Assembly (NCBI GenBank): GCA_030265395.1
Contig: JARFYF010000058.1
Span: 21,000,021-21,064,020 of the forward strand
Reading direction: 5' to 3'
Length of the DNA stretch: 64,000 nucleotides
DNA from: Rhina ancylostomus
Taxonomy: Eukaryota
Below, in pieces: positions 1-64,000 of this stretch. The notes under the pieces were generated by a model. The model saw only the letters and a list, made by a program, of their open reading frames with translations, did not search any database and was not told the DNA's origin. Both the position numbers and the translations under genes were made by a program. The stretch's first letter is position 1. Each line of letters starts with the position of its first letter.

Positions 1-130
1 GTTTGGAGCTGTGGGCATGCTATGCTGGCCCCGTAAGAGTGGTGACACTTGAGGGCTGGCTCCAGCACATTCTCAGTAACGCAAAAAGACACATTTCACT
101 GTGTGTTTCGATGTACGTGACTAAATATCT
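1..130 (+). mobile_element. 3' part of a V-SINE-type element
   Basis: Similar to the 3' half of the element at 350-638 (gtgggcatgctat...catttcactgtgtgttt.gatgtacgtg). Confidence 0.75.
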
Positions 131-136
131 ATATAC

Positions 137-1030
137 AACTGTAAGCTCAAGATGGCCACTGTGGACAGAGTGCAGGTGCTCTGCAAAAGAGTAGCCTAGT
201 GTGCCATTGGTCTCGTCGATGTAGAGGATGCAACATTAAGAGCATTGAGTGTAGTAGACCAGGTTTGAGGAGATGCATGTGACTCCCTGCCTCAAACGGA
301 AAGGCTGTTTAGGTCCCTAGATGTCGGTGTCAGAGATATGTATGGATAGGATATCTTTATCAGTCACACGTACATCCAAACACACAGTGAAATGCATCTT
401 TTGCATCGAGCGTTCTGGGGGCAGCCTCCAAGTGTCGCCACACTTCTGGTGCCAAAATAGCATGCCCACAACTTCCTAACCCATACGTCTTTGGAACGTG
501 GGAGGAAACTGGAGCAACCGGAGGAAACCCATGCAGACACAGGGAGAACATACAAACTCCTTACAGGCAGCGACCGGAATTGAACTCTGGTCGCTGGTGC
601 TGTAATAGCATTACGCTAACCGCTACACTACTGTGCCTGCCCTTACCATGACAAGTATTGAGGGGCTAAGTGCCAGGGATGGGAGGGGTGGGTGGGAAGG
701 GATGATGGGAAAAGGGAGTTACCGAGACTGTGGTCCCTGTGGAATGCAGAGAAGCGAGGAAGATGTGAGTGGTGGTAGGGTTCCATTGGAGCTGGTGGAA
801 AGGGCAAAGGATGCACACGGAGGCTAGTGGGGTGAAAACCGAGGTCCAAAGGAACTCCATCTCTATCTGACTGGGGAGAGGGGGTGAGAGAGCAGATGTG
901 TGGGAGAAACTGAAAGAAGGGGATGACATCCTTACAAGAGACAGGGCGGGAGGAGGTGTAGTTGAGGGATCTGTCAGAGTTGGTGGTTTTATAGCAGATA
1001 TCAGTGGGTAACTTTCCTGTACCTCTGCTC
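137..1030 (-). mobile_element. Decayed Penelope-like retroelement fragment (RT C-terminus to GIY-YIG region), interrupted by the V-SINE
   Basis: Remnant peptides DRDGVPLDLGFHPTSLRV, GPKQ, TCISSNLVYY, LYIDET, FAEHLHSV typical of Penelope linker/GIY-YIG regions. Confidence 0.75.
350..638 (-). mobile_element. Near full-length tRNA-derived V-SINE
   Basis: A box TAGTGTAGCGG, B box GAGTTCAATTCC, V-domain GGGTTTCCTCCGGTTGCTCCAGTTTCCTCCCAC. Confidence 0.88.
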
Positions 1031-1039
1031 TCACACCCC

Positions 1040-1850
1040 CCCCACTCCCCCCTCATTCCAGACAGAACAGACATAAAGCTTTCTTGGTTCTCACCTTTCA
1101 CCTCACTAGCCTCCACATCCAGCAATCATCAATGCCTTTTCCAATGGGATCCCACCACCAGTCACATCTTCCCCTCTTCCCCCTCCATTTTCCACAAGGA
1201 CTCTCTCCATGACTCCCTGGTTCCCTCATCCCTTCCCCAACCCCTGACACTTTCCCTGCAACCACAGGAAGTGCAACACTTGTGTCTTCATTTCCTCCCT
1301 CACCACCTCTACACGGCGAGACCCAGTGTAGCCTCGGTGATTATTTTGGAGAGCACCTGCACTCTGTCCACAAATGGCCATCTTCAGCTTCCAGCTGTAT
1401 GTCATTTCAACTTTCATTCCCACACTGACCTGTCTGTCCTTGGCCTTCGCCACTGCCACAGTGAGGTTAAAAGTTAACTAGAAGAACAACACCTCGTGTT
1501 CCACCCTGGTAGCTTACAACCCAATGGTACAAACACTTAATCTTCCTACTTCAGGAACCCACACCCCGTGTTCCTTTCCCACTCTCATTAATCCTCCCAA
1601 GTTCTCTCTCCCTTTGTTCGTCTTCTCTATCCCTCACCTCACCAGCTCCATCTGTCCATCATTACCCCCCACCCCTCCAATTCATCTGGTTCCACCAATC
1701 ACCCACCATCTCCTGTCCCACCTCCCCCTGCAGTTCTACATACTGGCCATCTTTTCATTTCCCCTCCAGTCTTGATTCAGGATCTTGACCTGAAACATCA
1801 AAACACCTCTTTTACCTCCACAGATGCTGCTTGATCTGCTGAGTTGCATT
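1040..1850 (+). mobile_element. Decayed Penelope-like fragment with terminal repeat sequence
   Basis: Inverted homolog of 137-1030 (QWDPTTSHIFPS, LYTGET-like, EHLHSV); ends in cttgacctgaaac...cagatgctgcttgatctgctgagt. Confidence 0.75.
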
Positions 1851-2038
1851 AGGAATCAGATGAGTTCACGGAAAAGGACAGGAGCTTAATTATTTAACCA
1901 ACACAGCGGAATTCACCTTGCCACTATCCTGGTCAACGNNNNNNNNNNNNNNNNNNNNNNNNNNNNNNNNNNNNNNNNNNNNNNNNNNNNNNNNNNNNNN
2001 NNNNNNNNNNNNNNNNNNNNNNNNNNNNNNNNNNNNNN

Positions 2039-2310
2039 GTTTTGGTGGATGGGAGGGTTTGTGGGTGAGAGATATGGTGGATGGGAGGGATTGAGGGAGA
2101 GATTGATGGAGGGAGAGTGAAGGAGGAAGGGAGAGAGGGAGGTGGAGTGAGGGATGGAGGGGGAAATAGAGTGTGGGAGAAAGATGGGGTGAGAGAGGGA
2201 GAGAGAGGGGGAGAGAAAGGGGGGAGGGAGAGGGGAAGCGACAGGAGTGGATGGAGGAGGGGAAAAGGAGGAGAAAGAAGAAGCAGAGATTTGAGGGAAG
2301 GAGGGAGATG
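2039..2310. repeat. GA-rich polypurine low-complexity tract
   Basis: Almost only G and A on the plus strand. Confidence 0.85.
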
Positions 2311-2514
2311 TTTGAGCAAGTTTGTTGAAAGGTGCACTCTGTCCTGGCATTTTCGAGCTTGCTGTAAGTTGTGACTTACAGAGCTCTCAGAGCAAGCAAG
2401 GGTGTAAAAACATTGAGCTGAGAAGCTCCTGTGGGTAAATTTGTGGTGTTTTGTGTGAAAATGTTCAAAATCTTTAAACAGCGTCTGTGATTGTGACCAA
2501 CTCATGGAATGTGG

Positions 2515-2750
2515 TTTCGTGGAGTTATACAGCGCAGAATCAGGACCCTTGGCCCAACCCGTCCATGCCGACCAAGTTGCCTTTCTGCGCTCGTCCCATT
2601 TGCCTGCATTTGGCCCTTATCCCTCTGAACTTTTCCTATCCATGTAACCATGCAAATTCTTTTAAACTCTGTAATTGTGCCCACCACTACCATTTCCTCT
2701 GGCAGTTGGTTCCATATTTGCACCACTCTCTGTATGAAATACATGGCCTT
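2515..2750 (-). mobile_element. CR1-type LINE 3' end
   Basis: Minus ORF YFIQRVVQIWNQLPEEMVVVGTITEFKR followed by a CR1-type 3' tail. Confidence 0.8.
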
Positions 2751-3059
2751 TAGATCTTTCCTCCTCCTCTAGTTTTAGGTTCCCCTGCCCTGACTTGAAA
2801 TGTTGACCACCTGCTTTTCTCCACGGATGCTGCCTGGCCTGCTGAGTTCCTCCAGCATCATCGTGTTTTTCAAAGTGAATAATAAACTGTAGTGGAGTGT
2901 GTATCACGTCGAATCTGAGTCTGGCATCTGCACTGTAGTAAAGGTGAATGGACCAACAGTTAATGTCCTGGAAGCCTGCTCACCCACTTGCTTGTTGACT
3001 TATTTCTTCTTCACCCTTCTGGTTGGAGCTGGTTCCAGATGTGCTCATGGTAGAGATAA

Positions 3060-3850
3060 TTCCAGCATTCATTCAGCAGGTCAGGCATCCTGAAACAGTT
3101 AATGCTTCATGTCCGGGGCACTTCATCAGAACTGGGAAAGAGAGAAAACAAGCTGGTTTTAGGCTGCCGAGCAGGTGGAAGAGGGATGGGTAGAACAAAG
3201 GGGGTATCTCTGATATGGTCAAACCGGATCATTAATGTGACAGTTAAGTAGCAGTTAAGATCAGTTTAAGTTTCATTATCTGTGCAGTGTGTGGCTAATT
3301 GTAAGGGTGTGGGATATGCCCAGCAGGCCAGACTGGAAAAGAAACAGAAAAGGCTGGCCAAAATGATGTTGTGCAGAAATAGGCATTTCTGATACAGACA
3401 AAGAGGGAGTTACCTAAAACTGCCTTCACCACTCCCTGGTCTGCTCTTCCACCCCTGCCCTACCACTCACCACTTAATGACACTTGCCCATTCAAGTCCT
3501 TTCACCTCTTCCTTACCCACCATCCATGGACCCAAACTGTCTTTCCCTGTGAAACAGTGATTCACTTGCACTTTTTCTGATCTATTGTACTGCAGGTGGT
3601 CACAATGTGACCTCCTCTACAGTGGAGAAGCCAGATGCAGATTTGCAGAGCCCAAGCGCTCAGTCCAGAGGAGTGACCCTGAGCTTCCTGTTGACTGCTG
3701 CTTTAATTCATCACTCCCATTCTGACAATTCTGTCTGTGGTCTCCTGCACTGCTCCGGTGGTGCCCAGTACAAGTCTGTGGAATATCTTCTGTCTGAACA
3801 TGTTGCAGTCTTCAGAATTCCATATAGAATTCTTCAACCTTAGGAACTCT
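3060..3850. mobile_element. Penelope-like fragments (terminal part on minus about 3060-3240; GIY-YIG remnant on plus about 3420-3850)
   Basis: ggacccaaactgtctttc, ttcacttgcact and cctcctctacagtggaga match the 137-350 remnant; hammerhead-like terminus at 3097-3133. Confidence 0.6.
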
Positions 3851-5011
3851 CTTTCTCTCTCTCTCTGTATCCAGACTAGTCACTTCTGCTTATCATTACT
3901 TTTTCAGACAAGGGTTTCTTATCAAGTCTCAATAACCTCAAGCAAATGGAAATGTTTCATAAACACAGCAGATCAGTGGCTGCATCTTAGATTATGACTT
4001 GGTTGGATACAGGGATAGACAATTCACCTGGTCCAGCCAAAACTATCACTCTAATCTTTCTCCAAATTTGACAGATTGGACAAAAAACTTGAAAGAAAAC
4101 TCTGTGGGCAGATTTAGTCAATGGTAAAGATCCAAATTAGCCAAAGGAGATGAAGAAGTGAAACCACATGCTGAGACTTTCAGTGTGAGGAAGAAGGGTC
4201 ACATTTGTAGATAATCTAAGGGGACAGAGTTTTCACAAATCTTTTCTTATGGATAATCTGAGGCAGGCACATGAAGGATAACTAAATGAAGAACGTGAAG
4301 TAATCTTGACTTGAGATAACAAAATCATTTAAAAAAAACTATCAAAACATGCACATAATTCTATCAAAGCTTGTACTAGATTTGTTGACCAAAACCATCA
4401 GTGATTGCTCAATTATGGTGTCACAAAATGTCTCCTGAGCAAAACACATAAGAACATTAAAAATATGGGCAAATGTAGACCTAACAACCCTGAGCCTCCT
4501 TCACCTTTCAATGTCATGTCCAAAAGCAATCATAGCTCAATAAATCTCAAAAATATGTTCTTCCCTCTCCTGAAACATGAAGTCATGGAAACTCTTTGTT
4601 CTGTGATTGTTATTACGCAAGCAGTAGCTCTTCATGTGGAAGCTTCACTGATGAATGTCAAACTCCATTTGGGTTTTGAGGGTCATTTCAGCTTCATTCA
4701 CGACCTGAATCCATCCATATCCCAACAGAGCCATTGCTTAATTATTCTGCTCTTTGCTGATGGGGCACAATGGCTAATCACGTTGCCCTTCCTGCCACAC
4801 TGACTGAGATCGACAAACTTAGTATCGATAAAGTCTGAAGCTGGGACTTTCCTGGTCTGCAAGGTTCAGTTCCACATTTGCAGCAACCTTATTCACTAAA
4901 CCAATTTATGCTTCCAAGTAGTTACCCAAGGAACAGGATGACAAAATCCACATTATTAATTGCACCCATAATCAAGGCAAGCATCCATTCAGTCACACTA
5001 AACACACCTAC

Positions 5012-5144
5012 CAAAATCCTTCATGCTGTCCGGGTCCGTCTCGTCCAAAAAGAAATAACCACACTTCACAGCTCGGTGCACCTCAAAACAGAGTCCCAGA
5101 CACGCATCGTCTACGAGATCAGAATAGATCTCATGAGCTATGGC
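5012..5144 (-). CDS. ATXN7L3: ATXN7L3 second coding exon ([11 protein letters not shown]...DSMKDF)
   Basis: 133 nt, gtttcag| acceptor and G|gtaggt donor, phase 0 to 1. Confidence 0.97.
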
Positions 5145-8100
5145 CTGAAACATAAAGCTCACAGGTAAACGGAAAGAGATCCACAATAAAAAACAGTCAT
5201 GAAGGAGGTTAACTGATTTGTCCTCAGACAAGCCAAAGGAAACCTAACAATCTCACTTCAAATATGCTTTCTTACTAAGGAATGCAGTTTCAAATATTAT
5301 CATTAGGGATTGCAAAATGATTAGCAACTTTCACTAAGATACTTAAATCAAGAAATTCTTGGGATCATTTTTTGAACTCTCTACCATGGTAAATAGCCTC
5401 AATGTGAAGCAGTGGAATACTGGTTTTCTGTCATTAGAGCACACCACACCAGAATCCTCTTGTGGGGCTCCTGGACATGTAACCTTTTGCATGCTTTGAA
5501 CTGACCTCTTAATCCCACATTAAATGGGTCCATGTGTCGCACTACCGGTTTTTAATTGGACCCAGCACCAAGTTGCATCATATTCCAATGGCTTTTCTGC
5601 AGAAAAGAGCAGCAAACCACAATATGTATATATAAAGGAATCATTATGAGCATGCAGTGAACTGAAAGGTGATGGCATAGAGGTGACACAGATCTACAAT
5701 TTTTCTACTGATATCACAAAACATCAGGATAACTATGGATGGCATTCAAGCCACTTGCAAAACTAAAAGGCTGAAAACATGCTGCCAGCAATGCTTCTAT
5801 AATTCTGATGGATCACAATTATCCTGTCCATGCCCATTCAAAGCCATGCACAATAACATCACTGTGATTCAGCTCATGCTTTTAAATCCCTGTCTGACAT
5901 CACCCATTCCTTGCCCAGCTAGTTACCCATTCTGACAATAAAACCCAGGCACATGGAGAAACACAAACAGCAGAGTAACTTCTGTGGAATTAGCTGTGGT
6001 TTGTTTCTCATTACCTAGCAGCATAATTTTGAGATTCCCATGGAGCACAACATATAGAAATAATGCACAATGAAGACAGGTAATGCCTGTACAGGTGCTT
6101 AGGAGCCTCAAGCTCACAGGGCTATCCCCATACTACCTACAAGCTGGTAGCCACAACTAAAAATACTGACTATTAGCCTATGAAACAGGAACTGGTGAAA
6201 GTCACATGGCCCCTTAATCCTGCTCCACCATTTAATATGAATGAACTGTTTCATCAACCACACTCTCCTTACATAACCCCATACCACTCAATTACCCTAG
6301 TGCTCAAGGATCCATTGGTCTTGAACATATTCAATGAATGATCATCCAGTAGGCTACTGGTTACAGAAATACAAAGATTCACAACCCACTGGATGAAAAA
6401 ATTTCTTCTCATCTCATACTAAACACTCATCCCCTCATCCTTAAGACTATGACGTTCAGTCACGATGGAGGTGAAGCCTCGTTAAGAAGCCCAGCCTTCT
6501 GGCAGTCACTCAGTGAAAAGCCACGTACAGTTTCACATGAATTACCGCTTCAAAAACAAAATTGCAAAAGATGAAGCAAAGAAATACACAGAAATCCAGC
6601 ATTGAAGACAGAACCTTTATTCAATCAGTGAACCATAAGTGCAGCCTCAACATAAAGAAATGTGTGATAAACATCAAAAGCATTCAACGCTGGGATACGC
6701 AAGCATGGTAGAGCAATGAAACGCACTGATAGAGAACAGAAGAGAGTTTTGGGGTTACTGGCCTGCTCTGCGGAACTTTCAGGGGTAGCATCAAACTCCA
6801 TGGCCTGGTCACTGTGCTCTCTGTTCATCTGCCTCTGGTCACGTTTCAGCTGCCGCCAGTATCTCTGCTTCTTCTCCGAAGAAACCCGCTTCAGCTTGGG
6901 CATGGCTGCAGAGTTCGCACTGAACGATTTTCTTATGAAACGACTTTGCTCGTCATCTGTTCTATCAGGTTAAGAGAACAGAAATTTAGGCCAATCTACA
7001 TCATGCCGAGAAGCTGAGCAAAATTATTCTAAGTTTAGTCAGTGCGAGTGGTCCACCTAGGCAGATTCAGTTCCCAAAGACTGTTATACACCCAGTGATT
7101 GGCACACACTAAAGAAACACTGACTAAAAGTAAAAGATCGAATCAGTCAGTGTACTCACCAATTAATCCAGATCCACTTTATTCACTTTCCATATCTGAG
7201 GAGCAGCTGGTATTCTGGACGAATATCTTCGCTTGTGACCAAAAAGAAATCTTCAAGATTTGCTCAGAGTTTTCTTTCCTCTGACCACAGAAAGCTCTAA
7301 AATGTAAAAAGAAGGTGCTATCCCATTGACTTCCTGCCATGGGATTGTCACAGTGGCAAGCTCACTTTGAAATTATCCATCAGCATTGAAGATTATATTC
7401 AATTCATGGAGATCAAGAATCTGTACACTCGGTTACAGAGAACAGCAGAGATCCGCAGGAGAACTTCACAGCAGATTACCAGATGCTTGAGACCGAACGA
7501 AGATGGCTTGCCAGGTGAGAGTTTAGCGTAACCCTCAATTAATTGCAGAAAATAAAATCAATGCACTGCAAATTTCTTGGTCTAACCTAACGCTCCTCTT
7601 TTTGAATTTTCATATACAGAATATTATAAATAAAAGGTCAGGATGCATATTTTGTAATGGTGCTCTTTGCGTGTGGTAGACCACATCCAGACAGTATCTT
7701 TGCCCATTTCTCAGAACATCAAAGCTTAAAAGATTAGGCAAAGTCTGCTCCTTAAACAAGATAAGTAGACTCTGTGGTTACTTCTACTCCATTTCCTAGG
7801 TGTCTTAGGATCACTCCAAGCCTTTTTATTTGATAACATGGGTCAGAGGTGAAATGCAACAGGCTAAAAATGCATCAAATGAAAGGCCTCCTACATGAAG
7901 AAGTGAGGTCAAGTCTGAGGAATAAGAAGAAACGCAGAGGAATGTCCAAGAGTAAGATTATCACAAGAATGATTGTGCACAAAAATGTCCATTGTCAAAC
8001 ATTAGAAATGAAAACATATCCTGAGATCAAAATTAATCCTGTAGATGGTTATTTAAGTGTTGTAAATGACTTTCACCATTTGCACCATACCTATAGGTGC

Positions 8101-8898
8101 CTGTGGAACCTGTAAAAATGGTGCCCTGGTGAGGGTCAGCTTCCCAGTAAGTTCAGCCACATTTCGCTATCCAATTCCCCTTACTGCGTCAGGCATGAAA
8201 GCAGCATCCTACTTTAATCCTTCAGAAAGACCAGATGAAGGAAATTTATTTTCGAGTGCATAACATGCACAGAGAAGCGCGGTCAACTGTAAACACTAAG
8301 AGTAACAGACAGATTCACACTGAGAGAAAGCAGAGACACGGGAAGAGATCAAAGAAAAGACAGCTGAGGGTGCATTCAAAAGGCTGTAATAAAATAAAGG
8401 GATATTGAAAAGGTCGTTAACAATACAGAGGAATTGGGAGCAGCTTACAGTTGAAAGAGGGACCCGAAATACATCAAAACCCAACAGGTATAAAACACAG
8501 ATAGCAACAAATAAACTGCCAGATTAATTTCTTTGCATCTGATGAAAACCCATGGTTATGACTTAAAGTGGCCTGAAGTAAGCCATTCATTTAGTATTCT
8601 TGAAATAATTCTTCTATATGTGTATTATGCACACAGATTACACGTACTCTCTCAATGACCATTCATGCATTCCTTCTAAACAAACACACATGGAACAGAT
8701 ACACACTTACCAGATGCTTATTCTCATAATGCACACAGACATCATCACTCATTAGATATATACATCCATGCACCATTAAAACCAAGCAAGCATACAATCC
8801 ACACCATATTTGTTATTGAAACAAGACAAATTCCCAAGTCTCCTTACCTCGGATTTGCTGTTCTCCAGGCCAGGTAACGACATTGCTTCCATTTTCAT
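5012..8898 (-). CDS. ATXN7L3: ATXN7L3 (ataxin-7-like 3, SAGA DUB module), 5' partial CDS; the remainder is not visible in this window
   Basis: Spliced translation [17 protein letters not shown]|[44 protein letters not shown] matches the ATXN7L3 N-terminus; the gene is adjacent to UBTF as in human. Confidence 0.96.
6625..6903 (-). CDS. Candidate nested small ORF in ATXN7L3 intron 2 ([25 protein letters not shown]...)
   Basis: GCAGCCATG Kozak context, upstream polypyrimidine tract with AG acceptors, protein-like charged N-terminal half, AATAAA at 6621-6616. Confidence 0.4.
   Translation of the reverse strand: MPKLKRVSSEKKQRYWRQLKRDQRQMNREHSDQAMEFDATPESSAEQASNPKTLFCSLSVRFIALPCLRIPALNAFDVYHTFLYVEAALMVH
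8848..8898 (-). CDS. ATXN7L3: ATXN7L3 first coding exon, coding part (exon about 8848-8959)
   Basis: ATG at 8898, 17 codons, donor GAG|gtaagg; acceptor ctttctctcag| gives exon start 8959. Confidence 0.93.
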
Positions 8899-10776
8899 TG
8901 GCGATCAGTATTGTGTACTATTTTCTTCCTACATAGTAACGAGGTGGTCACTGAGAATACTGAGAGAAAGTAATATGTTAGTTTAAAATGAGCACAGGAA
9001 ATTGAAACCTACATTTAACCAGGAGCAGCAGGTAAAACTAATTTGGGGGGTGGGGCAGGCGAGTTGGTGGAGAATCTATGCACTAACAAGCTTCACAATA
9101 GGACGTAGTACATACCGTAAGCTCGTATATTAATCTTACTATTAGTTATCATTAATTCTACCAGCTGACTTTATGCTCAATATTTCCAACGATTGAACTC
9201 TAGCTGTATGTAAAATGTAACTGTACTAAAATAAATAAATCATAATTTAGTCAATTTGAGGTGTACACAAATTTGAATTTAGTAGCCTTTCCATAAAAAC
9301 AGGCTTTATATGCTGTAACGATACACAAGAATATTCTATCGTTATCCATACATCATAATATATCTGAATCACAGAATGAACATAATACCTAGCCTTGTAA
9401 TCTTATTTTATGATTGCCAATGCTCTGTTGCAAACTTTTACTAATGAGAGCTGCAGGATTAGAACCAGCTCTAGACCTGGAGTTTCTTCACGTCAATCAA
9501 TTATTAGATCCCACGGATCTGGACATGGGAGAAAACAAGTTCTGAGGAAGGGTTGCTGACCCGAAAGATTGCCCGTTTTGCTTTCCACAGGTGCTGCTTG
9601 ACTGGCTGAGTTCTTCCAACATTTCGTTTTTCTGGACGTGGAAGATACAGAAATTTATCAGAAATCTGGTAAGCTGTCTGATTTTAGATGATTGAGCACC
9701 ACCCTCCAAAGGCATGGCTTTTGCCAACTTGCACTACAGCACCCTGGATTCCAAGAGTGAATGGGCAAATCCAGTTAAGTCTGGAGATACGCAGAGATGG
9801 TAACCAGGTGGAACACTATCATCAGGACTGATCAGAATTCTGTGTAACACATCAGACCATTTCAGTTCACATTTTAAAGATATAAAGAGTACTTTTTTTT
9901 CCTTTTCCCCATCCACAACTGTATCATTCACAAACATTTCTTCTGAAAAGATCTGGTATGCCATGGTTGTGTTCTGAGCCAGGAATGTTATTTCACCGAG
10001 CAGATGATTTTCTCTACCTCCCTGGATTGATGTTCCCCCTCTTTGCCTACATCTGCAGATTCATATCTCAGGCTGACTTCCAAACAGTATCTGCCAGACA
10101 GCACCACCCCCCCCCCCACCCCCCCACCACCCAACCCAACCCTCCTTACTCAGATCACTTCCCCTCAGCCTGGATTTGGGAGATCCTGCATTCTTTCATT
10201 TCGATGTTGCAGATTCAGACTCGATATCCTTCCCCTCCTTTCTCGGACGGTACCTGCAACCTCACCTTCTCAGTCTACCCTGGACATCCATCCCCATGCT
10301 GGACCGTACCTGGGACCTCTCCCTCAGATTGCATCCCTCACCCTCAGATTGCATCCCGCAAGATCGTCCCCTCTCCTCCCTTGGGTTTCCCCCTCTTCCC
10401 CATGCACCAAGGGTCTCTCAGTGGAGCAGATTCCCCCTCCCACCCACCGACCCCCCACCCCAACCTGTCCCCTGCGGACCCCTCTCTCNNNNNNNNNNNN
10501 NNNNNNNNNNNNNNNNNNNNNNNNNNNNNNNNNNNNNNNNNNNNNNNNNNNNNNNNNNNNNNNNNNNNNNNNNNNNNNNNNNNNNNNNNNNNNNNNNNNN
10601 NNNNNNNNNNNNNNNNNNNNNNNNNNNNNNNNNNNNNNNNNNNNNNNNNNNNNNNNNNNNNNNNNNNNNNNNNNNNNNNNNNNNNNNNNNNNNNNNNNNN
10701 NNNNNNNNNNNNNNNNNNNNNNNNNNNNNNNNNNNNNNNNNNNNNNNNNNNNNNNNNNNNNNNNNNNNNNNNNNNN

Positions 10777-11310
10777 CGAGCCGTGACAGTGCTGGAGGCG
10801 TTGCGATGGCAGCCGCAGCGGGTCCCCCCCCCTTCACCCCTGCTGCACCGGGCCCGCTCGTCTCCCCCCTCCCCTCCCCCGGCTGCTCGGCCGCCCGCCC
10901 GCTCTGCCCAGGCCGCGTGCGGCGTAACCTGAGAGCGGAAGCGCGTCACCGAGCCGACCGGCGATGGACGGGGGAGGCAGGCCAATGGGCGGCGGGCGCG
11001 GCCGACCAATTGGGTGGGTGGGCGGTGCCGCCTACTGCTCCGGGGGGCCCAGGAAGCTCCGGGAAGTTGCGCCGCGGGGAGGGAGGGGGGGATCGCCCCC
11101 ACGGTGGGGTGGGTGATGCACCCTCCCCTCCCGGTCATAGACACTCCCGCTGGAGCACGACTGCAAGTTCCGTCCTCGGCATTCTCTCTCCTCCCCCTTC
11201 AGTCAACCAGTGCTGGGCAGAGGTTTGGGATGCAAGATTCCTGGGCTGGGTTTGCACCCAGATCCCGGTGTCCGACCTGCTGCAACGCCCACCCACGTCC
11301 AGGGCGACTA
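10777..11310. promoter_or_regulatory. CpG island, probable ATXN7L3 promoter and first exon
   Basis: Very GC/CpG-rich segment about 1.9 kb upstream of the first coding exon; ETS-type CGGAAG near 10936, CCAAT near 10982 and 11006, GC boxes, X-box-like GTTGCGATGGCAGC at 10800-10813. The left edge is lost in an N gap. Confidence 0.8.
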
Positions 11311-12649
11311 TGAATTGGCATTACAAGCAAATATCTCTGGTGTGTAATGTCCACTTTTCCAAAGCTGGGACAGAAGAGGAATGCTGCAGCTTATCTCACT
11401 AACGTCGCTATATCTTGCAATGAAAAGTATTCGATTCCTATTGCCACTTCTTGAGCTCCACTGAGCTGTTCCCTCAACTCGTCATTGTGTTCCTAATAAC
11501 CCGTTTCCTTGCATCCGACTGAATGGTATTTCTTTTGTGTAACTGAGTGCTGGGAAGTCCTGGCCTTTTAACTAAAAAGGACAATGAAAAGAAACTGCGT
11601 TTAGTTTAAGACATCGTGCTCATAACATGAACAAAGGAAAAGATTATAATCAGTATCGCATGAGGTGGAATAAGACTTCTCTCCCCTTACTGGCAGTAAA
11701 GTGTCAAGGTTTCATTTTTAAATTTTGCCTCTACTTTTCCCGGAATGTTAGTGAAATGATCCGGTTGTTTCACAGGTAAAATGCAAGTCTTGTGCAATAC
11801 GGTCATACTTGCCATAAAGGCAAGGTAGCTTAAATGCACCGTGATTCGAAATTTAACTAGCTAATATAAATAAAATTGAGCTTTTAAAGGTGATCTGCAA
11901 AATATTTTCTTCAATTGCAATAGACCCAAGTTTGTGAGGTGTGAAATTTAGGTAACTATTACAACTGCAATCATGAGATTTCTTGCTGGAAGAGTCCAGT
12001 CACAGATTTATCTGAAGTTAGAATAATTCTTTTAAGAGCAAAGCTATGGCGTAGAATAATTTATACAAGCAACAGATACTTGCACAATTTCATGTACAAC
12101 TACTCTAAAGGCCTAATATCAAACCAGATCTTTGAGGAGAGCCAGGCCAAGCTCCATTTCAGTACCTTGAAACAGATGCAAATTAGAGATCACTAGAGAG
12201 AATGATTTATACTACCCAAATCACAAAGTCAAGCCAGATTGAGACTTTGTGTCATTTTCCAGACGTGTCTTTTAAGCAATTTAGCACATTTCATTTGAAA
12301 GGCCTGTCTGAATAATGCATATTACATGCGTGCTATCATTTGGTATTCAGTCTAAAGGCCTCAGATATAGTGTGAAGAAATAGTGATGAAGTATAAATGA
12401 CTAAGATCCTTTGCTTGGAGTCAGTTTAGCAAAAGTATTTTATGAACCCACTTGAAATGCAGGAGTTTCAAACAGCACTGCTGATCCTTAGATCTAAAAA
12501 TTGTATGTGAATCTAAACTGTGGATAAGAACCTAACAATAACAAATCAGTTGCAGGTAAGGAACAGATGCATGGAAGGGATTTGTAAATCATGAATGGGT
12601 GAAGTACAGATTTTTTGAGAGAAATATTAGAATTTTTAAGAGGGAAACT

Positions 12650-13800
12650 TGAAAACTCTATTTAGATTATCAAAACTTATTCACAGTAGGTTCATGCAAA
12701 CTAGTCACCTGTGATTGGGCTGAACAACAACAGACTGAAAACCAGATAATGAACAATAAAGAAATTATTTTTCAGATCGACTGGGGCCTATGCAAGCACA
12801 AGGACTAGTACTTGGACCTCATTATTTCAGTCTATATTAATTATTTAGATGAAGGGACCGTAAGGTGTACATATTTATTGACAATGCAAACCTAGGTGTG
12901 AAATTAAACCAAGGGAAATGCTAACAGTCTGCAAAGGGATGTGGATAAATTAAGGAAGTTGAAAGAACATAGGTATTATAAACATGGAGAAACTGAAATA
13001 ACCTTTGGTAGGAAAATTAAAGCAAACTCCTTAAGCAGATTCATAGTTATATAGCACAGAACTAGACCCACCTCATCTACAGTGACCAAGATGCCTATAT
13101 AATCTAATCCCATTTGCCTACATTTGGCCCTCATCCTTTTAAACAATTTCCATGTAAAATAAATGTGAAAAAAAATTGATATTAAGAAGGTCATTCGTGG
13201 GCAAGAATCAAAATAAATGCATCAGCACAAGAAATTAAAAGATAATTGGGTTATAAAAAATACTTCAAATTATTCATGACCTTTGCTATAACAAACTACA
13301 CACTGAACAGTCTGTGCCTCCTTTCCTAATGAAAGAGATACCTGCAATAGAGGAATGTCCAACAAGGATACACTGGACTGATCCCTGCCAGGGCTGGATG
13401 GTTCTTAGGGAAAATACCTGCTGTGCACTCCAATCTTTTCTCAGAGTTTAGAAATGGAAGCAAACTCATCGAAACAAAAAAGTTATTGAGCAGCTTGCTA
13501 AAGTTAGGAGGATGTTATCCTGTAGTATGGAATTTAGCACCTGAAAAGTACACCAGAATGAGGTGTATCCTCCAGGACCACAATGAGAAATTCATCAAGA
13601 CTTTGAATCTTTGGGATTTACTACACTAGGCTGCTGTGGCTGTGTGGTAATTGAATATGTTCAAGGGGGAGCAGTACATGTTTGGGCAGAAAATCATGGA
13701 GTGTTGGGAGAGTTTGGCAATGTGGAATTGCATAGCTCTGCTATGATCTTATTGAATGGCAGTACATATGCAAAAGGACCAGTCATGTCCTGCTTCCACT
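12650..13800 (+). mobile_element. Old degenerate CR1-type LINE fragments
   Basis: Remnants of VLGP-like, LQRDVDKL and NLWDLL motifs plus a CR1-like tail. Confidence 0.55.
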
Positions 13801-16800
13801 AATGTTTTTGTTTGTAACAGCTCTTCCTCAAAAGGACAATCCATTTCCAGGAAGAGTAACCTGCTTCACCATTCAATTGCATAGTGAACATTGCTGCAAC
13901 TCCTTAAAGTTGAATATTTCTTAATAAGCAGCTCCAGCCCAACAGGGAAAAAAAACATGCATTCTTGAAATACTCTTATCTAAGCAACCAATGTTCTGGG
14001 AAAAAATAATTCAGACTTCTTATACCCTTCGCTCCTAAAATGCCTTGCTCTAAATTTTAAAGATTTATCCTCGTGCTCTTGCCTCATGAGTGTTTTTAAT
14101 GTTTTTAAACAGCTTTATCAGTTCACTCTCATCTATATTTAAGAACATAAACCACATTTATGCAATCACTCTTGTAATTTAGCACTCTTAAAGCTGAGTG
14201 TTATTAGCATTGTAGGATGATAACCACCTCTTCCATACATCCTGAAATACCACAGTTGAGTGTGTCAATCAGTTCTGGTGGTTTAACTTTCTGCTGTTAT
14301 GAATGTGGAAACAAGATTGGACCAGTATGGGTTTAAACTCCATTTTACATAGACCTCAACCACAAGTTCTGGTTCTTGCCTCTGATGTTAGTGATATCAC
14401 ATTGACAAACTTAACGCTATCATACTGTCTCTAGTCAGGGGATCTTACTAGAAAGCCACACTGATGCCCTGGCAACATGAGNNNNNNNNNNNNNNNNNNN
14501 NNNNNNNNNNNNNNNNNNNNNNNNNNNNNNNNNNNNNNNNNNNNNNNNNNNNNNNNNNNNNNNNNNNNNNNNNNNNNNNNNCACACTGATGCCCTGGCCA
14601 CATGAGGAGTCATTTCCACAACTCCACCCCTCACCCAGGATTAACCGAGCATGATTAGCTGGATATTTCTCATGGTAGAAAAGCTCAATCCTGAATAGAG
14701 GTCCACAACATAGTGAAAGGAAACTACCAAATTCCATCATGCTCAATTATCCCCGACCTCGGGTATACACTGCAATCCCAAAAAGGCCAAATCCTCTTTA
14801 TAAAAAAATTGGTAATGTGTTGCACTAGGGTTACTTATTTCTTGTATTTTTAATTAAATAATTTGCCCACTCTGCTCTTCATTTTTTCCAATTCCATTGC
14901 AAAAGATTGGACAGTCCAAGGACATGAATGCTGTATGAGCATTTACTTAATCATCAACATGAGCATTTTCCTTACTTCCAACTGCATCACATTTTGAACA
15001 GTTACTAATCCATCTTCTCTGCATTGCAAGATTGTACTGACATTGATGTTATTCATCTATGTTTAAAACCTACAAGGATGAACTTTCTTCCTCAGAAAGG
15101 GATCATCTTACTATACTTCAGCAGCAAATACTCAATGGATGGCCATTTTAAGTTTAATAAGCTACCAGATTTGAGCCATTGTATTTGGGTCATGTCTGAT
15201 ATTCTGCTCACAACTGGAGTACATATTTAAGACTGTCCCACAAGTGACTTTGTTATTTACAAAGTGGCTCCTAGATTTCCCACATAAACTATGAACCACA
15301 GTAATGTGGTCCAAATATGGTATGCAATTTCATCTATATAGCAAGAGGTCAGGAAAGCTTTTTACGTTAACTTTAGCATCTCAACTATAGAGCATGACTG
15401 TTCAGCTTTTGTTAAAAAATCATCCACAAGGTGTGGATGTCACCAGCAATGTCATAATTTATTAACCAACCACAATTACTCTAAAGGAAAGCAGTGATTC
15501 AACTGTTTTCTTTAAAAAAAGAATTAAAAGGTTAAATTTAAAATGTGGAATTAAAAGTATTTGAATTGAATCCCATTCAAACATGTCTGTGGATCAATGG
15601 TCCAGAATTGTAACTGCTGTTCTAGCAACTTAACCACTATACCCACCATGCTCTATGTTCTCAAAGCCAGAAGCTGGTTATGGAATGAAAGGAAACACAG
15701 AATTTACAGCATCTCTGACTCTGCCTTTTCAACAATTAGTTCCCAGCAAATATACAATCCATTGAGAACTGGACAATGTGTTTCATTGTGTGCTCACTCC
15801 TCCTAGAAAAGAGTGTGAGTGAGAGTGAGAGTGCGGGTGCGAGCATACACACATTTCACTGCAGTGTTCATGACCCCTTATTTCCAAGGCAAGTTCAAAT
15901 AATTCTATTCACCTAGCAAACAAGTTCTTATTTTTTTTAATGGTTGCTGATAACCACTAGAACAAAAGGAACGCTTTCCCTATAAAATGTTTCAGAAGTT
16001 CCAACATCAAATTACAAGAATCTGCAAATACAAATCAGTGAGGCATTCTCTCTACAAAACAATCTTTAAATATTAGAAAAATTTCCAGAAGGTCACAGAA
16101 GCTAAAAGTAACATGGTACGTATGGGTTACTAGCACAGCTTCACGGGAGTGCAAAAATGCACTCATTTCACCTCTTACAGTACACACGCCCAGTGCTCCC
16201 GGCCTTACTGTAAGAACTAGAAAATAAAATGGAAAGTAAAGCTGCAAAATACAAACAACATTATATACAGATACCATACATCCTCATTCAAACCCTATAT
16301 AAGTACGACAAAGTGCCTCTTTCAGTACCCTTTAAAAAGACGTCCACCCTGCTCTGAAGCTGAGCACAAGCTGAAAAGTATTCGGTCATGATCCGGAGTT
16401 TAAGCAAAGCTGCAGTTGGAGGAAGGCTCAGTTTCATGGTGTTCTTCCACTACCCACTCCACCTCCCCCAATTTTACATTGAACTCTCATAGGTTTATCA
16501 TGAGAACACACGGGAGGACAGGAGGGTCTGTTTTGGTTGCAGNNNNNNNNNNNNNNNNNNNCTCTCCTTTTCCAAGCTGGATCTAGAAAACTTATTCACA
16601 CTTTCTGTATCATGAAGCAACAAGTTTCTTTCCAATCCCCAAATTTGTAATTATTCCTTAATTCTGGTGTGCAAAGAAATCACAAACAAAAGTCTCGCCA
16701 TGTGTTATGCAAAGAAAAGTGCTAAGCTTGTATTTGTGAAAGATACTGCAGTACTGTAGTGTTCCAAACCCAAGTCAGCAATGCAAGTGACCTGACTTCA

Positions 16801-18158
16801 GCTCTGCACTCTCTCTCTTGAAGGACTCCGGGAATAAAACCTTTCAACTCTACAATCAAAAGGAGGATGAAACTGTATTAAAAAAAATTCACAATATGCT
16901 TTGCATTTGGTTTCATGACCAGAGTTAATGTACATTCCATTCAGAAGTGACGAAACAGAATCTGAAAATACAAAGCTATTTGCAGTCTCTCCTGCATCTA
17001 GAACATCAAGATTAACTTCCACCAATATAGTGACGCTTCAATCAAGTCAGATTGACAGACTAAAATGGTACAAAATACTTCAGCCTCTGCAGTTACATCC
17101 TCCATAAGTTAAACACTATAAGGAAAGACTACACATGCAGAAAAATAAAGTAACCAGAAAGTGTGTTGGAAAGATAACAGATTCCTTTGCAATCTTGAAG
17201 GGCACTGAGCAACAGGAGCACATTTCTTCCATCTGCCCTAACATGAATGAGCAATTGCTTTGGTGCAGATTTCTCAATAACTTTGTTCACATTACTAAGA
17301 AGATTCCATTCACAAAATACCAAAACTGAAACCTCCCTTAAAAACATTCCTTTGTATTTACAAACTGCAACATCACAAAATACTCTTCACTGATTCAGAC
17401 TAGCATACTTGTACACAAGCTCTGGCCTGTTCCATTGTCAGATTGATCCCTTGCCCAACAGAAGTACCAGGGAAGCCAACTTTGAGGAAATATTGAATAG
17501 ATGGCTTCAATACTTGCCATATGATCACCCTGATATTTCTGTTCTCCTTAAATCACAAAACAAATTGTACAAGGGACCAGAACTAGAACCAGGTAAATGA
17601 GGCCAAAACCAACTTCACTGTAATATTAAAAAAAATAAAAATTCAAAGCTTTTGTGCCTGGCAATGCAAGTATGAATGACCTGATAAACCAAANNNNNNN
17701 NNNNNNNNNNNNNNNNNNNNNTTACTCTCAACACACAACTACTTTGATCTTGTGTGCCTAAGCTTCTGATCACAAAATTTATTCCAAGCCATACCAGAGA
17801 ATTTGTATGTCAGTTTTTTTAAAAAATGGTCCTGAATGTCACTCATTAGCACACAGATAGAGGGTCATTTCTGAGTAATTTGCAACTGGGATTGTTGAGT
17901 GAAAAACCACTACTAATTCTTTATTTGGTCCATTCTTACTTGCATCACTAGTGGTTTTCAAGGATCTGAAAGCAACTCAGGAAAGCCCAGAAAATTCGTT
18001 CCACGAAACTGACTGGACAATGATGGCTGGATCACATCAGATTTAGTATGTCTGCTTCTGCCACTTGTCTATCAAACAGTGCTGGTAGTGGGCATGAGGG
18101 CTCATCTTTTGGCCCCTGATAGTTTCCAGTACTGCCTGGAAGATCAAAGCAGAACACT

Positions 18159-18257
18159 TCAGTCGGAGTCTGAGTCGGAGGACTCTTCAGATGAAGAGCT
18201 GCTGCTGCTGTCGGACTGATTTTCATCTTCTTCTTCATCCTCATCTTCATCTGCATT
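18159..18257 (-). CDS. UBTF: UBTF last coding exon ([32 protein letters not shown])
   Basis: cctag| acceptor; 99 nt to TGA; SDSDSD end typical of UBF. Confidence 0.96.
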   Translation of the reverse strand, partial: NADEDEDEEEDENQSDSSSSSSSEESSDSDSD

Positions 18258-21200
18258 CTAGGAAATAAGCATAGAAAATGTTCAGCAAGCAATGGTTTGC
18301 TAGTAGACTTTCTATTAAAGTTAAACATTAATGGGACTGAGGGTGGAAGAGTGAAGGGAAATCATATGCAAGGGGGCTAACCAGTAAACAAATTACTGCA
18401 ATTTCTAGCTTAAATAGAAGCTCATGTGTGAGAACAATGGATTGCAAGTCCTTTGTTATTATAGAATGATCTAAAGGTACAAATCACAAGGTTTGTAAAC
18501 CAGTTAGTGGAAATGAAAAATTAACTTAAGCATCACAATCAGCCACAATGGCTTTCCAACATTCCAACCATTTGCTCCATAATCATTCTTCAAAACAGCT
18601 AAGCTGTTGAAAAGTTTAATTCCCTTCACCAGCAGCCACAACTCTAACAGCTACTTCCCTTCAGCCACTGTTCTTGAACCAACCTTCACAACGCTAATCA
18701 CTACCTCAGTAGAGCAACACTGACCAACCTGCATTACAATGGACTTTTTGTTTTGTGCTCTTTGTAAAAATTGTGTACAATTGATGTTTAATTTAGGTTT
18801 TTTTTATTGTGAATGTGTATTTGATGCTGTGCCTGTGATGCTGCAAGCAAATTCTTCATTGCACTTGTGCATACATGTACTTGCACGTGACAATAAACTC
18901 AACAATAGCCACCAAGAAACACACTGGATAAATGGGATAACTTTAGCACTTGGAGCACGACTTTGGGAGTTGGATTTTGCACTCTTCTTCCAAAGCTTAA
19001 AACTGAGGCCTCCATGAGATTTTATCCTGCATTTCTGGATCTTTCTCCAGGACTCAATTNNNNNNNNNNAATTTCTGTGACTGAGGTCATGCTTCCCTAT
19101 TGATTTGCTGTAATACCAGTGGTTGCATCTTTAGCCATGTACTTCATATTCCCGTGACTCCCCCCTCCCTCGGTTTTAAACCAATTTGAGGAGTATCCTT
19201 ACAAATCAGCAGCGAGGGACTTTAATACCAGGTGCTGGCTGCATTCAAACTCACTATACTGAGATGAAGGGAGCATTCTCAATCCATCGAACCTAAGAGC
19301 ACACTTCAAAAGGATCATTTTACCTCATCTGCGTCATCCTCCTCTTCACTCTCTTCATCACTGTCTGAACCTGAGGAATCATCAGAATCTGAAGAGTTGG
19401 CCTTTTCTTCCTCATCATCATCATCCTCGTCATCATCCTCATCCTCCTCCTCCTCATCAGAATCCTCCGTTTCCTGCATCAACCATTAATAGCTCAGAAT
19501 ACACACATACTTCAGGTTAATCCTTTAACCCTCATGCTGCACATTTTCAGACTTTAAAGACGAAAGATCACATGTTTAAAAGCGTAATGTTAGTTTGTTT
19601 AGTGGAAAAATACATGCTCAATGAAGAAATATTTCCAAGTAAATAAGCAAAAAATTTTTGCTGAGCTGTAAATGTTTCACCAAATCATAAGACGAACTAA
19701 CACTAATGTTGTGAAGCCAGGCAAACCTATATCAATTTTACTTCATTAGATAGCATTGCAAAAAAGGAATGCTGGTTCACTCTGCCCATCTATAGTATAG
19801 CCCAGGTATGGACAGGCTAACTTAAGGACCAGTTTTGTTATCCCAGTTAATTCAATGATATGCAGCAACTTAGACATTTTCTTGTCCAATTCGGCAAGCG
19901 CAACAGAGTTGAACCATCAAGAAAGGGGAACAGAATTCTGGAATTGACAACCATTTTTGAATTAGAGTTGGGGAATGGAGGTTTAAGCAAATGATTGAGA
20001 TGAGTTATTGCCACAATTCAGTTGGGCAGTATCTGTTCAGTGATGTTTCCCAGGGTGTTGTACCAGGTCCCAGCTTTTCAGCGCACCATAAAGTTGACAC
20101 TACATTATGCAGCATCAATTGACTAGATAAGATCAGGAGGGTACAAATAAGTTATCGGATTAAATGAGTTGGCAAACAGTGTAATTTAGGGCTCAACACG
20201 TGAAAGCATGAGATCATACAAAATGGATTTAAGATGGACTGAGCACTTAAAGAGAAAAAGAATTTAGATGTCTAGGTTAAAATACCTATAAATCTAATGT
20301 ACAGATGACAAACAAAGGCTAATAAAGGTCATGTCTTTTACTCAATGGGTTTGGAACTTTTCAATTGTGATTGATTTAGGAGAAATCCTCATACAGACTC
20401 CATATGAAGTATTCCATTTAAGTTTGATCACAGCACCTTCGGATGAAGAATGCTGGCCTTACAGTACAAAATGATACCAATACTTAAAGGCTTCAATTTC
20501 AAATGGCATTATAAATCATTTTCTTACCCACCCACCCCCTCCCCTTTGGAAGGCAAGCTGATTGGGGAGGTGGGGCAGTGGTTGTTGTTTAATGGAGGTT
20601 TTTTAAAAATTCTAGAGATATGGTAGATAGAAAGAAGTTAGTTTTCCCAACAAGGCCTCAGATCAAGCATGCACAACTTTAACATTTCAAACCAGGCTGT
20701 TCAGAGTGATATCAGGAACATTTGCCTGCATAAACATTCAGAATTTTCTCTGCAAAACATTTGACATTTTCAGCATGAAGATCAACTGATTTGCTTTAGT
20801 GACATCAGGCTATGAATCTGAAGTCAGTAAATGGAGCCGAAATAAATGACAATGTAACTGAGTGGTCTAATTAGGATTGAGAAGCAGTTAAGTCAATTTG
20901 AGAGTTTATTCAGTAGCAGCAGAGGACAAATGGATTGGATTAGGTGGACAACATAGTTGAGAAGTTTTCTAATGGTAAACTTGATAACTTGAAGGTGGAG
21001 ACCAGGTTATTGTTATTCCAATGGCATTATAACAGATTCCATTTTAAGCCTCTTGTTACACAAACACCAAGGTATCTATAGAAGCTACTGCATAAACTGG
21101 AAACATTCTAACTTTAGACATTAACCTATACAACCTGACACCAACGATCTTGCACATTACTTGTCAACATGAAGCTTGCAATCAATCAGGGTTATAGAGT

Positions 21201-24200
21201 CAGAGTAATACAGCATGGAAACAGGCCCCGAGGCCCAACTCGACCATGCTAACCATGGTGCCCACCAAATTGGTCCCATTTGTCAATGTTTGGCCCATAC
21301 CCCTCTAAGCCTTTGTCCATATACTTATCCACAAGTGTTTTGATTGTTATTGTATCTACCTCAACCACTTTCTCTGGCAGCTTATTCCATATAGGCATCA
21401 CCCTGTGTGAGGTTGTCCTTCAGGTCCCTCTTAAATATTTCCCCTCTCACCTTAAATCTACACCCTCTATTTTTTAATTCCCCTTCCATGGGAAAAAGAC
21501 ACTGTGCATTCACCCTATGTCCTTCATGTTTTTTTTTATATACATCTCCACAAGGTCACTGTTACAAGGTTACAATCTCCTACTGTCCAAGTAATAAACT
21601 TCTAACCTGCCAAACTCTCTAACTCAGGCCCTCAAGTCCTAACTGAATGCTCATAAATCTTGTCTGTGCTCTTTCCAGTTTAAATGTCTTTCCTCTAACA
21701 GGGCATCCAAAAATGTACACAATACTCCAAGTACTGTCTCACCAACGTCTTGTACAATTGCAACATAACATCCCAAGTCCTATACTCGATGCCAAGAGAT
21801 GAAAGTCAGTGTGCTAAACGTCATTTTCACCCCCCATCGACCTGCGACACCTCTTTCAGCAAATTATGTACTTACACTCCTGGGTCCCTCTATTCCACAA
21901 CATTCCCCAGGGCCCACCATTCACTGTACAAGTCCCACCATGGTTTGACTTACCAAAGTGCAACACCAAACACTTACCCAAATTGAAAGCCATTTGCCAA
22001 CCTTCAGCCCACTCACCCAGCTGATCAAGTACCCCTGTAATTTTTGATAACCTTCTTCACTATCTAAACAACCCAAACTTACTAACCATGCCTTATATAT
22101 GTACATCAAAATCATTTACAAGTAATGAACAACCTGCACCAATCCCTGTGGAACACCACTAGTTACAGGCCTCCAGTCCGAGAAACAGCCTTAGACCACT
22201 CTCTGCTTCCTATCATTGAGCCAATTACAGATCCAATTAGCCATCTCTCCCTAGATCCCATGCCATCTAACCTTCCAGACTAGCCTGCCATGTGGGACCT
22301 TGTCAAAGGCCTTGCTGAAGTCTATTTGGACAACGTCCAGTGCCCTACTCTCATCTATTCTCTGTTACCTCTTCAAAAAAAAATCAAACAACGTCCAGTG
22401 CCCTACTCTCATTCATTCTCCCTGTTAGCTCTTAAAAAAATCAAAGATTTCCCAAGCACGATTTCCCATGCACAAGCTGTACTGACTGTTCCTAATTAGA
22501 CCTCATCCATCCAAACATTGATCCTGAGACTCTAATTCCCTCCAGTAACTTACCCACCACTGATGTCACTCACCGGCCTGCAGCTCCCTGGCTCGTCTCT
22601 GATGCCCTTCTTAAATAATGGTACAACATTAGCCACCCTTCAGTCTTCCGGAACTTCACCTGTGACTAAAGATGAAGCAAATATCTCTGCAAGGGGCTCC
22701 ATAGTTTCTTCCCTAGCTTCCCACAAGGTCAGAGGATGCACTCGGTCAGGCCCTGGGGTTTTATCCACCTTAATGTACTTTCAGGCTGCCAATACCTCCT
22801 CCCTTGTAATTCATGTGGTCCAAGACATCACTCACTTATTTAGCATCCATCATTTTATCCACAGTAAAAACTGATGAAAAGTATTTAATAAAAATCTCAC
22901 CATCTCCTGTGCCTCCACACACAGATGGCCATGCTGATCTTTAAAGGGACTTATTGTCTCCCTAGCCACACTTTTACTCTTATTGTACATGTAGAATCTC
23001 TTGGGAATTTTCTTAATCCTTAAGGATTTCCCTTAAAAAGGTTATTCTATTTGCTGCTAATATGGGAGTGCACACCAATACAAGATAACATGCTGTTTCA
23101 GTGACCTCTCCACACAGTAATCCCCATCCAAGTCTATCAACAATGAACTCAGTTCATTTAATATTGAACAAGAATGCAGAAAACTGCAAAATACTTTGTA
23201 CATTTTGCTTACGGTAACCCCAATATTCATTATCACAGCTTTACGAAACCTTCAGTTAGTACAGCAAACAAAGCTCATACTTCAGAGCTTGGGTTTCCTA
23301 TCAGTATGGTTAGCAATATGCTGTGCTTTATCAAATCCCAATAATAATAACTAGGCCATTATGTAAACTCAAAATTCTACAGATACTTACACTTGCATTC
23401 TGTGCTGGTATTGAGACTTTCATTTTGGGATTTGGACTGGATACTTTTGCAGAACCTTTGCGTTTCTGTCAATGACGTTAAAAGTTCAGACATCATTAAA
23501 AGAATCAACAATCAGTGTTAATTGATTAATTTCCATCTACTCACCCCAATCTAATGACCATAAATATCAATGGAAGCAACTCAAACCCAAGCCTCCATCC
23601 TCTCAGTGTTCAGACTTAAAGACTAGGTAGCTCAGCAATTTCCTTGTGATTAGAACACATTAGTTCACAGACCACAAATGCTTGTGCCAGTTCACAAGGA
23701 CAAGCCAGCAGTAAACGACGACAGAAAAAAAGAATTTTTCTGCAACAAACTTTTTAAAAATTAAAGCATTTTAAAATGAAGTTTACAAAAACAGGATTTA
23801 TCACTTACATTTGAAGTGTATTCCTTGTATGCAGCTCTCTCTTGGGGGGATATGCTCTAAGGAAATAAAACAATGTCCAGAATCAGATATTGCTCCTGCT
23901 TTCTGAAAGCTGCTTTAAAGCCCACAATGCCAGACTCTGCTTTAAGATGCATCACATTCCATTAAATATCATATAATGTGAATCAGCAAGTCCAGCCAGG
24001 AACCACCTGATTATTGGTTAAATTTTACAAGGCAGAGCAAGGGAGGAGGAGCAGTCAAAACTATTCCTGTTTCAGTTCAACTATTAAAGTTCATTTCAAC
24101 AAAATTTGTTTTTCCTATTTCCGCAGCTCAAAGTCTATGGAAATCAGAGTAAAAACAGGTTAGAAACTTCAGCTGATGGAAACAACACTTGAAAAAGGCA

Positions 24201-27200
24201 GTGTCTTAGTCAGAGGCACATAAAGCCCCTGACTGGATCAGTGATTTTTGTGTACATGACATAGGTCATCAGCATTAAGTTTGCAGATAACATTTGGAGT
24301 GCAGTAGGTAATGGGCAATGCTGCTGAAGTTTTACACAAAGACTTTTCTCCCCCCATTTGGCTATAGGAGGCCAATCAAGCAGTGTAAAATACTCCATAT
24401 TAAAGAATGTAAATATACAAGGGCACAAATAAATTTTGGAAGTTAAAGGATGACCAACTGATGACTTTCAACCATGAAGGAGAGCAATTAAAGCAAACAA
24501 AATGTTGTCCCTTAACTAGAATAGTGGAGTTCTCTCAAACAACATGGCTGACATTGGTCAGCATTCCTCAAAAGGTTAATGCATACTCTGGAAAGGATGC
24601 AGAAAACAGTGAAGATGTCACCTAGTGAATAACAACGCAAGAAAGTGGCTGAAGTACAAATACCCCAAGGTATCAGCACCATCAAATGGCAGGGATAAAA
24701 GCTGAAAGAACATTGCTGGGCTAAAGCCAAATGAACACTTACCACACTGAGAAAAATGAGAGCCAAATTCACATTCGATACTTGAAATATGGGAAAATAC
24801 CACTGATCACTTAACAGCATTCAACACTGAAATTCTCACGAGTGTAAAACATCAATGCCCTACGTTCAAAGCACCACCTCTTTACTTCATTCGTTCACCT
24901 CATCTCTGCCATTTGATGGTGGTGACATCTCAGCAAGATTGTCTCTTGACCAGTTTGTCATGTTGTTCACTAGGTGACCAGCTTCACTGTTTACTGCAGT
25001 CTTTCCAAAATATGCATTAACCTTCCAAGAATTTGGAGCAAAGTCAGCCATACTGAGGGGGGGAACCAGTTTTTTTCTACCCCCAGCCAAGCTTGATATA
25101 ACAACCAGCTACACTCAGATCTGTTCAGAGGCCTATCTGTAGACTATGAATCTGATATGGCAAAATGTATTCAAACGTGCCAACTACTTTTCAGTTGCAG
25201 ACTAGGTAGTCTTGCTACCTTAAGCCAGGCTTCCAGATTGATTTTGTATTGACATTGTTGTTCTTCCGCCATTTTCTTATAACGATCCTTCTGAGCCTGA
25301 GAAACTTTCCGCCATCTTTTCCCAATCTCCACCATCCGATCTTTGAGATTCAGATGGTTCAGTTCACCGCCTGTAAGTAGTTCCTGGGAAAATTTCTGGT
25401 AGCCATTCCTGAAACACAAAAAGCTCCATATATTAAAGTTCCTCAGCCTTCAAGTGCCAAAATAAACTCAAGATGATCACAGGGTTAATTTTAATTTAGA
25501 AAAGTATTAATGGGTCCTCAATTAAATACTAGGAGCAGCAACACATGCTATAAAGCTCAGAGTGTGCACCTATAACCACCCTTCTGCAATTTTTTGATCC
25601 TTTAAATTTTTAGAAAATGAATGGGGATTGCCAAAGTTTCACAGGTCTTGCCCAAATGGATGCAGGGAAACAAATGATCGACTTGCATCAAAACTACAAT
25701 CCCTTCTATAATAATACCCAGCCTTCCTTTAGCTTCATCCTTCATTTCCGATTAGTCCTCAGTCTGTCACTTTCTCACTATTCCACTCTCCATCTACTGC
25801 TCCCAATTCACCAGAGCAATGAAAACTAAAACATTTAATTTAGACTGTGGAGATAAAGTGTGTGCACATTTAAGTGCTGGACAGATATTAGAGAGTTAAA
25901 GCTGCTTCTCAGTGACTGTGATAATGAATGGCAGGTACTTACATTGGTGGCTTTTTTGGTTCCCCCTCAAATTTTATTTTCTTGTTCACATTTGTTGCTG
26001 GTGTTCGTATTTCACTTAGTTCTTTCTGAAACAAGACAATGTGTGCAAAACAGACTTCAATAATAAAATTAAGTCACTTATGCAGTGAAAAGCAGAACGT
26101 ATTGTCTTTTTCATCTTTAGGCCTTTGTTCAAAAAAACGACTTTCTTTCTTCACCACAGTATCTTGGTACAGCAAAAGATAGTGGTAGAATAAATTGTTC
26201 TTCACCTCAGCTACTTTACGCAGGTGGAAGAGGACAGGGAATATGGGCCAAGAATTTCTGCTCTTGGTGGTGATCTAACAATTAGAGAATGTGTATCTGA
26301 GTACTGAGCATGAACAGAAGTTGAGGCAATTCCTCTTGCAGCTAAATTTTTGTTCTAATTGCTTTTCCAACTAAACATTCTTTCTGCACACATTGAGAAA
26401 GCAGATCAATAGTCTCATTTCTTGGAGAGACCAATCCTGTTCTCAGCTAACACTGGACAACTAACAGATTTCATCTGCACTAAACAGTTACGTGAATGGT
26501 GGAACTTCTTTTATGCTTATTAATGTACTGCATTAAAATCCCCAATCCTCTTCAATAGGTCAGTCTTAATCCCAACTATGCTAACACTTATATAAAGTGG
26601 TTGCCAAATCAGTTGCACTCCCTAATAAAATAAAACATTATGGGTTCTGCTGACGCCACTTTTTTGTTAAAATATGGAGTGAAGAAAATTTAAAATATAA
26701 ATCAGAATGTGAGCAATATTCACTCCAATGAGAAAGAAATTGCTCTTCTATATTTGGACATTTTGATGTAACTGAAGGCCATTACCATTTCAGATGCAAT
26801 TCACGTAGTCATGGGCTGATCTCACTCACTAGGCCACATTCTTAACACCACTTCCAGGTTATCAATGAACCATCTGCATGGTAATCACATTTCTACTTCA
26901 CATTTGATTTTTAGGTCTGCAATTTTAATTCAGACAATTATAAAAACTCAACCACCAGGGAATTGGCATCTCTGGTGGCCAAAGTCCATTTTCCTGAGGT
27001 CACTGAGTCAAGCATTTAAGTTTCACTGACATTAATTATTCTGATGAACAGGAAGAAAAAAGCTAAAGGCAGGATTACTGGCAATTCAGTCAAATGAAGT
27101 TTCTTCAAAAGAAACTTTTCCATGTCTGGCAACAATTGGTTCTCCAACAAAAGCAAAGTTACCACACACTTATGTCCCTAAGATCTTGGTTCAATGGTCA

Positions 27201-30200
27201 TGTTGTTATTGATGACTCTGTTAACTGACAAAGGACTGTTGCTTGTGATGAACCAAATGAAAACAGTGCTGGATTGGGAGGAAGGCATAGTAACAATTTA
27301 TGAATGAACCCCATCTGAATTGTGATACTTTCCCATTACTATACTTTGCCACTGGCTTATGAAATATAGCCAGTGATATTATATGGGGGAGGGGGAGAGA
27401 GATCAACATGAAAGAAAGCATGACATTGGGCCTGATTGGACAGAAAAAAGAAGTGGTATTTTGGTCAGTGCTATAGACCCTTCAATACAAATGACAATCT
27501 TTCCCATTGATTCCTTATCAAGTTGGTCTCCCTCAGTCCTTTAGGTCACTTTGAAGGACTTTGTACAGGCATTTTCTACACATTCTATCAGAACTTTTAG
27601 TGCCATGCACCTTCCAGTGGTGCCAACTACTTACTTACTGAATCAATAACAATTGCAAATCATAACAAATGCAGATATGTTGTGTTGATGGCACAGATGG
27701 AGTGCTTTCTAATCTCCCCCATAGACAATGCTCAAAAGTTTGTCAATTCTGTACTTATATACATTAATATTAAAAAATACAGAATTGACAAAATTGCAAG
27801 ACCACTCTGATGCAACAAAGCAGGTTACTACCAACTGAAGTATCGTTGCAATAAACCCAGAAACAACTATGGCAGATGGATACTTGCTATATATACACAT
27901 TGCAAAACTGCATCTCCAGGCCCCAGCTGCAGCACTACGTACGTGGCCATTCCATGTCCAATGACTGGGCCAAGACAAGACGGTGTTGAGAGTTGATGCC
28001 CACATGGAACTGGATTGAGATTGGTCAGAATGGTTTCAGAAGACACTTGGCGCTCACAGTAAGTGTTGCATTTTTCATCCTACAATCAAATGCTGCTTTT
28101 GAACAATACTTCAAGAGATCAAGATATTGCAAGACCACTCTGATGCAGCAAAGCAGGGACACTACCAACTGAAGTATCATTGCAATAAACCCAGAAACAA
28201 GTATGGCAGATGGATACTTGCTATGAAGCAGCCAAAGAGCAGCAAGGAGCTCATTTTCTAACTCAGTCAAGAGCCAGTTGCTTTGGTATCAAACTTGCTT
28301 TAAGAGGAACAGAGAGGAGTGTACCTCATATCGCTTTTGATCCTCAGCCGCCTTTTTAATCCACATTAATTTCTCCTTTTTCTCCATTGCACTCCAAGTT
28401 GCCTCCATCGCTTTTATAGCCTTAGTGCGATCATTCTAAAAAAAACAAAAAACACACCATGAAGCCCAGCATTTTTGCAACGTCAAGATATGGCCCAGAT
28501 CACAATCAGTCTGACAGCATGCGCTACCAAATGCATGTGCATCGCTTCAAAAACCTCCATTCTCTGGGAGTACAGAATAAACAAATCCCAAAAAGAATTT
28601 TGGGCATAACTGGTGTGTTGATTAAGAAATGAGGGCAAAATAATGACCCTCAAGAGCAATGCTGAAGCTGAACAGGATTACATGTACTGTACAAAGTGCA
28701 TTGAAGGCAGCACTATAGGCTGCATAGACAGTAAACAGACTGCACACATTACCAAGATGTTGTGGGATCAAGCATGTCACACAACTGGGTTCTGGTATGC
28801 AGAATGAAGAAAAATGACTTAAATGTTAGGCCAAAGTCTTCTAGACTGAATCATCCTGCAATTGTTTTGAAGAAGTGCTCAAGAAACAACCTGTCACATT
28901 TAAAAGTGGTCACAAATGTAAAGAGCATCTGATGGACCAAGGGGATTTTAAATCCTGAACATTTCCTCACAACTTGGAAATCTTTTAAGTGCACCAGCTG
29001 GTGCAAGTCAGAATTTTCTGGAGGGGTTTTTAAACCCAGAATCAAAGTCACGAAGCAGACAAAAACATGGGTGCCAGTAAACAAATCAATCCATATAGTG
29101 ATCAAGGAGAGATGAACGTTTCAAGTTCAAGCTCTTTAAAACAGCAATAAAATCTTCCAAAAGGTGGATTACTGCTAGGTGAATATGGCTGGAGGAAAAT
29201 ACTTGGTGTGAGGAATGCAAGCCTGAAAGCCCACAGACTCTCAATTCTACCCCTCACATTTACAATGAACACAAATTGGCATTATTCGTACCACTCAAAG
29301 TTGAGAGAATGTGTTTTGGAACCAATTTTGCCCTTAAGTAAACTAATTTATTACTTGTAACAATAGTGACTACTTCATGCTGAAATCCACAAAGTGTCGA
29401 TTTAGAGTGGATCTGTGTAAATATGGAAGAAATCCTTGGAGGAAAACTCATTCTGTATCCATTTTAGAATGAGATTTGCATAACTAAGTTTAACACTTAG
29501 CTAGAAGCAACAAAAATACCAAAAAAGATACCAAAATAGTGACTGGATGAATGAGTCACATCTCAAATTAAAGACTGGTGGAAATTGCCAGTTAGATAAT
29601 CTCCAAGAGAGGAAATTCAATTAAGTCCTCAAGAGTGTCACAAACCCTTGAGCCTTTGAAAGCACAGTATACACAACAGCTTGGTTCAAATCAACAAAGC
29701 TGGGAACAAATTAATTCTTTAATTCAAAAGCCAAGGCAGACATTAATAAGTAACACGTTACAAATGCCCGTAAGATAATACATGCTCCATTCTAGCATAG
29801 TCAAAATCAGGATTTAGATAGTGAAAATGGGTCCATTAGCAATTCAGGCAAGAACCTAGCAATGGAAAACTGAAATACAACTTCTCAAAATATTGACAGG
29901 ACGTTGGCCAGAAGGCATCAGCCAATCATCTCCTACTATTCTGCATTCAATCCTGGATCAGTCTTTAAAAGGGTGCATTTATAAAAAGTAAACAATTCCA
30001 AGTTGGTTGGGGCTGTATTAGAACTATTTATGGCATTCCATTAATGAAATGACAAGATTTCAACTCTCACGTTAAAACAATCTCAAATTGTAACTGGAAG
30101 GCAATATCTGGGATACATTTTAAAATGGACAAATTGGTTCAATTGGTCCCAAGTCATTCACAAGTTGAAGACACTTCAAGCAGAATTAATTCACTTTTAA

Positions 30201-32573
30201 AGATTCAAGGGAGTGTAGAGTAGTCTGCAAAGTTTCCTTCTGCTAAATTAGTAATAATGATGGACCTTGCCAAAGCCGGAGCAAGTTTCATAATCATAGC
30301 TTTTATGAAATTTTTACAAAGCTTTTTTTGGGGCGGGGGTGGGGGTTGTTGGTGGTCTTTGAGACAATAGGATATCAATGTGCATTGTCATCCACATTGA
30401 GGAAACACTTCCTGCACATAAAATTAACAGGAGAATCCAGGAGAAAGCATGCTACCGATGTAGCCAAATGACTCAAGCAGAGCTGAAACGCAGAGAATGA
30501 AAATAGCTCTGATATAGTAAAACAAAGTACACCCGAAAAATTTGCAATATTTGTTGGAAGAGTGTTAATACATGTAGTTGCTACAAATATAAACAAGGAA
30601 GCACAAGCTTTTTCAAATTTCTCTTGTGGAAGAAATAGAGCAGTCCAAAACAATAAATGATAATCCAAGGGTCACTACCAATAGTAANNNNNNNNNNNNN
30701 NNNNNNNNNNNNNNNNNNNNNNNNNNNNNNNNNNNNNNNNNNNNNNNNNNNNNNNNNNNNNNNNNNNNNNNNNNNNNNNNNNNNNNNATCAATAGTAATA
30801 ATTGTACATGGCTATGATGTTCATTAATCATTTCACATAATGCAGTTGCAAAGTTAAACACATAACAAGTGCTTTAATTGGCCACCAGCAACTAAACGAA
30901 ATATTGTTTGATCCAAGGTTTTTTGGGGGTGGGGGGGGGGGAAGAAGGTGGTAGTTGGTTGATGATACGATTAAGGCAGCAGTAAAAAGAAACTAAATTA
31001 GAGTGATCAGAGTTGTGGATGAAACGCCTCCAATTACCACGTCAAATAAAGCTAATAGAGCCGCTTAGAAATACTGTACAAGTCAGTACTCACAATAGCC
31101 AGCAAGAGCTTCCTGCATGTTAGCGCACAAATATGAAGTGCCTGGTCTCTGTCAGTATTTCAAACCTCCCACCAGGATGTACAGCCCTGCCAAGTTTGGT
31201 AAGCAGCCTTGTTCCCCATCCATTTAAAGTGGTCTCTTCTTCTCTATAGCTACCCCAGTGCATACCCTGTACTTGGCCAGATAATCGCCAATCACATTCT
31301 GTTGCCATATCTCTTCTGCAGTCTTGGGTGGCTCTGGCAGTTTCCCACGGACAGCAGAGCCTTTTCCGTCTTTTCCGTAGCCCTGCCTTTTCTGCTCCGA
31401 TTCGGCCTTTGCCGCTGCCTCCATGCGTCGATACTTTTCCTGTTGCAGCAAAAACATCATTAAGTCCTTTAAAATGTAATCCTTTCCATTAAAGACATAG
31501 TAACTGAATGTTTTGCAATCAACTTGCAGTTCAGAGAGCTACCATTTGCTGGATTATTAATTGTGTATGGTACCATTTCATAAAATTCCACTTTAACATA
31601 GAACCTTGCAAGGTCCTTCAAGCAAACATTACCAAACAAAAGTAATCAAACTCAATCTATTAGGTTGACTCCCAATATGGGAACAATCATGTGGCATTTT
31701 CCCTTTCACAGATTTACAATTTCTGCAAAAGCCATAAGAATTTTACTGCTCAATGTACACAGCACATATAAAGCTTAGTTCCAACATTGCAGCTCTTTCC
31801 ATTGAGTATAGAAGCTCAAGAGACAGCAAGAATTGGAGTTTTGAATATTTTCAAGGAGTACAGTCAATGACAAAAGTTTTTAAAATATTTGTTGCTCAAA
31901 CACTATAAACACAAGTCCTGGAAGTGTACATCTTGGTAACAAGGCCAATTGGAATAGTGTATTACTAGTGTCATGGCAAGCTTGAACCACCAATCAAAAT
32001 ACCCATACATGGCAGAAATTTAAGCCCTCCATTGAAGATTCCTGTGCCTAAAATACAAGTAGACCTTCTTCCCCAATTTCAGGGGAAGTTATATAACAAA
32101 GTAAAGCAAAAGGTGGTAAAATCCAGGACTTAATGCCAACTTCAAATCGCAAAACCTAAGCACTAATTACTTTGTTGTGGCAGATAATGGTTTATGTACA
32201 ATTCAGGAAGCTGTCACTGATCAGTTTAAAATACTACACATTAACCTACTGCTTAAACATGTTAAAAGTAAAAAAAATACTCAAAACTCTGATGGATTAA
32301 ACTAGCTCAAGTAGATTCTATACCCCACAATCTAAATGCTTGCTTTAATTGAACAATTACAATGTTGTAAGTTATACAACATCCAAAGTAGCAGGATGTA
32401 AATTAAATGTGCCGTGACTTGGAAAGGAAAGCAGCACAGGCTGTTGGTGGTTGATGAAGAACAGAAAAAGGTTNNNNNNNNNNNNNNNNNNNNNNNNNNN
32501 NNNNNNNNNNNNNNNNNNNNNNNNNNNNNNNNNNNNNNNNNNNNNNNNNNNNNNNNNNNNNNNNNNNNNNNNN

Positions 32574-32651
<78 letters not shown>

Positions 32652-35600
32652 AGGAGAGAAGACAGACTCAGGATATGACATTAAAAAGCATAAATTTTGG
32701 AAACTATCTTTGGACTTTGGTCAGAAAAGAGAAAAAATAATATGGAATCAGGTAACTACTCTGCATAGAAAATGATAGCTGAGTACCTCGGCAGCAAGGA
32801 AGATTAGTTGACACAAAAACAAATACAGAAGAAAGTGTGAAAAGCAAGAAAATCCAAAGCAAGATGGCTGACAAGCATTTTATGCTCCTGGCATTGTTCA
32901 AAATTTGTCCATTTATCTGATGCACTCCTGCTACTGGGCTCTCATGGCAATGGGAACTTTAATATTGACGAACAAATTTAAAATACACATCAACACTGAA
33001 TTTGCACTTGCAGTAGGCTCTGACCAATATTGAAGCAATAACAAATCTTTCCATTATTCCCCTCCATCTAAGTCACTGACCAGAGCTGGGGTTAGGATCT
33101 AAAAATAAACTGGACATCTCCTGAAAGACATAGATACTTCACCAGGCTATTTATTATAAGGAAGCTTCACAGCAAAGCTAGGTCAGATCTTCTGCCCCAA
33201 TACCAAGACATTGTACAACACCCCTGGTTTCCAGCTCTGTTATCAATGTGAGCATCTTCTACCTTGCCACTGTTTGTAGCTGTTCTGGTGGACATGTTAT
33301 GGAAACCAACAGGGCAATGTGTCCTCAACTGGGATTCCAAACCTTCAATCTGAAGCCTGCATGTTGAAACCATGCCAAGTCAAAACCTGATGTAAACACA
33401 ACTGTCCCTGTTTAAATTGGACATAGCAGCTGGTGGGTGAAAAGTAGAAAACTTTTGTACCCAAGTTACATTCAAATGCTTTTAAGATTCATTTTTACTG
33501 TTTTAGATGAAAAATAATCTTTAATTCTTTTAGGTATGTGGCACTGGCTGCTTGTGAACAGAGATATTCATAGACAGCTTTGAAAATGGGCGACCAAGGG
33601 TTTGGAGATAAGAGGCCTAACCTGGTCTGTACCAGGAGAGCTCATGCAACAGTGGGCCCTGCTGCAGTGAAGGGAGCTGGGCTCCTGCCAGATCCACACT
33701 GAAACAAACAGCGTGGCTCAGTTCTGTGCAATGAAAGGTCTGCCCCCATTAGAAACCCAAACTCTGGGCCATTTTTTGGTCTGCTTGGAACTGCTAGTGT
33801 AGCTGATGTCCTGTACCAGCAAATGGTTAAGACAACATGAATTAAATAAGAAACAAGAGACTGCAGAGACCAGGAATCTGGAGCAACACAAAGGAGATGG
33901 AGGAACTTAGCATCTATAGAGGGAAATGGACAGTCAACATTTCAGGTCAAGACCCTTGATCAGGACTTGTCTGATGAACAATCCTGAATGAAAGGTCTTG
34001 ACCCGAAACACAGACCATCCATTTCCCTCCATAGATGCTGCTGACCAACTGAGTTCCTCCAGCTCTTTTGTGCGCTGCTCAAGAATTGATCTGCAATCTT
34101 TTGATCTGGCACCTTAGCACACATTCCAAAAGTCAAACCCTGCAGGAATCTAGTACTATAAATTTTATGGTGGAGAATTCCTGCAATGCAGGTTATGCTA
34201 CTGATTCATTTCAGCCTAATTTACCTACAGTGGAATGAGATAAAAATCTTAAAAAAATAAAGCTTTGAATGGATCATTTGGGATACTTTAGCCCCTTCCG
34301 CCTTTAACTACAGTCCACAAACTATGGAGACCTAGGACCACCATGAAACAGGAGGCAAAATGACTAGGAAGGAAAATGCAACCATCACACAAAGGCTCCT
34401 GAGTGCAAGGTCAAATGCATATTACAGAATGAGCCAGACATACAAGGTGCTACTGCGACAGGCAGGGAAGACTCAGGGAAACCCAGCAATAAATAATAGA
34501 AAGGAAAAATAACACCAGAGGAACTTAAAATACAAGACTCCTCAAACAATACTTCTACATACATTGGAAATGTTGAGATTTACTTTAAAAATATTAAAGA
34601 GAAGGACCTTCAGGACTGCCTTTAAACATCTCTATACTCATAGGCAGCAAAGGCTTCAGTGACTGCAGTTCTAATCAATACAAACAAGAATACAATAGTC
34701 ATGCAAGCTTCAGAGGGCATTACAGAGGCGGCAATACACAATAGAAACAACTACAATAATTCTTCATTTGAATTTGGATGCAAAGTGGAATAAAATTGTA
34801 ACATAGCCTTCTTCACTCCAGGGCTAAAACCAATTTAAAGCTGGGAAAAGATCACTGATCGTCTACTTGCTATAAACCCTGTGTGACATTTTTGACAAGT
34901 TTGTGACAATTGCCATCTGTTTGTGTTACAAATCTGCAGCCAGGCTATGGATCTTAGAATACTGGAGGTTTTGTTTTGAAGGGTATGGAAAGACTGAATC
35001 GGCCAACGTGATGAAGTACAGTCACTTAAGTACTCCAATTACAACTGTGCTGCTCTTATCCATTCAATAACAAGTTCAAAACACTGGCAGATTCTGCCAT
35101 CCACAAGGCTAACTGACACCCATTGCTGTTTAAAACCAGGGCCATGGAAATTGTGATCCAGATAGAATAGGTCACACATGCTCGAAGAAATTTCCCTTCA
35201 TCCACGACTACTCTTGACTAATGCCTTCACCACGAGGTCTCAATGAAGTGCTCAACTTAGTTTGTCAATATGCACCACAAATGCAAGTATAGAACTGCTT
35301 TTTGAAATATTGAACCTCTGGCCACCCACTGCCCAGCCCACACTGTGGTATCTGATAGCCACTCAAACAATTATTACCTTTTTCTTCTCAGACAGCTCAG
35401 TCCACATCCTGGCCAACTTTCTTGTCAGTTCACTCTCCGACAGCTCTGGCTCCTCCTCCTGTAACTTCTTGCGCTTCTCTTCCGAGAAAATGAACATGGC
35501 AGAGATCGGACGCTTTGGTTTGTCAGTAGTCGTCTGATAACAAATGTGAGAAGAGACCCTTTAACCATTTGCTTATTCTGGCAGCTGGTCTTCCACTTCC

Positions 35601-38600
35601 TTTACCATTCTCCCTTCAAGCTGCCAGGCCTCGGTCCTATTTAATTTTTTTTTATTTAGAACCACTCTCCCTGCAAAGGGCCTCATGACACACATCTCAA
35701 ATTGTGATGCAAACTAACAAGACACTGGAGCCTATCCAGGTGTGGACAAGCTCATGGGTGCAGTGGAACAACTGTGCATTGTCAATTCTCCTCTAACCAA
35801 TGCCTACCATTCCAGTAAAAGCAATACAGAGAAGGTTCTGCACAGCTATTTTTCTCTGCCAAGCTGCCTACTTGTCTTTTCAATTACTATTGAAACAGAG
35901 AACATACACAATTAATCTGGCCACATCAATCACTACCCTAGCCTGAATGCCATTCTAGTCCACCGCAGGAATGTTTAGAATTGATTTCAATGGATGTTCA
36001 ATTAAATGGAGTTGCCCAAGTACACATTTTAGTGACTTTTGTCATGGCACCCAAACAGCCAAGAATGTGATTGGATTTTCAACAACAGAATGGAATTCAC
36101 CACCGAGCCTCCACACAGTATCAATCTACTATTATCAAGAATGTCAAGTTTATCATACCCAGAGTTCTGGGTGGAGAAGGCTTAACTGAATTCTGTACAG
36201 CTATACTAAGTTGGTGGACAAGATCATCGTTATAACTGTGGTAGCACATTAAATTGCCATGCATATACACCATAACCACTGAACTCTGGGCAACTCTGGT
36301 GCACAGATATCCCCACATGAAAACCAGTAACATCCAGTCAACAGATAATGGAGGTAGCACAGATTGTTGTGGGAGAGGAAAGATCATTCAGTTAAATAAA
36401 AAGAGTACAGAAATAATCACACATCTACCATATTGATTGGGTAATTGTTTATTAAATGCTTTCAGCTGACGATCAAACCACAAATGAACGGTGTCACTGT
36501 GACCAGAGAAAGGCTGGATCATTCTAATTACATACATCCTCTTACCCATTACAGATTTACATTTTCCTGAATACTTGGAAACCACAGGTGGGCTGGACAA
36601 TCATAGCAGAGTCCTACAGACTTCACGATCAGCCAATGGAAAATAAGTGATAGCACTCTGGATGATACCACTTCATGAAATGGAGTTAATGTCAATGGCA
36701 GGAGCAAGGAGAAAGGAAACTTACTGAATACAGTGAAATAGCAGAAAGATGAAGGTAAGCAACATTCAGCAGTGCTTCAATACCCACCAAATGACTTGAT
36801 CATTGTCCCAACCATTGGCCTTTTAACTGGAACAGCAATGGGTGCTAGTCTATACCAACTACTCAATTACAGTATTTGTTGTATGAGCCACAGAGACTGC
36901 CACGGAGTGCTTAAACAATACTTGCATACTGTTTCTCCTCATTCCTCCCATAACAAAAAGTAGTTAGGATAGACACAATTGACAAGAACCAATACAAATA
37001 TTGCTGGATAACTACAGCATAATACAAGAGCAAAGGAATTGGAAGATTTTTGAACAGTTTGCAGAAGTCAGACTGAATACAAGTAGCCTACACCATTTTT
37101 GTTGCACATCTTAAATAATTCTGTGCATCTGGAATGAGCTGTACTGATTGAAGTAATAAGCATGGTTGTAATAACCAAGTTTGAAGACTACACCATTTAA
37201 AAATCACAATAATGTCAAGCATGAAGTTCCAGCAGAGACATCTAAATTTTTAATGCAATTTATAAGCAGACCTGCCTTATCAAATATCATTGAATGAATT
37301 GCAAAATTTGTACAAGCCTGCAAATATTCAATGGCCCCTGATCACATCTAAATTGTTGGCAATAAAAAGTATTTCTGGGAAACAGATAATACCAGTACGT
37401 TCTGGAGATCCTATGAGAGATTACCTGTACACTTGAATGCATTCTCTAAACAGAATAACTGTAATACAATTCCAATTCATATTTCAAACTGCACCATAAA
37501 ATTATAATATTAGTAATTATGTCTACTGTTATTCCCAAGCACCCAATGTCTTTCTGCTAGGAAATACTAAGTATAACACTAGGAAACAGTACAAGGAATA
37601 GGCCTCCAATCAGAAGTAATAAGACCTAAGGACTTCCTTTGCTGTCAAAGGGAAGTCTCAATGATAAAAATGTCCAGAATACACAAAAGCAAATAATAAA
37701 ACACTCAATTGCACACACAGGCACCATAGGTTTGCAATTTCACTCATGTATTACTTCATTAAAAGCGAAGAGGTTTTCTCCATCAACATAGAAGACTATT
37801 TATGTGAATATTTTCAGTTTATTCTTAACTTTAATCTGTTGCTTACAAGTTGTTCTTCTAAACAGGGCTGGAAAATAAGTAAAATGAGCCAAGTGAATGA
37901 GTTTACAACCACAGCCATGGTTAGAATAACTGAAAGCAGGTTTGCAAACTAAAGGCAAGTTAGTGACCAAGAGCAGCATCAGAATGGCAAAGCTAAAATG
38001 GGAGGGAAGAGAAACCAGCAGAAACAAACATCCAGCCACATTCCATATAGATAACTGAAGCAAGGCACGTGCATCTTTATCAAAAAAGCCAGGAAGTACC
38101 CCAAAACCTGAACCTTAATAATGGAGTGTAACATCTTACTAACCACTGAAGTCAGGCTAACTGGCCTATAATTTCCTGTATTTTGCCTCCCTCCCTGCTT
38201 AAAGAGTGGAGTGACATTAGCAAATTTTCCAGTCCTCTGGAAACAAGACTAGTGATTCTTGAAATAAGAACATGTTGCAATAAGCTACACCAAGATATTT
38301 AAAATTCATAAGTTATGATAACCATAGCCAAGTAATCAATCAAAAATTTGGAGCGGCAAGCACAAATCTGATAAAGAAGGAATGCATTAAGAGACTCCAA
38401 TGCTTGCACAAGCAATGTCAGCCTTGTGCATCATAACAAATCAGATCCTTATCTAACTATCCAAATGCAAGTTTAAACAGTGGTAAGATGAGATTTAGTT
38501 TCTTGCCACCAACACTTTTTTAAAAAAACCTGTACAGTGTAATGGGCAGAAGCTAAAATGCCTCATCACATGATGCAAACCACACCAAAAGAGTCTTAGT

Positions 38601-41600
38601 ATTGTCACAACAACATGGCATCATTTAAAATACTTAAGGATTCCAGTACCACTGATTTCCTAAGCAATAGGTGACACAACACTTGAGCCAGACCAGGTCA
38701 CTGGTAGTAGGTCAAAAAAACCCATACCCACATACCACCAGTTTAAACATTCCAATAAATTTGAAGCATCTCCAGAGGAAAACGACAGCATCCCTTAAAA
38801 GTCTACAGAGGCCATCATAAAACAATAATTGGTGCAAGATGTCTCCGAGTCCTGGGCAGAAAACGAACACCAGAACAAGAGACTCCCTTTCAACTCCAAT
38901 GTATCGAACACTGAGAAAGCTTTATAGGAATAGCTGCTGACCTTAACCATCCAATTCCTNNNNNNNNNNNNNNNNNNNNNNNNNNNNNNNNNNNNNNNNN
39001 NNNNNNNNNNNNNNNNNNNNNNNNNNNNNNNNNNNNNNNNNNNNNNNNNNNNNNNNNNNGAATAGCTGCTGACCTTAACCATCCAATTCCTGTTTTTCTG
39101 GCATGGACAGAACTGTAAAACCTGGTGAAAATTCAGTTACATATACAATACCCAACAGACACACATTAAATCTATTTCCCTCCCCACAGATACTGCCTGG
39201 CCTGAGTGTTTCCAGCATTTAACTGTTTTTTCTAAACCCAGTGAAGGAAGCTGGTTTGTGAAGCTTTATCCTCAATTTGTAATGGAAAAAACCCTTCAGC
39301 GAAAGCAACTAGGGACAACAGAGCAGCAACCACTACAATGAAATTGGATCAGGAAACTAAACCAAACCATGCCTAATTTATATATAGATGGTCAAACAAA
39401 AAAAAGTGCAAAACCCAAGGTTTTACAATCTAGATCACTATCCTAACTTCACATTTAATGCAACTCCAGACCCAATTAAAAACATGGATTTTAAAACCAA
39501 AATATACCAGATGAAGCAACAATCTGCTTGAGGAACTCAACAGTTTAAGCAGCATCTCTGGGAGGGAAGGAAATGTCAACTTTTCTCATCAAAACCCGGC
39601 ATCAGGATCTCAGTATATTCAAGATGAACACCTGCCTAATAGGATGCACCAACCCTGTAAACATTTGTATCACCTGGACCTCTTACATATACGGTAGGAC
39701 ATTAGGATAATCCTAGATTCAGTTTCACACTAAATAAGGCAAAAATCAACAATTAATGTATCATAATTGAACTGAATGCTCCTGGATATTGTATGTTTTA
39801 TGGAACATGTCTGAATGAGGTGAAGGAAAGGCATATGCCTGGTTTTTAGTGACACCTACCATAGCACGCAGATTATTAACAATGTTTAGAAATCAGAGGA
39901 TCAAAAATATAACCCAGCATCAGCACTTTGGGGAGGAATAATGATTGACTCAGTGTTCTCAGGTTGCAATAATACAGTATCACTTGAGATAACCATTGCA
40001 TAAATGCTGAACAAAATATTGCAAAGCAGAAACACAAAATTTGATGTCAGAAGCAAGCTTAGCTTAAGCTTCCAACATTAAAACTGGACACCTTGTGCAC
40101 CAAACCTGTGTGCTCACAGATTGATCAATTTCCATATAAATTTTTTATGGGAAAATTCCATATCACCACAAATGAAAGTGAAACTACCTGTCCAAAAACA
40201 AAATTACGCACCTTGGTGGCATCTGAAGGAGACGAGGGGACGCCTTTGACTCCACCCTGCTTCAGGTTGCTTGCTGCTTTTTTGTTTAATCCAATCATCT
40301 TTTCCTCAGACAGGACTCTCTGCTGTTCATGTTCAGGGAGGCTCTGCCATAGGACAATAAAAGCTTAATTTTGCAAGATGAAAATCCTACTACATAGTAC
40401 AGAATTACTGCAGTCCCAACAGCAAACATCTTTGCAGCTTCACCAAAGAGAAATGGAACAATTTGTTCTATTCATTCCTGGCTCTTTCAAACTACAATTA
40501 AATGATGCAAACAAAAAGTGACACCTACCAGCAAAAACCGATGAAGATTAATTTCATATTCCTTCTTTTTCTGTGGGAAATAAACAAATGATTTAAGTTA
40601 TTAGAGTGCTGATGCCTGTATTCGGTAACAATAGTCTTCGCTTCCAAATCCATTACAAGTCCAAGTTGTGTCAGTTTAAACATTTAGAATCATGTCCTAA
40701 CTTCCTAATCCCCAGTAACAGCTAACATGCAATATCATACGTCATCCTACAGCTTGAGACTCACCCCATTATTCCCCTCTTTATGGATGTAAACTATAAA
40801 ATCATTCAGGACAAATGAGGAATATAAAAGGTAACTTTTAAGATTACCAGTTATTGTTGAGTCAACAGATTAAAAAATAATGAATGCTTCCGTCAATAGC
40901 TTTCCACATCAGATTTCAAAAGTGCAATGAGATGCCACCACACTGACCTGCTCACATCGTTTCTGATATGCATCCTTCTCTTTCTGAGACAGCATCTTCC
41001 ACTGCTTGCTGCACAGAACCATGCGTTCTGTGCTGGGAATATCTTTCATGTTGGACATCAGTTCAGCACAATAAAGAGAATAACCATTTCTGAAAACAAG
41101 AGGAAGTGGTAAGGTACAGTTGTACATTTGAAACATTATATAAATCAGTATTGATACAATAATACTGGCAAGTAGAACCTCCCTGGGACCATCACAAATC
41201 CATGGTGATGCAAGGCAAGTTATGACAAGATCAGAAACTTTGAGGAAATATTGTTAGGTTAAGTGGGAGCACAGAACTTTTAACAGATGGGATTTCAATG
41301 CAGGTGGCCAAGAGACCAGTGTGTTCAAATGGTGAAAATTTAAGACTAATGAACATCTATTTAAACCACCAAGATGTTGTAGTAGTCAGATTCAAGAAAA
41401 AAAAAATTAAAGAAAGGTGGCTTATGATATGGTGGGCTCCATAACTACAGGGGAGAAAGTTTTACCACATCAGTGTAGAGACCTGGTTAAACTGCATCTA
41501 GAGATCAATGTACAGTTCTTGCCATTTCAACAAAGTTCATAGTGGTCTTGGAAATCATGCATACAGACTTAAGTTGCCAAGACTCCATTATGGAGAGAGA

Positions 41601-44600
41601 TCACAAAGGAGGATTGAGGGCCCCAAAATGCAACATGGTTACTTAAGGTGTTGGATGGAAAATGGACACTCAATTGACATCTTTAGGAAAAGAATTGACC
41701 TAGCAGATAAAACATTCATCTATAGGTGTGAAGCTTAGGATAAGGAGCAGGTGATTTGGGACACAAATTAGGAAACATAGCTTAATACAAAAAGGGTAGA
41801 AGCTTGGAATTCTCTCCTACAGGCAACTGGAAGACCAAAATAATTTTACATCCAAAGTAACTTTTAAAGATACTAATGGATTATGGTGCCAAAAATAGGT
41901 CAGAGTTGAGGCATATTAGCCGCAATCTCAAATGGATAGCAGAGCACCAAAGGGCCAAATAGCCTACTCTTGACCTAAATGTCATGTAAAGCATTGAGCT
42001 ATAATGTCCCAATTTGTGGGGTGATAACAGCTGAAAAAGCGGAAACACAGCCAAGAGAGATGCAACCATATTGTTAGATTGTGCATGTTAAGACCGCAGG
42101 TTTTCCAAAATGCAGAAGATAGCACACTTCTCCCTCTTGCAAATAAGAATGGATTTATTTAGTTTTTGCATTCAAAATACTCCACACAGACACGTTTGGA
42201 AAGGAAACATACGGAGGTGGTTTCGTGGGTCGACCATCAAACTTATCCTTGAGCTGTCTTTCGGCTTTAGTCAGAGTATTTTTGGTCAAATCATCCAGAC
42301 TGATGCTTTGTTCAGGGTGACGTAGAACATAATCTCGCATAGCTTCCTGCAAGCAGAAGGTCCATGTTCAAATTGATTAGGTGATCCATGGTCACTAAAC
42401 AAGTTTTTCCCTTCATCTACTCCATCAAAACTCTTTGTAATTTTGAAAAGTTCTGCAAAAACCTCTTCTCAAACTTCTCCGCCCCGAGAACAATCCCAGT
42501 TTTTTCAATGCTTCCTTCTGCATGCTCTCCTGTATCTAATAGTCTTTCACGGGTGTGGTCACCAGATTATTGCAAAAAAAATTGCACAAAAACAAGGAAG
42601 TCATGCTCAAAGTACAGCTTCAATTTGTCCTGCAAACTCTCAACCTACTTTAAAATTATAGCCTGCCCAATGTACCAGTTTTTCCCCTGAACCCTGATAT
42701 TATTCCCCTTACCTTCAACTACATTTCAATGCTATCTCAACTCCAAACCTTGAAGTGATGCTTAATGGCTTTCTTTCTCATAACTTCCTGACCTATTTTA
42801 TATTTCCAGCAGCCTCTGTTCACAGGTCACCATTACTTGGCTTTGTCTTGCACTGATTTTCATACACAATTGTCACTGCCCATGGACTTCAAATTTTAAA
42901 ATAAGCCCCATGCAGACAGTGCAGGAGTGTTTACCTGCCACTTTCCCCCAGCAAAATACATTCTTAAAGGCACTCATGTGACAGTTGCAGAAATCATGGT
43001 GACATGGCTGCACATTTGGGCAATGCACATAGAACTCTTACTCATGCCTATGCCTCAAAGAATTAATCCTCTAGTGAAAAGCATAAAGACTTAGTCTCAT
43101 CATATTGTTATATTATCAATCCTGCTGCTCATTGAGGGAGAGAACACTTTAGTCAGTATGTTTACCTCATACAGTTCTCGCTGCTCTAAGCTTTTGCCAA
43201 TCCACTTGAGTCTTTTCTTATCAGACAGCTGGGACCACTGCTTCCCCAGCGCTTCTTTAACATCTTTCATGGTGGCCTGGGAAAACAAAAGATTTATTGA
43301 TACATGTCCATCAAATACCAGCTACAGCATTTAATTGCCCAATAGCCAATTCTTCCAGGAACCCTGCGCTTGGCCTAGTTGACAACTGCAACAAGAACAG
43401 CAATTAAAACCAAGTTGAAACCCAGATGTTGCACGTCCACTGCAGACCAGATTTTTAAATCCACAGTGTGTTTGACCTGTTAAGTACACATACAAAACAT
43501 TACACATTAATTCTCAGATATGCTGAGCCTAGGCAAGTTGAGAATTCAAAAACATTTAATTCACTTAGAAAAAAGTCAAAAGGCATGAATAAAAGTGACC
43601 ACCTTTCAAATGGTCACCAGCCTGAAACATTCATGTTCATTGCTTTAGGTGCTGTTTGACCAGCTGATTTATTATAGTATTTTACGTTGAAGATGCAAGT
43701 TGGCTTCAGCCTGCACTAGTATTTATGTAGGACTAACAGGATAAAGGTTTTGCTTGAAACCCAACCACAGCAAAAAGATCAGTTGAACTAATACATGGCA
43801 ACATGGAATAATAAACCTAAACACAAATGTTACATCTTTCTTAGGAGATGGTAGAACTTAAGCATAGTAGTGCCAGATTCAAATGAGATTTGGGAATCAA
43901 CACTAATGGATGGAATTGATCAACTTGCCATCCTTCAAGTCCAGGGTTAAGCAGACAGCATTTGAACTTTTGGTAGAGAAAGGGATTTCATGCTTGCTTC
44001 GGTGAAGATGTTACATCGACCTGACAAAGATCACTTGGTGGCCTTTGATACCAGTGAGGTTGAAGACTATCCAGAAGCTTTATCTTAAAACTTGTAGATA
44101 TTAGATCTGTTTCATTAAATTAACAATCCCAAATACCAACAACCCCATTCAACACATTATAACCACAAATTGACCCATATTGAGTTTGGTATGAATACAA
44201 GGTGGCTTTCAAATACCTTCCAACTGCAGAGGTTGGAGTTTCAAATCATGTTTTTTAAAAAATAGCTACAATTCAGTAATAGCAGGGGAACAGAACGAGT
44301 TCCTCAAACCTTGCTGATTTGCACTGGGACCCTTTACTGCAGCCAATGGGCAAATACAGCTAGCTGTCAACGACAGTTCTGAATGGAAATGCTAGTGTTC
44401 GGCCACTCTCACATAACCATCCTAGACTTGTGTAGACCAGCAAGGAATCCACCTCTCCCATACCACTCCAGCCAGTCCCAGTTCAGGAGTGCAGGGCACG
44501 AATTTACATGGAGACTCCCAGCTGTAAAGATTACATTGAAAAGACAAGCTATGTTCAATTACCTTTCTTAAAAAACCATTAAAAGGCAAAATAAAAATTC

Positions 44601-47600
44601 CGTGCACATGTTTTTACTTAAATTTTAATTTAGCTAATTTTTATTGCAGAGAAGTACTTAACACTAGGGCCTCACTGGATATCGTTCATGGACAGCAGTC
44701 ACCTTATTCAGCCCTCCACATCAGTCCCAGGTAGATACAGGCAGCAAGGTACACCTAGCTTATGTTTAGACCACTAAGAGGAATCCATACAGAGAACCTG
44801 GAATATTGCATGTCTCAGGGGAAAGGTACAATAGGGTCCAGTTGTTCTTTGAGATCCCCAAATGGATGATGGCAATTAAATAGGCAAAGAAATATTGCAA
44901 TACACTGGTTCTTAACAGAGCATTGCTTCAGAAAGATACAACAAAAAGGAGCAACTGGCAACACAGCTACTTACATTGCACCGAATGATGCAATTTACCA
45001 TTACTATAGTACCCCTCTCCACACCCACAATGTATCCATTGGGTACAAATTTTGCAAATAAACTCAAACGAATTTTTATGTACTAGAATCAAAACATGCC
45101 CAAATCCTTTGAGTAATGAAGACGTACAGAATTATTCATGGAAACCAATGCATAATGCTTAAATTAACTGGATGCAGCTCTAAAAGAAAGCAAAGTCTGT
45201 GGATAAGAAAGAAGTGCCTCAGAGGATAGTGTCATTTACAAATTACGGACTTCAGTTTGATTTCATGCAGCAAAGTATGTAGGGAAAGTGCAAGTGCCAA
45301 TTCCTTTGGATGCATCTTCATATAGGCCTTCTTCTCTTGTAGGTNNNNNNNNNNTTCTCTTTACACTCTCCAGTAGTTCTGGATGATCCTCTCTATTTGA
45401 GAGGAAAAACAATAGATTTTATTACCCTTTTAGGCAACAATTTAGATGACACATGTAGACCTCAAATCAAGTACTACTATGCTATTTAAAGTGGTTGGTA
45501 GTTGATTAATCTTACTTAAGCAGCTCCAGATTCTGACAATGGTTGGGATTTAAATTAATGGGTTGGAATGATATCAATATCAAAAGAAATGTTAAAAGTC
45601 TCACTAATGCCTCTATCATCAATTCCTTGATCTGCATCCCCACAATAGATTGCTATCCAGTTTGTTTGCATATATTTACCACCCAAAGGAGACCAACCTT
45701 GGTGAATCTGTGGAATTCCTTGCCACAGATGGCTGTGGAGGCCAAGTCGTTGGGGATATTTAAAGTGGAGGTTGATGGGTTCTTGATTAATAAGGGCATC
45801 AAAGGTTACGGGAAGAAGGTAGGAGAATGGGGTGGAGAGGGAAAAATAAAATCAGCCATGATTGAATGGCATTGGATGGGTCAAATGGCCTAATTCTGCT
45901 CCTACATTATATGGGAAGAGCAGAAAACCCTAGTCTCGTGGCCAAGCAGCTCCTCAGAACAGGGACTGAATGACTGAAAAGTTAGCCAAGCCGCCTTTGG
46001 ACTAGCGCAAGATCCAAACCCACAAAACTAGACAGGTCAGAAGTTCAGTCCAAGCTCACGGACAGCAATACTATGGCAAGAATAGGTGCACAATGCAGGT
46101 CCATTGATTAGTGATTGAATATTTAAAGGATCAATCCAGGGAAAAAGAAACAACAGAAAGGCAGACTGAATGGAGCCAAGGTTTCTTGCCCCCCCACTCC
46201 TGCTCATTATCCTTTGAAGTGACTAGAAGCAGCCTTCCTCTTTACCATCCAAATGGTGAAGCCAAGGGAAGTTTCAGGAAGGCATGATTAACCCACAACA
46301 GCAAGCCCATGGTCAGCAGTGAAGAACTTCAACAGCAGCCAGTGAAGGCCTACTTTGAGGACCAACTGAGGGAGTGAAGATGGCACTGACACCATCTGAG
46401 GCAGGAGCCCTACCTTCCGGAAGAGCAGAGCAGAGAACCCTGGACCCCAGCTAAGAGCCCATTTGGGGATGTGGGAGACTTGTGTACAAGTGTGTGAATA
46501 TAGCTGTGCTTGCACTAGGAGATGACATGTTCTTTTGTTTGCCTTGAAAGTATAAAGCACTTGGATACAACACACTTAAAAGGAATATTGGTCAAAGTGC
46601 TCAGAAAACAAAGGGGCAACATTGTCTCCTTTCATCCATTCTGAGCAGTTTGTATCATAGGTTTAATCACCACAGATTCCACCTGGTGTAAAATGGTGAA
46701 ACTTCAAGGCAAGTTTACTGAATCTCAGGCAGAGCAGTCTGAAAAAAAAAGCATTCTGGAAGACAGGAAGGGTATAGGGAGGGGTGGAATGAAGAGTGAG
46801 AAGTCAAAATCTGAAGATGCAACATCATTTCAGACATTACCTGAATCGGGCCATGCTCTGTTCAAAGTCTTCTTTCTCCTTCTGAAACTCTTGAATATAT
46901 TTCATCTGCAGGAGCAAAATAAATCTCAGATTTCCTACCATGAAACTGTACTGAAAAATGTTCTTTATCTTACACTCTGACTTTACATCCCTTCTGCAAT
47001 TTAAGCACTAATGCAGATAGGGGCATGCACTAACCTTTTTCTTCTCTGGCAACTCCTTGTATTTCTTGGAAAGAATTTTAGTCAGATCCAAGTTACTCAT
47101 TTCAGGATGAAGCTTTGCATATTTTGCTCTTTTCTCCATGAAGAATCGAAAATAAGGTGTGAGAGGCTTCTTAGGAAAGTCAGGATGATTCTATAATAAT
47201 AAAAAGAACAGACTCTTAGGAGTAGCACTACTCCATAGCTTCTGTACCCACTACAGAGTTAACTTCAAAAATGACACTGCAATGCAGCAGTACAAATGGT
47301 CTTTCCAATTCATGCTGAAATTTTTTGTGATTTAAAATTGCAAGACAATGAACATCTTTGTTAATCATTCTGAACTCATTTTATCAAGATCTGACTAAAC
47401 AAGTGTTTCAAAGCTACTAGAAGTGTTTTCAGTCACAGTACTTTATATTATAATTGGAATTAAGTGCATAAACAGGCTGTGGGTCTGTGCCAGCTTTTTG
47501 TTAAAATATGTTTATAAACTAAAGCCATTTCCCTGGACATTCTCCATAGTCCTCTATATTACCTTCAACATCAAATATAATAAATAACAATCATACCTCT

Positions 47601-50600
47601 GCAAATCACTGTGTCTGGAAATTCAATTACACAACACCTCCCCCACAAATATCAAGCAATTGCAGAAAATCAATTTCAGATTACTTCAAAAACTCAACTG
47701 GACACTTCCCATTGCAAGTCACCTTTATGAACCAGAAATGATTCCCCTATCAGGGATCCATACAACTTGTCTTCGAGAGCATTGCATGGGAACTGGGACT
47801 GCAGGACCTCATGGTGCAGTCACTGGACCGCCAACGTAGGAGGTCTGCAAGTTCATTAATTCACCTATATCCTTGAATTTCTTGCTGCCCCCTTCCCCCA
47901 ACAACCTTAATGAACCCCAAGCTATAGAAGGAGAACCAGCCAATCCATGAGTTTCCTTTTTGATTTGGTAGGACAATCACCATGACCACCAATGTCCTGC
48001 CACATTTCAGTGTGCCTGGGGAGTGGGGTGGGTGATCAAAAGGTGTTGTTAACCATTTTACTTGCATTTCAGATGCCATCTCAGGAATGCCCCATCTGTG
48101 GGGCAAGTTCCCCTGCAAAGCATGAGGAAATGTCATCAGTCGGGGGCTTCAATGCAAAAAACATTGCTTTAAAGTCACAGGGGTGATGCAAGCAGAAGTA
48201 CCTTTTTGAATTTCCTGACTTGCATGATTGATGTGGAAATCATAGAGGACTTTAGGTTTTCAACTACATGATGCTTCAAAATGTGCTATGCAATTCAGTT
48301 GGGGATACTGGATGTTACAGGCAAGTACNNNNNNNNNNNNNNNNNNNNNNNNNNNNNNNNNNNNNNNNNNNNNNNNNNNNNNNNNNNNNNNNNNNNNNNN
48401 NNNNNNNNNNNNNNNNNNNNNNNNNNNNATACTGGATGTCACAGGCAAGTACTTCTGAACCCATGAATGCATCTAAAAAACACACAATTCTATTCAGTGT
48501 GCATTCATAACCAAAGGAGGTGCAAATGTAATTCTCACCGATGCTTCACAAGACTACAAGTAAATCTAAAATCAGTTTCTGTTTCAATTTGCAGTTATCC
48601 TAAAACAGTTCTCAATTAATTGAAGCAGAATAATTGGAACCTCAATGCACAAGGTAAAAAATGCTCCTAGTTTAGTCTCATGAGATACTCTAGATATTTC
48701 CACATTCTGTTCCAACAATCTCAAACAGTTGAGTGGTTTCCAGAATATTAGCAGATATCATGGATTTGTGATGACAGCGAAAGGGTAACCTGAAAAGAAT
48801 TAGCTGAAGTTACAATTCAGCAGTCAGGGAAAAAAGGCAGGAGGCACAGGAGAGTTAAAGGGAAGAGTAAAAGACACACCAGTGCCACCACCTAGATAAT
48901 TTAAAAATAGTCCTCGCCTGTTAACAAAGAATATTTTCTAATAATCATTCAGCTCTACTTGGTTGACTTTTAAACATTCATTAGTTTATTTATTAATCCT
49001 TCTCCAAACTCACTTTCACCCAAGTATGGAAAACTGCAAAGGATGACAAGTAATATACATTTATAAATCAGGTGGCCATTTCCAACGATGCAGCCCAAAC
49101 ACCAACCCAAGGATTGCCCACAGATTCCTCATTGCCAACATCCTGACCTACACTGTGTTAAGTACGTGAACAGAAGGATAACCACTTCATTAGCTTAATT
49201 AGCCTAGTGTTAGAAATAATATTCTTAATATTAGCTGAGGCTTGACATTCTAGTGACAGACTTCAACTCCACAGCCTTCCTATGAACTACAAGGTTAAGA
49301 ATATGATGGAATATAATTATATACCTTAAAAGATAAAACCAATTATCTGCTGCCTAAACTGATACATTGGACTATCCATCTTCACTGACTCCACTCCAGT
49401 AATTTGGCTGCACTTTCTAAAACCTACTTGAGATGCATTGGGCGCAACTTGCCAATTTTACTTGCCAAATTTACTTCAAGAATACCATTTAATCTTGCCA
49501 TATCTACCCACTCCAATATTATGGAGAAAAGATAAAATGCCACAAATCCAAAAATACTTCATGAAGGAAGATGTTTAAAATACAAAAAGGCAATGACAAC
49601 TCTTAGAAAAGTGTTAATTTTTGATGCCTAGTAACAAGATTGTGGAAAGACATTCAAGAACCTTGATTGCTGTTCTAGCACTCCCTTTAAAAATTGTACT
49701 ACATCTAGGAAGATGTTACCTCTCATTCTTCCTAGCAGATGCATGAGCTCACACTTCTCTGCTAAATTGCATTACCTCCAACAGATATTCTAGCACGTGC
49801 ATCAGCTTGAAGGTTGTTACTATAGTCATGTACAATTCCAAATTTCATTCCAATTGCAATCTTTTATGTTTTTGTCTGCTCAATTAATATACACAAGAGC
49901 CTTGTGGTCCGAACCACTGGATGCAATAGGAAGACTATGGAGATCACATCAAAAGAAAATCCATTTGCTAGCTTCTACTTTTGTTAACTCTATATCCATA
50001 CACTGTTCCCTTATCCCCCAAATGACTATTGTCAAAGGTTCAAGTACAAAATACAAACTGCATTATCAACCTTCACTTAATTCAGATGAAGTGACTTTAC
50101 AGTCATGAAAAAAATCAGTTGACTATTAACAAATTGGAGATGATTTGCATTTTATTCAATACCTTTTCAAATGCCCACTGAGGTCCATTTCACTGTCTCA
50201 AAATCTACACTGAGCAGCCTACAGTTGCCATAATTAGTACTACAATCGTTGCCGGCAAGGTTGCATTTACTACCTGAACCTAACTGCCCTTGAAAATGAT
50301 GGAAAGTCTCTTTCTTGATCTATTGCAGCTCTTCTGTTGAAAACACTCCCAACAATGCTGTTGGGTAGGGAGCAACAGGATGTACACCTAATGACAAATG
50401 AACAATTAGCAATACTTTTCCAAATTAGGATGATGCAACACTTGGAGGGGGAACCTGTAGGTGGCAGAGCACCCACGAGCCTCATCCTTCTTAGTGGAAG
50501 GGACTGCAGGTTTGGGAGGTGCGACCAGAGTAGTCCAAGTGAGCTCGTTCAGTGCTTTTTGAGGTAAGCCACTGTATGCCAATGGTGGAGGGAAAGAAAG

Positions 50601-53600
50601 TTTAAGGTGTCAATCAAGCACATTGACATGTCCTGGATGGCACTAAGCATCCTGAGGAATGGAAGCTGCATTCATGCAGGCAAACAAACAAATTGGTACA
50701 TGCTTATTGCTAAAAAGATTACATTTCCCTCTTCTCTACCAGCCCTCCAGGGAAGCAGGCACAATTTCCTTAATACAAATTAATGTGGCTGAAGATGTTG
50801 TGAAAGGAGCCAACATGTCAATTACTTCAGTTATTACACTCAATGACCAGCATCCATCACGATTGTCAGGCATACCCATGTTTAATGCAGGTGGCAACTG
50901 TCCACTGTTTGTGTTTTGGATGGTCATCTCTTCTATTTAAATTGCAGACGCACTGAAGAGACATTTCAGTGAAAAGTGGTCTGGATCACAAATTGGCTGG
51001 AATCCACTAACACCAAGCCTAGAGATAGATTAATTTAATATTTGAATCTCGAAATCAATTGTTGCAAGACCACATCTTGAAACTATTAAGCCAGATGACC
51101 AAGCTGGATTACAAACTGTGATCCATAATACAGGATAAAAAAAAGTTCCTACTTTAGATGAGTGACGATACTTTACAGCTGGAGTGGACACTATTGGCAA
51201 TCCATCTGTCAATCAAGCCCAGAGATGATCATGCCATATGCAATTCAAATTTAATCAATACAATTTGTTTAACGATCTTCCACTCACTGAATTTTTTCCC
51301 GGGGGGAATGCTGCTTTTTCTTTAAGTCACTATAGTGAAAAGCTGCACTTGCTCTGCTTTTTAAATTAACTTGGCTTGCCACATAATAGACCACTTGCCT
51401 AGTCACATGCCCTGCTTCCAACTCACTGACTGAAAATACCATCAAATGATCCCAATCTTAAAATCTGTTTAGGCAGAATATATTTTCATACAGCAAATGC
51501 AGATTTTGTTTTGCTATTTATACACGTAAATGAAATTCTTCCCAAAAACCTGTGGGTTTGTTGTGGTCGAATGAACCTGCTTTTAAGGAGAACATGATCA
51601 CATGACAGCACATGGAACATTCCAGTCACCAGTGTACTGAAGTAATATTGTTACAATTCCACATTCACCCAATTAGGAGAGAGATCTACATTGCATCCCA
51701 AGGGGAAAACACTACAAGAATGTATTGATTCAGTATACACAGACTAAACACAAATATCTTGCATTAGAGTTAGAAACTATTGATAAGTGTGCAAAAAAAA
51801 ATTCTGAACTTGCATTTGCAAACTTTACTACCTTAAATTAACAATGCCAAAAAAAGTTTCAGGTGTTTTCATTAGTTTTTAATCTTAACTTACATAACTT
51901 CAATACTTCTATTTTGCAGCAAAGATAAAAAGAAAATGTGAAACTGTGAAGACCTTCCCTTGAGGGACAAATCAATACATTTTAAATTGGATTAATCAGA
52001 AGTTTCCAGAAAAACATCTTTATCCATTGATTGTACAGTACCAAGATTGTGTAATGGTGTAGAAACTACTACTTACTAAAGAGCCAACTGCACAGGTTAA
52101 TATAAAGCCATTAAAAGATAACTACCACATTGCAAGAAATGAAGTCCAGAATGAAACTTTATTTCTCATTGTTGGCTGAAATGCATGAAATAACAGAATC
52201 CAGAAATATTATTGCAAAGTTGTAGCTGTATTCAAGAGAATAGCTCAATGAATGAGGAAACCTCAATAAACCACTTCAGTGTTACCAAAGACTTTACAAT
52301 AAATATTTCACATAACTCCAAAATATCACAAATTCATTCAAAATTAAAAATTGCAAGATGTAAAAAGCAAAATTTTATTGATGGCCTGCATTATTTTCTT
52401 CCCTCTTGAACTTTAAAAAAAAATTCATGTTTATTTTCTTAGGCTGAATGCTCACCTTGAGTTTCTTCCCTTTATAGGGATTCTTCACATTTTCTTGGAC
52501 ATCCAGAATCAGTTCCGATAAAGTGCGGAACTTTCTCACCTAAACACAAAATTTGATATTTAAAATGGTTAAACCAAAACTTGAGTGGTTCAAGGGCCAA
52601 TCACAAGTGGGGGAAAAAGGAGAACATTAGCAAAGAGTTTATAGTCTGATAGCACCATTCCCATACAGCCCTTCACAAATAAGGCAGCACTGCACTCCAG
52701 ATGTCAATTGGAGAAAGTCAAATAGGATGCATTTAATGGAGAAGAAAAAAATAATTTGGAATGCATCCATGTAGAACTGGTGACCGAGATGTGCTATCTC
52801 CCAGTGACCCATTAGGACCCACAATTCAATTTCACAGTGAAACTTATGGAATTCTTCTATCAATATCAATCAGGGACAATTTTAGCTACCCACGAAAGGA
52901 ACAATCACAATAACTGATGACATGTTTGGAACCAAAAGAAACATTCTGCACACAGGTAATGTTTTTTGAAGATTAGCCCTGGCACCTTAACCCAATTCTG
53001 CCTTGGGAATTTACAGGCTTAACATTTCTACCAGTATAATCTATTTGACATCACGTGCCCAGATTTTTCTGTTGTGATGGCAATGGCAACAATACCCAGC
53101 AAAACTGAGACACTTCATGATTTGTTCTTGTGGTTTAATATGAAAATCCTCAACTTACCAGTAATTCAGCACTCCCCTACAAGATTGCAGCATTTAATCA
53201 CCACAATTAAATGAGATCAACATCAATGAAAGTATAACCGGTAATTATAAACCAACCGTGACACAAAATATATCGAAGTTTGGCACTTAGTTGTATGAGT
53301 TGGATGCAATTTTTTTTTAAAAAGGTATAGTAAACAATTACATCTTAATTTAGCAAAAGATGGCCCAGAAAAAAATGCAAGGCAGTTTATTCAAATTTGT
53401 CAGAACTATTCAACATGGAAACAAGCCCTTTGACCCATCAAGCACCTGTTTACACTACCCCCATTCTATTCTCCCACATCTCCCTCCAGATTCTGACACT
53501 GGGGCTAATTTACAGTGGCCAATTAACCTACCAACACACTCATCTTTGTGATGAGAGAGGAAACTGAAGCACCCAGAGGAAACCCACAAGGTCACAGATT

Positions 53601-56600
53601 GTACAACCCCCACATATATAGCTCAAGGTCAGGATTGAACTCAAGTCACTGGAGCCATTTGCAGCTCTACCAGCTGTGCTACTATGCTGCCCCAAAAGAG
53701 ATTTTAAAAAATAGATCATCTTTTAAAAAAATTGGGACTTGAAATGGAGGCTGAAATAACAATCATTATTGCACACCCCATTAAAAGACTTAAAATATTA
53801 AAGATTGTGCTTTCTTCAAACTGGCTTGGTAGGTGTGAATCCAACAGTACAGTTAGTAAGCTTGATGGCATGACACATACGTAGTTATCCTTGGACAACA
53901 GCTCCAACTCATTAGGAAATATGTTAAATAAAATGTACCTCCAATTGACAATTTAAGGGTGCACTCACCCAAAGAACTATAAAGTGGTTTTTGCCCATTT
54001 GGACAACTGCCAATTTGTATGTAGAGGTTAACAAACTCAGAACCAATCTGACAAATAACCTTTCCAGAATTGAAGTACAGTCTGTTGGAACTTCAAAAAT
54101 AATGGTGTGCAGCTACTTTGCTATTTAAAGACAAACCCTATTAGGTGCAATAGCTAAACGTTGACTCTTACTTCATGTGAGATCTCCGTCCACTTCTGTT
54201 TACACATTTCTGCTGTATAATGGGCGAAGGTCACCTTATTCCAGTCCATATGTGATTCTGTTGTTTTAAACTTCATCACATCATTGGAAGGAACCATGCT
54301 TCTCATGCTGTCCAGTAGGCCCAGGAGGTCCTCTTTTGGCCACTCTGTAGAGAGAGAATAAATCAACCTCTACACGAGCTTTATCAATAATTTCATTCTC
54401 TCCTGCACCCCTTTAGAAATAAACACATAAAGGCCAACTGAAGAGCTTTAAAATGAACACTTTTCTCTGAAATAGACCAAGCATCCTAATTATGACAAAC
54501 AGGAACTCACCAACTTACCAGCATCAAAACAAATGGAAACTTGATTCTGATCTTAACTGGAATACCAAAGAAAGGATCTTTGCTGCCCAGGGTACCAGAC
54601 AGATAGAACAAGTGGCAGCACCAAGTTGTTCAGCATAAAGGGTATAATGCCTTGTGGATAACAGGCAAACATTTGCTTAGCAGCTCAGTGTAACCATGAA
54701 AGAATGCTCTGTGTGGGCCTTGGTTATCCATCAAAAACCAAGGGCAAAGAGAAAATAAAAAGTCACTAACTTTGATTTATCCCAAGACGCACAGTTGGAA
54801 ACTTCTTAACAACATCAGGACTGCTTCCATTTTATAAGCTCGCACGAACAAATTACAAGTATTTCTGAAGTGACCTCCAGGGAATAACTATTCTTCATAG
54901 GTATAATGTACCATTTGATTAAACTGGCTGTTACGCAGAAAGAAAACTGGACCAGTCACATAAACATCTTGGCCACAAGAACGAGGCTGGATGTGTTGCA
55001 ATGAATGACCATCTCATGACACCATAAAGCTTCTCCATCTGGCAGTAGTGTGATGAAACATTTAACTTACCTAGATGAGTACAGCTGTATCACCACTCTA
55101 GGTGCTTGATACCATCCAGAGCAGAGCAGCCTCCCAGATTAGTCTAAAATATTATTCCTTCCACAATATACATTATGACTGCGACATGCATTATCTACAA
55201 AATGCACTGCATTACTCACCAAGGTTACTGCAATAATATCTCCCAAACATATGACATCTATTACTGAGCAAAGGGACAGCAGGGATCAGAGCACCACCTG
55301 CAGGCTCGCTGGCAAGTCACACCCTGTCTCAATTTGTAAACATGGATTTATCTCCAGATCCTGAGATTCTCTCAACATTGTAGAAACACCATCAGCTCCT
55401 CAAGTTCTGCACCACATTGCCAAGAACAATTAGAGAAGCACAAATTAACACTGGCCTTGACAGCAACCACATCTTCTGAAATTAATAAAAAGTTCCCATT
55501 CTGCACTGAGTTCGGTAAACTAAGCCAAGCTAAAGCAAAAGCCTCTAACTGCTGCCAAGTATTTGAGTGGAGTATCAGAGAGGAATGGTTGGAAAGAAAT
55601 CAATTTCTCAAGGACATCTGAGAGCCTAAGGTTATTCTGTGCACTTTTTTTTAATGGATCAACAAAATAATACACAAAAATGCTGGGAAGATTTAAATAA
55701 GACTTAAAGGCAGTCTTCTCTCAAAAACAACCATCCACTTCTTCAATGGATTTGTAACAGGGAAGAAAACAATTCTTAAGGACAATGAATCAGACAAACC
55801 CCATGTAAGGATTGTAAGAGAGAAGCAGCCTCTGTTGCATAAAACCCTATCCAGAACAATCAGGATTTTGTTGTACAGCTGCTGCTTCACAGCCCCAACA
55901 GCCTGAATGTAATTTCACTGCTATGTGGAGCTTTCACATTCTTCTTATGACTTTGTGGGTTTCCTCTAGATGCCCCAGTTTCCTCCCACATCCCGAGGAA
56001 GTCCTGATTGGAAGATTAATTGGCCACAGTCAGTTGCCCATATTGTTTGGCGAGTGATAGCATCAAGGGATATTGATGGAAATATGAGGACAATAGCCTA
56101 CAGAGAGTATAAGTGGGGGGAAAAATAAATTGGATTGACAGCATACATTCAATGGGCCAAATAGCTTTCTCCAATATCACAAGCAAATACAAAGTGAAAT
56201 TCTGGGCTGCTCAAGAAACAAGTGTAGATTTGAGAAGATGGAATCATGAGAATTGATATCCTTTCTGCCCAATCTTATGAGTTAACATAAAACTTAAGAT
56301 GTGGGTTGATTACTGGAATTGATTAAACTAATCCAGGAAAAGCTTCACAATCTTGTTTTCTGTTGAGGTTATTGAAGGACCAGACCTGGAATCCCCACAA
56401 GTCAGATTCATGCACTTGGCTCCACATTCTATTCAGCCATCTGTTGAGTTGCGCTGAAAGGATTGTGAGGTTTTAACAATGGTAACGTTGCTAGTTATAA
56501 GTAAACTCAAGCCCTTACAATATTGTTCTCCATGTAACATTGTGGTCCCCTCTCTTCAGATTCATCCTATGGTTTGACTTATTGACATTAAAACGTTGGG

Positions 56601-59600
56601 CCTTTAGCCACTAACACAACTGCGGGGGCGGGGGNNNNNNNNNNGCGCGAAGAATGCGCCTTTGAGTAAAATTCACAATTTAAAAACACCATGGATTTAT
56701 CAGCAGCAGTGGTGAGTCTACCACTGGAGTTTACAATCCAAGGCATTACTTGTGTAACTTCACACCATATTTAAAAGACATTTAAACTCAAGTTCTTCTG
56801 GATTCTCCAACTTTCTTCATTTGTGTATTCTCTCCCCCTCCATAAAGCACAATGTGCAGTTGCCTACATTACATTGGAGCTTTAAGCAGCAGCCCATTCT
56901 GCTAACCAGCTTCAATTCATTTTATATTCACTTCACACTTATATTTGCCATTGGCAAACAGATTACCTTTTGCAGAGCAGAGTCCAAAATCTCTATATAG
57001 ATAATAAAACTAACCCAGCCCCAGCACCGACCTCAGGATGTAGGTGTTCTAAACCTTCCACAGACTAAGCATCATCCATCTATACAATTGGTTTAGTTCA
57101 AAGAAATTAGCAAATGTTTGTTGAAATTTCCATGTACATATGTAGCACATTTCCCTTTTTAAATTGAACCAATCACTTCATTCCTCAAATTAAACTTTAA
57201 GGTTATGAAGGCCAAATTACACATGCATGTTGGTGCCCTTAACACTCAATGCTTTCTCAACTATTAAAGTTGCCCTTGAATTAACTAGCCACTAGTTTTC
57301 AAGCTGAAGCACAAGACCGAGCCAGCTGTTGCCACACAGCGGCCCAAGTGGCACACAACTTGTTTGACATCACTGGCATTTTATTTGCCCATCCTTTATT
57401 GTTCCATGAACTAAGTGTGTTGTTTGGCATTTCAAGAAGGCAGTTCAATGTAAACCACATCAATGGTTCTGGAGACACAAGAGATTCTTCAGATAGAATA
57501 TAGAACATGGAACACTACAGCACAGGCCCTTCGGCCCACAATGTTGTGCCAACATTTTATCCTGCTCTAAGATCTATCTAACCCTTCCCTCCCNNNNNNN
57601 NNNNNNNNNNNNNNNNNNNNNNNNNNNNNNNNNNNNNNNNNNNNNNNNNNNCCTCACTGGTGATGCTCTTCAAAAATACCCACACCCACCCCCCCCCCCA
57701 AACCCCTTTACTCAACTCTGATCTTCTCCCTCCTAATGTTTCACTCACCAATATCCACTCCCTGCCAAAACTATCTTAATTCACCACCTGCCACTGCTAA
57801 GACTCCCCAATGCTCCTGCCCAATAGTTGCAGCTAACTGCCCTCAATCTTCTTTTCATTTTCCTACACCCTCCATCCTCTCAACTCTGCTCCTCACGATT
57901 CACTACCCAACTAACTTTTTTCTTGAATGCCATTCCTTCCAATGCCAAGAAAATAGATTAGAATGGCCCATCGTATTCAGAACCTCCTGGGCCTAGAGGA
58001 TGGCAGAACTTCACAGCCTCCCATTCAGCTTGCTAAGGTAGCTGAAAAAGGCTACAATTTGTGTGGTTGCCTAATCTATAAATTACTGAATTTTATTATC
58101 TTTGAACAAGGATAGCTTTTCTCCAGCTCCATGGAATGATGAACATTTAAAAAGACAAAACACTCTAGGCTTAGTCAAGAGACTTATTCAAGATTCAATA
58201 TTTTTGTTCAGAACCAATTCCTTTACTGAACTTCACTATTTCATCCATCATGACCCCAATTCCACTATTGTTTTAATACAAAATGGTTAAACCCTCTACC
58301 ATATTTCCAAATTAATCCTACCGATGGCTCATGTCTATTTTATATCAGCTAATCGTATCCAGCTCCAAATTTCAATTTCATCTCCTGTTGCACCTGTAGT
58401 ATAGTATATAATGCCTCACTTTTAAAAATTTATTTTAACCCGGGTTCAATTCCTGCCGCTGCCTGTAAGGAGTTTGTACGTTCTCTCGCGTCTGCGTGGG
58501 TTTCCTCCGGGTGCTCCGGTTTCCTCCCACATTCCAAAGGCGTATGGGTAGGTTAATTTGGGGTTTAAAATGGGCAGCGTGGACTCATTGGGCCGGAAGG
58601 GCCTGTTACCACGCTGTAAATAAAATTTTAAAAATTTAATTTTAAAAAATCCCTCCATTAACCACAAACTCCCCAACTTTCAGTTTATACAAAACAAGAT
58701 TCTGTTTCTCAATTTACCTTGATTTATCACCTCTGACCATCAACCTCCTTGTGAACTTTGTCCAGTTAATTTGAGCCAAATTGCATTCCATCACACTGAT
58801 CTTTGGCTGTGCATTTTCAGCTCTTTACCCAGATAGTGGCTGCAATGGGGTTGTGTACAATTTTTCATTTGGGCTTCCAAACTATTTGGCAAAGATGACT
58901 TGCTAGAAACTAATCAAACTACACCTTTTTCCCTACTGGACCAGGAACATTTGGATTTAAGAATTCTGGGTGCATTTTTTTTTAGAAAAAGGTATTGCAC
59001 TCTGAACTAATCATTGTTATCCCAGTCTGTTTTCAACATTAAACTCACACAATTTTCCCCATTCTTCTTGGCTTTATTTCCAAACTACCTCCCTCTCCTA
59101 GCACCAGCTGAGAGTAGAGGTAATGTACAAATCAATCATCTCCTCCCAATCCTCTCTAGTCCTAACATGGATCCCCTCAAAATAGCTCTCTAGGTTGCCA
59201 GCATCCTTCCTTAGCCTTCTCCAAATGTACAGGAGCAAACATTGTTTTCCAAGAATATTTCCCTAGTTTAACATACCGTTTGACCTGTAAACCCATTTTT
59301 GATTCTACCAATAAGCACGCAGATGATCTTGGCTATCTAATTCATTCATGTGCCAATTCAAAAAGTTGGATTCCTCTCCTCCACCCATTTCAGCAGCAGT
59401 GATATTCAGACATTGTTGGTTGTCTGACACCGAACCACACAGGACAAGGTTTAATCCCTTGTCACTCATCACCCCCCCCCCAAAAAAAAAAGACAAAAGG
59501 AGCCTTACATTCCAATAATGAAAAAAATTTCCTAGTAATTCTCCAGTGTGGCCACTTCTGACCCTCCACAGTAGTTCCTCCATAAACAAATAATGAAGCT

Positions 59601-61918
59601 ACCATCCCAAACAAGCTACAACAGGACTACTGAAGCATGAAATGAAGGCAAATTGTATTCTGCCATGCCTGACAGCATCCAGAACCCACATTACAATGAT
59701 AAAATTGGTTAACAGCAAATGAGCAGGTCCAGTCCTCCATTACACTAGGCTTTGGCCTCATACGAACCATTGGCTAATGTAAAGGTTATTTATGATTAGA
59801 AATCCAAACATGGTGCCCTCTACAGGGGAACCGGGATCTGCAACTATCTTGCTTAACTAGTTTGAATACTTCAGAAAATGACGTTACAACAGTTAACCAG
59901 ATTCCAAATCATAGGCAAAGAGCAAATATGAATGGCCCCTTGAATGCACAAAATCTGAAGGAATGAGATTGTTTTTGGTACCCACCGTCTTACAGTAATC
60001 ATGGCATTAAAAATTCACAAAATGAACAAATCTGTACATTTTCTTGCCAAGTTCCATGTATGAGATGGTGCTGTCACAAAGGTTCTGGAGCAGGAAAATG
60101 TGGAATAGCAGCTTCCCAATTTCCACATTTAATATGCATAGTTAACAGAAATTACTATTTACTTAAATAACAGTGAATGGTGAGAGCCTCAATTTTTGAT
60201 TGAAAATCTGAGCCATGAATAGTTATGAACTTCTACCAATGCTGTGCCTCTTTTTAGAAAGATTGCAGTGGCTGGGTCCTGGATTGAGATTCTTCATATA
60301 TCAACTATACATCAATAAAAGTGGCCAAACCTGTTACAGATTCAGCTGAAAAGGAAAACAATATGACCAAAGGCAATTCTTTTTATAAATAAAGAAATCC
60401 TCTCCTAATTTTTGCAAGATTAAAAGCAGAACCCATGTGTACATAAAACTAGATATTATTAAAACACACAGCTTGCCCTGTAATTTTAATCAAAGATTTC
60501 AAGACTACCAATAATTTGTTGCAGTTCCACACTTGGTGAGTGGAACTAAGATTCGATGCTACATGGGAGTAGGTCCATGCTGTGTTCAGGAGAACTTGAT
60601 CCATTCACCATGCTGCTCATGAAGAACTCTTGATACTTATTGCTCTGGATTCAAAACTATTTGTTAAATTACCAGCTAGTCACTTTGCTCCTGGACTGTA
60701 GGACTGAAAAGACAGAAGGAAAATTGAATCTTCTTTGAATCAACACGACTCCAAGATGGCATGCCTGAATTCAGTCCTACCTTGCATGTCAATGATTAAT
60801 ATTAAAGTATTAATTAGGCAAATAACATGATTACCAGTATGTATTTTGGGATACTGCTCGATTTCAGCTGGATGGTAACCCCATGTAATCCCATAACATG
60901 TCTGTTGAAAATTAACATCTCAACTCTTAAATTTGTTAGGCCCTCATTGTGGGCTCCATTTAAGGCAAATAGATGTTCACCTGTGATTTCTTGGTGATTT
61001 GGTTGGAAGCTAAGATGGGAAACTCAACATAGTTGTGTCAAAAATCACTCAACTAAAAGAAAGTGCTTGGCATTGAAAGACAAAGTTGGGGACATGGCTT
61101 AAAACTGAGCTTTGGAGCAGTTTCATTCCAGGAACAATTAATGTGTACTTTATTCCCAACTTAATTTGGGCATAGGATTCAAGTATTTTTTGAAATGTGC
61201 TGCATCAAATGACTCCACATTTCCTTCCAGTATTGGTTCCCAGCCCTGGGTAATAGAACACAGCGAAAACTGAGAGATGCCAATAAGAAGTTTTTTTTGG
61301 CTGAAACAACTTGAAAGTTAAAGACAAAAAGGAGAATTAAAATAATCACAAAAGATCCAAATTAGATTGCATAGTATTACATGTTAACTGTCATAAAATA
61401 GCAAACAAAACTCATGGTGCTTGGCACACACCTGATACACGGAATGTGATATACATATCTCTCCCAACATTTCATAGTCAAAAAATATCAGGCCTTAATT
61501 TTCTTCTCTCGACCCCCTACACCTTTAACCACCTTTATGGCCCAAAACCAAAACGCAAATTTAATGTAGGATACTAACAATGGCTGAATGTGGCTGTTAT
61601 TTTCCAAAGTATATCTATAAAACAATAGTCATAAAATAAATATCTGGTCAAAATTGTAATTTGGTATGCAAGAGAAGAAGAACATTTCTGCAATGGTGTC
61701 TTAAAATAATTATTTCTCCATTTTGCAAATAAAAGCCTTCGATAAATCTCACTTTGACTGAATCAGAGTGCAAGTATTCGTGCCACACAAATTTTGGGGG
61801 GGATACTCAAAACAATCCCTAGAGTCTGCTCTCAACAGGCAACCTCACCTCCATTTAACTCACCTTCTTTTGCATCGCTCAGTTCAGCAGTTTCTGCCAT
61901 GGCTGTCTCTCCGTTCAT
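18159..61918 (-). CDS. UBTF: UBTF (nucleolar transcription factor 1 / UBF), spliced CDS of 20 coding exons, about 766 aa: N-terminal dimerization region, tandem HMG boxes, acidic/Ser-rich tail
   Basis: Manual translation gives UBF peptides ([91 protein letters not shown] tail). Exon phases are mutually compatible and every boundary is AG/GT except the exon 7 donor. Confidence 0.98.
18600..18905 (+). mobile_element. Non-LTR retrotransposon 3' end, family uncertain
   Basis: NSYFPSA remnant and tail ttcattgcac...catgtacttgcacgtgacaataaac. Confidence 0.5.
19324..19473 (-). CDS. UBTF: UBTF exon 20, acidic tail ([13 protein letters not shown]...EEEDDADE)
   Basis: 150 nt, tgcag| acceptor and |gtaaaa donor; D/E/S-rich. 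Confidence 0.96.
19900..20900 (+). mobile_element. Old degenerate CR1-type LINE fragment
   Basis: agtgatgtttcccagggtgttgtaccaggtccc is an SGVPQGSVLGP-like remnant, with further 3' remnants downstream. Confidence 0.5.
21190..22990 (-). mobile_element. 5'-truncated CR1 LINE (about 1.8 kb) with reverse transcriptase remnants
   Basis: Minus-strand motifs [46 protein letters not shown] and 3' tail gggcctgtttccatgctgtattactct. Confidence 0.9.
23391..23465 (-). CDS. UBTF: UBTF exon 19 ([25 protein letters not shown])
   Basis: 75 nt, gacag| acceptor and |gtaagt donor. Confidence 0.93.
23809..23856 (-). CDS. UBTF: UBTF exon 18 ([16 protein letters not shown])
   Basis: 48 nt, cttag| acceptor and |gtaagt donor. 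Confidence 0.95.
25219..25408 (-). CDS. UBTF: UBTF exon 17, HMG box ([19 protein letters not shown]...NLEAWLK)
   Basis: 190 nt, ttcag| acceptor and |gtagca donor. Confidence 0.97.
25943..26025 (-). CDS. UBTF: UBTF exon 16 ([28 protein letters not shown])
   Basis: 83 nt, ttcag| acceptor and |gtaagt donor. Confidence 0.96.
27793..28224 (+). repeat. Direct repeat pair of about 98 bp (27793-27890 and 28126-28224)
   Basis: The two copies differ at only a handful of positions. Confidence 0.92.
28325..28435 (-). CDS. UBTF: UBTF exon 15 ([37 protein letters not shown])
   Basis: 111 nt, tttag| acceptor and |gtacac donor. Confidence 0.97.
31266..31439 (-). CDS. UBTF: UBTF exon 14 ([13 protein letters not shown]...[26 protein letters not shown])
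   Basis: 174 nt, aacag| acceptor and |gtatgc donor. Confidence 0.96.
32574..32648. repeat. (GT)n microsatellite
   Basis: Pure GT run adjoining an N gap. Confidence 0.97.
33860..34085. mobile_element. Palindromic non-autonomous element made of two inverted Penelope-type termini
   Basis: Left arm ggaggaacttagcatctatagagggaaatgga...tttcaggtcaagaccctt is the reverse complement of right arm aaggtcttgacccgaaa...tccatttccctccatagatgct...gagttcctcc. Confidence 0.75.
35378..35533 (-). CDS. UBTF: UBTF exon 13, HMG box ([52 protein letters not shown])
   Basis: 156 nt, atcag| acceptor and |gtaata donor. Confidence 0.97.
40212..40343 (-). CDS. UBTF: UBTF exon 12 ([22 protein letters not shown]...SDATK)
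   Basis: 132 nt, ggcag| acceptor and |gtgcgt donor. Confidence 0.94.
40529..40570 (-). CDS. UBTF: UBTF exon 11 ([14 protein letters not shown])
   Basis: 42 nt, cacag| acceptor and |gtaggt donor. Confidence 0.93.
40948..41089 (-). CDS. UBTF: UBTF exon 10 ([31 protein letters not shown]...KRCEQ)
   Basis: 142 nt, ttcag| acceptor and |gtcagt donor. Confidence 0.97.
41260..41990 (+). mobile_element. Old CR1-type LINE 3' fragment
   Basis: Remnants LVKLHLE and VEAWNSL plus a gggccaaatagcctactctt tail. Confidence 0.6.
42213..42346 (-). CDS. UBTF: UBTF exon 9 ([12 protein letters not shown]...[13 protein letters not shown])
   Basis: 134 nt, tgcag| acceptor and |gtatgt donor. Confidence 0.97.
43166..43276 (-). 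CDS. UBTF: UBTF exon 8 ([37 protein letters not shown]), the UBF1/UBF2 cassette exon
   Basis: 111 nt, phase 0-0, cccag| acceptor and |gtaaac donor. Confidence 0.97.
45304..45392 (-). CDS. UBTF: UBTF exon 7, interrupted by an N gap ([12 protein letters not shown]...[14 protein letters not shown]); donor ambiguous
   Basis: aaatag| acceptor and homologous peptide on both sides of the 10-N gap; about 42 nt appear to be missing. The expected donor reads AAG|gaattg. Confidence 0.88.
45698..45912 (+). mobile_element. CR1 LINE 3' end
   Basis: [28 protein letters not shown] plus gggtcaaatggcctaattctgctcct tail. Confidence 0.88.
46841..46905 (-). CDS. UBTF: UBTF exon 6 ([22 protein letters not shown])
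   Basis: 65 nt, tgcag| acceptor and |gtaatg donor. Confidence 0.97.
47035..47190 (-). CDS. UBTF: UBTF exon 5, HMG box 1 ([17 protein letters not shown]...ELPEKKK)
   Basis: 156 nt, tatag| acceptor and |gttagt donor. Confidence 0.98.
50330..50710 (-). mobile_element. Degenerate non-LTR LINE 3' fragment
   Basis: Reverse-complement similarity to 54940-55490 (gcagct...gatgc...ccatccag, tccctccaccat). Confidence 0.5.
52456..52539 (-). CDS. UBTF: UBTF exon 4 ([28 protein letters not shown])
   Basis: 84 nt, tttag| acceptor and |gtgagc donor. Confidence 0.97.
53400..53695 (-). mobile_element. Degenerate V-SINE
   Basis: gaggaaactgaagcacccagaggaaaccca is the reverse complement of the V domain; B-box remnant present. 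Confidence 0.75.
54172..54344 (-). CDS. UBTF: UBTF exon 3 ([13 protein letters not shown]...KWTEISHE)
   Basis: ctacag| acceptor, |gtaaga donor, 173 nt, phase 1 to 0. Confidence 0.97.
54940..55490 (+). mobile_element. Degenerate non-LTR LINE 3' fragment
   Basis: Remnants [21 protein letters not shown] and IYKMHC of a LINE ORF2 C-terminus. Confidence 0.5.
55870..56175 (+). mobile_element. Degenerate V-SINE
   Basis: gtgggtttcctctagatgccccagtttcctcccacatcc V domain. Confidence 0.72.
57492..57593 (-). mobile_element. CR1-type 3' tail
   Basis: atagaacatggaacactacagcacaggcccttcggcccac. Confidence 0.7.
58438..58630 (+). mobile_element. Young 5'-truncated V-SINE with CR1-like tail
   Basis: B box GGGTTCAATTCC, intact V domain GGGTTTCCTCCGGGTGCTCCGGTTTCCTCCCAC, tail gggccggaagggcctgttacc. 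Confidence 0.88.
61864..61918 (-). CDS. UBTF: UBTF first coding exon (exon 2), [18 protein letters not shown]
   Basis: MNGE start typical of UBF; donor G|gtgagt, phase 1; candidate acceptors give exon starts at 61961 or 61927. Confidence 0.93.
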
Positions 61919-62080
61919 GCTGCTCGACTGAAACACACAGCCCTTCGAGTCCGCCAACTACCTGAATAGAAGCGAATGAGACAAGATTAGGCTGTACCAC
62001 AGGAGCAACGCTGTAACAGCCATCTCCCCCCTGTGCGTGTCTCTATCGCATGCCACTCTAGTCAAACCCCCAGTGCTTAC

Positions 62081-62250
62081 GTCTCCCCTCCCTCCCCTTC
62101 CTTTTCCTCCTTTTTCCCTCCAGTCCCAGCGAGTGCAACAGCTCGGAGCAGCTGCTCTGTTGAAAACTGCCCAGTCGCAGCTTGAGTCCAGGGTAGGAGT
62201 GGCGCTGCGCGAAGCGGACAGAAGAGAAAGCAGCAGCGGAGACAGAGAGC
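62081..62250 (-). other. UBTF: Putative UBTF 5'-UTR exon or proximal promoter region
   Basis: Locally CpG-rich; donor GAC|gtaagc at 62080 would make a 119-nt intron to the acceptor giving exon start 61961; pyrimidine-rich 5' edge. Confidence 0.5.
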
Positions 62251-62604
62251 AGAAACTACTACATAATGTGTCTTGCTATTGACATCAGTCTAGGGATATT
62301 GCATTGCCTCAATCCACTGTACATCTCCCGTGCACGTATTCAAAATATTGTGAAGTGTGCTGGCTGCATAAGCTTTCATAAAATACTAAGTTATATTAAA
62401 ACTATTGAAAAGCAAAACAAAAAGCCCACTGAAATAAAAAACAGAAAATTGTGGAAATACTGCTGTTTAATCTGTAGGATATTTCCAGCATTTTCTATTT
62501 TTATATCAGCTTGGTGCAGTTTGAGTGCGGAGTTGGATCTACTTTCCATTAATAGCCTTGTATTTCTGTCAGAGCAAGGAAGTCTATGCTGAATTTCAGC
62601 CATA

Positions 62605-63900
62605 TATCATAGAATCATAGAAATTTACAGCACTGAAGGAAGTTCCTCAATGGATCGTGTTCATGCCAGGCAAAAAAATAGTTATTTAGGTTAATCCCAC
62701 TTCACAGTTTGTGACTGCTAGCCTGTAGGTTAAGACATGTCAGAAAGGTACTTTTTAAATATGATGAGGGTTTTTGCCTCCTCCAGCTTTTTAGATGCAC
62801 CATTCTTTGGATGAAAAGCCATTTCCTTAACTGCCATTTTAATTCTTCTACCATTGCCTTCAATCCATGTCCCCTATTTCTCAACTTCTCTGCAATGCGA
62901 AATTGGTCCCTCTTATTCAGCTAGTCTCAACTTCTCAATTTTATATACCAATAAACTACCAAAGAAAACAATCCCTGCCAATTTCACCTCATAACTTCAT
63001 TCCCCAGTTCTGCCAGAATGCTCATAAATCTCATCTCTCCCCTTTTTTAATGCTATCAGGTGATGATACTGTTCTTGGTGTTCTAGCTGAAGCCTAACTA
63101 GTATTTTCTACAATTCTAGCAAAGCCTCTGTACTTTATGCTTCAGCCAATAAAAGGCAAGAGCACAAATGCTACCTTCAGGAATTTGCAAACATGGAGCT
63201 GAGATTCCTCTGTTCCTTTACACTTCTCAGTATCTTACTGTAATAAGTTATTTCCTTGTCTTATTTACACACCCCATGTGCATTATCTTACATTTCTTTA
63301 CATTGAATTCCATTTGCTACTTTTTGCTTAGCTGATCAATCCATTCATTTATTTTTTTCAACCTCTTGCTCTCAATTAACCATATTTCCACAATTATTAA
63401 TTATGGCCCTCTTCCTTTAATTACAGTACAGACCATGTAAAACAAGGGGCCGAGGCATAGCTGTGAGACCTGCAGAACCCTACTGCCTATAGCCTATATA
63501 TTTAGTACTATCTGCTTTCTGTCACAAATGGTCTGTGATCTAAGTCCTTTCTCTTGTTTTCAGTGGATGTTATTTTTCCAAGCAGTTTGTGATATTTTGC
63601 CAGACACCTTGCTAAAGGACATAAAGCCATGTGGACCACATCACATATCTTGCCCTCATACACTCTCCTTGTTACTTCCTCAACCGTTCATCAGAAATCA
63701 CTTTAAATATTCCATGCAGATGGTCTGTGAATAAACTGCGTCTTTTTAAATGAGGAATTATGCATAATCCAAAGAACCTGCCCTGGATTATTAATCTTCA
63801 GAATAGTGTGTATAGCCTCATTGAATTGGAAGTGGGAGATGCAATTTGCCTACACCCAACTATTAGGGAAGTTATTCTTGGAGGTCTTATTGCTTTGATA
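62605..63900 (-). mobile_element. Old degenerate CR1-type LINE
   Basis: atcatagaatcatagaaa tail; minus ORF RGHGLK...LRKWLFIQRMV; further RT remnants to the right. Confidence 0.6.
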
Positions 63901-64000
63901 ATTATATAGTATTTTATAGTCTTTGATGTTCTAAATTGTTCAATAGTTATTGTCACTGAAAATTGGTTAGTTGTGATGGGGTTGAATTTGAGTTATACGT

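Follow-up and report, generated by a model that had tools for sequence, protein, structure and literature searches.

An ancient optional exon of cartilaginous-fish ATXN7L3 ends the canonical frame and probably supplies a new start for the full-length protein

ATXN7L3/Sgf11 is described as a subunit of the SAGA deubiquitination module, together with USP22, ENY2 and ATXN7, and of the USP27X and USP51 complexes (PMC8080568; 10.1101/2021.05.13.444038). Within the H2B-deubiquitinating module it is reported to be a central, non-redundant part (PMC10676324), and Sus1 is described as binding the Sgf11 helix (PMC8080568). The mammalian retrocopy ATXN7L3B is presented as a case of diversification around the ENY2-binding N-terminal region of ATXN7L3-type proteins (PMC10676324). 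ATXN7L3B is a separate, cytoplasmic gene competing for ENY2, whereas shark ATXN7L3 is one gene with a full-length form carrying an added front end. As in the ATXN7L3/Sgf11 family, both zinc fingers (Sgf11 and SCA7) lie downstream and in frame here too. Compared with known ATXN7L3/Sgf11 proteins, the difference is a basic N-terminal extension without a match outside cartilaginous fishes (among cluster representatives) or in solved structures. Splice-dependent uORFs and reinitiation have been described in general (PMC13631847). Set beside other uORFs and alternative starts made by splicing, ATXN7L3 differs in that inclusion of a single cassette exon reduces the ancestral start to a uORF and would also bring in another start, which is in frame and opens a deeply conserved peptide.

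The same 47-residue start is present in RefSeq models of cartilaginous fishes named 'ataxin-7-like protein 3 isoform X1', where 36–45 of the 47 residues are identical to those of the window (the whole 64-kb stretch of DNA analysed here) and the segment runs in phase 0 into the same exon. Examples are XP_051894686.1 of Pristis pectinata, XP_032891245.1 of Amblyraja radiata, XP_048416367.1 of Stegostoma tigrinum and XP_007899721.1 of Callorhinchus milii. By sequence match, the optional exon at 6763–6961 is the genomic exon behind these models. The models offer no mechanism and, being automatic, do not constitute independent proof of translation; those of skates start 11 codons earlier, and Narcine models start in another exon. 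A literature search, with supplements and subscription journals outside its scope, found no study of a long ATXN7L3 isoform or of such a start-swap case. The start-swapping exon of this SAGA subunit is real and ancient, and it is already listed in automatic gene models.

In the window the exon lies on the minus strand, between the canonical ATXN7L3 start exon (8962–8848) and exon 5144–5012. Translation of a full-length ATXN7L3 with a different, predicted N-terminus of 47 residues likely begins at its ATG, at 6903. The other exons of the gene lie farther along the same contig, and all of them are found on one contig of the genome assembly (G000). The features are listed below in the order of transcription.

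10777–10898, minus strand: part of the non-coding first exon, lying in a GC-rich promoter region and extending into an N gap; joined to 8962 in one contig of run X2.
8848–8962, minus strand: canonical start exon; ATG at 8898, 17 codons; spliced to 5144 (skipping) or to 6961 (inclusion).
6962–6990, minus strand: pyrimidine tract and used acceptor AG (6963–6962), from sequence and reads.
6763–6961, minus strand: optional (cassette) exon, whose 199 nt are not divisible by three; joined at both ends in spliced reads of organism B.
6953–6955, minus strand: TGA closing the canonical frame on inclusion, leaving a 19-aa uORF from ATG 8898 (translation of read-supported exon joins).
6763–6903, minus strand: probable new coding start; ATG at 6903 within GCAGCCATG, 47 codons, in frame with the exon at 5144.
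6757–6765, minus strand: GC-type 5' splice site; exon end at 6763, intron GC starting at 6762, phase 0; 7/9 consensus matches.
5145–6762, minus strand: GC-AG intron of 1618 nt; junction placement from reads.
5012–5144, minus strand: next exon, common to both forms; codes for a helix (residues 44–74 in a low-confidence structure model).

We take the helix coded by exon 5144–5012 to bind ENY2, by homology to Sgf11–Sus1. The first-pass annotation had proposed a hidden exon in this ATXN7L3 intron from a set of minus-strand sequence features, all of which are present: tandem acceptors, GCAGCCATG at 6903, an ORF with its TGA, an AATAAA hexamer and a GT at 6758. The exon itself was confirmed by spliced RNA reads from organism B.

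No RNA run of the window's own sequence was among those listed, and RNA evidence came from 5 of the 23 listed runs, all from relatives of the window species (organisms A and B). Three of these were raw runs of organism B from one study, of which 18–24% of each was read, with counts in the tens of reads. The inclusion join from 8848 to 6961 (GT-AG) was carried by 9 reads (6/1/2) and was found in all three raw runs; 3 more short loose ends in run X22 match it. The downstream join from 6763 to 5144 was carried by 15 reads (6/5/4), again in 3/3 raw runs, and recurred in contigs of runs X2 (organism B) and X1 (organism A). Skipping, in which the canonical exon is joined directly to 5144, was seen in 10 reads of organism B (3/0/7). 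Pooled inclusion was about 0.55, and 0.67, 1.0 and 0.30 by run, all from small counts. The first mate of every junction read mapped to the plus strand, as expected of minus-strand RNA. In organism B the exon is thus spliced to both an upstream and a downstream exon and is also skipped, as a cassette exon is. Tandem AG acceptors precede positions 6961 and 6956 on the minus strand, and 15 of 22 bases in the tract upstream are pyrimidines. Both acceptors had been put forward as candidates: the one before 6961 is used (9 reads, 3/3 raw runs), and no join to 6956 was among those listed in the organism B raw runs.

The exon leaves through an unusual donor. An identical 7-mer stands at both ends of the intron and allows the downstream join to slide by 7 letters. 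Just one of the eight resulting placements gives a known donor together with an AG end, namely GC at 6762 with the next exon beginning at 5144, and the donor is therefore the GC at 6762. This site matches the donor consensus at 7/9 positions; a GT four bases on, at 6758, matches at 5/9. The GT is incidental, and the GC donor had been missed earlier. GC-AG introns are reported to make up about 0.8% of coding-gene junctions and to be enriched in alternative splicing (PMC7242645). The intron downstream of the optional ATXN7L3 exon, with its GC start and AG end, belongs to this rare class.

Inclusion changes which ATG can lead into the body of the protein. The canonical ATG at 8898 then opens 19 codons and meets a stop at 6955–6953, 49 nt upstream of ATG 6903. 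The canonical frame is lost with either acceptor, ending after 19 aa (6961) or 24 aa (6956), and translation of the joins bore out the earlier claim that the canonical start exon, being out of frame with both acceptors, becomes a uORF on inclusion. The frame containing ATG 6903 is open from 6969. From the ATG to the donor, the 141 nt at 6903–6763 make 47 codons; the exon at 5144 follows in phase 0, and all later exons are in the same frame. In the predicted protein the 47-aa basic/acidic start replaces the 17-aa start, and the helix exon and both zinc fingers are kept. Residues 1–30 hold 11 K/R and 3 D/E, and residues 31–47 hold no K/R and 5 D/E. The short form (P0049) measures 339 aa and the long form (P0026) 369 aa. 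Pfam recognized Sgf11 (PF08209, 63.8 bits) and SCA7 (PF08313, 31.3 bits) in P0026, and both domains pass cut-offs in both forms. At least five upstream ATGs precede ATG 6903 in the inclusion mRNA, so output of the long form may be low. Two differences from relatives were seen within the reading frame. An in-frame ATG found 11 codons ahead of 6903 in skate models (P0004, P0010) and in run X1 corresponds to ATA in the window (6934–6936), and skates may therefore start the long form earlier. Codon 14, at 6863, codes for Arg in the window, whereas 16/16 compared orthologues and the reads of organisms A and B have Lys, a lineage-specific conservative change.

The start peptide was compared within a set of 52 proteins, for which 15/19, 15/17, 15/25, 1/1 and 3/3 members of the clusters were listed. 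The set comprises 27 long forms, 17 canonical-start forms and 8 proteins excluded from counts (3 read-through ORFs, and 5 that are truncated or divergent). At least 27 long-form proteins, from at least 18 named species, are among the listed members, spanning skates, rays, sharks and the chimaera Callorhinchus. All 27 place the 47-aa start at identical spacing to the ATXN7L3 body. Against 16 named orthologous models, the window start shares 36–45 of 47 residues with each. Across these 17 sequences 30/47 positions are invariant, and the ATG at 6903 pointed out in the first-pass annotation thus opens a conserved peptide; 22 of the invariant positions fall in the first 25 residues and 8 in the last 22 (residues 26–47). 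The canonical 17-aa start is invariant at 9/17 positions in 14 sequences. Between Pristis and Callorhinchus, 23/25 residues of the basic part and 262/278 of the body after residue 91 are identical. Their split is dated to 421 Ma, and cartilaginous fishes are described as slow-evolving (PMC3692497). Because evolution is slow and the flanking intron is itself well conserved, part of the identity in the exon is background. As a control for this background, the window was compared with P0001: 45/47 residues are identical in the exon and 62/78 in the translation of the intron directly beyond (Fisher p = 0.016). At least six base differences were listed in the coding part (3 silent, 3 replacing), too few for dN/dS.

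The stretch 6763–6961 is beyond chance, being both spliced and conserved. CpG observed/expected is 0.70 in 6800–6949, which by itself is weak evidence because the next coding exon has 0.88 and other 150-nt bins of the intron range from 0 to 0.75. The exon region is single-copy in G000, with one match each for DNA 6500–7100, the 112-aa frame and DNA 7100–7950, although an absent match is no proof of rarity. An Rfam scan of 4900–9100 gave no match at E ≤ 1, and the RNA fold of 6730–7000 was not unusual (z = 0.11), so neither an RNA family nor an unusual fold accounts for the conservation of the exon. At the protein level, the 47-aa and 92-aa peptides read from ATG 6903 matched no Pfam family, and residues 1–47 had no match to any solved structure in the PDB. 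All ESM Atlas matches scored below 0.8; the top three (0.76–0.79) were phage clusters and below the useful range. A search of 1.84 billion representatives returned P0001 as the sole match and missed known shark isoforms too, and is therefore silent on bony vertebrates. When residues 1–47 were searched against cluster representatives of 202–646 aa, 5/5 matches were to cartilaginous fishes, a weak negative since representatives may be short forms. No bony-vertebrate match to the 47-aa start was found in these searches, a weak test that covers cluster representatives only. Further small optional insertions were noted in the cartilaginous-fish ATXN7L3 models P0004, P0012, P0029 and P0047 (9 aa in skates and Narcine, 25 aa in Rhincodon and a longer Scyliorhinus form), which indicate that the gene has several alternative segments.

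Taken as a mechanism, these observations probably reflect a switch of start codons. In the RNA of a relative the canonical start exon is spliced to 6961, and the exon leaves through the GC donor to the 5144 exon. Ribosomes would then arrive at ATG 6903 either through leaky scanning or by reinitiating past the short uORF, and splicing would act as the switch between a 17-aa and a 47-aa N-terminus. Inclusion would probably lower total output. The long form would still join the SAGA deubiquitination module, because inclusion leaves the presumed ENY2-binding helix and both zinc fingers (Sgf11 and SCA7) as they are. The role of the new segment itself is the least certain point: its conserved basic first 25 residues may fold as a helix and act as an additional import signal or as a contact to DNA, nucleosome or a partner. 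A structure prediction (AlphaFold, 16 sequences) gave a mean pLDDT of 35, with a helix at residues 9–32 at about 50. Classical nuclear localization signals follow the pattern K-K/R-x-K/R or are bipartite. The monopartite pattern was found in 17/17 sequences and the bipartite one in 16/17 (it fails in Callorhinchus), as pattern matches only, and the short form already holds six NLS-like motifs.

A second full-length form that accounts for about half of junction reads, with a front end conserved like the protein core, points to an unstudied tuning of the H2B-deubiquitinating module. The locus also offers a clean natural case in which one exon makes a gene's own start a uORF and provides a new one. 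Its reach is limited, as automatic gene models already list the isoform and the searches turned it up in no group other than cartilaginous fishes. We tentatively suggest, while doubting that all of it will hold, that for more than 400 million years a splice-controlled start swap has built a second type of H2B-deubiquitinating module in cartilaginous fishes. The extra basic helix of long ATXN7L3 would retarget USP22, USP27X and USP51 complexes on chromatin, or recruit a new partner, tissue by tissue. The exon could in that case be an ancestral feature of jawed vertebrates, lost or unannotated in bony vertebrates.

The same long protein could be made mainly from an intronic promoter or a retained intron upstream of 6961; the exon would then work as an alternative first exon, with a secondary part for the uORF switch. 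A contig of run X1 is unspliced from 7449 to the end of the exon and continues into the 5144 exon, a contig of X2 spans 7160–7914, and downstream junction reads number 15 against 9–12 upstream. Several gene models per species yield an identical protein, and Narcine models begin in another upstream exon. We consider this route unlikely as the main one. The 8848 to 6961 join was present in 3/3 raw runs, with zero depth at 7002–7262 in all three; contigs cannot reveal starts, and unspliced pre-mRNA fits them equally. Since the product is identical, the difference from a start swap by cassette splicing is one of route only, and the unspliced X1 contig and the Narcine models mean that the long form may arise by more than one 5' route. 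The intron at 6962–7914 is well conserved in relatives (29 other letters in the X2 contig at 7160–7914; 54 other letters and 7 gaps in the X1 contig at 6760–7449). It is single-copy, has no Rfam match and shows RNA depth of up to 7 in run X23 at 7263–7610; it is a possible splicing-control region, retained intron or intronic start.

A second alternative gives the exon a regulatory task, as a conserved poison or uORF-forming exon whose inclusion silences the canonical start and lowers ATXN7L3, with little or no protein made from ATG 6903. Its 199-nt length, the stop it brings to the canonical frame, the several upstream ATGs ahead of 6903 and a flanking intron conserved as around regulated exons would all suit such a task. 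It would leave unexplained, however, the ATG itself, the fixed 47-codon in-frame length and the 22/25 invariant residues of the basic part over about 421 My. Inclusion joins were about as common as skip joins, and a structured RNA signal was not found by Rfam or fold z-score. As the whole explanation we regard it as quite improbable; its effect can coexist with the start swap as a side effect.

The first-pass annotation had favoured an intronically polyadenylated transcript encoding an unrelated 92-aa microprotein. The tail on which that reading depends lies past the donor.

6616–6762, minus strand: intronic read-through tail of the 92-aa ORF, with AATAAA; present, probably not functional.

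The sequence elements do exist: the 92-codon ORF from ATG 6903 ends at a TGA at 6627–6625, with AATAAA at 6621–6616 on the minus strand, and run X22 has a depth of 1.5 at 6654–6740, past the donor. Human and mouse genes with GC-AG introns are also reported to have alternative last exons more often (PMC7242645). The claim nevertheless fared poorly. Conservation of the frame ends at the donor, and in 3/3 read-through ORFs (P0001–P0003) the tail is frameshifted and of other lengths. The AATAAA is absent from P0001 and P0002, the 2/2 that extend this far, where translation points to a Trp codon at the hexamer's first base. Depth past the donor was 0/1.5/0 in the three runs at 6654–6740 and 0 by 6566, against an intronic background of up to 7 elsewhere, and no pile-up of 3' ends was seen past the donor in organism B at its low depth of tens of reads. 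The hexamer at 6621–6616 appears incidental, since AATAAA occurs four times in the 3.7-kb intron. We therefore judge the microprotein very unlikely, a minor form of the polyadenylated transcript being possible given the low depth and the use of other species.

Another suggestion had been that splicing from the GT at 6758 into the third coding exon removes the ENY2-binding region. The GT is present and the third coding exon is in phase 1. That exon lies outside the stretch used for read mapping, and joins to it were judged from loose ends at the donor: every one of those listed, from 6, 5 and 4 reads plus a single contig, continues into the next exon instead. Placed at the GT, a weak 5/9 donor, the observed intron would end in CA, and the helix exon is kept in 27/27 long-form proteins. 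Reads and models instead agree that the GC donor, in phase 0, is spliced to the exon directly following, leaving the deletion extremely improbable. Transposon proteins often have short N-termini that are basic and helical, so ancient exaptation could be imagined, but origin as a transposon fragment or chance ORF is scarcely credible for an exon that is spliced, conserved and single-copy in G000, with no Pfam family, one match (P0001) in 1.84 billion representatives and ESM Atlas scores all below 0.8. A multicopy transposon as a present element was rejected on the single copy, the lack of a transposon protein match in these searches, splicing and conservation.

Two further features of the window were observed. 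An HMG-box exon at 40909–41253 on the minus strand (PF09011, 24.4 bits) probably belongs to UBTF, which lies upstream of ATXN7L3 in human too. Reads piled up on both strands at 2400–3800, 6265–6560 and 9424–10476, which mark high-copy repeats in introns; we take the repeat at about 6330–6460 to resemble a CR1/LINE 3' end.
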